A stretch of 64,000 bases of DNA, taken from the NCBI GenBank assembly GCA_951406725.2, contig OX597818.1, positions 88,474,001 to 88,538,000 of the forward strand. Direction: 5' to 3'. The translations under genes and the position numbers were made by a program. Shown piece after piece: positions 1-64,000 of the stretch. Origin of the DNA: Octopus vulgaris (Eukaryota). The notes beneath the pieces were generated by a model. It searched no databases and had not been told where the DNA came from. It saw only the letters and a program-made list of their open reading frames with translations. Within the stretch, counting starts at the first letter, position 1. The number at the start of each line of letters is the position of its first letter.

Positions 1-1794
1 GGCACTCAACTGCCGATGCTTAGTACTTTCTTATAGCTGAAACGGTTGTAAGCTAATGAAAGTGATTACGTAACTTTTATCATATATTTCACACACGTGC
101 ACTCACACACAAACATATCGGTGTTGGGGTTCTACGTTGAGACCTAAGCAAATATTCATCATAGCGCCGCCAGTTCCTATGAAAGCGAAAGAAAACTCTT
201 GGAAACGGTTCTCTGGAAACAGTTCAGTGGAAGCGAAACCCTACTTCTCTGAGTATAGACCAGCAAAGTAGGCCAAGCCAAATATTCTCAATCAGCATGG
301 CGATCACTTTGACACCAGACGGATGGCAAACCGTCCGCCTGTACAGGCAATGGCAAATTAGATAGAAGGCGTTAGCTATTGTACGACACAAACATTTGAT
401 CACTATCAACAAACTGTCTGTGCAGGTTGTCCAGAAAAAAAAAAAATGTTACGAAACCATCAATTATCGTTTATGACGAGAAAGTCCATCATATATATAT
501 ATCGTGATCAATGGTGTTTAGTGTACAGAGAGTTGTGAGGCGAGTGCATCGGTCCAGCAGAAATATCTTCCTTGTTATATAATATAATGAGGGTAGAAGG
601 AAAAGGAGGAGTTAGTGGAGGAGGCAATGAAGTAATGGAGAAGAGAGATGAGAGAAAGATGGTAAAGGAAAAAAAAAAGATAAAAATTTCGGTAAAGAAG
701 AATAAGGAAAATTGAAATAACAATAAAAAAAAAACAGAAAAGGAGAAGGAGAAGGAGAAGGAGGAAGGTGAGAAAGAGGAAGAGAAGAAAGAGAAAAACC
801 AAGCAGTTTCTATGAAATAAATATAGCTATGGGGATAAACATTATTACAGTTCTTATCTGGTGGAATGTTCGGTAGAATTTTGTTTCGCCTAATGTTTTC
901 CTTTTGTCATTAGCTTAGAGAAACTATTAATACTGTGTATCTGTCAATTTATCAGTGTCTGTCTTAATGTGAGTATATATATATATATATTCACATACAT
1001 CTGTTATTACTTAAGTAGCGACGATTGAAATAAAGCCGGGTACTTTTATGTTTAACACGCTCCTGTACACTCAAACGTAGAAAGACGTTCGCTACAGTAA
1101 CTGTCTCGGAGGAATTATTCTTCTTACCAAAATTGGAACGATACAGAGAAATCTGTGTGAGTAAAAGCACACCGAACTGGACTCTGAATGACGGCGTTGG
1201 ACTGTAAGACATATTTTTCTAGGTAGTTACTGTAGCAGAAGCATGATCGCTTTTTACCTTTAGGTATCCGCATTTTGCCTTTTTACCTTTAGGTATCTAT
1301 TTTGGTCCCTCACGTGAAGGTCAAGTCCCTTTAGCTTTATGCAGACTGTCGAACCCTTAACGTGATAGATTAGCCAAGTGTCCGAACATCAGCTATTTAA
1401 GGGACTTTTTTTCACCTAATTCCTTAGGGAGGTGAGTTTGTTACGAGCGATTTTTGATCTTCGACATGAAAGCAGTTTATATAATTTTGCAGCTTCAAAA
1501 AGGAGAGATTTCTAACCAGAATGTTTGACGCTATGCTTTGCGTTTCTTCTAACATTTATTTTCAACTTCGAGAAATATTTTAAAACTATGCAATGATCTT
1601 AACAGAGTTCTTCAAGTTATACCAGTTGTTGCATTTAATCTTAGCGTTCAGAAAACAATGTTGCAAAACGGTTAACTTTAACGAGTCTTTATATTTTCTT
1701 AGTGATACTCATTCTGACTCATATTAACCAGAAGACATAATATTATCAAGGCTGAAACCACACTGCATTCATTCAACTACACTCGCTAAATTCT

Positions 1795-2372
1795 TTTCTG
1801 CTCTACGCACAAGGCCCGAAATTTTGTGGGAGGAGACCGGTCGATTAGATCGATCCCAGTACGCAACTGGTACTTAATTCATCAACCCCAAAAGTATGAA
1901 AGGCAAAGTTGACCTCAGCGGAATTTGAACTCAGAACGTCACGGTAGACGAAATACCTATTTCTTTACTACTCACAAGGGGCTAAACACAGACAGGACAA
2001 ACAAGGACAGACAAAGGGATTAAGTCGATTACATCGACCGCAGTGCGTAACTAGTACTTAATTTATCGATCCCGAAAGGATGAAAGGCAAAGTCGACCTC
2101 GGCGAAATTTGAACTCAGAATGTAACGGCAAACGAAATACCTATTTCTTTACTGCCCACAAGGGGCTACACACAGAGGCGACAAACAAGGACAGACAAAC
2201 GGATTAAGTCGATTATGTCGACCCCAGTGCGTAACTGGTACTTATTTAATCGACCCCGAAAGGATGAAAGACAAAGTTGACCTCGGCGGAATTTGAACTC
2301 AGAACGTAGCGGCAGACGAACTACCACTAAGCATTTCGTCCGGCGTGCTAACGTGTCTGCCAGCTCACCGCG
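1795..2372 (-). mobile_element. SINE family B, head-to-tail trimer of ~180-bp units
   Basis: Three copies of the core CGACCCCGAAAGGATGAAAGGCAAAGTCGACCTCGGCGGAATTTGAACTCAGAAC. tRNA-like head at the right end. The family recurs many times in the window. Confidence 0.85.
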
Positions 2373-2636
2373 TTACTACACTACATTCGCTAAACTACGA
2401 TTCATTAGTTACAACCACTGCCCACTTCAATCGAAACCTACTAAGAACTACCGTTCCTGCTTGTAAATACCATAAAAATACATTTGCTAGCGTGTGCAAA
2501 ATTTTGCCAAATTGGAATTTTTAAGAAGCATGTTAAGCAGCAACGATTAAAATAAAGCTGTATGCATTCATATCTAATACGCTTGCATATACTGAAGCGT
2601 GAAATTGGAATTTACATAGGCGTGTTAAATATATCT

Positions 2637-2915
2637 TTTATTTTTTATCGTTCACTTGTTTCAGTCATTAAACGGCGGCCATTCTGGGGCACCACTTGAA
2701 GAAGTTTTAATTGAACGAATCGACTTCAGTACATTTTTCTGATTTTTTTCCCCTTTTTGTTAAAGCTTGGTACTTATTCTGTCTCTTTTGCCGAGCCGCT
2801 AACTTACGAGGACGTAAACACGTCAACACCGGTAGTGTAACGGCTTCTTTCAGTTTCGATCTATCAGATTCACTCACGAGACTTTGGTCGAGCCGAGGCT
2901 ATACGAGAAGACACT
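2637..2915 (-). mobile_element. SINE family A fragment
   Basis: Reverse-complement match to the 3' part of the full copy at 23907-24367 (cttgtttcagtcatt...gaagacacttgc). Confidence 0.8.
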
Positions 2916-2979
2916 TGCTGCACGCTTTCTTATAGCTGACACGGTTGTAAGCTAATGAAAGTGATTATGTAACAGACAT

Positions 2980-3018
<39 letters not shown>

Positions 3019-3159
3019 CACTCGGAGGTTTTGGGGCATGTGAGCTGGATGGGATATTTATGTGTGTGCATGCGCATACATGCGTGTATGTATGTACATA
3101 TATCATAGATCGCTAGCCACTATACCTTTTTCTATTTTCTCTCCCTGTTTATTTCTGTG

Positions 3160-3200
3160 TTCTTTTCTGTCGAAGAGTGTAGGCTTGAAACGGAAAAGAC
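3160..3200 (+). ncRNA. Degenerate hammerhead-like motif (CUGUCGA core), probable Penelope-like relic
   Basis: tctttt-CTGTCGA-a-gagt gtag gctt-GAAAC-gga-aaaga. A related copy lies on the minus strand at ~15055-15095 with a perfect GAGC/GCTC stem II. Confidence 0.4.
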
Positions 3201-3267
3201 TTTCTTACTTTGGTGATCCCAAAACGAAAGTGGGCGACTGGACATGCCTTCAGCTTACTGGCTGTCA

Positions 3268-3640
3268 TCCAATGGCCGGAAAAGAACAATATGCTGCTGA
3301 ATGAGGACAAATTTGAGTTGATCCACTTCGGAAAAGAGGATACTATAAAGCTCCCTGAAACTCCCATACTTCCTTCCTTCGGGTAAAACTATCATGGCAT
3401 CCAACAACATCAGAAACTTGGGAGTAATTGTGGACAACAACAAAGTTGGGTCGCTCATATAAACAGCAAAACTGACATGGCTCTCGGAACGTGTTCCTGG
3501 ATTCTCAGAACTTTCCAGTCGAGAGATATTCACACCATTATCCTCCTTTTCTCAACCTTGAATAATGTTGTCCGCTGTGGTCTCCCCACACGAAACAAAT
3601 ACCATGAAAGTTAAGTGCCTCAAAGGTCAATTACAAGAAG
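3268..3640 (+). pseudogene. LINE ORF2 remnant (C-terminal RT/thumb region, CR1/L2-like)
   Basis: Manual translation gives QWPEKNNMLLNEDKFELIHFGK...*...IRNLGVIVDN, then WILRTFQSRD. Stops and frameshifts are present. Confidence 0.75.
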
Positions 3641-3687
3641 AAAAAAAAAGTTAGATGACTAGGTGCTGGCGGAGCAGCAAAAGCAGT

Positions 3688-4080
3688 GGAGACGCAATGG
3701 TCCAATGGTTAAGGCAGCGGACTCGCGGTTGGAGGATCGCGGTTTCGATTCCTAGACCGGGGGTTGTGTGTGCTTAATGAGCGAAAACACCTAAAGCTCC
3801 ACGAGGCTCCAGCAGGGGGTGGTGGCGACCCCTGTTGTACTCTTTCGCTCTAACTTTCTCTCACTCTTTCTTCCTGTTTCTTGTCCCCGACTTCCTACGC
3901 AACCGCTGAGCCTGGATGCGCGTTCATCCATCCGTCGATGCTTTCGGTATCGGGGGTTGACCTGCTTTCACTTCCGCGGGTCTTACGAATACTAAAGGAC
4001 CACGTTTCGGACTTCTCCCATCTTGCGAGCTCTGGGACGAAGACCGCTCGCTCGCTCAACAGAAACCGCAACAGCAACAG
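3688..4080 (+). mobile_element. SINE family C (tRNA-derived head)
   Basis: A-box-like tggtccaatgg and B-box-like ggtttcgattcc. Homologous to 42585-42813 and 62038-62340. The 3' limit is approximate. Confidence 0.8.
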
Positions 4081-5436
4081 CAGCAAAAGCAACTCCGCAT
4101 GGAAATCGTTCAGGACATGCCCGACCGTGCAAAGCAGGACGCAGACTTCATGAAGACCATCATCACTGGTGAGACATCGGATTATAGTCTCTGCTCGGTG
4201 CGTTCGGTCATCTTGCCTGAAAAATATAATGAAACAAGCGCGCACTACGCATCTGCACTCTATGCCTAACAGCCGGGAACAGAGACGGCCAACCTACTTT
4301 TTGAACACACCTCGTATATATTAATGAACTTTCGAGAGAACGTGAAATAATTCTTTTTTGGAATAAGTAACCTGGAAGCACTTAAAGCTTTAAACATTTT
4401 CTATCCAAAAGAGCTTTTCAACCCAATATTTGTAAGCTATTATTCACAACGTTATGTGCTTCGAACGCCACTAATGCATATATATGTGACCGTGTGAGCG
4501 TACGTATGCATGTGCATGCGCGTGTGTGAGCATTTTAGTCTTAATTCTTCGGTGTTTCGTTCCCATGATATGCTTCTAAATATTAAATTCATCATTCCAT
4601 CTCATTCTCTTTGCTATAAATCTATAAACCTGTGCTTTTCTACCTCAATAACACATTATCATTTTATCAACAATATAGTTTTATTGATCCAAATAGAATA
4701 TTCTTTGAGATTATGTTTTCAATAATTTCCACACTTTATTTATTTATTTATTTATTTATTATGCCTTATATTCATTTATTTCGGTTTAGATGTTAAATTG
4801 TAAAAACCTGACATGTTTTCAAGAAACGATAACTTGTAGAAAAATTAAATGAGTAAAATTTTACGATTCAAAACTGAGAAATGTAAATAAGAATTAGAAT
4901 CTAAGTTAAATGTATTTATTAGAATGTATATAACAGAAAATGAATGCATGGTTAAGTATTTGGTTTTGCCATCACTTGCTTTCGGATTCAATCGCACTGC
5001 GTGGCACCTTGGTCAAGATTCAACCAGTGCCTAGTGTGGGAATTTGGTAAACGGAAACTGTGTAGAAGCCCGTCGTGTATATACATAATAGTTACATACT
5101 GGAATCTGTAAAACTTTCCAGAAATTTATCATTTAAATATATGTGAGTATGTCTTGATATGCAAATAAATGCATGCGAGTACATACATAGAGCAAAATAT
5201 ACAAATCTGCTCTCACACACACATACATACATACATACATACATACAAACATACATACATATTAATAAATAAACAAAAGCACTTTATTGTTGATGGTGAA
5301 ATTCCAATGAAGGAACCTTGGATCTAGGTTAGAAACCAGCTCTTTCTAAAGTGAGGCAAGAAATCTTGAAATGAAACTGAATAACATACATACACACACA
5401 TACATATATGCATACATACATACATACATACATACA

Positions 5437-5470
<34 letters not shown>

Positions 5471-5939
5471 CATACATACGTACATAAGTATGTATATGTT
5501 TTTGTGTTCGTGTTTGTTTCCATATCATCTGACAGTCGTCGTTGGTAACTTTACGCTCCTTTGACTTTGCGGTTCGACAAAAGAATAAGTACTAGATTGA
5601 CAAAACCAAGTATTCGTGTCGATTTGCATGACTAAACTCTTCAAGGTAGCGCTCCAGCATGACCACAGTGAAATGACTAAAACAAGTAGGATAAAAAAAA
5701 TATATTAAAATATTCTTTTCTAATTGAGGAACTATGTCAGCAACGTTGAGGAGAAAGATCAGTCGATGTCATCGACCTCGGGATTTGATGGGTCCCGGAG
5801 CGTTGACGGTTAAAATTAACCAATGCAGGATTTGAAATCAGACAGTAAAGAACCGCAAAAAATACTCTACGGTGGTTTGTTCGATGCACAAACGGTTCTG
5901 TCAAGACATACATTTAAACATATCGGTTTCAAATTCTGG

Positions 5940-6168
5940 CGGCGAGCTGGCAGAATCATTAGCACGTCGGGCGAAATGCTCATCAGTATTTCATCTGTCG
6001 CTACGTTCTGAGTTCAAATTCCGCCGAGGTCGACTTTGCCTTTCATCCTTTCGGGGTCGATTAAATAAGTACCAGTTACGCACTGGGGTCGATATGATCG
6101 ACTTAATCCGTTTGTCCATCCTTGTTTGTCCTCTCTGTGTGTAGCCTCTTGTGGTTAGTAAAGAAATA
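5940..6168 (+). mobile_element. Full-length SINE family B copy with a 15-bp target-site duplication
   Basis: GGTTTCAAATTCTGG occurs at 5925-5939 and 6169-6183. The element ends in ...gtaaagaaata and sits inside an oppositely oriented SINE-B tail. Confidence 0.8.
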
Positions 6169-6184
6169 GGTTTCAAATTCTGGT

Positions 6185-7210
6185 ACAAGACCAACAAGTT
6201 CCGGGAAGGGGACTAGTTGACTTTATCGACTTCAGTACTCATCTGGTACTTATTTTATCGACCCTTAAAGCATAAAAGACCAAATCGAACTCGGTGGAAT
6301 TCGAACTGAGAGCGTAAAAATAGATACAGATAAAATACTGCTAAGCACTGTGTCGGTGTGCTAGCGACATTGCTAGTTCGCCGTCTTACACTTATCTAGA
6401 TATATTGCACAAGGCCGAAAGAATGAAAGGCAAAGATGACCTCGGGTACTTACTTGATCAACCGCAAAAGGATGGAGGGCAAAAATCGACCTCGGCGGAA
6501 TTTGAACTCAGGACGTAAAAACGGACTAAATACCTATTTCTTTACTACCCACAATGGGCTAAACACAGAGAGGACCAACAAGGACAGGCAAACGGATTAA
6601 GTCGATTATATCGACCCCAGTGCGTAACCGGTACTTATTTAATCGACCCCGAAAGGATGAAAGGCAAAGTCGACCTCGGTGGAATTTGAACACAGAACGC
6701 AGCGGCAGACGAAATACCTATTTCTTTATTACCCACAAGTGGATAAACATAGAGTGCAGAAACAAGGACAGACATAGGTATTAAGTCGATTACATCGACC
6801 CCAGTGCGTAACTGGCACTTAATTTATCGACCCCGAAAGGATGAAAGGTAAAGTCGACCTCGGCGGAATTTGAACTCAGAACGTAACGGCAGACGAAATA
6901 CCACTAAGCATTTCACCCGGCGTGCTAACGATTCTGCCAGCTCGGACTAAATACCGCTAAGCATTTTGTCTGACGTGCTGATGATTCTGTCAGTTCATCG
7001 CCTTTGATATCCAAATTTTGGCACAAGGCCTGCAAGTTCAGTGGGAGGAGATAAGTTGCTTACGTTGAGCCCTGTGCTCAACGGGTACTTACTTGATCAA
7101 CCCTGAAAGGATGAAGGACAAAAATCGACCTCGGCGGAATTTGAACACAGAACGTAAGAGTATATTAAATGACGGTGAGAATTTTGCTCAACGTGCTAAC
7201 AATTCTGCCA
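6185..7210 (-). mobile_element. Cluster and tandem array of SINE family B copies
   Basis: At least five copies of the GAAAGGATGAAAGGCAAAGTCGACCTCGG core. Confidence 0.85.
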
Positions 7211-7475
7211 CAAATTTAAATATATAAAATCAATAATCAGTTTTCTCATTCAAATTTTTAAAATAAAATTTCAATCCTTTTCGAATTATTTGTTTTCTTT
7301 TACCAAATGTATTTTTACAGTTTAGAAGAAATAACATTTTGGTTTTAGCAATTTTACATGTAAAGATACACAACACCAATAAATAATTAAATAAAAGAGA
7401 AAACTGACAAAAGCTAATATTCATATATACGTATGTGTTTCTGTGCATATATATCTTCATGTATGTATTTATGTA

Positions 7476-7476
<1 letters not shown>

Positions 7477-7557
<81 letters not shown>

Positions 7558-7560
7558 CTA

Positions 7561-7620
<60 letters not shown>

Positions 7621-7623
7621 ATC

Positions 7624-7656
<33 letters not shown>

Positions 7657-7673
7657 CCTATCATCTATCTATG

Positions 7674-7740
<67 letters not shown>

Positions 7741-7756
7741 ATATCTATCTATATCT
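7477..7756. repeat. (ATCT)n microsatellite
   Basis: Direct reading. It is the source of the spurious YLSI ORFs. Confidence 0.97.
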
Positions 7757-8025
7757 ATATTTATATCGATTTTTTTTAGACTTCCCATTTAGTTACTTTT
7801 TCCTTCCAATATATTCTCCACATAAGTTTTTGAATATTCTACCCTATTTTTACGCCTATAGTTTTTTCCATTCTTTCCTTTTTTTCGGTTTCCCTACATC
7901 TTATGTATTTTGTATGTTTACCTTGTTCTTCCAATATTTTCTTTCTGCATCGGTTTCCCATACGCATAATACATACATACATACATACATACATACAAAT
8001 ATACATAATACATACACACATACAC

Positions 8026-8086
<61 letters not shown>

Positions 8087-8280
8087 CATTATCAGTTGCA
8101 TGTACAAGCGAGAGGCGAAAAAAGCGCTTTTAATGTATGCTGTGCAGTTTATTTAAAGGCTGGGAAAAACGTTAACAAGTTATAACTCGAATATCGCTAT
8201 AGAGACGATGTTGTTGCTTTTGTTGGTGATGATGTTGATGATTATGATAATGATGACGATGACGATGATGAGCTCTTCCT

Positions 8281-8320
<40 letters not shown>

Positions 8321-8600
8321 ACTTTACATTTCCACGCTTATGCCCATGCACGCACACGCACACATACATAATATATATATACATATATAAATATATGTAT
8401 ATATATATGAATATATATATATGTACTTATATAAATATATAAATACATATATATATATATACTTAAGTGTGTGTATGTATATATATATATATATATATAT
8501 ATACATACGTATATACATATATATATGTATATATACGTATAGATATATACATATAAGTATTATATATATATACAGAATAAATATATACATACTTATACAC

Positions 8601-8631
<31 letters not shown>

Positions 8632-8668
8632 CATACATACAAATAGGCAGATACATACATGCATACAA

Positions 8669-8734
<66 letters not shown>

Positions 8735-9126
8735 TAAAGATGGCCAATTAAGATTGATGCATATTAAAATGTAACACACAACATTAATGGCTAAACGGTG
8801 GAACACAAATCAAGAAGTAAACACACCGGTTTATGAAGGGAAGCTCACGGGTGGAGGGGAATCCACAGGTGGTGGTAGTTTGCAACTCGAAGAATGTCTA
8901 AATTTGAAGAGAACTTGAGCGTGGTGTAAAACGACAATAAAAACGTATGAATGGATTATATGGGTATCGCTGCAATGCCGTCATTAAGAAGTTTTATTGC
9001 ATTCTAACATCGTACAAGAAGGTATGCATGAAGCGCAACATCTATGAGAAACTGCAAAACACGACCGAGAATCTCTCAAATCATCAGACTTCGCCCTGTT
9101 GCATAGGAGTAAATATTCATGTCCGG

Positions 9127-9903
9127 TAAGTTCACCGTCATCAATTCATCGCACAGAAAGTTTCAGCGTCATCGATTCACCGCAAGGAAAGTTCACCGTC
9201 ATTAATTCACCGCAAGGAAAGTTCACCGTCATCAAGTCACCGCAGGGAAAGTTTACTGTCATCAAGTCACCGCAGGACAAGTACAGCGTCAGTAATTCAC
9301 AGCAGGGAAATTCACTGTTATCATTTCACCGCAGGGTAAGTTCAGCGTCATCATTTCACCGCAAGGAAAGTTAACCGTCATCAAGTCATCGCAGGGAATG
9401 TTTACTGTCATCAATTCACCCCAGGGAAAGTTCACTGTCATCAATTCACCGCAAGGAAAGTTTACCGACATCATTACTCCGCAGGAATAGTTCACCGTCA
9501 TCAGTTCACCGCAAGGAAAATTCATCGTCATCAATTCACCGCAGGGAAAATCCAACGTCATCAATACTCCGCAGGGATAGTTCACCGTCATCAGTTCACA
9601 GCAGGGAAAGTTTATCGACATCAGTACTCCGCAAGGAAAATTCATCGTCATCAGTTCACCGCAGGGAAAGTCCAACGTCATCAGTACTCCGCAGGCATAG
9701 TTCACCGTCATCAGTTCATCGCAAGGAAAATCCATCGTCATCAGTTCACCGCAGGGAAAAATCCAACGTCATCAATACTCCGCAGGGATAGTTCATTGTC
9801 ATCAATTCACCGCAGGGAAAGTACAACGTCCTCAATTCAATGCAGGGAAAGTTCGCTGTCATTAATTCACTGTTGGGAAAGTTCATTGTTATCAATTCAC
9901 CAC
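9127..9903. repeat. 30-bp minisatellite (~25 units, consensus near GGAAAGTTCACCGTCATCAATTCACCGCAG) made of 15-bp subunits
   Basis: Direct reading. Inverted subunits (gtgaactt/gtgaatt) follow at ~9995-10035. Confidence 0.92.
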
Positions 9904-10290
9904 GTTTTTTTATTTTTTTTTAATTTTCCATAAAATAGTTTTTAACTATTAATGGTAAGAAACTTTAGATATATTTTCTCGGTAATCTGTCGCCGTGGTG
10001 AACTTGCGCTACGGTGAATTGGTGGCAGTGAACTTAACTATAATCCAAATATTGATATGGTTTTGAACAGCGTACTCTACAAACATGCATACATACATAG
10101 TGTGTGTATATATATATAATAATGATATAGATTATATATATATATATATATATATACATACATATATACATACATTCATATATGCATATATGGGTACTGT
10201 GTAAACAACATGAAATACGAAAACAAACAAGTTAAATACGCAAACAACGAGAGAAAAATGGGAAACAGGATAAGTAACACAAAGAACGAC

Positions 10291-10350
10291 CCCCTCATCA
10301 GTTGTCGGCAGTCTATCTACCCATTTCGAGCATTCAACGACAATATAAGT
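10291..10350 (-). ncRNA. Candidate non-circularly permuted hammerhead ribozyme
   Basis: Minus strand reads acttAUA|ttgtcg-ttgaatg-ctc-GAAA-tgggt-agatagactgc-cgacaa-CTGATGA-gggg. Stem I 6 bp, stem III 6 bp, stem II 3 bp. Confidence 0.65.
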
Positions 10351-10429
10351 CTTCAAAGACAGTTGTTCCCATAAAATCCAACTTCCAGCACTTCACATGT
10401 CCATCTCCTTTAGGCTTTCACGTCATAAA

Positions 10430-10781
10430 CGCCAGCTTAATTTGATTTGTTTTCAGTCGACAGACATGTTATTTTCTTGTGTTTGTATTTGTAATTGTGT
10501 ACCATATTCTCCGTTTTTTTGTCTTTGTTGCAGAACACATTCACTAGCTTTCTTACAAAAAGCTCTAATGCACTTAGCTTAGACATTTTGGGGGCAATCA
10601 GATCGAATCATCTCAAGTGTAATTGCCCGAAACAGTAAGGACCTCTGGTAACTTGACTGGGGAAAACAGGCCACGAATAACCCGTCTTTTTTTGCCTGTC
10701 CTTCTAATTGTTGTTTCTCCTGTCCGCCTTTGTATCGTCTATCTGTCCGAATGTTTTATTCTTTTCTGTTTCGTTTTTGTT

Positions 10782-10785
<4 letters not shown>
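10430..10785 (+). mobile_element. Interspersed repeat with a GAAA-before-CTGAGGA hammerhead-like layout (family 2)
   Basis: Homologues at 19088-19440 (+), 28480-28630 (-), 44850-45070 (+) and 62470-62588 (-). Confidence 0.7.
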
Positions 10786-10861
<76 letters not shown>

Positions 10862-11183
10862 GATTGAGATGACAAACGAAAGAGAAAGGCACTCAACACA
10901 CTTAGTAGAAGATATATATGTTATTATCAATTGAAACAGTTTGTTTCGTGCGATTTAAAGTTTCGCAGGCTTCAAACAGAAACCTATTTTCTTTTTCAGG
11001 CTTACATTACCGATTTAGTAATCTAATTAAAAAATTGATAATCTAAGTCGGAAACAAATGTTAGAGACCGGCAAAATTTAAGTCACACGGTGCCGTATCA
11101 AACTGTTTTAAATAACATATATGTATGTATATACACACACACACACACACACACATATGTATGTACGTACGTATGTATGTATG

Positions 11184-11217
<34 letters not shown>

Positions 11218-11273
11218 TGTATGTATGTATGTATGGGAGATATAAATAGATAGATATATATATATATATATAT

Positions 11274-11353
<80 letters not shown>

Positions 11354-12980
11354 AACTCCGCTGAAGGTGGTTGTCTCTAAACGGATGACAATTTAATTTA
11401 CCATGAACGACCCTTACCTCGGTGTTTCACGCTGTTTTCCGTCAGTTAAATTTCAAAGAAGGAATTTATTTTCTCAGCCCAAAGTTTGTCTAGTGCTCTA
11501 CGGAATGAAATCGAGTCCGGTTCAATATATTTGTGAAACAAATAATCATAATCTTACATCCATTGTGCTCTGCTGTGGAAAATTGTTGCTTTGCATGAGA
11601 TATTGTTTCTGAAGGGCCATTGTTAAAATTGGAAGAGGGTAATTTACTTCAACTAAAGATCGAAACCGTTTCACACATTCAAGGCTGGTGAAGAGTCTAC
11701 ATTTTGTTGCTAGGCATTCGTTGCCGTAAAGAAACAAATTTGGTGGGGCGGAGAGAAATTCCTGTTAGAATTTTACAAATAAATAGTTTTAAATTATTAT
11801 ACTTATTGTGACAAAGAATCATACGAAATAAAATTACAGACATACACGTATGTAAATATGTATGTATGCATGTATGTATGTATGTATGTATGTATGTATG
11901 TATGTATGTATGTATGTATGTATGTATAAATAGATGGAAATAGAGAGATAGATAGACAGATAGATGTGTGTGTGTGTGTATATATATATATTTATATATG
12001 CATACATACATACACACATACATACATACATACATACATACATACATACATACATACATACGTATTTATGCCTGCAAATATTTATGCATGTGTAAATATG
12101 TTAGAGAGGTTCCCATACACACACACATACACACACACATACACACATATGCACACAAGTATGTATTTGTATCTCTTCGCCATCTCTCTCTCTCTGTATA
12201 TATATATATATATAGAGAGAGAGAGGGAGAGGGAGAGAGACAGATCTATTTATATATTTATGAATTTTTATATTCATTCTTGCATAAATACATATACACA
12301 GACATATGTGTGAGGTTGTATGTATGTTTATATGCGTGTGGGTTTGTGTGCATGTGCGTATGCCTGTGTGTTTGCGTATGTGTATGTTTGTGTGTATATA
12401 TGTGTACATGTTTGTAGAAAAAAAAATATCCCACATTAAAAATCAAAACAAAAAATGCCGTGTTCAGAAAAAGGAAGTCAAACAAATACGCGTTCATAGA
12501 ATTAGAGATTTTGTTTGTTTTTTACAAACATATTCAAAATAATGATTGAGAAAGATGAAGACACTTGTTAACTAAATGAAGTGTTGCCATCGATAAAATT
12601 CTTTTATGATTGCTAGCCTCGGGTGGTATGTTTGAACAAAGCGTATTACGAGAGAGGGCGGAGAGAGACGGAGAAAAGCAGAGAGAGGCGGAGAGAGGGA
12701 ATAAGAGTGAAAGAGAAAGACAGAGAGACAGAGGGACAGAGAGAGAGAGAGAGAGAGAGAGAGTGTGTGTGTGAATTTTGAAGGGTGATATAAGAGTTTG
12801 ATATGATCCAACTATAGTTAAAATGGATGACGAAACAGGAAACAGGAAGAAGAAAAAATATCCATCCATTTTCTTCATAAAATGTGTGGCAGTTTTATTA
12901 CGCACGCGCACAGACGCACACACGAAAGCACAAATACACACCTACATACTCCCTGTGCGCACACATACAGACACACAAAC

Positions 12981-13046
<66 letters not shown>

Positions 13047-13287
13047 AATCGCTTTCTCAAACATGAGCGCTATTTGTTTCCTACCTTAAGGAACCTCCAT
13101 CAGCTTCGACTATGAGTATTCTGTTTATCGAAATATGATGCCTAGTGGTCGAAATGCTGCAGTGACGATCACGGGATTCCGGTTTCGATCCCCGGGCCAG
13201 ATCGGGTGGTGTGTTGTGTTTTTTTGAGCAAAAACACTCTATATCGCTTTGTCTTGTAATCACTTCAACATTTGACGAATGGCACAC

Positions 13288-13453
13288 TGTTGTGTGGACG
13301 CCCCCAGACTATGAAATAGGCTAGCCCAATACGTAGATATAGAGGGAGAAGTCTAGACGTCAAAGAGTAGTAGCAGAGTAGCGGTAAGAGCAGAGTTGAG
13401 CAGAGTTGAGTTGAGAGATTTGAGTAGAAGGCATCCGAACGGGTGACATAACA
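13288..13453 (+). mobile_element. Short LTR of a Gypsy-like retrotransposon remnant, inserted after a tRNA/CORE-like SINE head (~13138-13280)
   Basis: Termini TGTTGTGT...ACATAACA (TG..CA, inverted 7/8), followed after 1 nt by the PBS. Confidence 0.65.
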
Positions 13454-13454
13454 G

Positions 13455-13467
13455 TGGCGACGAGGAT
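13455..13467 (+). other. Primer-binding site complementary to the tRNA-Ser(GCU) 3' end
   Basis: TGGCGACGAGGAT is the reverse complement of ...ATCCTCGTCG-CCA. Confidence 0.7.
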
Positions 13468-13684
13468 TTTGAAGCACACACAGCCACTGTGTAGTATTGC
13501 GATATAACAGTGGCAACAAGGATAGCGTAAAAGTGGCGACGTTCAATTATATGGAGTCGCATGAAACGATCGTACTGCATTACCTCTGGATATCCTTGTT
13601 ACTTATTTTGATTATATATATATGCATGTATATATATATACAAGTATATATATATGTAAATATATATACATGTAAAGATATATG

Positions 13685-13728
<44 letters not shown>

Positions 13729-13738
13729 CATATATATG

Positions 13739-13818
<80 letters not shown>

Positions 13819-13827
13819 CATACATAT

Positions 13828-13888
<61 letters not shown>

Positions 13889-14719
13889 TGTATATGTATA
13901 TATACATGAGATATGCATTGTTGAAGTTTTGTAGTACACTTATTCCAAGAGCACATACTTAAATTTTATGTATCTTCCATGAAAAGTGAATGTATTTGCA
14001 CTTTCAAAGGGTCTCTGTCCCGTGCTATTAGTAGTGTTAAATAATTTGTAAGATGGTGAAATTTTCGAAATCGTCCATATTTAGTACTTAGTAGTAATGT
14101 TGTTATTTTCATTAAAATCGGAGGTATTTGCAATTTCACAAGGGGTGTTTGCCCTACTTTAAGCCCCCTAAATTGCAATGGAAAGTAAATTTTATGTAGC
14201 TCATCGTCTTTCCCGAAAAATTTTATATGAGAACACATACTTTGTTTTTATGTATCTTCTATTCCCGTTCGCCCTATAGATGTACAGACACACAGACACA
14301 CAGATTTTGAGTTTGATATATCTATAATAGTAGGGAATATAACGAAAATCCTTCAACATAAGTTTATATTTTTATTTTAAGAAATATTATTAAAAATGCT
14401 TTTCGATTATTTATAGTTAATACACGTAGTTTTCTATATATTTATTTGATAATTAGTATAAGTTAAGATAAGTACATTTATTCTATTATTATTTTTTTTT
14501 ATTATTTATTATTTATTACCTTAGACCTGATGAGTGACTACATTTTTAAATAGAATTAATTTTAGTTCGATTTAATTTTGAATCGAATTGATTTTATTAT
14601 CATTTCTCTATTTGAAAATATAGCCATCAAACGCGCGTTTACTATTTATTGTACTTTATTGATTTAAAACAAGGTTTTTTTTATAGTATACGTTTTCTAT
14701 ATGGTGTGAATAACATGTT

Positions 14720-14965
<246 letters not shown>

Positions 14966-15589
14966 CGTGAGAATTCACAAAAAAAATACAAAAGAGGAAA
15001 ACAGGTGGTGCAGACAACAAGCTGATGTATTAGTATAACGCTCGGGAAGTGAAAAAGTCTTTAAAGTTTCGAGCCTACGCTCTTCCACAGAAAGGAACAC
15101 AGAAAGAAAGAAGGAGAGAAAATAAAGAATGTGTAGTGACTAGCGATCTATCATGACGAATGCCGGACAGATATATATATATATATATGTATATATATCA
15201 CATAAATGCACGTACAAATACATTTATATATGTACATATGTACATACATACAATCATACGTATGTGCATTTATATATATTGCGGAATACATCGTAAATCA
15301 AATAAATTAATTTAAATATTAGAAAGTCTAGCTGTTTGGAGAAATTATAACAATGTAAATACATTCCTTCTATGTATTCAATATGCCGCAAACAAAAATG
15401 AGATTCACCTGACACCATTTTGCATTTCGCTGACCACACCTCAGAAAAGACAACCGATTTACTTCGATAGCATAGAATATTCCGCTTCTATAGAAAGCAG
15501 TCATAAATTAAGCTATTATCTGAGTCGGTATCTTTGTATTGTTTTCGCTTAAAAGTATAAGCGAATTTCTCGAGTGTTCTTGCAGTCTT

Positions 15590-16240
15590 TAGTAGTAGTA
15601 GTAGTAGTATAGTGTTGATGGTGGTGGTGTTGGTGATGGTAGTAGTAGTAGTAGTGGTGGTAGTGGTTTTTGGGTGGTAGTGTTAGTAGTGGTAGTGGTG
15701 GTAGTGGTGGTAGTGGTAGTGGTGGTAGTGGGGGGTGTTTGTGGTGCTGTATGGGTGGTAGTAGTAGTAGTTGTGGTGGTGGTGGTTTTTGGCTGGTAGT
15801 GTTAGTAGTGGTAGTGGTGGTAGTGGTGGTAGTGGGAGGGGTGCTGTATGGGTGGTAGTAGTAGTAGTAGTCGTGGTGGTGGTTGGGTTGTTTGTAGTAG
15901 CAGTAGTTGTGGTGGGGGTGAACGTGGTGATAGTAGTAATAGTAGCAGTAATAGTTGTGGTGGTGCTAGTGCTGGTAGTAGTAGTAGCGTGACGTGTTTT
16001 GCCGCCTAATCCTGTCGCGGAACGCACGGTGCGCTGATATCGTTCTATCGTGTTTTCGTTTTCACAACCATCATTACTGTCCTTCACCACCACCACCACC
16101 ACCACCACCACCACCACCACCACCACCACCACCACCACCATCACCACCACCACTATTGCCACCATGCAGCCGAGAGACACCACCGGTTGCACCACCGTTA
16201 CCATGACCACTACCACCGTCGCCATGAGAACCACCAAAAC
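15590..16240. repeat. Compound trinucleotide tract: (GTA/GTG)n then (CCA)n
   Basis: Direct reading. The strand polarity flips around 15990-16080. Confidence 0.9.
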
Positions 16241-16559
16241 TATCAGAATTAATCTCTATTGTTCCAGGTTTGTTACTTAATCCTGCAGAATATAAAACTG
16301 CCCTCAAGTCAACCAAAATTGCTAAAATTGATGTAAACACACCATAAAAACCTGCCTTCTGGATTAGGTATAGTAAAATAGTGCTGTTTCTGGTGATGAC
16401 GACGACGACAACGATGATGATGATGATGATGATGATGATGATCATCATCATCATCATCATGATTCAGCTGGTGAGGAGCATACATACATACATAAATTCA
16501 TACACACATATCTACATGCATGCATGTGCAGAAAAATGTGAGCATATATATGTATATAA

Positions 16560-16599
<40 letters not shown>

Positions 16600-16705
16600 G
16601 TATATATTTATATATATATATATAGATTAATCTATGTATATATGTATAAATATATATATATGCAGATATATATGTATATATATATACATACATATAACTA
16701 TATAT

Positions 16706-16755
<50 letters not shown>

Positions 16756-16819
16756 GTATATACATTCAGTAGCATATAAATGGATACATGACTGTGTGTG
16801 TGAGAAAGGAAGAGAGATT

Positions 16820-16867
<48 letters not shown>

Positions 16868-18411
16868 CACAATTATAGACAGAATGAAGGTGGCGAGTTG
16901 GAAAGGCGGCGAGGTAGTAGAATCGTTGGCATATCGAGCAAAAGTTTCGTGGCATTTGCTTCACCCTTTACGTTCTGAGTTCGAAGACCGCTGAAGTCTT
17001 CTTTGTCTTTCACCATTTCGGGGTCGATGAAATGAGTACCAATTGAGCACCGGGGCTGAGGCAATCAACATATCTGCTCCACTCCCAAATTTCTGGCCTG
17101 GTGTCAAAATTTTAAACTAGTTATAGGCACAACTAACTGATCAATTTCTGTTTAACCAGAAATCACTAACAAGGATTTCAGGGTTGCGAAGCGGATTTGA
17201 TGATGATTTCATCATGCTGCGCATACATGCATGCATGCATAAATGATGACTGGCCACTCGCTACTGAAGAAAACCATTACTGAGCATTACACGTAGAAAA
17301 TGTCAGCATTGCCCCTGCATAAGGTTATCGCATCTGCAATCAGCTTCACCCAGCACGCCCGCGGCTTCCATGCTTTCAGGCATCATGCTTTCAGGCGATT
17401 ATGCAACCTAAAATCTTAGGTCTAACATAACTTGCAAAATACCTCACAGACCCTCTCTGCCCTACTGACATGATCTAGAGACAAGCAAGAGAAATAATAT
17501 ATCTTGTGCTTATATAGTTCGCAGGATCAAGAATCTGGAAGCACCATGATCTCAAGCGCAAGCAAAAGACCCCAAAATGTTCAATGCCATTCCCTGAATA
17601 ATTTATTTCATATCAGAGCGGCCTTCTCCTTGGGTTGAGAATCTATCAGTAGTCATCTAACACGCTAGACATCATGCTAGAATTTTTGAGGGTTCGTGCT
17701 ATTGCTACACAAGGTTCATCTGCTCTTTTGATAGGACTTGTGTATACTCCTACTGAGTTTCTAATAACCCTCTTCACCAGGTAAGTCTAGTGAAAGTGCT
17801 GACTTAATTGCTGACGACCCGATCATATTACAAGCAGTACTGTATTCCATGAGAGACCTCAGAAGTGACCTGGCATAACATACATACATACATACATATT
17901 TCACATACTCACACACACACAGAGATATATGCTACAAAACTTTCCCAAACAAGAAACACTTAAATGTTATCCTAGCTTAATTAGACTACCAATGAAGACA
18001 GCGGCTGTATATCAATATACATAATAATACAAACAACAAAACACCATAAACAACGAACCCTTTAATAAGTTCAACCTTACAACAATGAAAGACAACTCAG
18101 AACCAGACCTATAAGATATATAATGTTCACAGACAAGCGTATCAAGCATATATTCTCATCATCTGCTGCCTAACTGGTATCATAATTGTTTTGACACTTG
18201 AACAGTACCATTCAATCTGACGCTGTCAACAGGGTTAAAATCATAAACTCCGCCTGAGAATTAAACGACAAGTAACAGGAGCGAAACATTAACGTAATAT
18301 ATTCATTATGTCTACATCTGCTTTATTATCAGGTAGCAAAAATCGATTAGAGGCGAAATCGTGTCAAACCTACTGTCACAAAACATGGAGATTAAAAAAA
18401 TAGTATACCTT

Positions 18412-18494
<83 letters not shown>

Positions 18495-18814
18495 GATTTT
18501 TTATGTGAAGTGGTGTGTTGAAACAGATATTGTTATATTTCGGAATGATAATAATAAGTGGATGTAAACGCATGAACAAAATAAGAATAAACAAAAATAA
18601 CAACAACAAAAACAAATTACATGAACGTATATAAACAGAAGATACAAATATATATAAATATATATATATATGAACACATACAATATATATATATAAAAGA
18701 AGAAAACAAAGGACCACTGATATATATATATATATATATATATAAATATGAAGCAAATAACACAAATATATATAATGCGTGTGTTTTTATAAACTGGCAA
18801 AATGATAGAAATAT

Positions 18815-18909
<95 letters not shown>

Positions 18910-18920
18910 TATAGATAGAT

Positions 18921-18994
<74 letters not shown>

Positions 18995-19652
18995 TACGTA
19001 TGCGTCGGCCAAAATGCTTAGCAGCATTCCTTCTGATTTTACATTCTGAGTTCAAATTCTGCCACGGTCGACTTTGCCTTTGACACACGCCAGCTTAATT
19101 TAATTCGTCCTTAGTCGAAAGACACCTGTTGTTATGACCTGTTATTTGTATTTGTATAACATTCTCCGTTTTTTCCTGTCCTTGTTTTCGCATACATTCG
19201 CTGCTTTCTTGTAAGGACTCTAATGCTCTTAGCTTAGTTTTTCCTTGTGGTTGACCAGATTGGAGCAATCTTTAGTATAACCAGCCGAAATTGCAAAGAT
19301 AATCTGGAACTCGCCTGAGGAAAGAAAACTCCGAAAGACCCGTCCTTATTTTCTTTGTATTGTCTATCTGGATGTTATGTTGTCCCTTTTTTGTATCACC
19401 TAACTGTCTGGATGTTTTGCGTTCTTGTCCCATTTTGTACTTTTGGTATCATGGCCAATGAGGTAAATCTGAGGCATGGTTATTGCTAGTTGAAAACTAC
19501 TTTTTATATGTAATATATACATATATATATATATATAGCCTGCTCGCTTAGCCAGCGGGGTGGCATCATTTGAAGGCTAAAACAATGCGAAGTGCATTGT
19601 GACCAGCGATGTGTAGCAACATCTGATAGCCTGGTCGGTCACGGTGATCACG

Positions 19653-19709
<57 letters not shown>

Positions 19710-20070
19710 CGGGTTCAGTCCTACGGCGTGGCACTTTGGGCAAGTGTCTTCTATTAAACCCTTGAGCCGACCAAAGCCTTGTGAGTGGATTTGGTAGGTG
19801 GAAGCTGAAAGAAGCTCGTCGTGTATATATATATGTGTGTATATATTTGTATGTCTGTGTCTGTGTTTGTCCCCCACCGACATCGCTTGAAACTGATATT
19901 AGTGTGTTTACATCCTCGTAAATTAGTTTTCGGCAAAAGAGTATGATAAGAATAACTACGAGTCTTACAAAGAATAAGTCCAGTGGTCGATTTGTTCGAC
20001 TTGCGGCGATGCTCCAGCATGGTCTCAGTCAAAATGACTGAAACAAGTAAAAGAGTTAAAAAAGCAAAAG

Positions 20071-20141
<71 letters not shown>

Positions 20142-20149
20142 ATACATAT

Positions 20150-20218
<69 letters not shown>

Positions 20219-20237
20219 CAGAGATGCAGCACGGACT

Positions 20238-20288
20238 TTTGTCAGTGAACAGGTCGCGGTCTTATAGCGACGAAAATATTTTGACAAA
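20238..20288 (+). ncRNA. Minimal type I hammerhead with G3:C8 core variant
   Basis: tttgtca-GTGAACA-g-gtcgc-ggtcttata-gcgac-GAAA-ata-TTT|tgacaaa. Stem I 7 bp, stem II 5 bp, palindromic AATATT stem III. Confidence 0.65.
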
Positions 20289-20424
20289 TTAAACTTAAAT
20301 GTTGAAGTGAATCGAACGGCTTTTGCGTGTTTCTTAAATGGCTTACAAACACCTTCCATGCTGCAATTGTTTTCGTTCCAGCACACGATCTCAGATCAAA
20401 TAACTTGCTCTGCAAGTACATCTC

Positions 20425-20579
<155 letters not shown>

Positions 20580-21079
20580 TATATGTTATATAAAATCCGT
20601 TCTGTATGTGAGAATGCGATCGATAAAGTGAATAAAATCGTTTGTCTTTGGAATAGAAAAAAAGTCTTTCTTTCTTCTTTTGCTGGTGTCTCAAATTTAG
20701 GTTAAATTAGTTTTCCTCAGAGGGGAGGCCTATGGGGTGGTCGGACAAGTTGTTTTAAGCAAATTTGGTTTAAACGTTTGACAACTCAGCACCGTCCATT
20801 GGACGGGGGGCGTTTTGCTCGTATATATATATATATATATATATATAAGCACACACACAAATCCAGTTGCGCACCCACATAAGCACACATGTACACCACG
20901 CGCGTGTATATGCAAGTACACACACTGAAAATAGACATGATGAAATGACCACATCAAAATATGATTGTGGTGCCATAAACACACACACACACACACACAT
21001 ATACACATAACATCACACGCACAGAGACACACACACACACAGGTGGTGAGCATGCCGATGAGGATAACGGGGGGGGGGG

Positions 21080-21985
21080 GAGGAAAGCGTGAGAGAGGAC
21101 GCAGAGAGTGACAAGCTGTGTCTATGCATGAGGGAGAGAATGAGACAGGGAAAAGAAGGCAGAAATTTGTATCTGTATGTATGAAAAAGAAAGGGGGAAG
21201 AGAAGAAGAGACAGTGAGGCAGCGTGAGAGAGAAAGTGAGAGAGAGAAGGGGAGTGAGAGAGAGAGAGAAAGAAAAGCAGCGTGACAGAGAGAGAGAGAG
21301 AGAGAAAGAGAAAAAGAGGCAGCGTGAGATAGAAGGAGAGACAGAGAAAGAGAAGTAGCATCAGTCATTACACTGAGAGAGGAGAGGCAATATGAGAAAG
21401 AGAAAGATGGGCAGAGCGAGAGAGAGGAAGAGAGAGAGAGAGAGAGAGACAGTGAGAGAGAGAAAGAGGAAGAGACGTGAAAGTCAGAGAGAGGCAGCGT
21501 GAGAAAGATAACCAGATTCAATCATTACACTGAGAGAGGAGAGACAAATGAGGAAGAGAAAGAGAGGCAGAGTGAGATTGAGGAAGAGAGAGAGAGAGAG
21601 AGATTAAGGAAGAGAGAGAGATTAAGGAAGAGAGAGAGATTAAGGAAGAGAGAGAGAGAGAGATTAAGGAAGAGAGAGAGAGAGAGAGAGATTAAGGAAG
21701 AGAGAGAGAGAAAAAGTGAGAAAGCCAGAGGCAGTGTGAGAAAAAGAGTGAGAGAGACATTGAAAGAGAGAAAAAGGAAGAGACGTAGTGTGAAGGAAAG
21801 AGAGAGGTAGCGTGAGAGAGTGAGAGAGAAAGAGAAGCAGCGTGAGAAAGAGAAACAGAGAGACACACACAAAAAGAGAGAGGAAGAATGATAGGCAGCA
21901 TGAGAGAGAAAGAAAGAAGTACAAAGGGTAAGCTACGAGACAGTATGAGAAAGAGAAAGAGAGAGAAAGAGAGAAGCAAGAAGTA
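21080..21985. repeat. Polypurine (GA-rich) low-complexity tract including tandem GAGAGATTAAGGAAGA units
   Basis: Direct reading. Confidence 0.9.
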
Positions 21986-22193
21986 AGCATATGAAAGTGA
22001 GAGGCGAATGTGAGTGTATGTGTGTGTGTGTTTGTGTGCATGTGCGTGTGCGCGCGTATCTGTGTTAACAGGTGTTATTAAAATATCTGATATTTCTTAA
22101 AGATTCCGATGTGGCTTACGGTCGGCTCATGTTTCGCTTCATTCTGCCATCTCTCTCTTTCTCCCTCTCCCGCTCATTCTCACACACACGTTG

Positions 22194-22249
<56 letters not shown>

Positions 22250-22250
<1 letters not shown>

Positions 22251-22649
22251 TGTCTGTCTAGCGAATGTTTCAAAAAAAGATGGGTGAATGTAGCAAGGAT
22301 GGCAAGCCACCTTGAGCATAATCCTATGAACCCGGAAAAATTTAAAACAGAGAGTTACTTACTTGCAAATAAATGTATTAACATGTGACATTATTGACCG
22401 AGGTTACCATGGTCTTTTCCGTAGGCTTTTCTTTCCACGGATAAACCTTATCTGTTTCTCCCTTTACACTTTACATCATGACATTTCTGTGATACACGAT
22501 CCCTATTGATCGTTTTTTTTATTTCTTTTTTACGATCCCATTTGATCGAAAACCTACCCTACTTCTTTTTTTTTTCTCCCCAAAAAGAAAAGCTCTACTT
22601 TGTAATTTGTCCCCTCTGTGTTCAACCCTGTGTGGCTAATAAAGAAACA
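22250..22649 (+). mobile_element. 5'-truncated LINE 3' end (L1/Tx1-like) embedded in (ATCT)n
   Basis: Starts in-frame with ECFKKRWVNVARMA (F..W, similar to an L1/Tx1 ORF2 end). The T-rich 3' UTR ends in AATAAAGAAA, and ATCT repeats flank both sides. Confidence 0.45.
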
Positions 22650-22697
22650 TATCTATCTATTTGTCTGTCTGTCCGTGTGCCACTGTCTATCTGTTTG

Positions 22698-22774
<77 letters not shown>

Positions 22775-22983
22775 TGTCTGTCTGCCTGTCTGTCTATCTG
22801 TCTATCTGTCTATCTATCCATCTATCTATCTATCTGTCTATCTATCTATATTTGTGAGTGAACTACCGAAAGAAAGAAGTACTCAATACCGTACTTTTAA
22901 TGACAGTTTGACTCAGCTAGCCCATATAACTTAAAGTTCCGTTAGCGCATAGTACTCGTTCAATTTGTGGGATGCTACAGAGG

Positions 22984-23043
<60 letters not shown>

Positions 23044-23217
23044 GTGCAAGAAAAAGAGAGAATGGCGATTAGCCCAACGCATACACATACATGTATACCT
23101 ATATATATATATATATAATTGTATATGCCCACACACATACAAACATATATATATATCAAGAGTTAAAAACATAATAAATACATAATCAAACGGAAAGCAA
23201 ACAGAGAAGGTTGCTAA

Positions 23218-23279
23218 ATCCTCATCAGTTATCGGTCAAAGGATCAACGCAATTTCGTGCCTTCTACGATATTATTAGC
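23218..23279 (-). ncRNA. Degraded copy of the non-circularly permuted hammerhead
   Basis: gctaAUA|atatcg-tagaag-gcac-GAAA-ttgc...cgataa-CTGATGA-g. The first pair of stem I is mismatched and stem II is weak. Confidence 0.45.
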
Positions 23280-23441
23280 CTCCTCTGATTGCGCCGGCTG
23301 TGAGAAACCGCTGGGAGAATATCGAGCCAATATATATGTATATATATAATAGATAATATCAGGGTAATAAAAGATTATAGAGCTTTTTACTAGCAGTGGC
23401 CTAACGTACAAAAAAATTAGTCAATAGACTATATATTTTTC

Positions 23442-23889
23442 ATATAAAATACAGTGTACATTAAAACACATTATGAGGCTTCCATCATAGGAATCCGTTA
23501 CGCTAGAAAGAACAGTTAAAGTTCAAACCACTAATTAGAGATAAATTTGATTTCTGGTAGATTTGTTCGAAGATTTTACCGGCAGCCTCTTTGCGGCCGA
23601 TTTGAAAAACTTAAAATGTACATGCTGGATTGATCTCGTTGTTTGTATATTTAATCTAAGGCTTACTCGCTGATGAAGACTTAGCCTCAGTAAATAATAA
23701 TTTTTATTTACTGAAATAAATCAGAAACCATGGTCCGGAATTGAATTAGATGGTAAATATTTTTATTTCTCATTCCCTTCGAGAATTTATCCCTAATTAG
23801 TGGTTTGGACTTTAACTGTTCTTTGTAGCGTATTGGATTCCTATGATGGAAGCCTCTTAATGTGTTTTAATGTACATTGTATTTTATAT
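23442..23889. repeat. 106-bp inverted repeat (23442-23547 / 23784-23889) enclosing a hammerhead; resembles an inverted Penelope-like pLTR
   Basis: atataaaatacagtgtacattaaaacac...gataaatt versus aatttatc...gtgttttaatgtacattgtattttatat. Confidence 0.85.
23654..23751 (+). ncRNA. Type I hammerhead ribozyme with long stem II
   Basis: CTGATGA at 23670-23676. Stem II includes tcagtaaataa/ttatttactga. GAAA at 23724-23727, palindromic ACCATGGT stem III, GUC site at 23733-23735. Stem I is tcg/cgg plus atctaa/ttagat. Confidence 0.6.
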
Positions 23890-23906
23890 ATATATATATA
23901 TATATA

Positions 23907-24068
23907 GGCGCAGGAGTCGCTGTGTGGTAAGTAGCTTGCTAACCAACCACATGGTTCTGGGTTCAGTCCCACTGCGTGGCATCTTGGGCAAGTGTCCTCT
24001 GCTATAGTCCCGGACCGACCAATACCTTGTGAGTGGATTTGGTAGACGGAAACTGAAAGAAGCATGTC

Positions 24069-24138
<70 letters not shown>

Positions 24139-24365
24139 ATATGTTTGTGTGTCTGTGTTTGTTCCCCTAGCATTGCTTGACAACCGATGCTGGTGTGTTT
24201 ACTTCCCCGTCACTTAGCGGTTCGGCAAAAAGAGACCGATAGAATAAGTACTGGGCTTACAAAAAGAATAAGTCCCGGGGTCGAGTTGCTCGACTAAAAG
24301 GCGGTGCTCCAGCATGGCCGCAGTCAAATGACTGAAACAAGTAAAAGAGTAAAAGAGTAAAAAGA

Positions 24366-24367
<2 letters not shown>
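23907..24367 (+). mobile_element. Full-length SINE family A (tRNA head, CORE-like domain, internal microsatellite, (GTAAAAGA)n tail)
   Basis: ggcgcaggagtcgctgtgtggtaag...gggttcagtcccactgcgtggcatcttgggcaagtgtc...gactgaaacaagtaaaagagtaaaaga. Confidence 0.9.
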
Positions 24368-24420
<53 letters not shown>

Positions 24421-24600
24421 CCCAACGTTCGAAACGCGGAGTAGATGAAACAGGGGACAACTGATGACGGGATTGTTCTTTATGTTGCCTGTCTCGTTCT
24501 CTATTTGTTTCTTTCGTTGTTCAAAAATTCGTTTTCCATCATTTTATTTTTTTATGTTCACGTTTTTTGACGTCCTGTATCCATATATGCATGTATATGT
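24421..24600 (+). mobile_element. 5'-truncated copy of the permuted-hammerhead repeat (cleavage strand missing)
   Basis: Closely similar to 25298-25510; retains ttc-GAAA-cgcgg...ggggacaa-CTGATGA-cggg. Confidence 0.75.
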
Positions 24601-24686
24601 ATACACACACATATATATATATACACACACACATATATATATATATGTATATATATATATATGTATGTATATATGCGTATATATAT

Positions 24687-24772
<86 letters not shown>

Positions 24773-24781
24773 GCGTATATA

Positions 24782-24814
<33 letters not shown>

Positions 24815-25030
24815 TAATTATATTATTATTTGATCGAACAACACGCATCCATTTCCAAGTGAGTTTTATCTTAATAATTCTGATGCGCACTCTACAAATA
24901 TCTCTTTTCTCCCCTTTATTCTTCTTTCTATCTGTCTTTCTTCTCCTCCTTCTCCCTTCACCGTTCTCTCTCCCTCTCCTTCCCTCACTCTTCCTCTTTG
25001 ACTCTCTCGTTGCTTACACGTGACCAGCAG

Positions 25031-25064
<34 letters not shown>

Positions 25065-25286
25065 CTTTCTTCCTCTTGATTTACAAGAGACAAGACGCAC
25101 TTTTGCCTGTCTCCTATCAAGCTCGTTTCTCCGGTGTTCACCACTTCACCTCGTGATGGCTTAGCAGCCCTTACCGTTTATTTTTACTGTTTTGTTCTTA
25201 CTGTCTTGTTTTTGTTACCACTTTAACCCTCCGCAAATCCCAAATTTTATTTAATTTGCTTTGCGTGAACGACTGGTTTAACGTGG

Positions 25287-25348
25287 TCGCGTCTTGTTCC
25301 ACCGTTCGAAACGCGAAATAGATAAAACAAGGGGCAACTGATGACGGG
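25287..25348 (+). ncRNA. Candidate non-circularly permuted hammerhead ribozyme
   Basis: tcgcGUC|ttgttcc-accg-ttc-GAAA-cgcga-aatagataaaacaa-ggggcaa-CTGATGA-c-ggg. Stem III 6 bp, stem I 7 bp (2 GU), stem II 3 bp (2 GU). Confidence 0.65.
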
Positions 25349-25561
25349 ATTGTTCTTTATGTTGCCTGTCACGTTCTCTATTTGTTTCTTTCGTTGTTCA
25401 AAAGCAAAAGTTTGTTTTCCATGTTTTTTTTTTTTTTCTGTTTTCGTTTTTCATCCTGTACCCGTTTTTTTTTACGTCCTGTACCCATATATGCATGTAT
25501 ATAAACATATATATGTAGGTATGTACATATATGTATGTATATATGCATATATATATATATA

Positions 25562-25622
<61 letters not shown>

Positions 25623-25712
25623 AACAAGCATTACATAAAAAAAAAACATCAACCATACCCAACTCATTCGACTACGTCCATCACATTCAACTACTAACAC
25701 ATCAAACACATC

Positions 25713-26770
25713 GGATCTTTTCAGTTTGGCAGCCAAATTTCGGAAATCCAAAGACTATTAAAATTTTAAAATTTGCTACATTAATGTAGTTTTCCAAGCT
25801 GAACCTCAGGAGATATTTCACTTCTTCCAGAATTTTCTTTTTAATAAATTTTAATTAATTTATAGAGGTTTCAAATTTCATCATTTTCACCCAGTCGGAA
25901 AACAGGATTTGGAAGCTGTCATTTTGTGCATGAGAGCGCATGTTGTCAACTGTAAACAAATCAAATTCTGCGCTACGCACGTCATATAACCCCTCATAAC
26001 ATCATTTATATATTTGGGAATTTTCAGAAAACTTTTGCAAGGCTGTGTGGTAAGTAGCTTGCTTACCAACCACATGGTTCCAGGTTCAGTCCCACTGCGT
26101 GGCATCTTGGGCAGGTGTCTTCTACTATAGCCTCGGGTCGAGCAAAGCTTTGTGAGTGGATTTGGTAGACAGAAACTGAAAGATGCCCGTCGTATATATG
26201 TATGTGTGTGTGTGTGTATGTTTGTGTGTATGTATGTTTGTGTGTCTGTGTTTGTCCCCCTAGCATTGCTTGACAACCTATGCTGGTGTGTTTACGTCCC
26301 CGTAATTTAGCGGTTCGGCAAAAGAAACCGATAGAATAAGTACTAGGCTTACAAAGGGTAAGTCCCGGGGTCGATTTGCTCGACTAAAGGCGTTGCTCCA
26401 GCATGGCCGCAGTCAAATGACTGAAACAAGTGATTTAAAGCCTATTTGGCTGTTATCTTTAGCACATCTGACGACCACCTCAATAAGTGGAAAATATTTG
26501 TCAACACATGCTTTCTCGCAGACAAAAATGTTCTCATGCTTGGCTTGTTACTTTGGAAACAAGCATGAATGTGTCTGTGTTTAAAATTGGCTAAAATTAC
26601 CCAAAATTAAAAAAATTTTAAAGCTGATAACTTTTTATTTATTGATTTATTGCGAAAATGAATTTCAAAACATTTATTAGCATATAAAACCATATCATTA
26701 CACCAAATATGAAATCAATTCGAACAGAAATTGAAGAGATTGAAAACTGGCGGCCAAACAGAAAAAATCC
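25713..26770. mobile_element. Non-autonomous TIR DNA transposon with a nested SINE-A (26041-26431)
   Basis: Left end GGATCTTTTCAGTTTGGCAGCCA versus the reverse complement of the right end, GGATTTTTTCTGTTTGGCCGCCA. Superfamily not determined. Confidence 0.7.
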
Positions 26771-27345
26771 AATATATCAACTATAAACAACATATTAATC
26801 ACATCAACAACATCAAACACAACAACTACATCAAACATACAACTAATTCATCAAACAGATCGACTATAAACAACACTTTAAACACACCAAATACATCGAC
26901 TATATCCCAACATATCAACTACACACACGAGCACTCCCACCACCATATCAAACACTTCAAACGCACCGAACACATCGACAGTAACAAACATGTCGATAAC
27001 ATCCAAAATGTAAAAGATCAGGCATCTTTAATCACTTTTCCCCGCGAAATATACGTTCTCCTTTCCCCGGAACGGCAAAATTCTTAGAGTAGCTCAATTT
27101 TTCTGAATCTGTTCAAGGCTTTACACGAACTTTCACAGTTGCTTATATTCTTTTCTACTCGAGGCAAAAGGTCTGAAATTTTGGGGGAGGGAACCAGTCG
27201 ATTAGATCGACCCCAGCACGCAACAGGTACTTAATTTATCGACCCCGAAAGGATGAAAGGCAAAGTCAGCCTCGGCGGAGTTTGAACTCTGAAGGTAAAA
27301 CAGTTGCTTATATTGATGCAAAACTAATACCAACTAACAGTTGCT

Positions 27346-27635
27346 TGGAGTCACATGGCCTAGTGGTTTGAGCAGCGGACTCGCAGTCGAGGGATCGCGG
27401 GTTCGAATCTCAGACCGGGCGATGTGTGTGTTTATGAACGAAACACCTAAGCACCACGCGGCTCCGGCTGAAGGTAATGGCGTACTTCGGCTGACTCTTT
27501 CGCCACAACTTTCTCTCACTCTTTCCTCCTGCATCTTGCGATGGACAGGCGTCCCGTCCAGGTGGGGAACCTATACGCCAAGGAAACCGGAAAACCGGCC
27601 CTTATGAGCCAGGCGTGGCTCGAGTAGGAACAAAC
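27346..27635 (+). mobile_element. Diverged SINE family C relative
   Basis: tggcctagtgg A box and ggttcgaatc B box; body similar to family C, different tail. Confidence 0.7.
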
Positions 27636-27700
27636 AGCTGCTTATACACAAGCACAAACATACGCATGCACACAGACACACAGAGACACAGACACACACA

Positions 27701-27742
<42 letters not shown>

Positions 27743-27752
27743 TATATATATA

Positions 27753-28150
27753 GGCGCAGGAGTAACTGTGTGGTAAGAAGCTTGCTTCCCAACCAAATGG
27801 TTCCAGGTTCAGTCCCACTGCGTGATACCTTGCATAAGTGTCTTTTACTATAGCCTTGGGCCGATCAAAGGCTTGTCAGTGAATTTGGTAGACGGAGTGT
27901 GAAAGAAGCCCGTCGTATATATATGCATACATTTGTGTCCATGTGTCTGCGTTTGTCCTCACACCATTGCTTGACAACTGATGTTGGTGTGTTTACGTCC
28001 CCGTAACATAGCGGTTCGGCAAAAGAAAACGATAGAATAAGTATTAGGCTTACAAGGTGTGAAATAAGTATTGGGGTCGATTTGTTCGACTAAAGGGCGG
28101 TGCCGCAGCATGGCAGCAGTCAGATGACTGAAACAAGTAAAAGAATAAAA
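27753..28150 (+). mobile_element. SINE family A
   Basis: Full-length similarity to 23907-24367. Confidence 0.88.
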
Positions 28151-28183
28151 GAATATACATATATATGGATTAACTATATATTT

Positions 28184-28250
<67 letters not shown>

Positions 28251-28417
28251 AGAAACGAACTTCCTTAATTACACAGACTAGCCGACACAACAACAATAAC
28301 AACAACAACGACGACAATAACAACAACGTCAACTAGAACAACAACAACAGCAATAGTATGCGTGTGAATAGTATGCGTGCGTATGGAGGTATGCAAGCTT
28401 GTATAAACAGACACACA

Positions 28418-28467
<50 letters not shown>

Positions 28468-28630
28468 CACACACAAAATGGGACAGTTAGGTGATATAAA
28501 AAAGGGATAACAAAACATCCAGATAGACGATACAAAGAAATCAAGGACGGGTGTTTTCTTTCCTCAGTCAAGTTCCAGATTATCTTTGCAATTTCGGCTG
28601 GTTATACTCTCGACTTCTCCAATCTGGCCA

Positions 28631-28666
<36 letters not shown>

Positions 28667-29164
28667 TGTATGTTTGTATGTTTGTATGTATGTATGTATG
28701 TATGTATGTATGTATACACAGACATACATACACACATCGTATACTTCTGTTTATGTTCATACGTATGTGCATGTATGTGTTTATTCGTAAGCATGTGTGC
28801 GCGTGTATATCTCTGTGTATATGTGTGTATGTTCGAAAACTGCAGTTTGAGAAGTTGGCCAATAAACAGCCAGTCAACGAACCAACCAACTGACTAACCA
28901 GCCAGACAGCCAGTCAGCCAGCCAACGAAGCAGCTAACGTTGAAATCACTGTTGAAAACATCGTGACAGAATCCTGTTTAAGTTCAATTACTGGTGGTGG
29001 TGGTGGTGGTGGTTGTGGTCGTGGTGGTGGCGGTGGCGGAGGTGGAGGTGGTGGTGTTGGTGGGTGCGTGGAGTGAGGCTGGTGCAGATGCTACCTTGTT
29101 TAGCCCGAGGTCAGACTTGATCGAACAGGACTACAATCAAAGCGTTTCTGAGACCATCCCTCGT

Positions 29165-29196
<32 letters not shown>

Positions 29197-29269
29197 CCCA
29201 AAACCACCACCACCACTACCAACAACACCATATCACCATGGTAGTATCGTTGGTAGTGGAAGTGGCGGT

Positions 29270-29632
29270 TGTATGATTATGGAGCAGAAGCAGTGGGGAA
29301 GCATCATAGCCATGTGTTCAGAAGAATTCTATGGGGTTTGGATAGTTCACCTCGGGAAACATGGGTGTTTCGTTCAATATCCCCAAGCAACCCTTATTCA
29401 GGGATCTTTTGAGCGAGATGGGCTACTCGACCAGAAGAAAATTCTAGCTGGGCTCTACCTGCAAGGTCATGCGCTGTTAATCTTGATATGAGATCACCAT
29501 GTCACGCACAAATGGTTTGTGATGCATGTGCCTAGTGTACCCTTATCAGACGGATAGTCATGATGGGTAAACTGGGCTTCATATATTTTATCCCAGTGTC
29601 ACTTTGATGGCATGCACTGCGCTCTCACTCAT
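29270..29632 (+). mobile_element. Retroposon 3' region (family D) ending in (AAT)n
   Basis: An inverted copy lies at 32212-32545 and an overlapping upstream part at ~49215-49415. Confidence 0.7.
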
Positions 29633-29697
29633 TAATAATAATAATAAAAATAATAATAATAATGATAATGATAATTATAATAATAATAATGGTAATG

Positions 29698-29759
<62 letters not shown>

Positions 29760-30267
29760 CATATTGAAAGACTTCAGACAAAGAATATGCCTCCTCATTG
29801 ATATGACTATCCCAATCGATATAAACGTATCTGTCAAGACCTACCAAAAGCTGAGCAAATATAAAGATCTTGAAATAGAAATCAGCAAAATGTGGAACCT
29901 GAAGACTAAAACAATACATGTTGTCATAGGTGCCCTGGGAATGATAGCGAAAGGGGCTGATTGCTACCTAACTCAGATACCAGGAAACCCCAAAATGGCA
30001 GAAATTCAAAAGATAGTGCTCATGGGAACTGCTCATATCCTACGCAAAATACTCTCTATGTAATCCCAAGGTTTAAAACAAACTTCTTTTTTTAATTTAT
30101 GTATTAGACATTCACTAGTACAACACCAAAAAAACCCCCAAATATATGGCACACTAGGCATAACAACAACGTGAACTTCCAACCTGTTGTCTCTTGAGGT
30201 CTCTGGGTGAGACTTGGAGCCAACTTGTACAGACATAAAGCAAAAGTCAAACATAGAATAATAATAA
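29760..30267 (+). mobile_element. 5'-truncated R4/Dong-like LINE: restriction-like endonuclease C-terminus (to stop at 30063) and 3' UTR
   Basis: ILKDFRQRICLLIDMTIP...KLSKYKDLEIEISKMW...VVIGALG...IQKIVLMGTAHILRK is typical of RLE-type LINEs. TAA repeats lie on both sides, the known target type of Dong. Confidence 0.8.
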
Positions 30268-30490
30268 TTTCTACTATAGGCACAAGGCCCAAAATTTGGT
30301 GGAGAAGAGTAGTCGATCACGCTGACCCCAGTAATTGCCTGGTACTTAATTTACCGACCCCGAAATAATGAAAGACAAAATTGACCTTGGCGAAATTTGA
30401 ACTCAGAACGTAAAGACATAATGATGTAGCTAAAGCAGCTTGCCCGGTGTGCTAACAAGTCTGCCAGCTCGCTACCTTTCGATAATAATA

Positions 30491-30715
30491 CGGTAATCCC
30501 TCGACTATCACGGGTTTTACGTTCCAACCCCACCCCCACACGATACGTGAAAATCCACGGTGTGGAAACAGTGCTATACTGTATGTCTTTTACTATTTTT
30601 TATGATTAGTATATATTTATTTTATTATAAATGCTAAACAGCACCACGGAGGAATCGACGTAAGCTTAGATAATAAACCGCAATAGGTGGACCGCGATAT
30701 GACGAGGGATTACTG
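30491..30715. mobile_element. 225-bp Tc1/mariner-pogo (Tigger-like) MITE
   Basis: TA|CGGTAATCCCTCG ... CGAGGGATTACTG|TA. Confidence 0.8.
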
Positions 30716-30957
30716 TAATCCTTTCTACTAAAGAATCAAGGCCTAAAATTTGGAGGCAGGGGACTAGTCAATAACATCAACCCCAGTGTTTTACTGGTAC
30801 TTAATTCATCGACCCCCAAAAAATATAAAAGGAAAAATTGACCTCGGCGGAATTTGAACTCAGAACGTAGCGACGGACGAAATACCGCTAAGTATTTCGC
30901 CCAGCGTACTAACGATTCTGCCAATTTATGTCAACTGTTGATAGTCTGAATTTCACC

Positions 30958-31330
30958 TCGCACTCTGCAGAGAGCGCAAACCTCCGCCAAGGCAACACCA
31001 ACGTCCTCTCAACGATTAGCCGGAGATGATATTTGAAATGAGAATATCTGAAATAAACTCGACTACTCTAACAAACGAAAACACTAAACATGAACCCGAC
31101 CGCTCTCTAAAATTAAGTAAAAAACAACAGGAAAAATAATCCAGAATCCTTGTCCGATACCGGATCGATCCCAAAATCTAATCAGCTCGTGTCAGTCACG
31201 AGGCCAAACATCCTTGGAAGTGTCATCCGAATCCATCCAGCGGTTCTTGAGATATCTTGTTCACGGACAAACAAACAAACAAATACAACTGAAAACAATA
31301 CCTCCGCTTTCGCTAAAGCGGGGGTAATAA
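30958..31330 (-). mobile_element. HINE/DINE-like (Helentron-associated) non-autonomous element
   Basis: Minus strand: 5' palindromic subTIR acccccgcttt-agcg-aaagcggaggt, a (GTTT)n microsatellite, a 3' ggcggaggt subTIR and a terminal hairpin gcgctct/agagtgc. Confidence 0.65.
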
Positions 31331-31465
31331 TAATTATACTACTGCTGCTACTATTGCTAGTAATGTTGTGGTACTTGTTGGTAATTTGATAATATTGTTT
31401 TTGGAGTTGGTTATGGTAGCGGCGGTGCTGTGGTTATGATAGCTGTTTTGATGATGATGATCATA

Positions 31466-31498
<33 letters not shown>

Positions 31499-31552
31499 GC
31501 GGTGGTGGCAGTGGTAGTAGTGAGGAGTTATTATTAATTGTTATTCTTTAGA

Positions 31553-32170
31553 AGGCAGCGAGCTGCCAGAATCGTTACCACGTCGGATAAAATGCTTAGC
31601 GGCATTTCTTTCGGTTTTACGTTCCGAGTTCAAATTCTTGCGTGGCCGACTTCGTCTTTTATCCTATTCGGGGAGCGAAAAAAACAAGTACCAGTTGAGC
31701 ACTGAGGTCAGTGTAATCGACTAGTCTCCTCCCCCAACATTTCAGGCCTTGTGTCTTCAGTAGAAGGGATGAGCTGGCAGAACCGTTAGCACGCTGGGCA
31801 AAATACTTAACGGCATTTCAACTTTACCTTTCAACCTTTCGGGGTCAATAAAGTACCAGTTGAATACTGGAATCGATGTAATCAACTTTTCCCCACCCCA
31901 AATTTTAGGCCTTGTGCCTAAAGTTGGCACACCATCATCATCATCATCATCTGCAGCAGCAGCAGCAGCTGGCAGAATCGTTTGCACACCACGCAGCATG
32001 CTTAGTGGTATTTCATACGTCTGATTGATTTGAGTTCAAATTCCGTCGAGGTTGACTTTGCCTTTCATCCTTTCGGGGTCGATAAATTAGGTGCACGTGA
32101 AACTCTGGAGTCGATGTAATCGACTGGTCTCCTCCCCCCAAATTTCAGGCCTTGTGCCTTTAGCTGGAAG
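31553..32170 (+). mobile_element. Three consecutive SINE family B copies
   Basis: Repeated gagctggcagaatcgtt heads and ggccttgtgcct tails. Confidence 0.8.
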
Positions 32171-32989
32171 AAATATTAGTGGCAAATAATTGAAATCATT
32201 ATCATTATCGTGTGAGAGAGCAATGCATGCCATTAAAGTGACTCTGGGGTAAAATATACGAAATGTGATTATCCGTAAAATATGATTATCCGTCTGATAA
32301 GGGTACACAAGGCACATGCATCACAAACCATATGTGCGTAACATGGTGATCTCATATAAAGATAAACAGCGCATGACCTTGCAGGTAGAGCCCAGCTAGA
32401 ATTTTCTTCTGGTCGAGTAGCCCATCCCGCTCAAAAGGTACTTGAATAAGAGTTATTTAAGGATGTTGAACGAAACACCCAGGCTTCCAGGGGTGAATTA
32501 TTCAAAACCCAAAGAATTCCTCTCAACACATGGCTATGATGCTTCATCCTTGTGGCAAATAAATGAAATTATTATTATTATTATGATTATTATTATTATG
32601 ATTATTATTATTATTATGATTATTATTATTATGATTATTATTATTATTATGATTATTATTATTATTATTATTATGATTGTTGTTGTTGTTGTTATCATTA
32701 TCATTAAGGCGGTGAACTGGAGGAATCTTTCTCGCGCCGGACAAAACCTTTAACGGCATTCCGTCGGTCGTAACGGTGACACTTTCAAATTCCGCCCAGA
32801 TCGACTTTACCTTCCACCCCTCTCATAGGGTGCAGGTGGGGCGACATAGTGAATAAGTACCTGTCAAGTATTGGGGTTGATTGTATTCGACTTTCCCCCC
32901 CTCTCCTCAAAAACAGCTGGTTCTGTACCAAAATCTTACACCACTGTTTTTGGTTGCTATATTCATGTTGTTTTTTTCTCTTGTTACAG

Positions 32990-33286
32990 TTGTAAACGAT
33001 GTTGGGACAGTTATTGTTGACGTTGTCGTTATTGTTCTTAATATCCTGATTCGTGATGTTGTTGTTATTGTTGTTGTAGTTGTGGTTAATATTGGAACTC
33101 CCTTAGACTGTTGTAGTAGTTGTATTTGTTGTTATTGTTGCCGTTGTTACTATGGTCGTTGTTGTTGTTCCTGTTTTCACAGTTGTTATTACAGTTGTTG
33201 CAATCCTTTACTATTGTTTCTACTCTTGCATGCAGTTATGGTAGTAGTAGTAGTAGTAGTAGTAGTAAAAGTAGTAGTAGTAGTAA

Positions 33287-33331
<45 letters not shown>

Positions 33332-33520
33332 CAGCAGCAGTAGTAGTAGTTATTGTTTTTGTCGTTTTTGTAGTGGCATCATCGGCCGCAGCAGTAGCAG
33401 TGGAAGTAGTGTTAGTATTAGTTGTTGTTGTTGTATCCGGATAAGTAGTAGTAGTGTAGTAATTGCTGTTGTTGTTGTTGTTGTTGTTGTTATTGTTGTA
33501 GTTGTTTTTTCATTAGCTGC

Positions 33521-33554
<34 letters not shown>

Positions 33555-33616
33555 ATAGCAGCAGCAGCAGCAGAAGTAGTAGTAGTAGTAGAGGTGGTAG
33601 TAGTAGTAGTAGTAGT

Positions 33617-33672
<56 letters not shown>

Positions 33673-33677
33673 AAGTG

Positions 33678-33720
<43 letters not shown>

Positions 33721-33721
33721 A

Positions 33722-33778
<57 letters not shown>

Positions 33779-35160
33779 GGTAGTAGTATTAGTAGTAGTA
33801 GTAGGTGATATTCTGTCAGTAACTGTGTAGCTTTTAAACACCCGCTTGCTGCAATAGTTGAAGTAAAAGCAGGTAGCGATGGCTAACGGTGCAACAGCGG
33901 TGCAGTGAAACTGCATAGGGGTGTGTGGGTTGTTGGGTAACAATAGCAGATGATGATGGTGGTGGTGGTGGTGGTGGTGTCGTCGGTGGTGGTTGTGGTT
34001 GGGGGGTGCATGCATAGAAAAGCCGGTTGCGATATAACTGCGATATCGGAAAAGCGGGGAAGTGAACGACTAATTTACAGCAGTGTAGCGGCGATGGTGA
34101 TGGTGGTGATGGTGGTGATGGTTGGTGGTTGGTAGATAAGGTGAATATATATATGTAGTGAGATTGGAGTAACAATTGCAAGGGGTGGCCATGGTATGAT
34201 AGCGGGCAGAGATGGGGGGGGGGAGGGATCAAGGATATAGTAGAGAAATGGGCAACAACGTGTACTGGACTGTTGTTGTTGTTGTGGCGGTGGTAGTGGG
34301 GTGGGGTGGGGGGCGTACTGGTGGCTGTTGTGATGGTGCTAATGCTGATTGTGGTTGAGGTGGTAGTGGTTATTGTGGTGGTAGTTGCGCTACAGTTGGT
34401 GGTGATGGTGATGATGATGGTTGTATTGGTAGTTGTAATGGAGGTGGTTGATATGGTGTTGGTGATGATGGTGATGAAATGAGGATGCAGTGTTGGTGAT
34501 GGTAGTAGTAGTGGTACTGGTTGTGGCGATGTGGTGGTGAGGTGATGCTGGCAATTGTAGCGTTGGTGGTGATGATTGAAGTGGTAGCTGTAGTGGTTGT
34601 TGTGGTGGTGAGGAGGAAAGCAGGGCAATGTTGGTGATAGTCGGGATTGTAATGGTGGTGGTGGTGGTGGACGTAGTGGTGGTAATGATGCTGGCAGTGG
34701 TAACGGGGGTGGTGATGATTGAAGTCGTAACTGTAGTTGTGGTAGTGGGGTGGGGAAGGCAGGGCAATGTTGGTGATATTTGGGAATGTAGTGGTGGTGG
34801 TGGTGGTGGCGGTGGTGTTAATGATGGTAATGGTGGTAGTGGGGATGATGATGGTGGTGATGGCGGTGGTGGTGGTGGCAGTGTTGATAGTTTTGGTGGT
34901 GGTGGTGGTGATGTTGATGGTGGTGGTGGTTATAGTAATGGCGGTGGTGGCGGTGGTGGTGGTGGCGGTGGTGGTGGTGGTGGTAGTGTTGATGGTGATA
35001 GTTGTAGTGATGGTGGTTGCGGTGGTTACAGTGGTGGTGGTGATGGTGATGGTGATAAGGATGATGATAATCGCAGAGATGGCACTAGTGAAGGTGATGG
35101 CAGTGATGATGGTATTGGTCATGATGCTGGTGGTGATGACGGTGATGGTTGTGGTGTAGG
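32990..35160. repeat. Large compound trinucleotide region: (GTT)n, (GTA)n, (GTG/GAT)n with unique islands
   Basis: Direct reading. It includes a short internal duplication (~34490-34640 / 34650-34780). Confidence 0.9.
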
Positions 35161-35813
35161 TCGCGGTAGTATTGGCGAGAGTATTGCTAGTGGTGGTGCC
35201 TTGTGCTAAGCGAAAGTAGTAGTTTTTGTAGCAGTATTGATGAGGAAGTCGGTGGTGGTGGCCATTGGGATAAAAGCGGAGTGCTTGTGTTGATCGCAGA
35301 TTTATTACCAGAGGAAAGAAAGCCGAGGTGCATAGAAACGTGCAGCAAGGTGCAGAAGTGGCGGCGTCGGTAGCGGTGTTGCGGGAGATTGAGGTCCGTG
35401 ATGGTGCAACCTAACTGCAATAATGCATTTTATGTTCGTGTTGTTTTGTTTATCTCTTACTGCAGCAATGCATCTGTGTTGCACTGAAAGTTGCATCATA
35501 GACAAAACAACGGATACATCTCCCTGCCAGGCTGTCTGTGTGTCTATCCTATGTGAGTAAGGCTTGTGTGTGTGAGTGCATTCGTGCGTGTGTGTGTGTG
35601 TGTGTGTGAATGCATTCGTGCGTGTGTGTGTGCTCATTTGTCTATGGGTGTGTGTATGTGTGCATGTGTGCGTGTAGCATGTTGTGTCTATATCTATTTA
35701 ATCTATATGTATGTATATACATATATATATGTGTGTGTGTTGTGTGTGTGTATGTGTGTATTGCTGTGTGTAATGGATGTATATGTTTGCATGTATATAT
35801 GCGTATATCTGTC

Positions 35814-35879
<66 letters not shown>

Positions 35880-36027
35880 CGCTCACATGTGTGTATATGT
35901 GAGTGTGTGCATATTTATATGCATATATATACATTTATATATGAGTGTGCATGTATGTGGGTATATTCATATTTATATGTATGCAGGCATGCATATACAT
36001 ACATATATATACATATGCATACATATA

Positions 36028-36086
<59 letters not shown>

Positions 36087-36464
36087 GTATATATATATTT
36101 GCATGTATATATACATAGGTGTATATATATATGTGTATGTATGTATGTATGTATGTATGTGTGTGTGAACTGATTTGTGTGTGAAGGGAAAAAAGAGCGA
36201 GGAAATGTACGTGTATGCGAGCGCGTGTGTGTGCATGTTTGTGTGTGTGCGCGCGTTTGTGCATGTTTGTGTGTGTGCGTATGTGTGCATGTATGTGTGT
36301 GTGTGCGTGTGTGTGTGCATGTATGTGCGTGCGCAGCAGACGCGCGACACACAAACATAGACTATGACAGAGGTTGGGGCTGCGTAGCTGTATGTCGGAT
36401 GTAGGGAGACGTGTGTGTGTGTGTATGTTGGAGGAAAAGGGGCGATGATGCAATGGGAGCGGAG

Positions 36465-36474
36465 GGTCACGTGA
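36465..36474. promoter_or_regulatory. Palindromic extended E-box GTCACGTGAC in a GC-rich unique island
   Basis: Matches the USF/MiT-TFE (CLEAR-type) consensus; motif only, function unshown. Confidence 0.25.
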
Positions 36475-37186
36475 CACTCGAAGCGGTAGGGCAAGACGGG
36501 GGGAGCATCAGTTATTGTCGAGTGCATAGGAGGGAAGGAAGCAATCTTCGTTCTTCCGGGAATGTTTGTGATGACGGGGTGGCGGTGATGTGGTGGTGCG
36601 AACGCTTAGATCAATGTGGATGTATAAAAGATAGAGAGCGGTAGAGGGAAGAAGGAGAGAGAGAGAGAGAAAGAGAGAGATAGAGACAGATATACAGACT
36701 AGCAAACAGAGGGGTAGTTTACAGACAGGGGATTTGGCGGGTATTTGGTAGATATGCTTGTAGCTATGGATAAATCGGTGTCGGTGTATGCGTATAGTTG
36801 TACATATTCGTGCACGTATATATATACCAAAGATGTCAATACACACAAAAATATACATACATGTCTGTATAAAGAGCTGTCGAAACGTAAATATGAGAAA
36901 TAGGCACTTCACTACGGTGCCAGTCTAATTTACGACTGCTTTATTATGACAGCTTAAGCTTAAGCTGTTCGATGCTATTGAGGAGAAAATCATGTCATGT
37001 CTTTCTTGACGAGTGATCAACAAGTTGTCAAACGGTCCAGCAGGAGACTCTCTGTCTCTTTTTTGCACCCGCATACCCGTAGCATAGAATGCTTAGATTC
37101 ATATTTCACCCATAGTAAGGCTTTCTAATTTATCAAATGCATTTCAATTTTTCTCATTTAAGCAGTGTCTTTATGTAAAATAGATG

Positions 37187-37217
<31 letters not shown>

Positions 37218-37479
37218 ACATTCACATACATTTAATGGAAGCACATGAAGCAGCGAAGGATGAAATATGTGTATCGTTTATCTTTTACTTGTTTCAGTAG
37301 AGAGCGGCCATGCTGGAGCATTGATCGTCTTGAAGAGTTTTGTCGAACAAATCAATGCTAGTATTTATTTCATCGGTCGCTTCTTGCCGAACAGTTGAGT
37401 TACGGGAACGTAAGCAAACCAACACCAGATGTCAAGCGGCAGTGTGGGACACAAAAAAAACACAAAGACATACACATAC

Positions 37480-37516
<37 letters not shown>

Positions 37517-37625
37517 CACAACGGGCTTCTTTCAATTTCCTTCTACCAATATCTGCTCACAAGTCTTTGGTCGATTCGGTCTGAACCCGAAACCGTGTGG
37601 TTAGGAATCAAACTTATCAGTGTTT

Positions 37626-37678
<53 letters not shown>

Positions 37679-38675
37679 TGTTTGATCCCCGTCTCACTAC
37701 CACTACTACCAACACCAACACCACCACTACCTCCACCACCGCCTTCATCCCCACCACCACCACCACCACCACCACTACCACCACTGCCACCACAACCATC
37801 GCCTCCACCATCGCTTGAAACACTCGGATTGATTTGTTTACGTCCTAGTTAACTTTGCGGTTCGACAAAAACACAAAAGTGACTGAGAGAATAAAAGCCA
37901 GACTTAGGAATACATATTAGAGTCGATTTGTTCGACTAAAGCCCTTCAACACTGCGCTACGGCATGGCCGCGCAATATGACGACAGGAATAATTAAAAGA
38001 TAAAAATAAAACACAACAGCTGCAAGCAAGCAATGCACCACAACACGCAGTAGCAACAGCAATTGCATCTGCATAGCATCTGCACCGGCACCTGTTCAAA
38101 AGCCGTCACCACAACCACAGCCACCACCACCACCACCACCACCACCACCACCACCACCACCACCACCACCACCGCCGCCGCCAACAACAACTAAGCTACC
38201 ATGAGTTAACGTGGGAGCTTCTCAGTGTTCGTTCAACAAACTAGAAATAGCAGCCAGATCTCTTTCATCTTACGTGTCCTGCCATCTAAATTTCTTTGAT
38301 CAAACGATGAACACTCAATTATGTGGTTTTAATTTCTTTTGCATATATGTATATATATATATATATATACATGTAGATGTAGGTACGTACATACATGTTT
38401 ATATATATGCATATGTTTTATTTCATTTATTAATATATATATATATCTTTTTCTTTCTTTTCTCTCTTTTACTCGTTTCAGTCATTTGACTGCGGCCATG
38501 CTGGAGCACCACCTTTAATCGAGCAACTCGACCCCGGGGCTTATTCTTTTTGTAAGCCCAGTACTTATTATATCGGTCTCTTTTGCCGAACCGCTAAGTA
38601 ACGGGGACATAAACACACCAGCATCGGTTGTCAAGCAATGCTAGAGGGACAAACACAGACACACAAACACACACA

Positions 38676-38745
<70 letters not shown>

Positions 38746-39481
38746 ACGGGCTTCTTTCAGTTTCCGTCTACCAAATCCACTCACAAGGCTCTGGTCGGCC
38801 CGGTTGGTTGAATGATAATCACAATCATGATCATTGTGAATATATCAATGACGACAACGACAACGACCACGAGGATGATGATGATGATGATGATGACGAT
38901 GATGACGATGATGATGATGATGACGATGACGATGATGACGATGATGATAGTGTTGGAAATGCTGGTGATGATGGTGATGGTCGTCGTGGTCGTGCTGGTG
39001 GTAGTGGCAATGTTGGCGGTGATAGCGGCGGGATGATGTTGATGATGATGATGATGATCATGATCATGATGATGATGCCGACGGTGATTAGGATAAGGAT
39101 GGCGGCGGCGGCGGTGGCAGTGGTGGTAGTGGTAAAAGTGATGTGGTGGTCGTGGGGATCGTGGGAGTAGTGATGAAAGCGATGGCAAAGTCTCGGTTGA
39201 TGGTGATAATGACGATAGCGATGACGACGAAGACGACGACGATGATGACGATGATGATGATGGTAGTAAAGAAATAGAGGATGGAGAAGTGGAACAGCAG
39301 GAAGAAAGGGGGGAGGTGTTGATAATAATGATGACGGCAGCTTCGTAGTACTCGAGCCCATACGTGCGTACAGAAGGCCGGCATCTCTTTTAAATTGGAC
39401 TTTCAGGTTTAGCGCCTCATTAACAGCAGCCTCTTGCACCGGTCTGATTCAGCGGTGCTTGCTTCTCTATAACAACGTTAG

Positions 39482-39526
<45 letters not shown>

Positions 39527-39826
39527 CACATACACACACACATATACACACACACTCAAACAAGCGTGCATGTTGGCGATTGCACTGGGAACTTTGACAA
39601 TAGTAAGGAGAAGAGCGTCATCGGATGTCAGCATAAATAATCTGCCGTTGATGGGAATGTTTTGGTGATGATGTCCTTCAAACGATTAGTTCCCTCTTGG
39701 CTACCTTTCTGGCCAGTTCATAGACGTGTACTGGCCAGCGGTCAAATTAAATAGATGAAGCAATGGTGAAAAGAATTTTCCGGCATAAGTTGAACATGCA
39801 CGTATGCACGCATGCAAGCGCGTACA

Positions 39827-39866
<40 letters not shown>

Positions 39867-40682
39867 CAGAGTGAGAGAGAAATTTAATCATGTATGCGTG
39901 CATGTATGCATTCATAAATACATATGTATACACATGTATACCTATCTGTCTACATGCATACATAGAGGTATGCATACATAATACATACATGTATACATAA
40001 ATACATCCATTCATTTATCCATACATACATGCATACATACATACAAACATACATACATACATGTAACTATATCCATGAGAATACATACATAATATATATA
40101 AATAATATATAAATATAAGCATATATACATACATATATGTACATACCTACATCTATATGTATATATACATGCATATATAAAAAAAACAGGATATCAAAAA
40201 AACGTTGAACACAATGAGAAACGAAAACATAAAAACAAAAACATGGAAATGAACTTTTTTTTCAAACAACGGAGAAAACAGAGTACAAGACATACAACAC
40301 AAGGAATATTCCCCTTCTTTAGTTGCCCCTGTTTCGTCTACTCCGCGTTTACATACATACATACATACAAATCTACGTTTATGCCAATAATAATTGGAGC
40401 ACTTAATTTTGTAAGTAAATGCCCAAAAGTCAGTCTGGTACAAGCTTGGATTTTCAGAAAATGAAAATTATCCAACTGATTCTTGCATTACAAATAGAAT
40501 CTGTAAGCGGAACAGTAAAACTATGAGAAATGCAAGACATTTCTCATGTTTAAAATATATTGTTTTCGTTACGTACTTTCCAACGATGGAGATTTGTATC
40601 TTTGTTAGAAACCAGCTCCTTCTTCAGAGAAAGATTTCATGAAATTAATAAAAAACAGAACATAGATACATAGATACATACG

Positions 40683-40745
<63 letters not shown>

Positions 40746-41194
40746 ATACAGACACATTCATGCATACATAGAAAAATTCATTCATACATACATACATAAG
40801 CAGAAGTATATATTTTCGCACAAGTTCGTAAATGTGTTGGTGTGTCTTGGGAGGGTCGGTACGCCAATAATAAACACATATGCTGCTTCAATTTCACTTC
40901 ATTTTTTAAAAGCTCATCTGAAACAGAGAAGGTACATTGATGAAATCGCGAATGCTTTCGCAAACGACTGATTGATTGATTAACCGATTAATTAAGCAAG
41001 CTATCAAGTAGCTAGTTTGCCTAAAAACTAACCATGGCAAAATACATAATGATCCTTCTAAGATACAACAAAATTTTTTTTCAATAGACAACTACACATT
41101 AAGAAACATACAAGCGAAATATAAGACGAAGTTAATGTCTTGATTACAAATTTCTATCACAGAACAAGCATCTTCAACTTAGCCCAGAATATAT

Positions 41195-41240
41195 TTGTCA
41201 CTGAGGAGGTCGATTCAGATCGAAACCCCATGTCTGGCAA
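41195..41240 (+). ncRNA. Type I hammerhead ribozyme with canonical core
   Basis: ttgtca-CTGAGGA-ggtc-gattca-gatc-GAAAC-cccat-GTC|tggcaa. All core bases are intact; cleavage predicted after 41234. Confidence 0.7.
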
Positions 41241-41371
41241 TCTAACGGGCGTTCTTAACGGAGTCCTGCAATTTTAACACAAAATTCTCTTTGAGAAGTT
41301 TCTCTGAGACAAAATATGGCAGTTAGTGCCGTTTCTCGTTTTGTAAATACATTATGAATGTTATGCACAGC

Positions 41372-41489
<118 letters not shown>

Positions 41490-41601
41490 TATATACACGC
41501 AGACATGACAGAAGTAAAAAGACACGCTTATAATTATTAAAGTTTCTTTAAATCTGAAATTATACATTCAAATTATTTATTAATAGTTAAAATGTAAATA
41601 G

Positions 41602-42440
41602 TTAATACTTAGTAGACAAGCCCTTTGCGTTTTTCAATGCAAGGACTTTATTAAGCACGTTACTGATCAGATGACAAATATTCTCTTGCGGAATATCTTG
41701 CCAAGTTTCAGGCAGTAATCTCAAAAGATCTGGCTTTGAAGATGCTTTCTTGTTCTTTTTATGAAGTGTCCTGTCCATTATGACTCAGATGTGCTCAATA
41801 GGTTTCATCTCTGGTGACGGGCTTGGACATGGAAACTTTATAATGCCATTCTCATCCAACAAATCTTGGGTCATTTTAGTCGTGTGACATGGAGCCTCAT
41901 CTTCCATAAATAGTCTTGTTTAATCATTTCACGACTGGAGAAGATTGGAAGGAGTCCTTTCTATATGAGCACATATTTATCTGAGTTTATATTTCCCTCA
42001 CATTCCACCAGCTCTGATCAACCATTGCTCCAAATTGCTCCCCAGACCATCACAGAATAGTTACCGTGTTTCATTGTTGGCTGCAATCTTTTCACATCGA
42101 ATACTTGATTACAGAGTTTCCAGATCGACGTTCGACCACTGTCAGGAAATACAACAAATCTTGACTCATCGAGAATATGACAGTGTTCCAAAATGCTAGT
42201 GGCCTCTCCACCATTTTATTGGCCCAATCTTTTCTCCGCTTGATGTTCGCTGGTCGAAGAAGTGGCTTCCTTCTTGCAGCTCTGCGATAGTAGCCAAGTT
42301 GGTGGAAGTACCTGACAGCTGTTCTGGGACTGACATCAACTTGTTCTGCTATGTCAGAGGCCTTGCACCAAGGATTATCCTCCACACTTCTCTTAGCAAA
42401 GAGAAGGGTCCTGTCAGAGGCTCCTGGATGATCTGAGCAA
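41602..42440 (-). pseudogene. Tc1 (DD34E) transposase remnant
   Basis: ARRKPLL...WNTVIFS; FMEDEAPCH...SPEMKPIEHI with 34 residues between D and E; ends KGLSTKY*. Frameshifts and stops are present. Confidence 0.9.
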
Positions 42441-42480
42441 GATGATGTGGACTCCTTCCTCTTTCTGTAAATATATATAT

Positions 42481-42853
<373 letters not shown>

Positions 42854-43747
42854 GGGATGCCCAGAGATGTATATGTATGTGTATATATAAGTATGTGATT
42901 GTATATGCATGAATGTATCTGTGTTTGTACATTGCCATGTATACATGAATGTATATGAGGAGGTTATGTGTGTCTCTGGACCATCGACTACTGACGGTCA
43001 GATAATAAAATTTCATATGTGCAGCTTAACATGAGGAACAAAATGAATATCCAATACATCCAATATCACTCGTAGCAGGTACGCAGAAACACGTTAACAG
43101 CAAGCGGAATGAAACTGCCACCGTCTACTAAATTCAAACAAGGCAAATGGATGTGTTAGCGTCGAAGTCGAAGGCTTTTAACTAACGGTGACGACAATTG
43201 AATATCACCTCAAGAAATAAAGCCGTTGCATAATCAGATACGTGTTTAACCTAGGGGTGGTTCTTCGTTTATTTCTTTTTAAGATTAAGATTATTCGTGA
43301 GTAACTCGTAGGTTTGTTTCCTAACCAATACTCAAGAAATTATGTAAACCTGACACGCAAGGTCTTATTCAACATGATTTTTAATAAATCCAAATTCAGT
43401 CGTATAAACAGTATTATAAATAAGACAGGAATGCTCTCTCTCTTAGTTTACTTGGAATTACAAGAAAGCACATGATAAAAGTTTTTTTCTAATTCGTTTT
43501 CTTCTAAGAGCTTACTTGTCGAGAAGACAAGTATTGATCTAATTATCCAAACTACTCTAGAAAGAATTTAGGTAAATAACTTAAGGTCATGATGGAAAAA
43601 ATAGATAATGCAAAAATAGATAAAGAACGTGACAATAATTCAACACAATACAAGACATGCGGAATTGTGAGTGACAAAGCCTCCTGCAGCAGAAATCCTG
43701 GCTTTTATAAGTTACTTAATAAATTTCTACAAGCGTTCAGAAATTAA

Positions 43748-44576
43748 CTCCTTAATGGATTATCCCGAGTTTACTCGTGCATCGCAAATGTATCTTTTTA
43801 GAATCAGATGAGTATACTAGGTCAAAGTTAACTTTTAATTTTAGCACTCAAACGAGTTTAATTTTGTGTCATTTCATTTTTTAGCAATCACGAATTTACT
43901 CGCGTTGTCGTACGCCTGGCAGCACATATACTGGCACCATTTCAAAGAATTTATGCTTCTGAGTTTTGAACTTTTACTTCAGTGCATACTCAGATTCAGG
44001 AGGTGGTTGATGTCATTTTAGAACCGTCTCGTTTTGAGTCTCTATTATTTATACAAATAAGAGAATTATTTACGCATTTTTTTTCTTCTCAAAATGGATG
44101 AAGATTTAGATATATTCAGCCATCATGAAAGCGATTTTTCATTTCACGATCTGGAATTATACACGTGTGCAAAATGCGCAGAGAAGAGAGACGCTAAAGG
44201 AAAGAAGATTCGAAGAGAAAGCAGATACATGTGTGATGTCTGCAAGATAACTTTGCGTGTAACTCCTTGTTTTAAAAATTATCATTCTAAATAAACTATC
44301 TCATTTAAAAAGAAAATTTCCTTTGATTTAAAAGTAATACATCTTATAAAAAATCGAAGATAGTTAAGTTATATGTATTTTTTCAATGCCCGAGTTAACT
44401 CGTTTAAATCCAAATGAGTAAAAGTACATTTTAATTTCTATAATAAAAAGTAAAGGAAACAAGATAAAAAAAACTTTTTTTGTAATTAACACAGTGTATA
44501 TAAATAAAAAAGAAGGAAATTAAAAAATATGTTTTGAAATGAAACGCCATGTCAAAATAATTGATGCATTAAGGGG
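43748..44576 (+). mobile_element. Internally deleted piggyBac element
   Basis: TTAA|CTCCTTAATGGAT ... ATGCATTAAGGGG|CTAA; repeated subterminal CGAGTTWACTCG palindromes; encodes a piggyBac-type Cys-rich domain. Confidence 0.8.
44094..44294 (+). CDS. 66-aa mini-ORF: acidic transposase N-terminus fused to a piggyBac C-terminal cysteine-rich domain
   Basis: MDEDLDIFSHHESDFS...CAKC...RRESRYMCDVCKITLRVTPCFKNYH. One expected Cys reads as R; expression unknown. Confidence 0.45.
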   Translation: MDEDLDIFSHHESDFSFHDLELYTCAKCAEKRDAKGKKIRRESRYMCDVCKITLRVTPCFKNYHSK

Positions 44577-45076
44577 CTAAATTTCAGAAATATTTTTGGT
44601 CGAAAACTCGGACGGCTTCGGCTAATAACTTATTAAGCCAATGAAAAGAATTTTTTCAAATTGACATTGTTTAAACTTGTATTATAGCACCAAAAGAAAA
44701 ATTTCGCGGAACAACTTCAGTTGATTTCAAAGCATATCCGTGACAAAGCTTTTTACTACACCTGTGTATATGAAGAATTATATTGTATTGAAACATGTGT
44801 AGGGATTAAAAAATAGCTGTCCAGCCGTGCTACTTCTTGCTGGCTCTATCTTCTTCCAAGGAATCTAACGCTCTTAGCTTAGTTTTTGCTTGGGGCTGGC
44901 CAGATTGGAGCAATCTCAGCCGAAATTGTGAGGATGATCCGGTTGTTGACTGAGGATAGAAAGCTTCGAATGAACCGTCCTTGTTGTTTTGTATCGTCTA
45001 ACTGGATGTTTTGTTGTCCTTTTTCATCACCTAGTTGTTCGGATGTTTTGCGTTCTAGTCCCATTTTGTATTACAC

Positions 45077-45163
<87 letters not shown>

Positions 45164-45796
45164 CACGTGCGTGTGTACATGTGTGTATTGATGCAGATAA
45201 ATACGATTAAGCTTGACATATATATATAAATATGCATATATACATATAATGTATTCATTGCACATAACATAATCATGTTTATCTGTGTCACAATCTCCAT
45301 ATAAGCTCACCGAATTTCTCTTATAGTCCCTTTTTACCCCTTGGACCTAGTCCTCGGTAAAGATTTCGGAGTTTAGTTCAAATCATTTGAGCACTACTAT
45401 GTTTTTTTCTATAATGAGCATCTCTAGCTCTCACATTTAAACTGTGTATGTATGTATGTATGTATGTGTGTATGTATGTACGTACGTTTGTACGTACGTA
45501 TGTATGCATGTACGTACGTACATACGTATAAATGTATGTTTGCATGTATGTCATTATTCAATTTTATTTTGAGGTTTCTTGCCAATATGGAATGAACCGG
45601 TTTCTAACATAGATTCAAGGCTTCTTCATTGGAATTTCAGCATCAACATGGTAGTTTTGCATGTTTGTGTGTATGTGCATGTGTGCAGTATTAGGAGTCA
45701 GTGCATCTGCAGATTTCTATGTTTCGTTTTATGTATGTATTCTTATGCATATAGTTGCATGTCTAGACATCCGCAGATATACTTAAATGGTAAACT

Positions 45797-46045
45797 TACT
45801 CTTTTACTCTCTTTTACTCTCTTTTACTCATTTACTTGTTTCAGTCATTTGACTGCGGCCATGCTGGAGCACCGCCTTTAATCGAACAAATCGACCCCGG
45901 GATTTATTCTTTTTGTAAGCCCAGTACTTATTCTATCGGTCTCTTTTGCCGAACCGCTAAGTGACGGCGACGTAAACACACTAGCATCGGTTGTCAAGCA
46001 ATGCTAAGGGGACAAACACAGACACACAAACACACAAACACACAC

Positions 46046-46083
<38 letters not shown>

Positions 46084-46247
46084 ACGACGGGCTTCTTTCA
46101 GTTTCCGTCTACCAAATCCACTCACAAGGCATTGGTCGGCCCGAGGCTATAGTAGAAGACACTTGCCCAAGGTGCCACGCGGTGGGAGTGAACCCGGAAC
46201 CATGTGGTTGGAAAACAAGCTACTTACCACACAGCCACTCCTGCGCC
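45797..46247 (-). mobile_element. Full-length SINE family A
   Basis: Reverse complement of 23907-24367, including the (TCTTTTAC)n tail. Confidence 0.9.
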
Positions 46248-47225
46248 TATGGATATTTTTATAGATTTTTTTAGTTCCAGTGATGGCTTGAATCTGTAAT
46301 CTTTAAATCAGCTTTCTAAATTCGGGAAGCCTAATTTTTCAAGATTGGTGATTAGGCAGTTTGTTACATATCCCAGTGCCCCAATTATTACAGATAAAAA
46401 TTCGAATCTGTAATCCGGGTAGAATAACTTTAAATCGCTCAATAGCTCAGCGTAGGTTACGCACTGGGATCGATGGAATCGACTTAATCGCTTTGTCTGT
46501 CCTTGTTTGTCCCCTCTATGTTTAGCCCCTTGTGGGCAATAAAGAAATAAGAAACGTTTGCAGGTGGGGCAAAATGTTTAGCACTATTTCGTCTGTCTTT
46601 ATGTTCTGAGTTCAAATTCCGCTGGGGTCGACTTTGCCTTTTTTCGAGGTCGATAAATTAAGTACCAGTTGCGTACTGGGGTCGATCTAATCAACTAGCC
46701 CCACACCAAAATTCCAGTCCTTATGCCTAGAGTAGAAAAAGAATAGTTTAAAGGCAAAGGAAAATGCTCAGCAGTATTTCGTCCGATTTTACGTTCTGAA
46801 TTCAAATTCTGCAGGGGTGACTGTCGTCCATTCAGGGTCGATAAAATAAGTACCACTCACGTACTGGGATCGAGGCAATTGACTTATCCTCTTCACCAAA
46901 ATTGCTGGTCCTGTGCCAAATATCTGAATTCAATAAATAAGTATCCTTCATTCAGAGAGAGAGAGAGCGAGAGATTTCAAACTAAAATCAACACGTTGAA
47001 ATGCAATAAGTGGCTGGATTTTATTTTCAGGTGTCATTTCTTATTACTTACATTGATATATTATTGCATATTCTACCTGTACAATACATACATACATACA
47101 TACATACATACACACACACTCACATACACACATACACATACACACACACACATATATATATATCTTCACGGATTTCATATATAATTACATACATTAGCTG
47201 TACTGGTGTATCATTATATAATTAT

Positions 47226-47261
<36 letters not shown>

Positions 47262-47539
47262 GATCTGTATTGATGTGTTACTGCTGTAACTCATTTGTTT
47301 TCCCCTTTTATTGAACTCCTCTTCTAATCGTTTCCGGGAAAATAAAATATATAGAAATGCGCTCTAACTGCGAAATACTTACCCATATAATTAGTATAAA
47401 TATATATGTATATGTATATGTGCGCATATATACATATATATCTGTGTGTGTGTGCGTGTGTGAGTGTGTGTCTGTCTATGTACATATATATGTATATGGT
47501 ATATATATGTACATATATATATATATATATATATATCTG

Positions 47540-47632
<93 letters not shown>

Positions 47633-47651
47633 GTACATACATATTTATATG

Positions 47652-47682
<31 letters not shown>

Positions 47683-47719
47683 AAATACGTATATAGATAT
47701 ATGCATATATACATATATA

Positions 47720-47773
<54 letters not shown>

Positions 47774-47801
47774 CATATATGTGTGTATATATGTATCTCT
47801 C

Positions 47802-47877
<76 letters not shown>

Positions 47878-47994
47878 TGTGTACGTACGTGTGCATTCGT
47901 AAGTGAGTGAATGAATGTTAGTGCATTTTTGCGGGGTTTGTACTAAAAATGACAGTTTTCTAGTTTCGACAATTTGTTTTCATTGAATCAGGAC

Positions 47995-48079
<85 letters not shown>

Positions 48080-48187
48080 CACGAACAAACATATATTTGT
48101 GCGTATTTATATATATATATATATATATTATTACAGATAATGAGTGTATTTGAGTGTATATGTGTATGTCTGTCTCTGTATGATACA

Positions 48188-48265
<78 letters not shown>

Positions 48266-48271
48266 TTATGT

Positions 48272-48309
<38 letters not shown>

Positions 48310-50211
48310 CACATATATACAAATATAGATATTTATACTATATGTATAGAAAGAGGGAGGTAATTGCATACCTGTGATAGATAGATAGATAGATTTAGCT
48401 GTCGCTTTTGATAAAAGATGCACCTAAAACTAAGTGCAACTGTTAATATCACCAAGTGTTAGCTGCATCGAATTTTCGCATATTGCAGTTTATGTATACC
48501 GATAGCTTCACTATGAATTAACATATTAATGTTTTGCTTGTTTGTTTGATTTCTAACATAATCTACGCGCGCACTCGCACACACATACATATACACCCAC
48601 ACTTTTTTATATATACTTATTTACCGATGACTTCCTTAATTTAAATATGTCATATGTTTTGTGTATATAATTAGTTACAATGTTCAGCTTAAGTCCAATT
48701 ATGTTAGTTCAATGTATAATATGACCGGTAAATTTCTGAACATCGTAGTATGTCAAACTACACATAACACCCCTGAAACGCTTGAGTTGTCCGTAAAGTT
48801 AGTGCCTATTTATAGTAGCTTACCTTTCGACCTACCCTCCCAGGCACCTCAATTCTGGGAAGAGGGTATTTTCAAGTTAAAGGAAAGACTGTGCAACCAA
48901 ATGGTTCATATTTGGTTGATTAAAAATGTAATGGCAAGTATTTATTGGCCTTTTCTTTACTTTAAAAATCGGCACGAACTTTCCGACAACCCGATACCTC
49001 TATATTATCACACAGCGCACTAAACTTTAACACTGCCCAACAACATTTCTGTTTGTTTATAATTTTTTTCTTGTCTTTGGTCAGTAAGTGTTATTTCCTA
49101 TTTGCTTCCATTTAGAAATCAAAGGAAATGACTACTATTCCTTTCAAACTTCGCTTTTCTAACCTGAACGTCAATGTTTAGAAACTGATCTATCTTCCAT
49201 TACATTTCAGACAGATTCAGCAATGAGTTGCTGAAGCAGAAATATCGTTATAGCAAATATTCTGCTCAATATCACAGATTTGCTTAGCAATTGTTTGACC
49301 ATAACCACTTGAGCATGTCCCTTGGTGGCTGACAATATGTGCGTCTCTGATTACGAGCAGGAGTAGCGGGGAAGCATCATAACCATGTGTTGACAGAAAT
49401 TCTTTTGGGGGGTTGACTAAATATCGTAACAAAAGCAAAGTTAGAATGAAATATTAGTCATCTTTCATACTTTTTAGGGGCAAGAAAGTAGGATATAACA
49501 GTTGTTACCCAAGTATAAAATTCGTTCTACACAGTGTAATATATCACATTCTACATCTGATTAGCACCAATGAGATACTTGATATCTTTGTCAATGTGGC
49601 AAGCAACATTGCTTCAACAGAAAAATATGTTACTTGGCAAAGCAATACACAGAGGTTCACAGTGTTTATTAATAGAAGACACGCCATAGCGTACATCGCA
49701 TAGCAGTGGGTCCATAGATCTGTATGGTTCCCAGGTAAGGTAGTAAACTAGAGCTTACTGTATTTATAGATAGCAAACCTCAGTATGTATCGAACAACAT
49801 AGGACCACATAGATTGTGAGGCTTCAGAGTAACAGCATAGTACGCTCATATATTTTTTTTTACTCTAGGCACAAGGTCCGAAATTTTGGGGAGAGGTCAG
49901 TCGATTAGGTCGACTCCAGTACGCAAATGGTACTTAATTTATCAACCCCTAAAGGATGAATGGCAAAGTCGACCTCAGCGGAATTTGAACTCAGAACATA
50001 AAGACAGACGAAAAGTACACTCATATATTAAAACAGCAATGCACATGAACGACCTGAACATCACGATTTAATGAGAAAACCTCTAATGAGTTCATATTCT
50101 TCAGTACACTGTTACACATCGGTACTTTGGTCTAACGAATAAAAGTGTCCAAAGTGTAATGATACAAATCATTAGCTCTTTAGGATTTCATGAAACGGGA
50201 GTGAATATGTT

Positions 50212-50284
50212 GGGGAATTAGCTCAAATGGTAGAGCGCTTGCTTAACATGCAAGAGGCATCGGGATCCATACCCGCATTCTCCA
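50212..50284 (+). tRNA. tRNA-Ala-derived gene or pseudogene with AAC (Val) anticodon
   Basis: Cloverleaf GGGGAAT/ATTCTCC-A with G3:U70, D stem GCTC/GAGC, anticodon stem CTTGC/GCAAG and loop TT-AAC-AT. T49:C65 mismatch; T-loop ATCCATA. Confidence 0.8.
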
Positions 50285-50301
50285 GTTAGTCAGGGTTTCT
50301 G

Positions 50302-50308
50302 TTTTTTT
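50302..50308 (+). terminator. Pol III oligo-T terminator
   Basis: T7 run 17 nt after the tRNA 3' end. Confidence 0.55.
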
Positions 50309-50719
50309 CTCCTGCTGGCGCAGGAATGTCAGCATTGTTGCTGGGTTTTAAATTTGTAGCCACGTGATCTTAGGTTCAGTTCCACTGTGTGGCATCTCAG
50401 ATTGCATCATCCTCTATAGAGTCTATATCTTCGAGAGGAATGATGGAAGAGAGAAACTGAAGAAAACCCATCAAATCTGTGTTTGTGTGTGTGTGTATGT
50501 GTGTGCGCGCGCGCTCATGGCATACAAAAGCAATGCGTACGTTTGTATGAGGAGAATTTTAATGGGGTATTGCCTCTAAAGTCCTTGTTATGCACAAACA
50601 TTTTAGTCAAGCAGATTGCATTTACTTCGATTCATGGCACAGTAAATAAAAGTGTCAAAAGTGGGAGGACACAAATCATCAGTTTTTTTAAGAATTTGTA
50701 ATAAACACGCAGACATGTT

Positions 50720-50743
50720 GGGGAATTAAGCTCAAATGGTAGA
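50720..50743 (+). pseudogene. Truncated second tRNA-Ala 5' fragment
   Basis: GGGGAATTAAGCTCAAATGGTAGA with a homologous 5' flank, followed by a minus-strand SINE-A piece (~50752-50904). Confidence 0.7.
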
Positions 50744-51054
50744 TGGAACATCTTCCAGTTTCCCTCTACCAAATCCACTCACAAGGCTTTGGTCGGCCCG
50801 GGGCTATAGAAGAAGACATTTGCCCAAGGTGCCACGCAGTGGGACTGAACCCGGAACCATGTGGTTTCTAAGCAAGCTTCTTACCACATAGCCACTCCTG
50901 CGCCTATTCTTCAAAATATTCTTTTTTAAATTTCTCTAAATTTATTGCAATAGACACAAACTGGCTTGTTTAGTTAAGATGTTTGCTTCGTAAATCGCAT
51001 GGTTCCGGACTCTACCAGCTCGCTGACTCAGCAATGACATTGATGAGAATGGTT

Positions 51055-51722
51055 TGAAATTTTGGCCAACAAGTTCGGGGAAGGGAGTATATCATTTAGA
51101 TCAACCCCAGGGTTGATTTGGTACTTATTTTATCGAGCCCGAAAGGATGAAAGACAAAGACGACCTCGCCTGAATTTGAACTCATGATATAAAGACAAAC
51201 GAAATACCGCCTAGTGCTTTACCTGGTGTGCTTACAATTCTGCCAGCTCGCCGCCTTTGCATTAATAATTATTGCTACTAAAGGTACAAGACCTTTATTT
51301 TTGTGGGAAGGGGAGAAGTCGTTTACATCGACTCCAGCGTTTCATTGGTATTTAATTTATCGACCCCGAAAGTGTGAAAGGCAAAGTTGATCCCGGCGGA
51401 ATTTGAACTCATAACGTAAAGATTGACGAAAGGCCGACGAAAGTATTTTTCTGTGCGTGCAAACGATCCTGCCAACTCGCCGCTTTAAGTAATAATAATA
51501 ATAATCCTTTCTACTATAGGCACAAGGCCTGAAATTTGACTGAGGGGAATAGTCAATTACATCGACCCCAGTACTTTACTGGTACACATTTTACCGGTCC
51601 CGAAAGGATGAAAGGCAAAGTCAAAACTCGGCGGATTTTGAACTCAGAAAGTAAAGACGGACGAAATACCGCTAAGCATTTCGCCCGCTATACTAACGAT
51701 TCTGCCAGCTCATCGGTTTCAC

Positions 51723-51766
<44 letters not shown>

Positions 51767-53063
51767 GAGGCGTAGGAGTCGCTGTGTGGTAAGTAGCTTG
51801 CTTACCAACCACATGGTTCCGGGTTCTGCGCGGCACCTTGGGCAAGTGTCTTCTACTATAGCCTCGGGCCGACCAAAGCGTTGTGACTGGATTTGGTAGA
51901 CGGAAACTGAAAGAAGCACGACGTATATATGTATATTTATATATGTACGTGTGTGTATATGTTTGTGTGTCTGTGTTTGTCCCCCCCCCCAATATCGCTT
52001 GACAACCGATGCTGGTGTGTTGACGTCCCCGTAACTTAGCGGTTTGGCAAAAGAGACGGATAGAATAAGTACTAGGCTTACAAAGAATAAGTCCTGGGAT
52101 CGATTTTCTCGACAAAAGGCGGTGGTCCAACATGGCCGCAGTCAAATGACTGAAACAAGTATAAGAGTAAAATAGTAAAATAATAATAATAATCTTTTCT
52201 ACTAAAGCCTCAATGTCCGAAATTTGTGGGAAGGAGTCTAGTCGATCACATCGACTCCAGTGCTTGACTGATACTTATTTTATCGATCCCGAAGGAACGT
52301 AAAGACGGACGAAATGCCGCTAAGCATTTTGTCCCGCATGCTAACGATTCTGTCAGCTTGCCGCCTTAAGTATCAATAATAATTATTATTTCAAATTTTT
52401 GCCACAAGGGCAGCTTTGGTGAGGTGGGGATGAGTCGATTACATCGTCCCCAGGGCATTCTTTCAATATAACTCGACAAAATCAAACCATTTCACTTCGG
52501 GGATTTCCGTGGGTTGTGGAGTATAGATATAACGAAATTATGCCGGCAGTGTCTCATTTTCAACTTGAAGAAAAAAGGCCTTGCATATTTGTTCTTACCT
52601 GTTTCATGTGTGTATGTAAAATCCGCAAATTTCCAAGCAGAAAACAGAATCGAACTGTCATTTGCTTCCATGGAAAAACCCGATGTGGAATGTTTTGATT
52701 TTGTCGAGTTATATCGAAGGAATGCCGTCCCCAGTGTTCAACTTGTACTTATTTTATCGACCTCTAAAGGTTGAAAAGCAAAGTCGACCTCGGTGGAATT
52801 TGAACTCAGAACGTAGCGTCGGGCGAAATACCTATTTCTTTACTACCCACAAGGGGCCAAACACAGAGAGGACAAACTAGGACAGACAAACGGATTAAGT
52901 CGATTATATCGACCCCAGTGTTTAACTTGTACTTATTTTATCGACCTCGACTGGATGAAAAGCAAAGTCGACCTCGGTGGAATTTGAACTCAGAACGTAG
53001 AGTCGGGCGAAATATTGCTAAGCATTTCGTCCAGCGCGCTAACGATTCTGCCAGCTCGCCGAC
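51055..53063. mobile_element. SINE cluster: several minus-strand SINE-B copies plus a plus-strand SINE-A (51769-52178)
   Basis: Repeated family cores as described above. Confidence 0.85.
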
Positions 53064-53883
53064 TTAAGTAACAAAAATAGTAACTTTTCTCATACTATCG
53101 CAAGGCCTGAAAGTGTAGTGAGTGTTGTGATAAGCGGGAGAGATGAAGGGGTTCAAGTCGATTACATCAGCTTCTGTACTTCACAGGTACGTTGAAGGAA
53201 AGGCAAATTTAGCCTCTGTTGGATTTGAACTCAGAACGTAAAGATCCGAGAAAAAAGAAATAAAAAAAAAAAGAAAAATTGCCGCTGAATATTTTGCCCG
53301 ACACACTATCTCCTTGTATGGAGTCATCCACTTTTGTGTTCTTTCTGCAAATCAAATACATAATATGACCTTATTTCCGTTTTTTTTTTTTTTTTTTTAG
53401 CTATTTACACGTACAAAGCTAATCGACATGACTTGAAAATTCACGTGAGCTGAAATACGTCAACTGACATTTTTAGTTTAAAAACTAAAAATCTATTTAC
53501 CAAAAATCCTGTTGTAGTTGTTGTTGCTGTTGATGTGTGTGTTAGTATATGCATATTATTTTTGCTGTTGTTGATGCTGTCTTTTTTTTTACGAAAGCTT
53601 CCTCCCCCTTCGCATCATTCTCTTCAATCGAATGTACAATAGATTATTAGGTATTTACTTGTTTACACGTTATTCATTTGTTTTCTTTTATTTGTATTTA
53701 TATATTCTTTTATTTGCTTGTATATTTTTTATTTATTTTGCGCTTTGAATTTTTAGCGAACAACGAGAAAAGGTCACAATTTTTCCATCAAAACACGATT
53801 TCTTCCTTACGTCAGTCATGATTCAAAACTGAAGAAAAATCAAAACGAAAACTGCGAACAAGGAAATTAATAATAATAATAAC

Positions 53884-53931
<48 letters not shown>

Positions 53932-54017
53932 TGATAATAATGATAATGATGATGCTGATGGTGATAATGATGTTGAGGATGTTGAGGATGATGATGATGA
54001 TGACGACGATGATGATG

Positions 54018-54062
<45 letters not shown>

Positions 54063-54070
<8 letters not shown>

Positions 54071-54198
54071 AATATAAGAGAGTGACCACCAGTGCTAACT
54101 TTCAACGGAAACAATTTCTTTTGTGGCTGAAACCTTGCGGATCTATTTTTAGTGCTAGAGTAGACCACATGGTGGTCACTCTCTTATATTTATGTATA
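54063..54198. repeat. Perfect 29-bp inverted repeat with a 78-bp spacer
   Basis: tatacataaatataagagagtgaccacca (54063-54091) / tggtggtcactctcttatatttatgtata (54170-54198). Confidence 0.9.
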
Positions 54199-54690
54199 AA
54201 ATGTGTCGTAATCCGGGGTTTTTTTTATGCACTAAGCCACTTGGTGGTAAATGGATGTGCTATTAAATTAGTACCCAATTTTCTCACCCTTATCGGTTGA
54301 TTATATATATATTTGTGGATGTGTAGGCAGGTAGATGCTATTATATTAATACGTAGATATTAGATAGCCAATAAGAATTTTAGAACAAATATCCTAAAAA
54401 TCAGTGTGGGTAAAACCAGTCAGGGTGGTTTGGAAAGCCCAAACATACGTCCTCGTGTTATACTTGACGTACTAAAGACAGCAGCCTTCTTTCAGTTCTT
54501 ACCGCCAACATGCAGTCGCTAATACAGGAGGTGGGTGAAGGAAAACGAAGTTGTTTTGACATGACTTCTGAAGTCTAAATAGCAATCGGCAAATTTTAGA
54601 TTTCTCTTGCATTTGTGGGAAATCTAAAAGCTTATATTAATGGCTATCAGTTGTGTGCGTGCGTGAATCTATGTATGTGTGTGAGTGAGT

Positions 54691-54744
<54 letters not shown>

Positions 54745-54866
54745 AAGGTGTATGAATGTATGTATGTATTTATGATAGTATGTAGAAACAAATTCGCTAT
54801 TTTACATTTGGGCAATTATACACACACACACACGCATATAGGTATGTGTGAGTATATACGCATATA

Positions 54867-56158
54867 CGAGGGATGTTCAATAAGTAATGCCTCTGACCCA
54901 CTTGCAGTTGTTTGATCTAGCTGACATTTTGCATGTGCAATCATTTATATCTCTATAGATAAAGTGACAAATTACAGCTCTGAACTAATTGTGGTTTCTG
55001 ATTTACAGGTGTTTGAACTGAGTCAAGTGTGAAATGGAGCCTGTTGAGTGTCGAGCAGTGATCCGGTTTTTGTATTTGAAAGGACGCACACCACGGTAGA
55101 CTTTTGATGAAATGAAAATAACTTATGGTGATGATGCCCCATCATATGACCTTATAAAACGCTGGCATCGTAAATTCAAACATGGTCGGAACTCTGTGGA
55201 AACAGCTCCCATATCTGGTCGCCCCCCTTCTGCCATTGATGAGGCATCTGTCCGTCAAGTTGAGGCTGCCATTTTGGAAGATCGACGCATAACTATTCGC
55301 CAAATTGTCCATGAGGTCAAGATTAGTACCGGGTCTGTGGAAACTATCATTTATGACCATTTGCATATGCAAAAGGTATCTGCCAGATGGATTCCCAGGT
55401 TGCTCACATCTTTCCAGAAGCAAGAACGCGTCGAGTGCTCGAGGATGAATTTGGAGATATGCCAAGAAGATGAGTCAAAATTTTTCAAAAGACTGATTAC
55501 ACAGGATGAAACCTGGGTTCATCACTATGATCCAGAAACCAAAGTCCAGTCAATGCAGTGGAAGCACCGTGACTCACCTCCTCCAAAGAAAGCAAGGGTG
55601 CAGCCCTCCGCTGGCAAGGTCATGCTCACAATCTTCTGGGACCAGGACGGAGTAGTGATGACAGATTTCCTGGCAAAGGGTACCACAATTACAGGAGCCT
55701 ATTATGCTTCACTTTTGAGGAAATTAAGAGAAGCTATCAAAATCAAGAGGTGGGGCAAGATCAGCAAAGGCATCCTCCTCCTGCAGGACAACGCTCCGGT
55801 CCACAACTCGCGTGTCGCCAGATCAGAAGCACAGGCGTGCAGCTATGAACTCCTCCCCCATCCCAAAACTCTTCTGACCTTGCACCCTCTGATTTTCATC
55901 TCTTCCCAGCCATGAAGTTGTTTTTGAAAGGAAAGCGTTTCCTAGATGATGCAGCCTTGATTTCTGAAGTTACGTCGTGGTTGGAGGACCAAGCTGGGGT
56001 CTTCTAAAAAATCGGTCTCCAGAGCTGCATCAAACGATGGGAGAAATGCATAACTCTGGGTGGTTCCTATGTAGAAAAAGACTAATAACTGTGCCAAGTT
56101 TCGTTGCTCTACTGCTATGGGAAGTGGGTCAGGGGCATTATTTATTGAACGCCCCTCG
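54867..56158 (+). mobile_element. Full-length mariner element (1292 bp)
   Basis: TA TSDs; TIRs CGAGGGATGTTCAATAAGTAATGCCTCTGACCCACTT / AAGTGGGTCAGGGGCATTATTTATTGAACGCCCCTCG. Confidence 0.95.
55034..56085 (+). pseudogene. Mariner (DD34D-type) transposase pseudogene
   Basis: Motifs WIPRLL, ITQDETW, LLQDNAPVH and SDLAPSDFHLF. In-frame TAG at 55097, a frameshift near 55865 and another stop near 56005. Confidence 0.93.
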
Positions 56159-56289
56159 TAGGTATATAGTAGTATGTATATCAACACGTGTGTAATGTAT
56201 TCTAAATTCATATATATTTTATATAAACCTGCATATATACATTTACATACATGCCTCTATATACATATATATATTTATATATATGTGTA

Positions 56290-56350
<61 letters not shown>

Positions 56351-56423
56351 GTATGTCAAATAATACTTTAATTGTTCCACGCGTTGCTGTGTTTTTTTCT
56401 GTGTTTTCTTGTTTGGATTAACT

Positions 56424-56508
<85 letters not shown>

Positions 56509-56646
56509 TCGCCATACTAATATGGCATTCTTATAAAAATAAGAAAAAAAACTGTCCGCTTATTAGCTCCATGGCCTTAAGTTAGCTATTTGATACACAA
56601 ACTGTATCCATATAACCTTCGAACAAGGGAGGTCAGTCGCTCCACA

Positions 56647-56718
56647 CTACTTGACCGGCAGCTACAGACGCGTTTCGGGGTATTGCCCCTTTTCAATGCA
56701 GCGTAGCCAAGCCAGTAG
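56647..56718 (-). ncRNA. Type I hammerhead, U3:A8 core variant (copy 1)
   Basis: gctgca-TTGAAAA-gggg-caata-cccc-GAAAC-gc-GTC|tgtagc with extended stem I; cleavage between 56667 and 56666. Confidence 0.75.
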
Positions 56719-57009
56719 GTGTCGCTTCCGACAATCTCTGTTCGATGGTTTTATTTACCTAGTTTCGGTGGAATACATCCACTTGTTTTCAATAATAGAA
56801 ATATTAAAATAACTAAGTCTCTCTAAAAGAGAACAGCGGCAGCGTTCCCGGAAAATAATAGTTATCGCCATACTAATATGGCATTCTTATAAAAATAAGA
56901 AAAAAACTGTCCGCTTATTAGCTCCATGAGGCCATCGCCTTAAGTTAGCTATTTGATACACAAACTGTATCCATATAACCTTCGAACAAGGGAGGTCAGT
57001 CACTCCACA

Positions 57010-57080
57010 CTACTTGACCGGCAGCTACAGACGCGTTTCGGGGTATTGCCCCTTTTCAATGCAGCGTAGCCAGCCAGTAG
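57010..57080 (-). ncRNA. Type I hammerhead, U3:A8 core variant (copy 2)
   Basis: Identical core; stem I extended by tggctgg/ccggtca and ctac/gtag; cleavage between 57030 and 57029. Confidence 0.78.
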
Positions 57081-57349
57081 GTGTCGCTTCCGACAATCTC
57101 TGTTCGATGGTTTTATTTACCTAGTTTCGGTGGAATACATCCACTTGTTTTCAATAATAGAAATATTAAAATAACTAAGTCTCTCTAAAAGAGAACAGCG
57201 GCAGCGTTCCCGGAAAATAATAGTTATCGCCATACTAATATGGCATTCTTATAAAAATAAGAAAAAAACTGTCCGCTTATTAGCTCCATGAGGCCATCGC
57301 CTTAAGTTAGCTATTTGATACACAAACTGTATCCATATAACCTTCGAAC

Positions 57350-58310
57350 CTATCTCCGCCAATCTCACTCTCTGCCAGGTGTTTTAACACCCAGCGTTAT
57401 AGGGAAATCTCCCAAAATGCTTTTCCGCCAATCTCCGGCTATCTCCGGCAATTTTCGCCAATCTAATAATGCTGGGTGTTAAAACACCCGGGAGAGACTG
57501 AGATAGAGATAGGCAGAGATAGAGTGAGATTGACGGAGTTTGCCGGAGATGGCGGAGGTTGCCGGAGATTGCCGGAGATTGGCGGAGTTTGCCGGAGATT
57601 GTAAAGATTGCCGGAGTTTGCCGGAGATTGCCGGAGATTGCCGGAGATTACCGGAGTTTGCCGGAGATTGCCGGATATTGCCGGAGTTTGCCGTAGATTG
57701 CCGGAGATTACCGCAGATTGCCGGAGATTGCCAGAGATAACCAGAGTTAGGAGGAATAGCATTTGGGGAGATTTCCCAATAATGCTGGGTGTTAAAACAC
57801 CTGGGAGAGAGTGAGATAGAGTGAGATAGGCGGAGATAGTGAAATAGAGTGAGATAGGGGAGATAGAGTGAGGTAGGCAAAGATAGAGTGAGATAGGCGG
57901 AGATAGAGTGAGATAGGCGGAGATGGGCGGAGATAGAGTGAAATAGACGCAGTTTTCCGGAGATTGCTGAAGTTGGCCGGAGATTGCCGGAGATTGCCAG
58001 AAATTTGCGGAGTTTGCCGGAGATTGCCGGAAATTGGCGGAGATTGCCGGAGATAGGAGGACTAGCATTTTTGGAGATTTCCCAATAATGCTGGGTGTTA
58101 AAACACCTAGGAGAGAGTGAGATATAGTGAGATATAGTGAGATAGGCGGCGATAGAGTGAGATAGGCGGAGATAGAGAGATTGGCGGAGTTTGCCGGAGA
58201 TTGGCGAAGTTTGCCGGAGTTTACCGGAGAGTGCCGGAGATTGGTGGAGTTTGCCGGAGATTGACGGAAATTGGCGGAGAATCCCGGAGATTGCCGGAGA
58301 CACCATAACC
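57350..58310. repeat. GC-rich 10-bp satellite (GCCGGAGATT / GAGATAGAGT) in ~310-bp higher-order units with an inverted left block
   Basis: AATAATGCTGGGTGTTAAAACACC at 57465, 57778 and 58084; reverse-complement block at 57350-57463. Confidence 0.88.
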
Positions 58311-58632
58311 CAGCTGTCAAAACCACGTATTTTAAATACTATCACATAAAAATCTTAAAGCATTGTTTTGATTTTAATTTAAGTTTTTGATGGGAATAAG
58401 ATATATAAATCTATGTATGTGGCACGAAAATGGCCTCTAAAACACTATCTTTCACATAGGAGTAGATTTTGTTGAGTGGTTAAGAAGTTAACTTTGCAAA
58501 CACTTGGTCTTGGTTTCAATACCAGTGCTCGACACCCGAGGGGAGAGCCTGCCACTATAGCCCCGAACCAACCAATTCCTTGAGTGAATTTGGTAGCCGG
58601 AAACTATGTAGAAGCCCAATCATGTATATATG

Positions 58633-58690
<58 letters not shown>

Positions 58691-58977
58691 TGTGTGTGTA
58701 TGTGTGTGTGTATACAGAAACACACACACATACACACACGAGGGGTTGCTGAAGATTCGTAGGTAAAAGAAAATAGAGGAGGATCAGTTAATTATGATTT
58801 TATTCAACGTATTCCCCCTTCAGAAGCACGCTCTTATTGCAGCGGCCGATCATTTTTTCTAAGCTCCGTAGAACTCGGAAGGCTGGGCCTCTAACCAGGC
58901 CTTTCACGAAACTCTTTAAGTCAGGAACTCTTCAGAAACACACCATGTGTGTGTGTGTGTATGTCTCTCTTTCTCTT

Positions 58978-59072
<95 letters not shown>

Positions 59073-59089
59073 TATATATATATTATATA

Positions 59090-59461
59090 CTAGCAGTATC
59101 GCCCGGCGTTGCTCAGGTTTGTAAGGGAAATAACTATAAAGCATTTTTAGAGAGTTATAGCCAAAAAATAGCAAAAAAATGATGGGAAATTTTTTTTTAG
59201 TTAAAAAAGGTGGAGTTGCGTCCCCTAGACAGTTTGCGGTTTGTGTTTCTGATTCTCGACCCCATGTCGAATTTATCAATTTTTTTCAGAACTGGGGGAA
59301 CTTTTCAAAATTTTCGCTGCGTTAGTTTTGAATTATGACATTGGGCTATGTGTGTGTCAAGTTTCATCAGAATCGGTTGAAAGCCGTGGTCAGGGTGAGG
59401 GTACAACCTGACAGACACACAGAAACACGCACAGACAAACTGCCGTTTATATATAGAGAGA
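59090..59461 (-). mobile_element. Non-autonomous Helitron (372 bp)
   Basis: Minus strand: A|TCTCTCTATATATAAA at the 5' end, and a GC hairpin (cctgagcaacgccggg) then CTAG|T at the 3' end. Confidence 0.8.
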
Positions 59462-59611
59462 TATATTCTTTACAAACAATACGCAATGCTTCGCGCGATC
59501 TACAATACTCTCATATCTCTACGCCTGGGCCAGGCCGACTTCGCAACCACTAGGGAGATGATCTAGCTATCTGAGAGAAAACCGATTATAGCAGCGACTC
59601 CGTCAATTCCT

Positions 59612-59660
59612 AGGGATATCTGAGGAAGGAATTTTATTCCGAAATATTATCAGACTATGG
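59612..59660 (+). ncRNA. Hammerhead-like motif with intact core and weak stem I
   Basis: CTGAGGA-a-ggaat-ttt-attcc-GAAA-tatt-ATC. Confidence 0.45.
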
Positions 59661-59791
59661 ATGGTTAAATTACAACAGGTATAAAGCCCACTGTTTGTTC
59701 TATACTGCATTGTTGTACAATTCGTAACATTTTATTCTCTCTCTCAATATATATGTGTATGTGTGTGTGTTTGTGTGTGTATGTGTAAATG

Positions 59792-59842
<51 letters not shown>

Positions 59843-60012
59843 GGACATATACAGATATACATATATGAACGTACATAAATATTAACTTGTATATGTATTT
59901 ATATACATATATAAATATATACATATGTGTGTATGTGTGGAAATATATATATACAAATATATATTATATATAAATATATATTATATATATATATATATAT
60001 ACATACGTACAT

Positions 60013-60056
<44 letters not shown>

Positions 60057-60864
60057 TGTGTGCATGCGTTTATGTATGCATGTATGTATCGATCTATAAC
60101 AATTTGCGCTTTCTTTTGCTGTCTGTGTCTATCGGTGTATTTATCAATAGATCGATATATTACTACCCGTACACTACACATGCGTACGCAACACCATCAC
60201 AACCACTAACATGACCAACCAAACTCATACATACATACACACATACATATATACATAAATACTTACACACACATACATCCATACATTCGTAGCACCAACA
60301 CTATCGCCAAATACACACTCATATACAGATATACAGAAATGCCTCTTTATGACTAATCCCTTTGAGCCAGATCCCTCAATTGTAATTTTTCCTCTCTAAC
60401 TTCCATTGTTACCTTACTTATTTCTTAACTAAATATTTGTTGAGTTCGAATTACGTATCAGTTGTTTATTATATTTTTCTTCTTTTTCCATCGCTAAATA
60501 CGTAAACCAATTAGCGAAGCCATGCCCCCAAACCAGGAGGGGTTTCTAGCTCCTCTGTAAAGCATGAAATCCAATAAAAACTGTCATTCTTCATTAGCTT
60601 AATTCATTCTGAGGGATCGACTTATGTCAAATATGGAAGACGTTTCAAACGGGGATTCCCAAATGGCGTCTGTCTTTTCTAGTATTTCTCAGTTCATTGA
60701 GTCCATGTGGGTGTGTATGTCCGTTGGCGTATACGCACGCACATGCAAACATGCATACACACATACACACGCACACGCATAGATATACATAATTACATAC
60801 ATACATATATTAGCATACTCATTCATACTCACACACAAATGCACACACATGTAAATAAATATAC

Positions 60865-60919
<55 letters not shown>

Positions 60920-61040
60920 AATATGTACATATTTATGTGTGTATGAATATGTGTTCTGTGAGTGTGTGTACGTGTGTGTGCATGTACGTCTGTGTGCGTG
61001 TGTGAGCGTGCGTGTATGTGTCTATATATACACACACACT

Positions 61041-62002
61041 CAGGGTGCGGTGAATAAATTGTCGTCTAAATAATGCAAAAAAATAGAAATAACATTGACA
61101 TCTCATTTTAACAAATATTATTTTATTCATTTATTCTTTCATATATTTCAGTCATTTGGTTGCGGCCATGCTGGAGCACCGCCTTTAGTCGAAGAAATCG
61201 ATCCCAGTACATATATTTACCAAAATTACACAAAAATATCATGAAAGACTAAACAGTAAATTTATTCAAGAAAATCACCATTGGTTCCTACCGCAACCTC
61301 GAGATGAATTCGGAATCTTCTGCAACTCTTCTGGACGTCTCCTTGTTTATATGGGTGAATATTGCCATGCTCCTTGCCTTCAGTTCGTCTTTAGTGTTAC
61401 AAGGAGTTTTGTTGGTCTCTCGGTGAACTGTGCCCCACACTTAATAATCAAGGGGGTTGCAGTCTGGGGAGTTAGATGGCCAGATGTTAGGGGTGATGTG
61501 GTCGCAGAAATTGTTTGACAGCCATGACTTGGTTCTCCTGCTTGGGTGGAATGGTGCAGAGCCTTGTTGCCAGACATAGGGTCATACAGCAGTCACCCAC
61601 TTGAACCAGGGCAGCACTACGCCCTCCAGGTAATTGAGAGGCCTCCGTATTGAGTCTGAAGCTGTGTGGGGAGATGAATGGAGGCATAAAATTGCCAATA
61701 CTAGCGATCACTACAAACACCTTCGTAATCACCATTAGCTCATCCAACACTATCTCAATCCGGTGCACTGTCCTTAGATTGACACCCAAGCCTTCTAAAA
61801 TGTTCGTATTGGAGCTTCTGGCGCGAATGCTAACCTATACAGCATGTCGTGTCCAAATTTCTGGCAGAGTGAATTGCGCCATAATACTGTTTTTCTTATA
61901 GACGGTGCCCAACTGACCCTACTTTACTGTGTAGTCGAAAAATAAAACAATGCACATGCGCGAAATTAAAAATATAAAATGGCGACAATTTACCTACCGC
62001 AT

Positions 62003-62006
<4 letters not shown>
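61041..62006 (-). mobile_element. Internally deleted maT/DD37D-like Tc1/mariner element with a nested SINE-A fragment
   Basis: TIRs CAGGGTGCGGTGAATAAATTGTCG / CGACAATTTACCTACCGCATCCTA. Minus-strand IWPSNSPDCNPLDY*VWG and an HTH-like N-terminus from the ATG at 61882. Confidence 0.8.
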
Positions 62007-62037
<31 letters not shown>

Positions 62038-62038
<1 letters not shown>

Positions 62039-62340
62039 ACGTGATCACGTGACCGACCAAACCATCAGATGTTGTTACACATCGCTGGTTACAATGGGTT
62101 CGCATTGTTTTAGCCTTCGAATGACGTCATCCCGCTGGCTAAGCGAGCAGGCCAACAGAAGAAAGAGTGGGAGAAAGAGTGGTGAAAGAGTACAGCAGGG
62201 ATCACCACCCCCTGCCGGAGCGTCGTTGAGCTTTTGTGTGTTTTCGTTCAATAAACACTCACAACACCCGGTCTGGGAATCGAAACCGCGATCCTACGAC
62301 CGCGAGTCCGCTGCCCTAACCACTGAGCCATTGCGCCTCC
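62038..62340 (-). mobile_element. Full-length SINE family C
   Basis: Reverse complement of the family C head and body; tail ...ggtcacgtgatcacgtg. Confidence 0.88.
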
Positions 62341-62370
62341 ACACACATACACACACACACACACACACAC

Positions 62371-62449
<79 letters not shown>

Positions 62450-62592
62450 AAAAAATATATATATATAAATACAAAATGGGACAAGAACGCAAAACACTCA
62501 AATAGACGACACAAAAAATGGACAGGTCATTCGAAGCCTCTAATCTTCAATCAAGAACCGGATCATCCTCGTAATTTCGGCTGATTATATAC

Positions 62593-62686
<94 letters not shown>

Positions 62687-62791
62687 TGTATATAAATATA
62701 TTTAAAAACATGTATTATAAATACACACATATATGTTTGTGTGTATGCACAATATGAGCGTTGCGCTGCATGTGTGTTTATTTGCATGCAA

Positions 62792-62825
<34 letters not shown>

Positions 62826-64000
62826 GAAATTTACAGAAAAACAAAAGACGAAAATAGAGATTCAGATTGTTTTCTCTTAAACAGAGCAGGACGTTTAAAG
62901 TAAGGAACGCACACGAGCTAATGTAGTGAATATTTTAGAAATAGATGTTAAAATGTTATTTTCAACGGAAGATCCCAGAGTGTGTTGGTTATACAGAGGG
63001 TGAAATCAATTGGTATTGAAACATAGATTACTTACTGATGTATTCAACGCAAAGGTAAGCCTATTTCTAATGTTCATTGCATTGTTCCTGTGTACCTTTA
63101 CTGTGAGCTTCTGGTGGTTTTGGAGCCTTGGCTCTGATTTTAGCAAGTGGTGTTATATATCCTACTGAATCTAAATTTACCTTATATTGTGTCTGTTAAC
63201 GGTGTGAACTAGCTAGCCACCTTATTATTATCGCATTAATGTCATTAATAAAGGTAATAATACTTCTTTATTTAAACTTATAAACACACACACGCACACT
63301 TATTTAAACTTAAACACATACAAACGGAAACACGTATACACAACCCAAATACATACACGCAATGACAAATATATATGCATAAATATACGCGTGTGTGTGC
63401 GTGCGTGCATGTGTGTGTCTGCATGTGTTTGTGTGTGTGTGAATGTGTATTTGTATATTTGTATTCTTATACATTTATGTATGTGTGTGTGTGTTTTTTT
63501 CTTTTTTTTTTTGTTTGAGTCACTGAACTGCGGCCACGGTAGACAATGCCTTCAATGACTTAATCGATCGCATTAACTTCAGTACATATTTCTATCAATC
63601 CATATATTTTATTAATATATATTTGTCAGATCAATAATTTTACTTTTTGAAACTGCATCGTATTTTAACGTCAACTTCGATAAAAACAGCTCCTGTGCAT
63701 CTCATTGATATTTATTCACTGATAATCCTTCTTTTTGAGCTATATGAAGCTGTAAATCTGTCTGCCAAATGTAATAGCTATGATGATAAACACAGAAAAC
63801 TAATTTGTATTTTAGACTTTATGCAATATACACATATACACCTGTTTCGGCAAATGAGTTACCGTTTTTACGTAAGCCAGTTTCTATTATTATGTAATAT
63901 GCACTCCCACGGTATTATCAGCAAAAAAAAGAAATAAAAAATATATATAATATATAAAAATGTGTATGCTTTAATATATCTAAAATGCAAATTATGTGCT

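Follow-up and report, generated by a model that had tools for sequence, protein, structure and literature searches.

On the minus strand of the Octopus vulgaris window analyzed here (64,000 nucleotides of contig OX597818.1), the stretch from position 10350 down to 10295 carries the blocks of a hammerhead ribozyme in the order cleavage site, GAAA and CUGAUGA, and by its block order, complete core and three crossing stems this motif (hereafter the 10291 copy) is confirmed, at the level of sequence, as a non-circularly permuted hammerhead of type SGC. It probably represents a truncated, drifting copy of an ORF-less SGC repeat, whose source RNAs would cleave themselves and whose monomers would be copied into (TA)n sites by the reverse transcriptase (RT) of a Penelope-like element, likely a Naiad. 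The permuted topology itself has already been published as type SGC (PMC10085705); thus, what we describe appears to be a fold known before, in a host and role that seem not to have been reported, the new aspects being the animal genome setting and the link to Penelope-like elements.

The components of the motif and the related copies in the window are listed in Table 1. The blocks S, G and C follow one another from 5′ to 3′, and the complete core (CUGANGA, GAAA and a UH with the A15.1-U16.1 pair) is present in the 10291 copy as well as in the nine family consensuses described below. The stems that the initial annotation had quoted for this copy and for the sister copy at 25287 are all correct against the sequence. 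The motif would very probably fold into a hammerhead active site, and cleavage at the predicted site is highly likely in the source elements.

Table 1. Components of the type-SGC motif and related repeat copies in the window (positions are those of the window).
Feature	Position	Strand	Remarks
Whole subfamily-A repeat copy	10180..10381	-	Truncated on the 5′ side, ~37 nt above the cut site; 3′ end complete, continuing into (TA)n; approximate ends
Inverted 5′-truncated copy of a different SGC family, E2	10379..10782	+	Joined head-to-head to copy A
Block S, 5′ part	10344..10350	-	Stem III 3′ strand 10350-10346; U16.1/A17 at 10345/10344
Predicted cleavage site	between 10344 and 10343	-	After U16.1-A17
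Stem I 5′ strand	10338..10343	-	6 Watson-Crick pairs with 10307-10302; compensatory changes across subfamilies
Block G	10319..10335	-	Stem II 3′ strand 10335-10328; GAAA 10327-10324; stem III 5′ strand 10323-10319
Stem III in the 10291 copy		-	5 bp including two copy-specific G-U pairs
G-C linker including AGAT	10308..10318	-	Possible partner: the tail 3′ of stem II, as in the fourth helix of SGC ribozymes; weak covariation
Block C	10284..10307	-	Stem I 3′ strand 10307-10302; CUGAUGA 10301-10295; next a run of G and the 5′ strand of stem II
Stem II in the 10291 copy		-	Either 3 bp in direct register or, past two extra G, 8 bp with a bulge
Sister-subfamily B core (25287 copy)	25287..25350	+	Predicted cut after 25293
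Partial head-to-tail tandem, subfamily B	24420..25570	+	Truncated monomer core 24461, TA tract, full monomer core 25338; ends approximate

A strict S-G-C descriptor finds a single match in the window, the 10291 copy; the 25287 copy escapes it because of extra bases ahead of stem II. A loosened GAAA-then-core pattern gives eight matches, seven of which lie in the repeat families described here, together with an additional decayed match at 23228. No hammerhead was found among the best 150 of the 417 Rfam matches in the window, and nine loci gave no Rfam match at the gathering score. Nested minimum free energy folding of the motif is uninformative (z -0.10), as is expected because the stems cross. 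The individual stems of the 10291 copy have energies of -5.5 (I), -6.4 (II) and -1.8 (III) kcal/mol, with stem III reaching -3.6 kcal/mol in a near-majority copy.

The main support for the fold comes from pairing across families. Among 154 distinct cores from the fetched loci and the window, 78 form a stem I of at least 4 bp and a stem III of at least 3 bp, against a chance expectation of 0.83 (mean of 200 shuffles of the upstream strand; maximum, 4), a fraction that is biased upward because the cleavage block formed part of the queries by which many of the loci had been selected for similarity. Clustering of the cores yields nine families of at least two members, and both stems form at these lengths in eight of the nine consensuses, each with different sequences; consensuses devoid of this complementarity had been named by the initial annotation as the finding that would tell against it. 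Cleavage blocks swapped between families pair in only 2 of 72 cases, both between sister families, and between sister subfamilies whose flanks are nearly identical, both strands of stem III have changed. When 50 copies were picked by a 20-mer excluding stem III, 21 could be parsed, with the variants CUCA/UGAG, CGUA/UACG and CACA/UGUG; 72 of their 84 stem III cells are paired, compared with 60.1 after permutation, and none of 10,000 permutations reaches the observed value (one mis-parsed row, L281, is counted here and left out of alignment A4). A three-stem model over 27 distinct rows gives 88.6% paired cells and 36 double-sided cells (0/500 shuffles), with slid controls at 33-49% paired, in an alignment where 20 of 29 rows were chosen by a 20-mer that fixes one strand of stems I and II. 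Stem II, in the set of subfamilies A and B, is 83.6% paired and contains two pairs with double-sided change. Stems I and III therefore covary as in a type-SGC hammerhead, the covariation consisting of a few subfamily-level events among related sequences; the cross-clade alignment A3 is too gapped for pair counting.

Complementarity that arose by chance in an ancestor of the repeat and was passed to all copies would be compatible with the relatedness of the copies and with nested-fold z-scores near 0. However, each family pairs with its own stem sequences and swaps fail, sister subfamilies show double-sided changes, and the same block order recurs in the sequence-unrelated clades A, E and O. 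This explanation is already largely refuted by the swaps, the sister-subfamily changes and the three-stem test, and we regard it as highly implausible. The earlier suggestion that the permuted topology was selected rather than coincidental is thus borne out, on stronger evidence than the two-copy comparison from which it came: the stems do pair in both the 10291 and 25287 copies, but these copies are related, their subfamilies aligning over ~300 nt (86-109 bits). Similarly, pairing is kept through the stem III changes of the 10291 copy, but both of its G-U pairs are specific to this copy and depart from the majority, so that the changes that had looked strongest are partly drift. The AGAT linker motif, described as kept, is indeed common to A, B and E, but it is missing from several other families and therefore reflects descent.

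Stem II is less regular than stems I and III. It adjoins the core, with at most 1-2 extra nucleotides, in A, B and the 10291 copy. This is not so for family E, where it is weak and nearly lost, nor for J, E2, E3 and H, where 4-7 nt set it off from CUGANGA. Eckert et al. assume 1-2 nt between CUGANGA and stem II (PMC10085705), and the variable insert after A9 bears on whether block C, as is assumed, tolerates no interruption. In the window, SGC cores of the E clade that carry 5 nt between CUGANGA and stem II are seen at 19250-19325 (+), 28560-28620 (-) and 44900-44960 (+), as well as at loci L199 and L125; at 23215-23290 (-) is a decayed member of family H, in which ~7 nt separate CUGAUGA from the stem II partner. 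The subfamily majority has one extra base between A9 and G10.1; the consensus of the tested SGC ribozymes also has one at this position (PMC10085705), and an extra base after A9 is cited as tolerated (PMC4209133). The putative fourth helix is 84.5% paired and rich in G-U pairs, and its covariation (21/500) gives no support. A competing hairpin, which spans GAAA and is incompatible with stem II, has 82.8% of its cells paired and some covariation (4/500).

This hairpin raises the question of whether the fold is kept as a structural signal, either for RT recruitment or as a slow or switched-off ribozyme that cleaves poorly and is held inactive by the GAAA hairpin. The hairpin is conserved, with energies of -5.2 kcal/mol in locus L006, which holds a near-intact A copy (L006:1530-1610), and -3.2 kcal/mol in the 10291 copy, stem II is irregular in several families, and the minimal hammerheads of Penelope elements are reported to be of low activity in vitro (PMC4209133). 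On the other side, the catalytic core and the UH are kept in nine of nine family consensuses, all five SGC RNAs that were expected to work did cleave (PMC10085705), and stem II of subfamily A consists of 8 bp with a bulge at -6.6 kcal/mol. We consider a purely structural role improbable, and a self-cleaving source RNA remains the preferred reading.

The carrier of the motif can be described as a high-copy, ORF-less repeat of ~750 bp that ends in (TA)n, is often tandem and resembles a non-LTR retrozyme. In subfamily A the 3′ end is fixed, lying ~200 nt beyond the core and adjoining (TA)n, and the 5′ ends vary, the furthest being about 530 nt upstream of the core; no ORF was found in the clade A loci that were read. 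Full A units are arranged head-to-tail with cores 752 and 793 bp apart, and families B, E and E2 are arranged likewise, including the 24461/25338 pair of the window, which has a core period of 877. An upstream monomer end was recognized by eye in at least eight of the 23 loci listed. Units measure 750-880 bp including the TA tract, only dimers or partial tandems were observed, and a second, inverted copy is present at 5 of 30 loci. The repeat thus has the ORF-less monomer, single hammerhead and tandem arrangement of a non-LTR retrozyme, but not its type I hammerhead or its monomer length of 150-450 bp, and it is likely to work like a retrozyme, yet as other than a classical member of that group.

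A feasible model may be that read-through of tandem copies yields a multimer RNA, in which each SGC core would cut after UH and release monomers that may circularize; a Penelope-like RT would then prime at a nicked (TA)n site and copy the monomer RNA, often stopping early or switching template, which would generate the truncated, tandem and inverted forms. A monomer or circular RNA is a rather probable intermediate. Among 50 of 100 listed copies, three have 5′ ends within -5 to +5 of the predicted cut, with ~1 expected, which is neither a clear pile-up nor significant; two of the three lie at the site within the TA ambiguity and one at +5, and TA microhomology could explain the ends at the site. 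At loci L148, L263 and L308, copies follow (TA)n immediately and begin at the predicted cut site, which does not reach significance among the 50 copies sampled. Four runs presumed to be RNA hold contigs of the family, and the contigs show neither ends nor strand.

Several further features of the window were observed. A 5′ fragment of U4 snRNA at 19443-19503 (+) (Rfam 52.1 bits; gathering, 46) lies between the 3′ end of a family E copy and its (TA)n, a position that fits template switching. A splice-donor-like motif followed by a long pyrimidine tract occurs at about 24850 and, near the 5′ end of an A monomer, at locus L154 (minus), and recalls the 5′ UTR intron of Penelope-like elements. Just past copy A, at 9289-9933, is a tandem array with a 30-bp period that contains several CTGATGA on the minus strand and no GAAA in SGC spacing. 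A 271-aa frame at 55100-55915 (-) resembles, by eye, a mariner-type transposase, and a tRNA-like match (54.2 bits) at 50212-50284 (+) is possibly a SINE head.

The 10291 copy itself is an ordinary relic. Measured against the majority sequence of the 30 loci closest to it, it diverges by 6.0% (median, 4.6%). Both stem III G-U pairs, a 3-nt deletion and a G after CUGAUGA depart from the subfamily-A majority, in which stem III comprises 4 bp, all Watson-Crick, and CUGAUGA is followed by an extra A. The E2 copy to which it is joined has a decayed core (CUGGGGA) at about 10611-10663, and no host gene was identified around the 10291 copy. Of 42 sampled copies long enough to include the cleavage block, only 5 have perfect stems I and III plus GAAA, a pattern consistent with decay once inserted and with selection on the source elements; such selection is supported by the comparisons presented here, with none visible on the 10291 copy. 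Because its core is intact and its stem energies are near those of a near-majority copy, the 10291 copy might still cleave if read through, although we consider its own cleavage doubtful.

Across the 2.8 Gb genome, the pattern YCGAAAN{17,29}CTGANGA (GAAA followed by CUGANGA) gives 33,716 matches, compared with 4,194 for the pattern read backwards; the excess of about 29,500 is only approximate because the control differs in dinucleotide make-up. One 20-mer of subfamily A occurs in 839 exact copies and a 20-mer from the published Naiad_Ovul end has 301 matches, with no match for either control. First-look candidates for the families of the window number 3866, 2746, 1486, 321 and 1901, figures that are not copy numbers. 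The clade-A pattern has no match in viral contigs.

The link to Naiads is provided by family O, an SGC family different from clade A, which corresponds to the 3′ end of Naiad_Ovul with a putative SGC core. At loci L247 and L261, GIY-YIG and RT remnants, a 3′ UTR, an SGC core and TA are found in cis; on pieces of sister loci, Pfam detects GIY-YIG (E 0.0015) and RVT_1 (E 0.0014), both below the cut-off, and the Naiad ORFs in the octopus genome are decayed remnants. An N-terminal GIY-YIG plus RT ORF in cis was found for family O only and not in the clade A loci that were read. Clades A, A2, B and J show no nucleotide homology to family O, with scores at background, and clade A none to the Naiad 3′ UTR. 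Among the matches listed, no piece of a Naiad ORF lies upstream of any A core, and the listed Naiad ORF matches outside the O loci arose from a repeat inserted in one query. Short motifs of clades A and E gave no real match in the Naiad supplement (PMC8557442). There is thus no detectable sequence link between subfamily A and Naiad, and the link of clade A would be indirect. Clade A does share with Naiads the (TA)n target, 5′ truncation, partial tandems and inverted copies. These properties are typical of other Penelope-like clades too. For Naiads, (TA)n targets, heavy 5′ truncation, partial tandems and adjacent inverted truncated copies have been reported (PMC8557442).

An element other than Naiad may therefore be considered as the helper, with clade A as a passenger retrozyme that carries a real ribozyme and merely has its topology in common with Naiads. 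A young, active Penelope-like family, read at L258:1545-3896, L259 and L260, has a 784-aa frame comprising an RT together with a GIY-YIG at the C terminus, and its terminal repeat contains, by eye, a motif that resembles a hammerhead in type I order and whose core is altered. As a parent of clade A this element was rejected, since no SGC core was present in the three loci read; as a helper it is possible, given its many open frames, the copies that also end at TA tracts, the lack of a sequence link between clade A and family O, and the reduction of octopus Naiads to remnants. However, its repeat shows the type-I-order motif with the altered core rather than an SGC order, the A unit has no homology to the body of the element, and SGC order is found at Naiad 3′ ends. 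Mobilization of clade A by such a non-Naiad element seems unlikely to us, and Naiad as the helper of clade A is slightly favored.

Naiads have been reported to lack canonical hammerheads, with eight half-core cases that include Naiad_Ovul (PMC8557442). In the Naiad consensus file of that study, 35 of the 62 CTGATGA matches and 30 of the 91 matches to the other three cores were inspected by eye and uncontrolled, the remaining CTGATGA matches including those in a motif table. Most matches have no visible header and were assigned to Naiads by their position in the file. Among those examined, ten are in S-G-C order with stems I and III; one of the ten has a stem I mismatch, three are near-identical and two are octopus entries, and in six no stem II partner was seen adjoining the core. 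In six entries of the file the order is C-S-G and stems I, II and III all pair well; two of these six stand immediately ahead of nematode Naiad headers.

It is tempting to speculate that Naiads are not devoid of hammerheads, that many carry permuted ones, of type CSG in nematodes and of type SGC in octopus and further lineages, and that the octopus genome contains tens of thousands of Naiad-dependent retrozymes, a proposal for which we see the chances as even. Under this proposal, the permuted Naiad hammerheads would have been missed because descriptors based on circular permutation cannot see non-circular ones, and some octopus SGC retrozymes could conceivably tolerate 4-7 nt between A9 and stem II. 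The success of Naiads without hammerheads was taken to suggest that Penelope-like elements may be able to do without these ribozymes (Craig et al., 2021; PMC8557442); if Naiads carry permuted hammerheads, this argument weakens, and animal genomes would be the largest known reservoir of SGC and CSG folds.

The SGC and CSG permutations are known from 583 metatranscriptome sequences and from two unique ones of metagenomes, no known organism being among the sources, with type CSG represented by only two unique sequences (PMC10085705). As published, the RefSeq 85 search of Eckert et al. (2023) found no such RNA in the genomes of known organisms (PMC10085705), and a literature search that covered few subscription papers found the term "type-SGC" in Eckert et al. 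only and no publication that describes SGC or CSG hammerheads from animal genomes or from Naiads. An SGC hammerhead in an animal genome, with many covarying subfamilies, would supply a host, a likely job and a large natural library of variants.

In comparison with known systems, the octopus repeats share with Naiads the (TA)n targets, 5′ truncation, partial tandems and inverted copies, whereas clade A differs in having no ORF and no detected homology to family O (PMC8557442). With the animal non-LTR retrozymes they share ORF-less, low-GC monomers that carry one hammerhead each and occur both in tandem and dispersed (PMC7229834; Li et al., 2026, bioRxiv 10.64898/2026.07.22.740005). Non-LTR retrozymes have been proposed as non-autonomous relatives of Penelope-like elements (PMC7229834; bioRxiv 10.64898/2026.07.22.740005), and Li et al. 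(2026) relate them to Penelope-like terminal repeats, the main text, as accessible, making no mention of SGC, octopus or pseudoknot (bioRxiv 10.64898/2026.07.22.740005). Known retrozymes have type I hammerheads, monomers of 150-450 bp and demonstrated circular RNAs (PMC7229834; bioRxiv 10.64898/2026.07.22.740005); by contrast, the octopus repeats are 750-880 bp long, carry a non-circularly permuted ribozyme and are known here from genomic sequence alone. The closest counterparts are the type-SGC ribozymes (HRIMA-1 and SGC variants), for which cleavage was validated at 0.007-0.19 per min (Eckert et al., 2023; PMC10085705) and which share the S-G-C order, the complete core, the three crossing stems, the short link between stem I and stem II and the one extra base between A9 and G10.1 (PMC10085705). 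The octopus families differ in their bulged or displaced stem II, in inserts of 1-7 nt after A9 and in a fourth helix that lacks covariation support; and whereas the published SGC ribozymes come from metatranscriptomes only and were proposed to belong to circular RNA agents (PMC10085705), those of the octopus are chromosomal repeats with stem sequences of their own.
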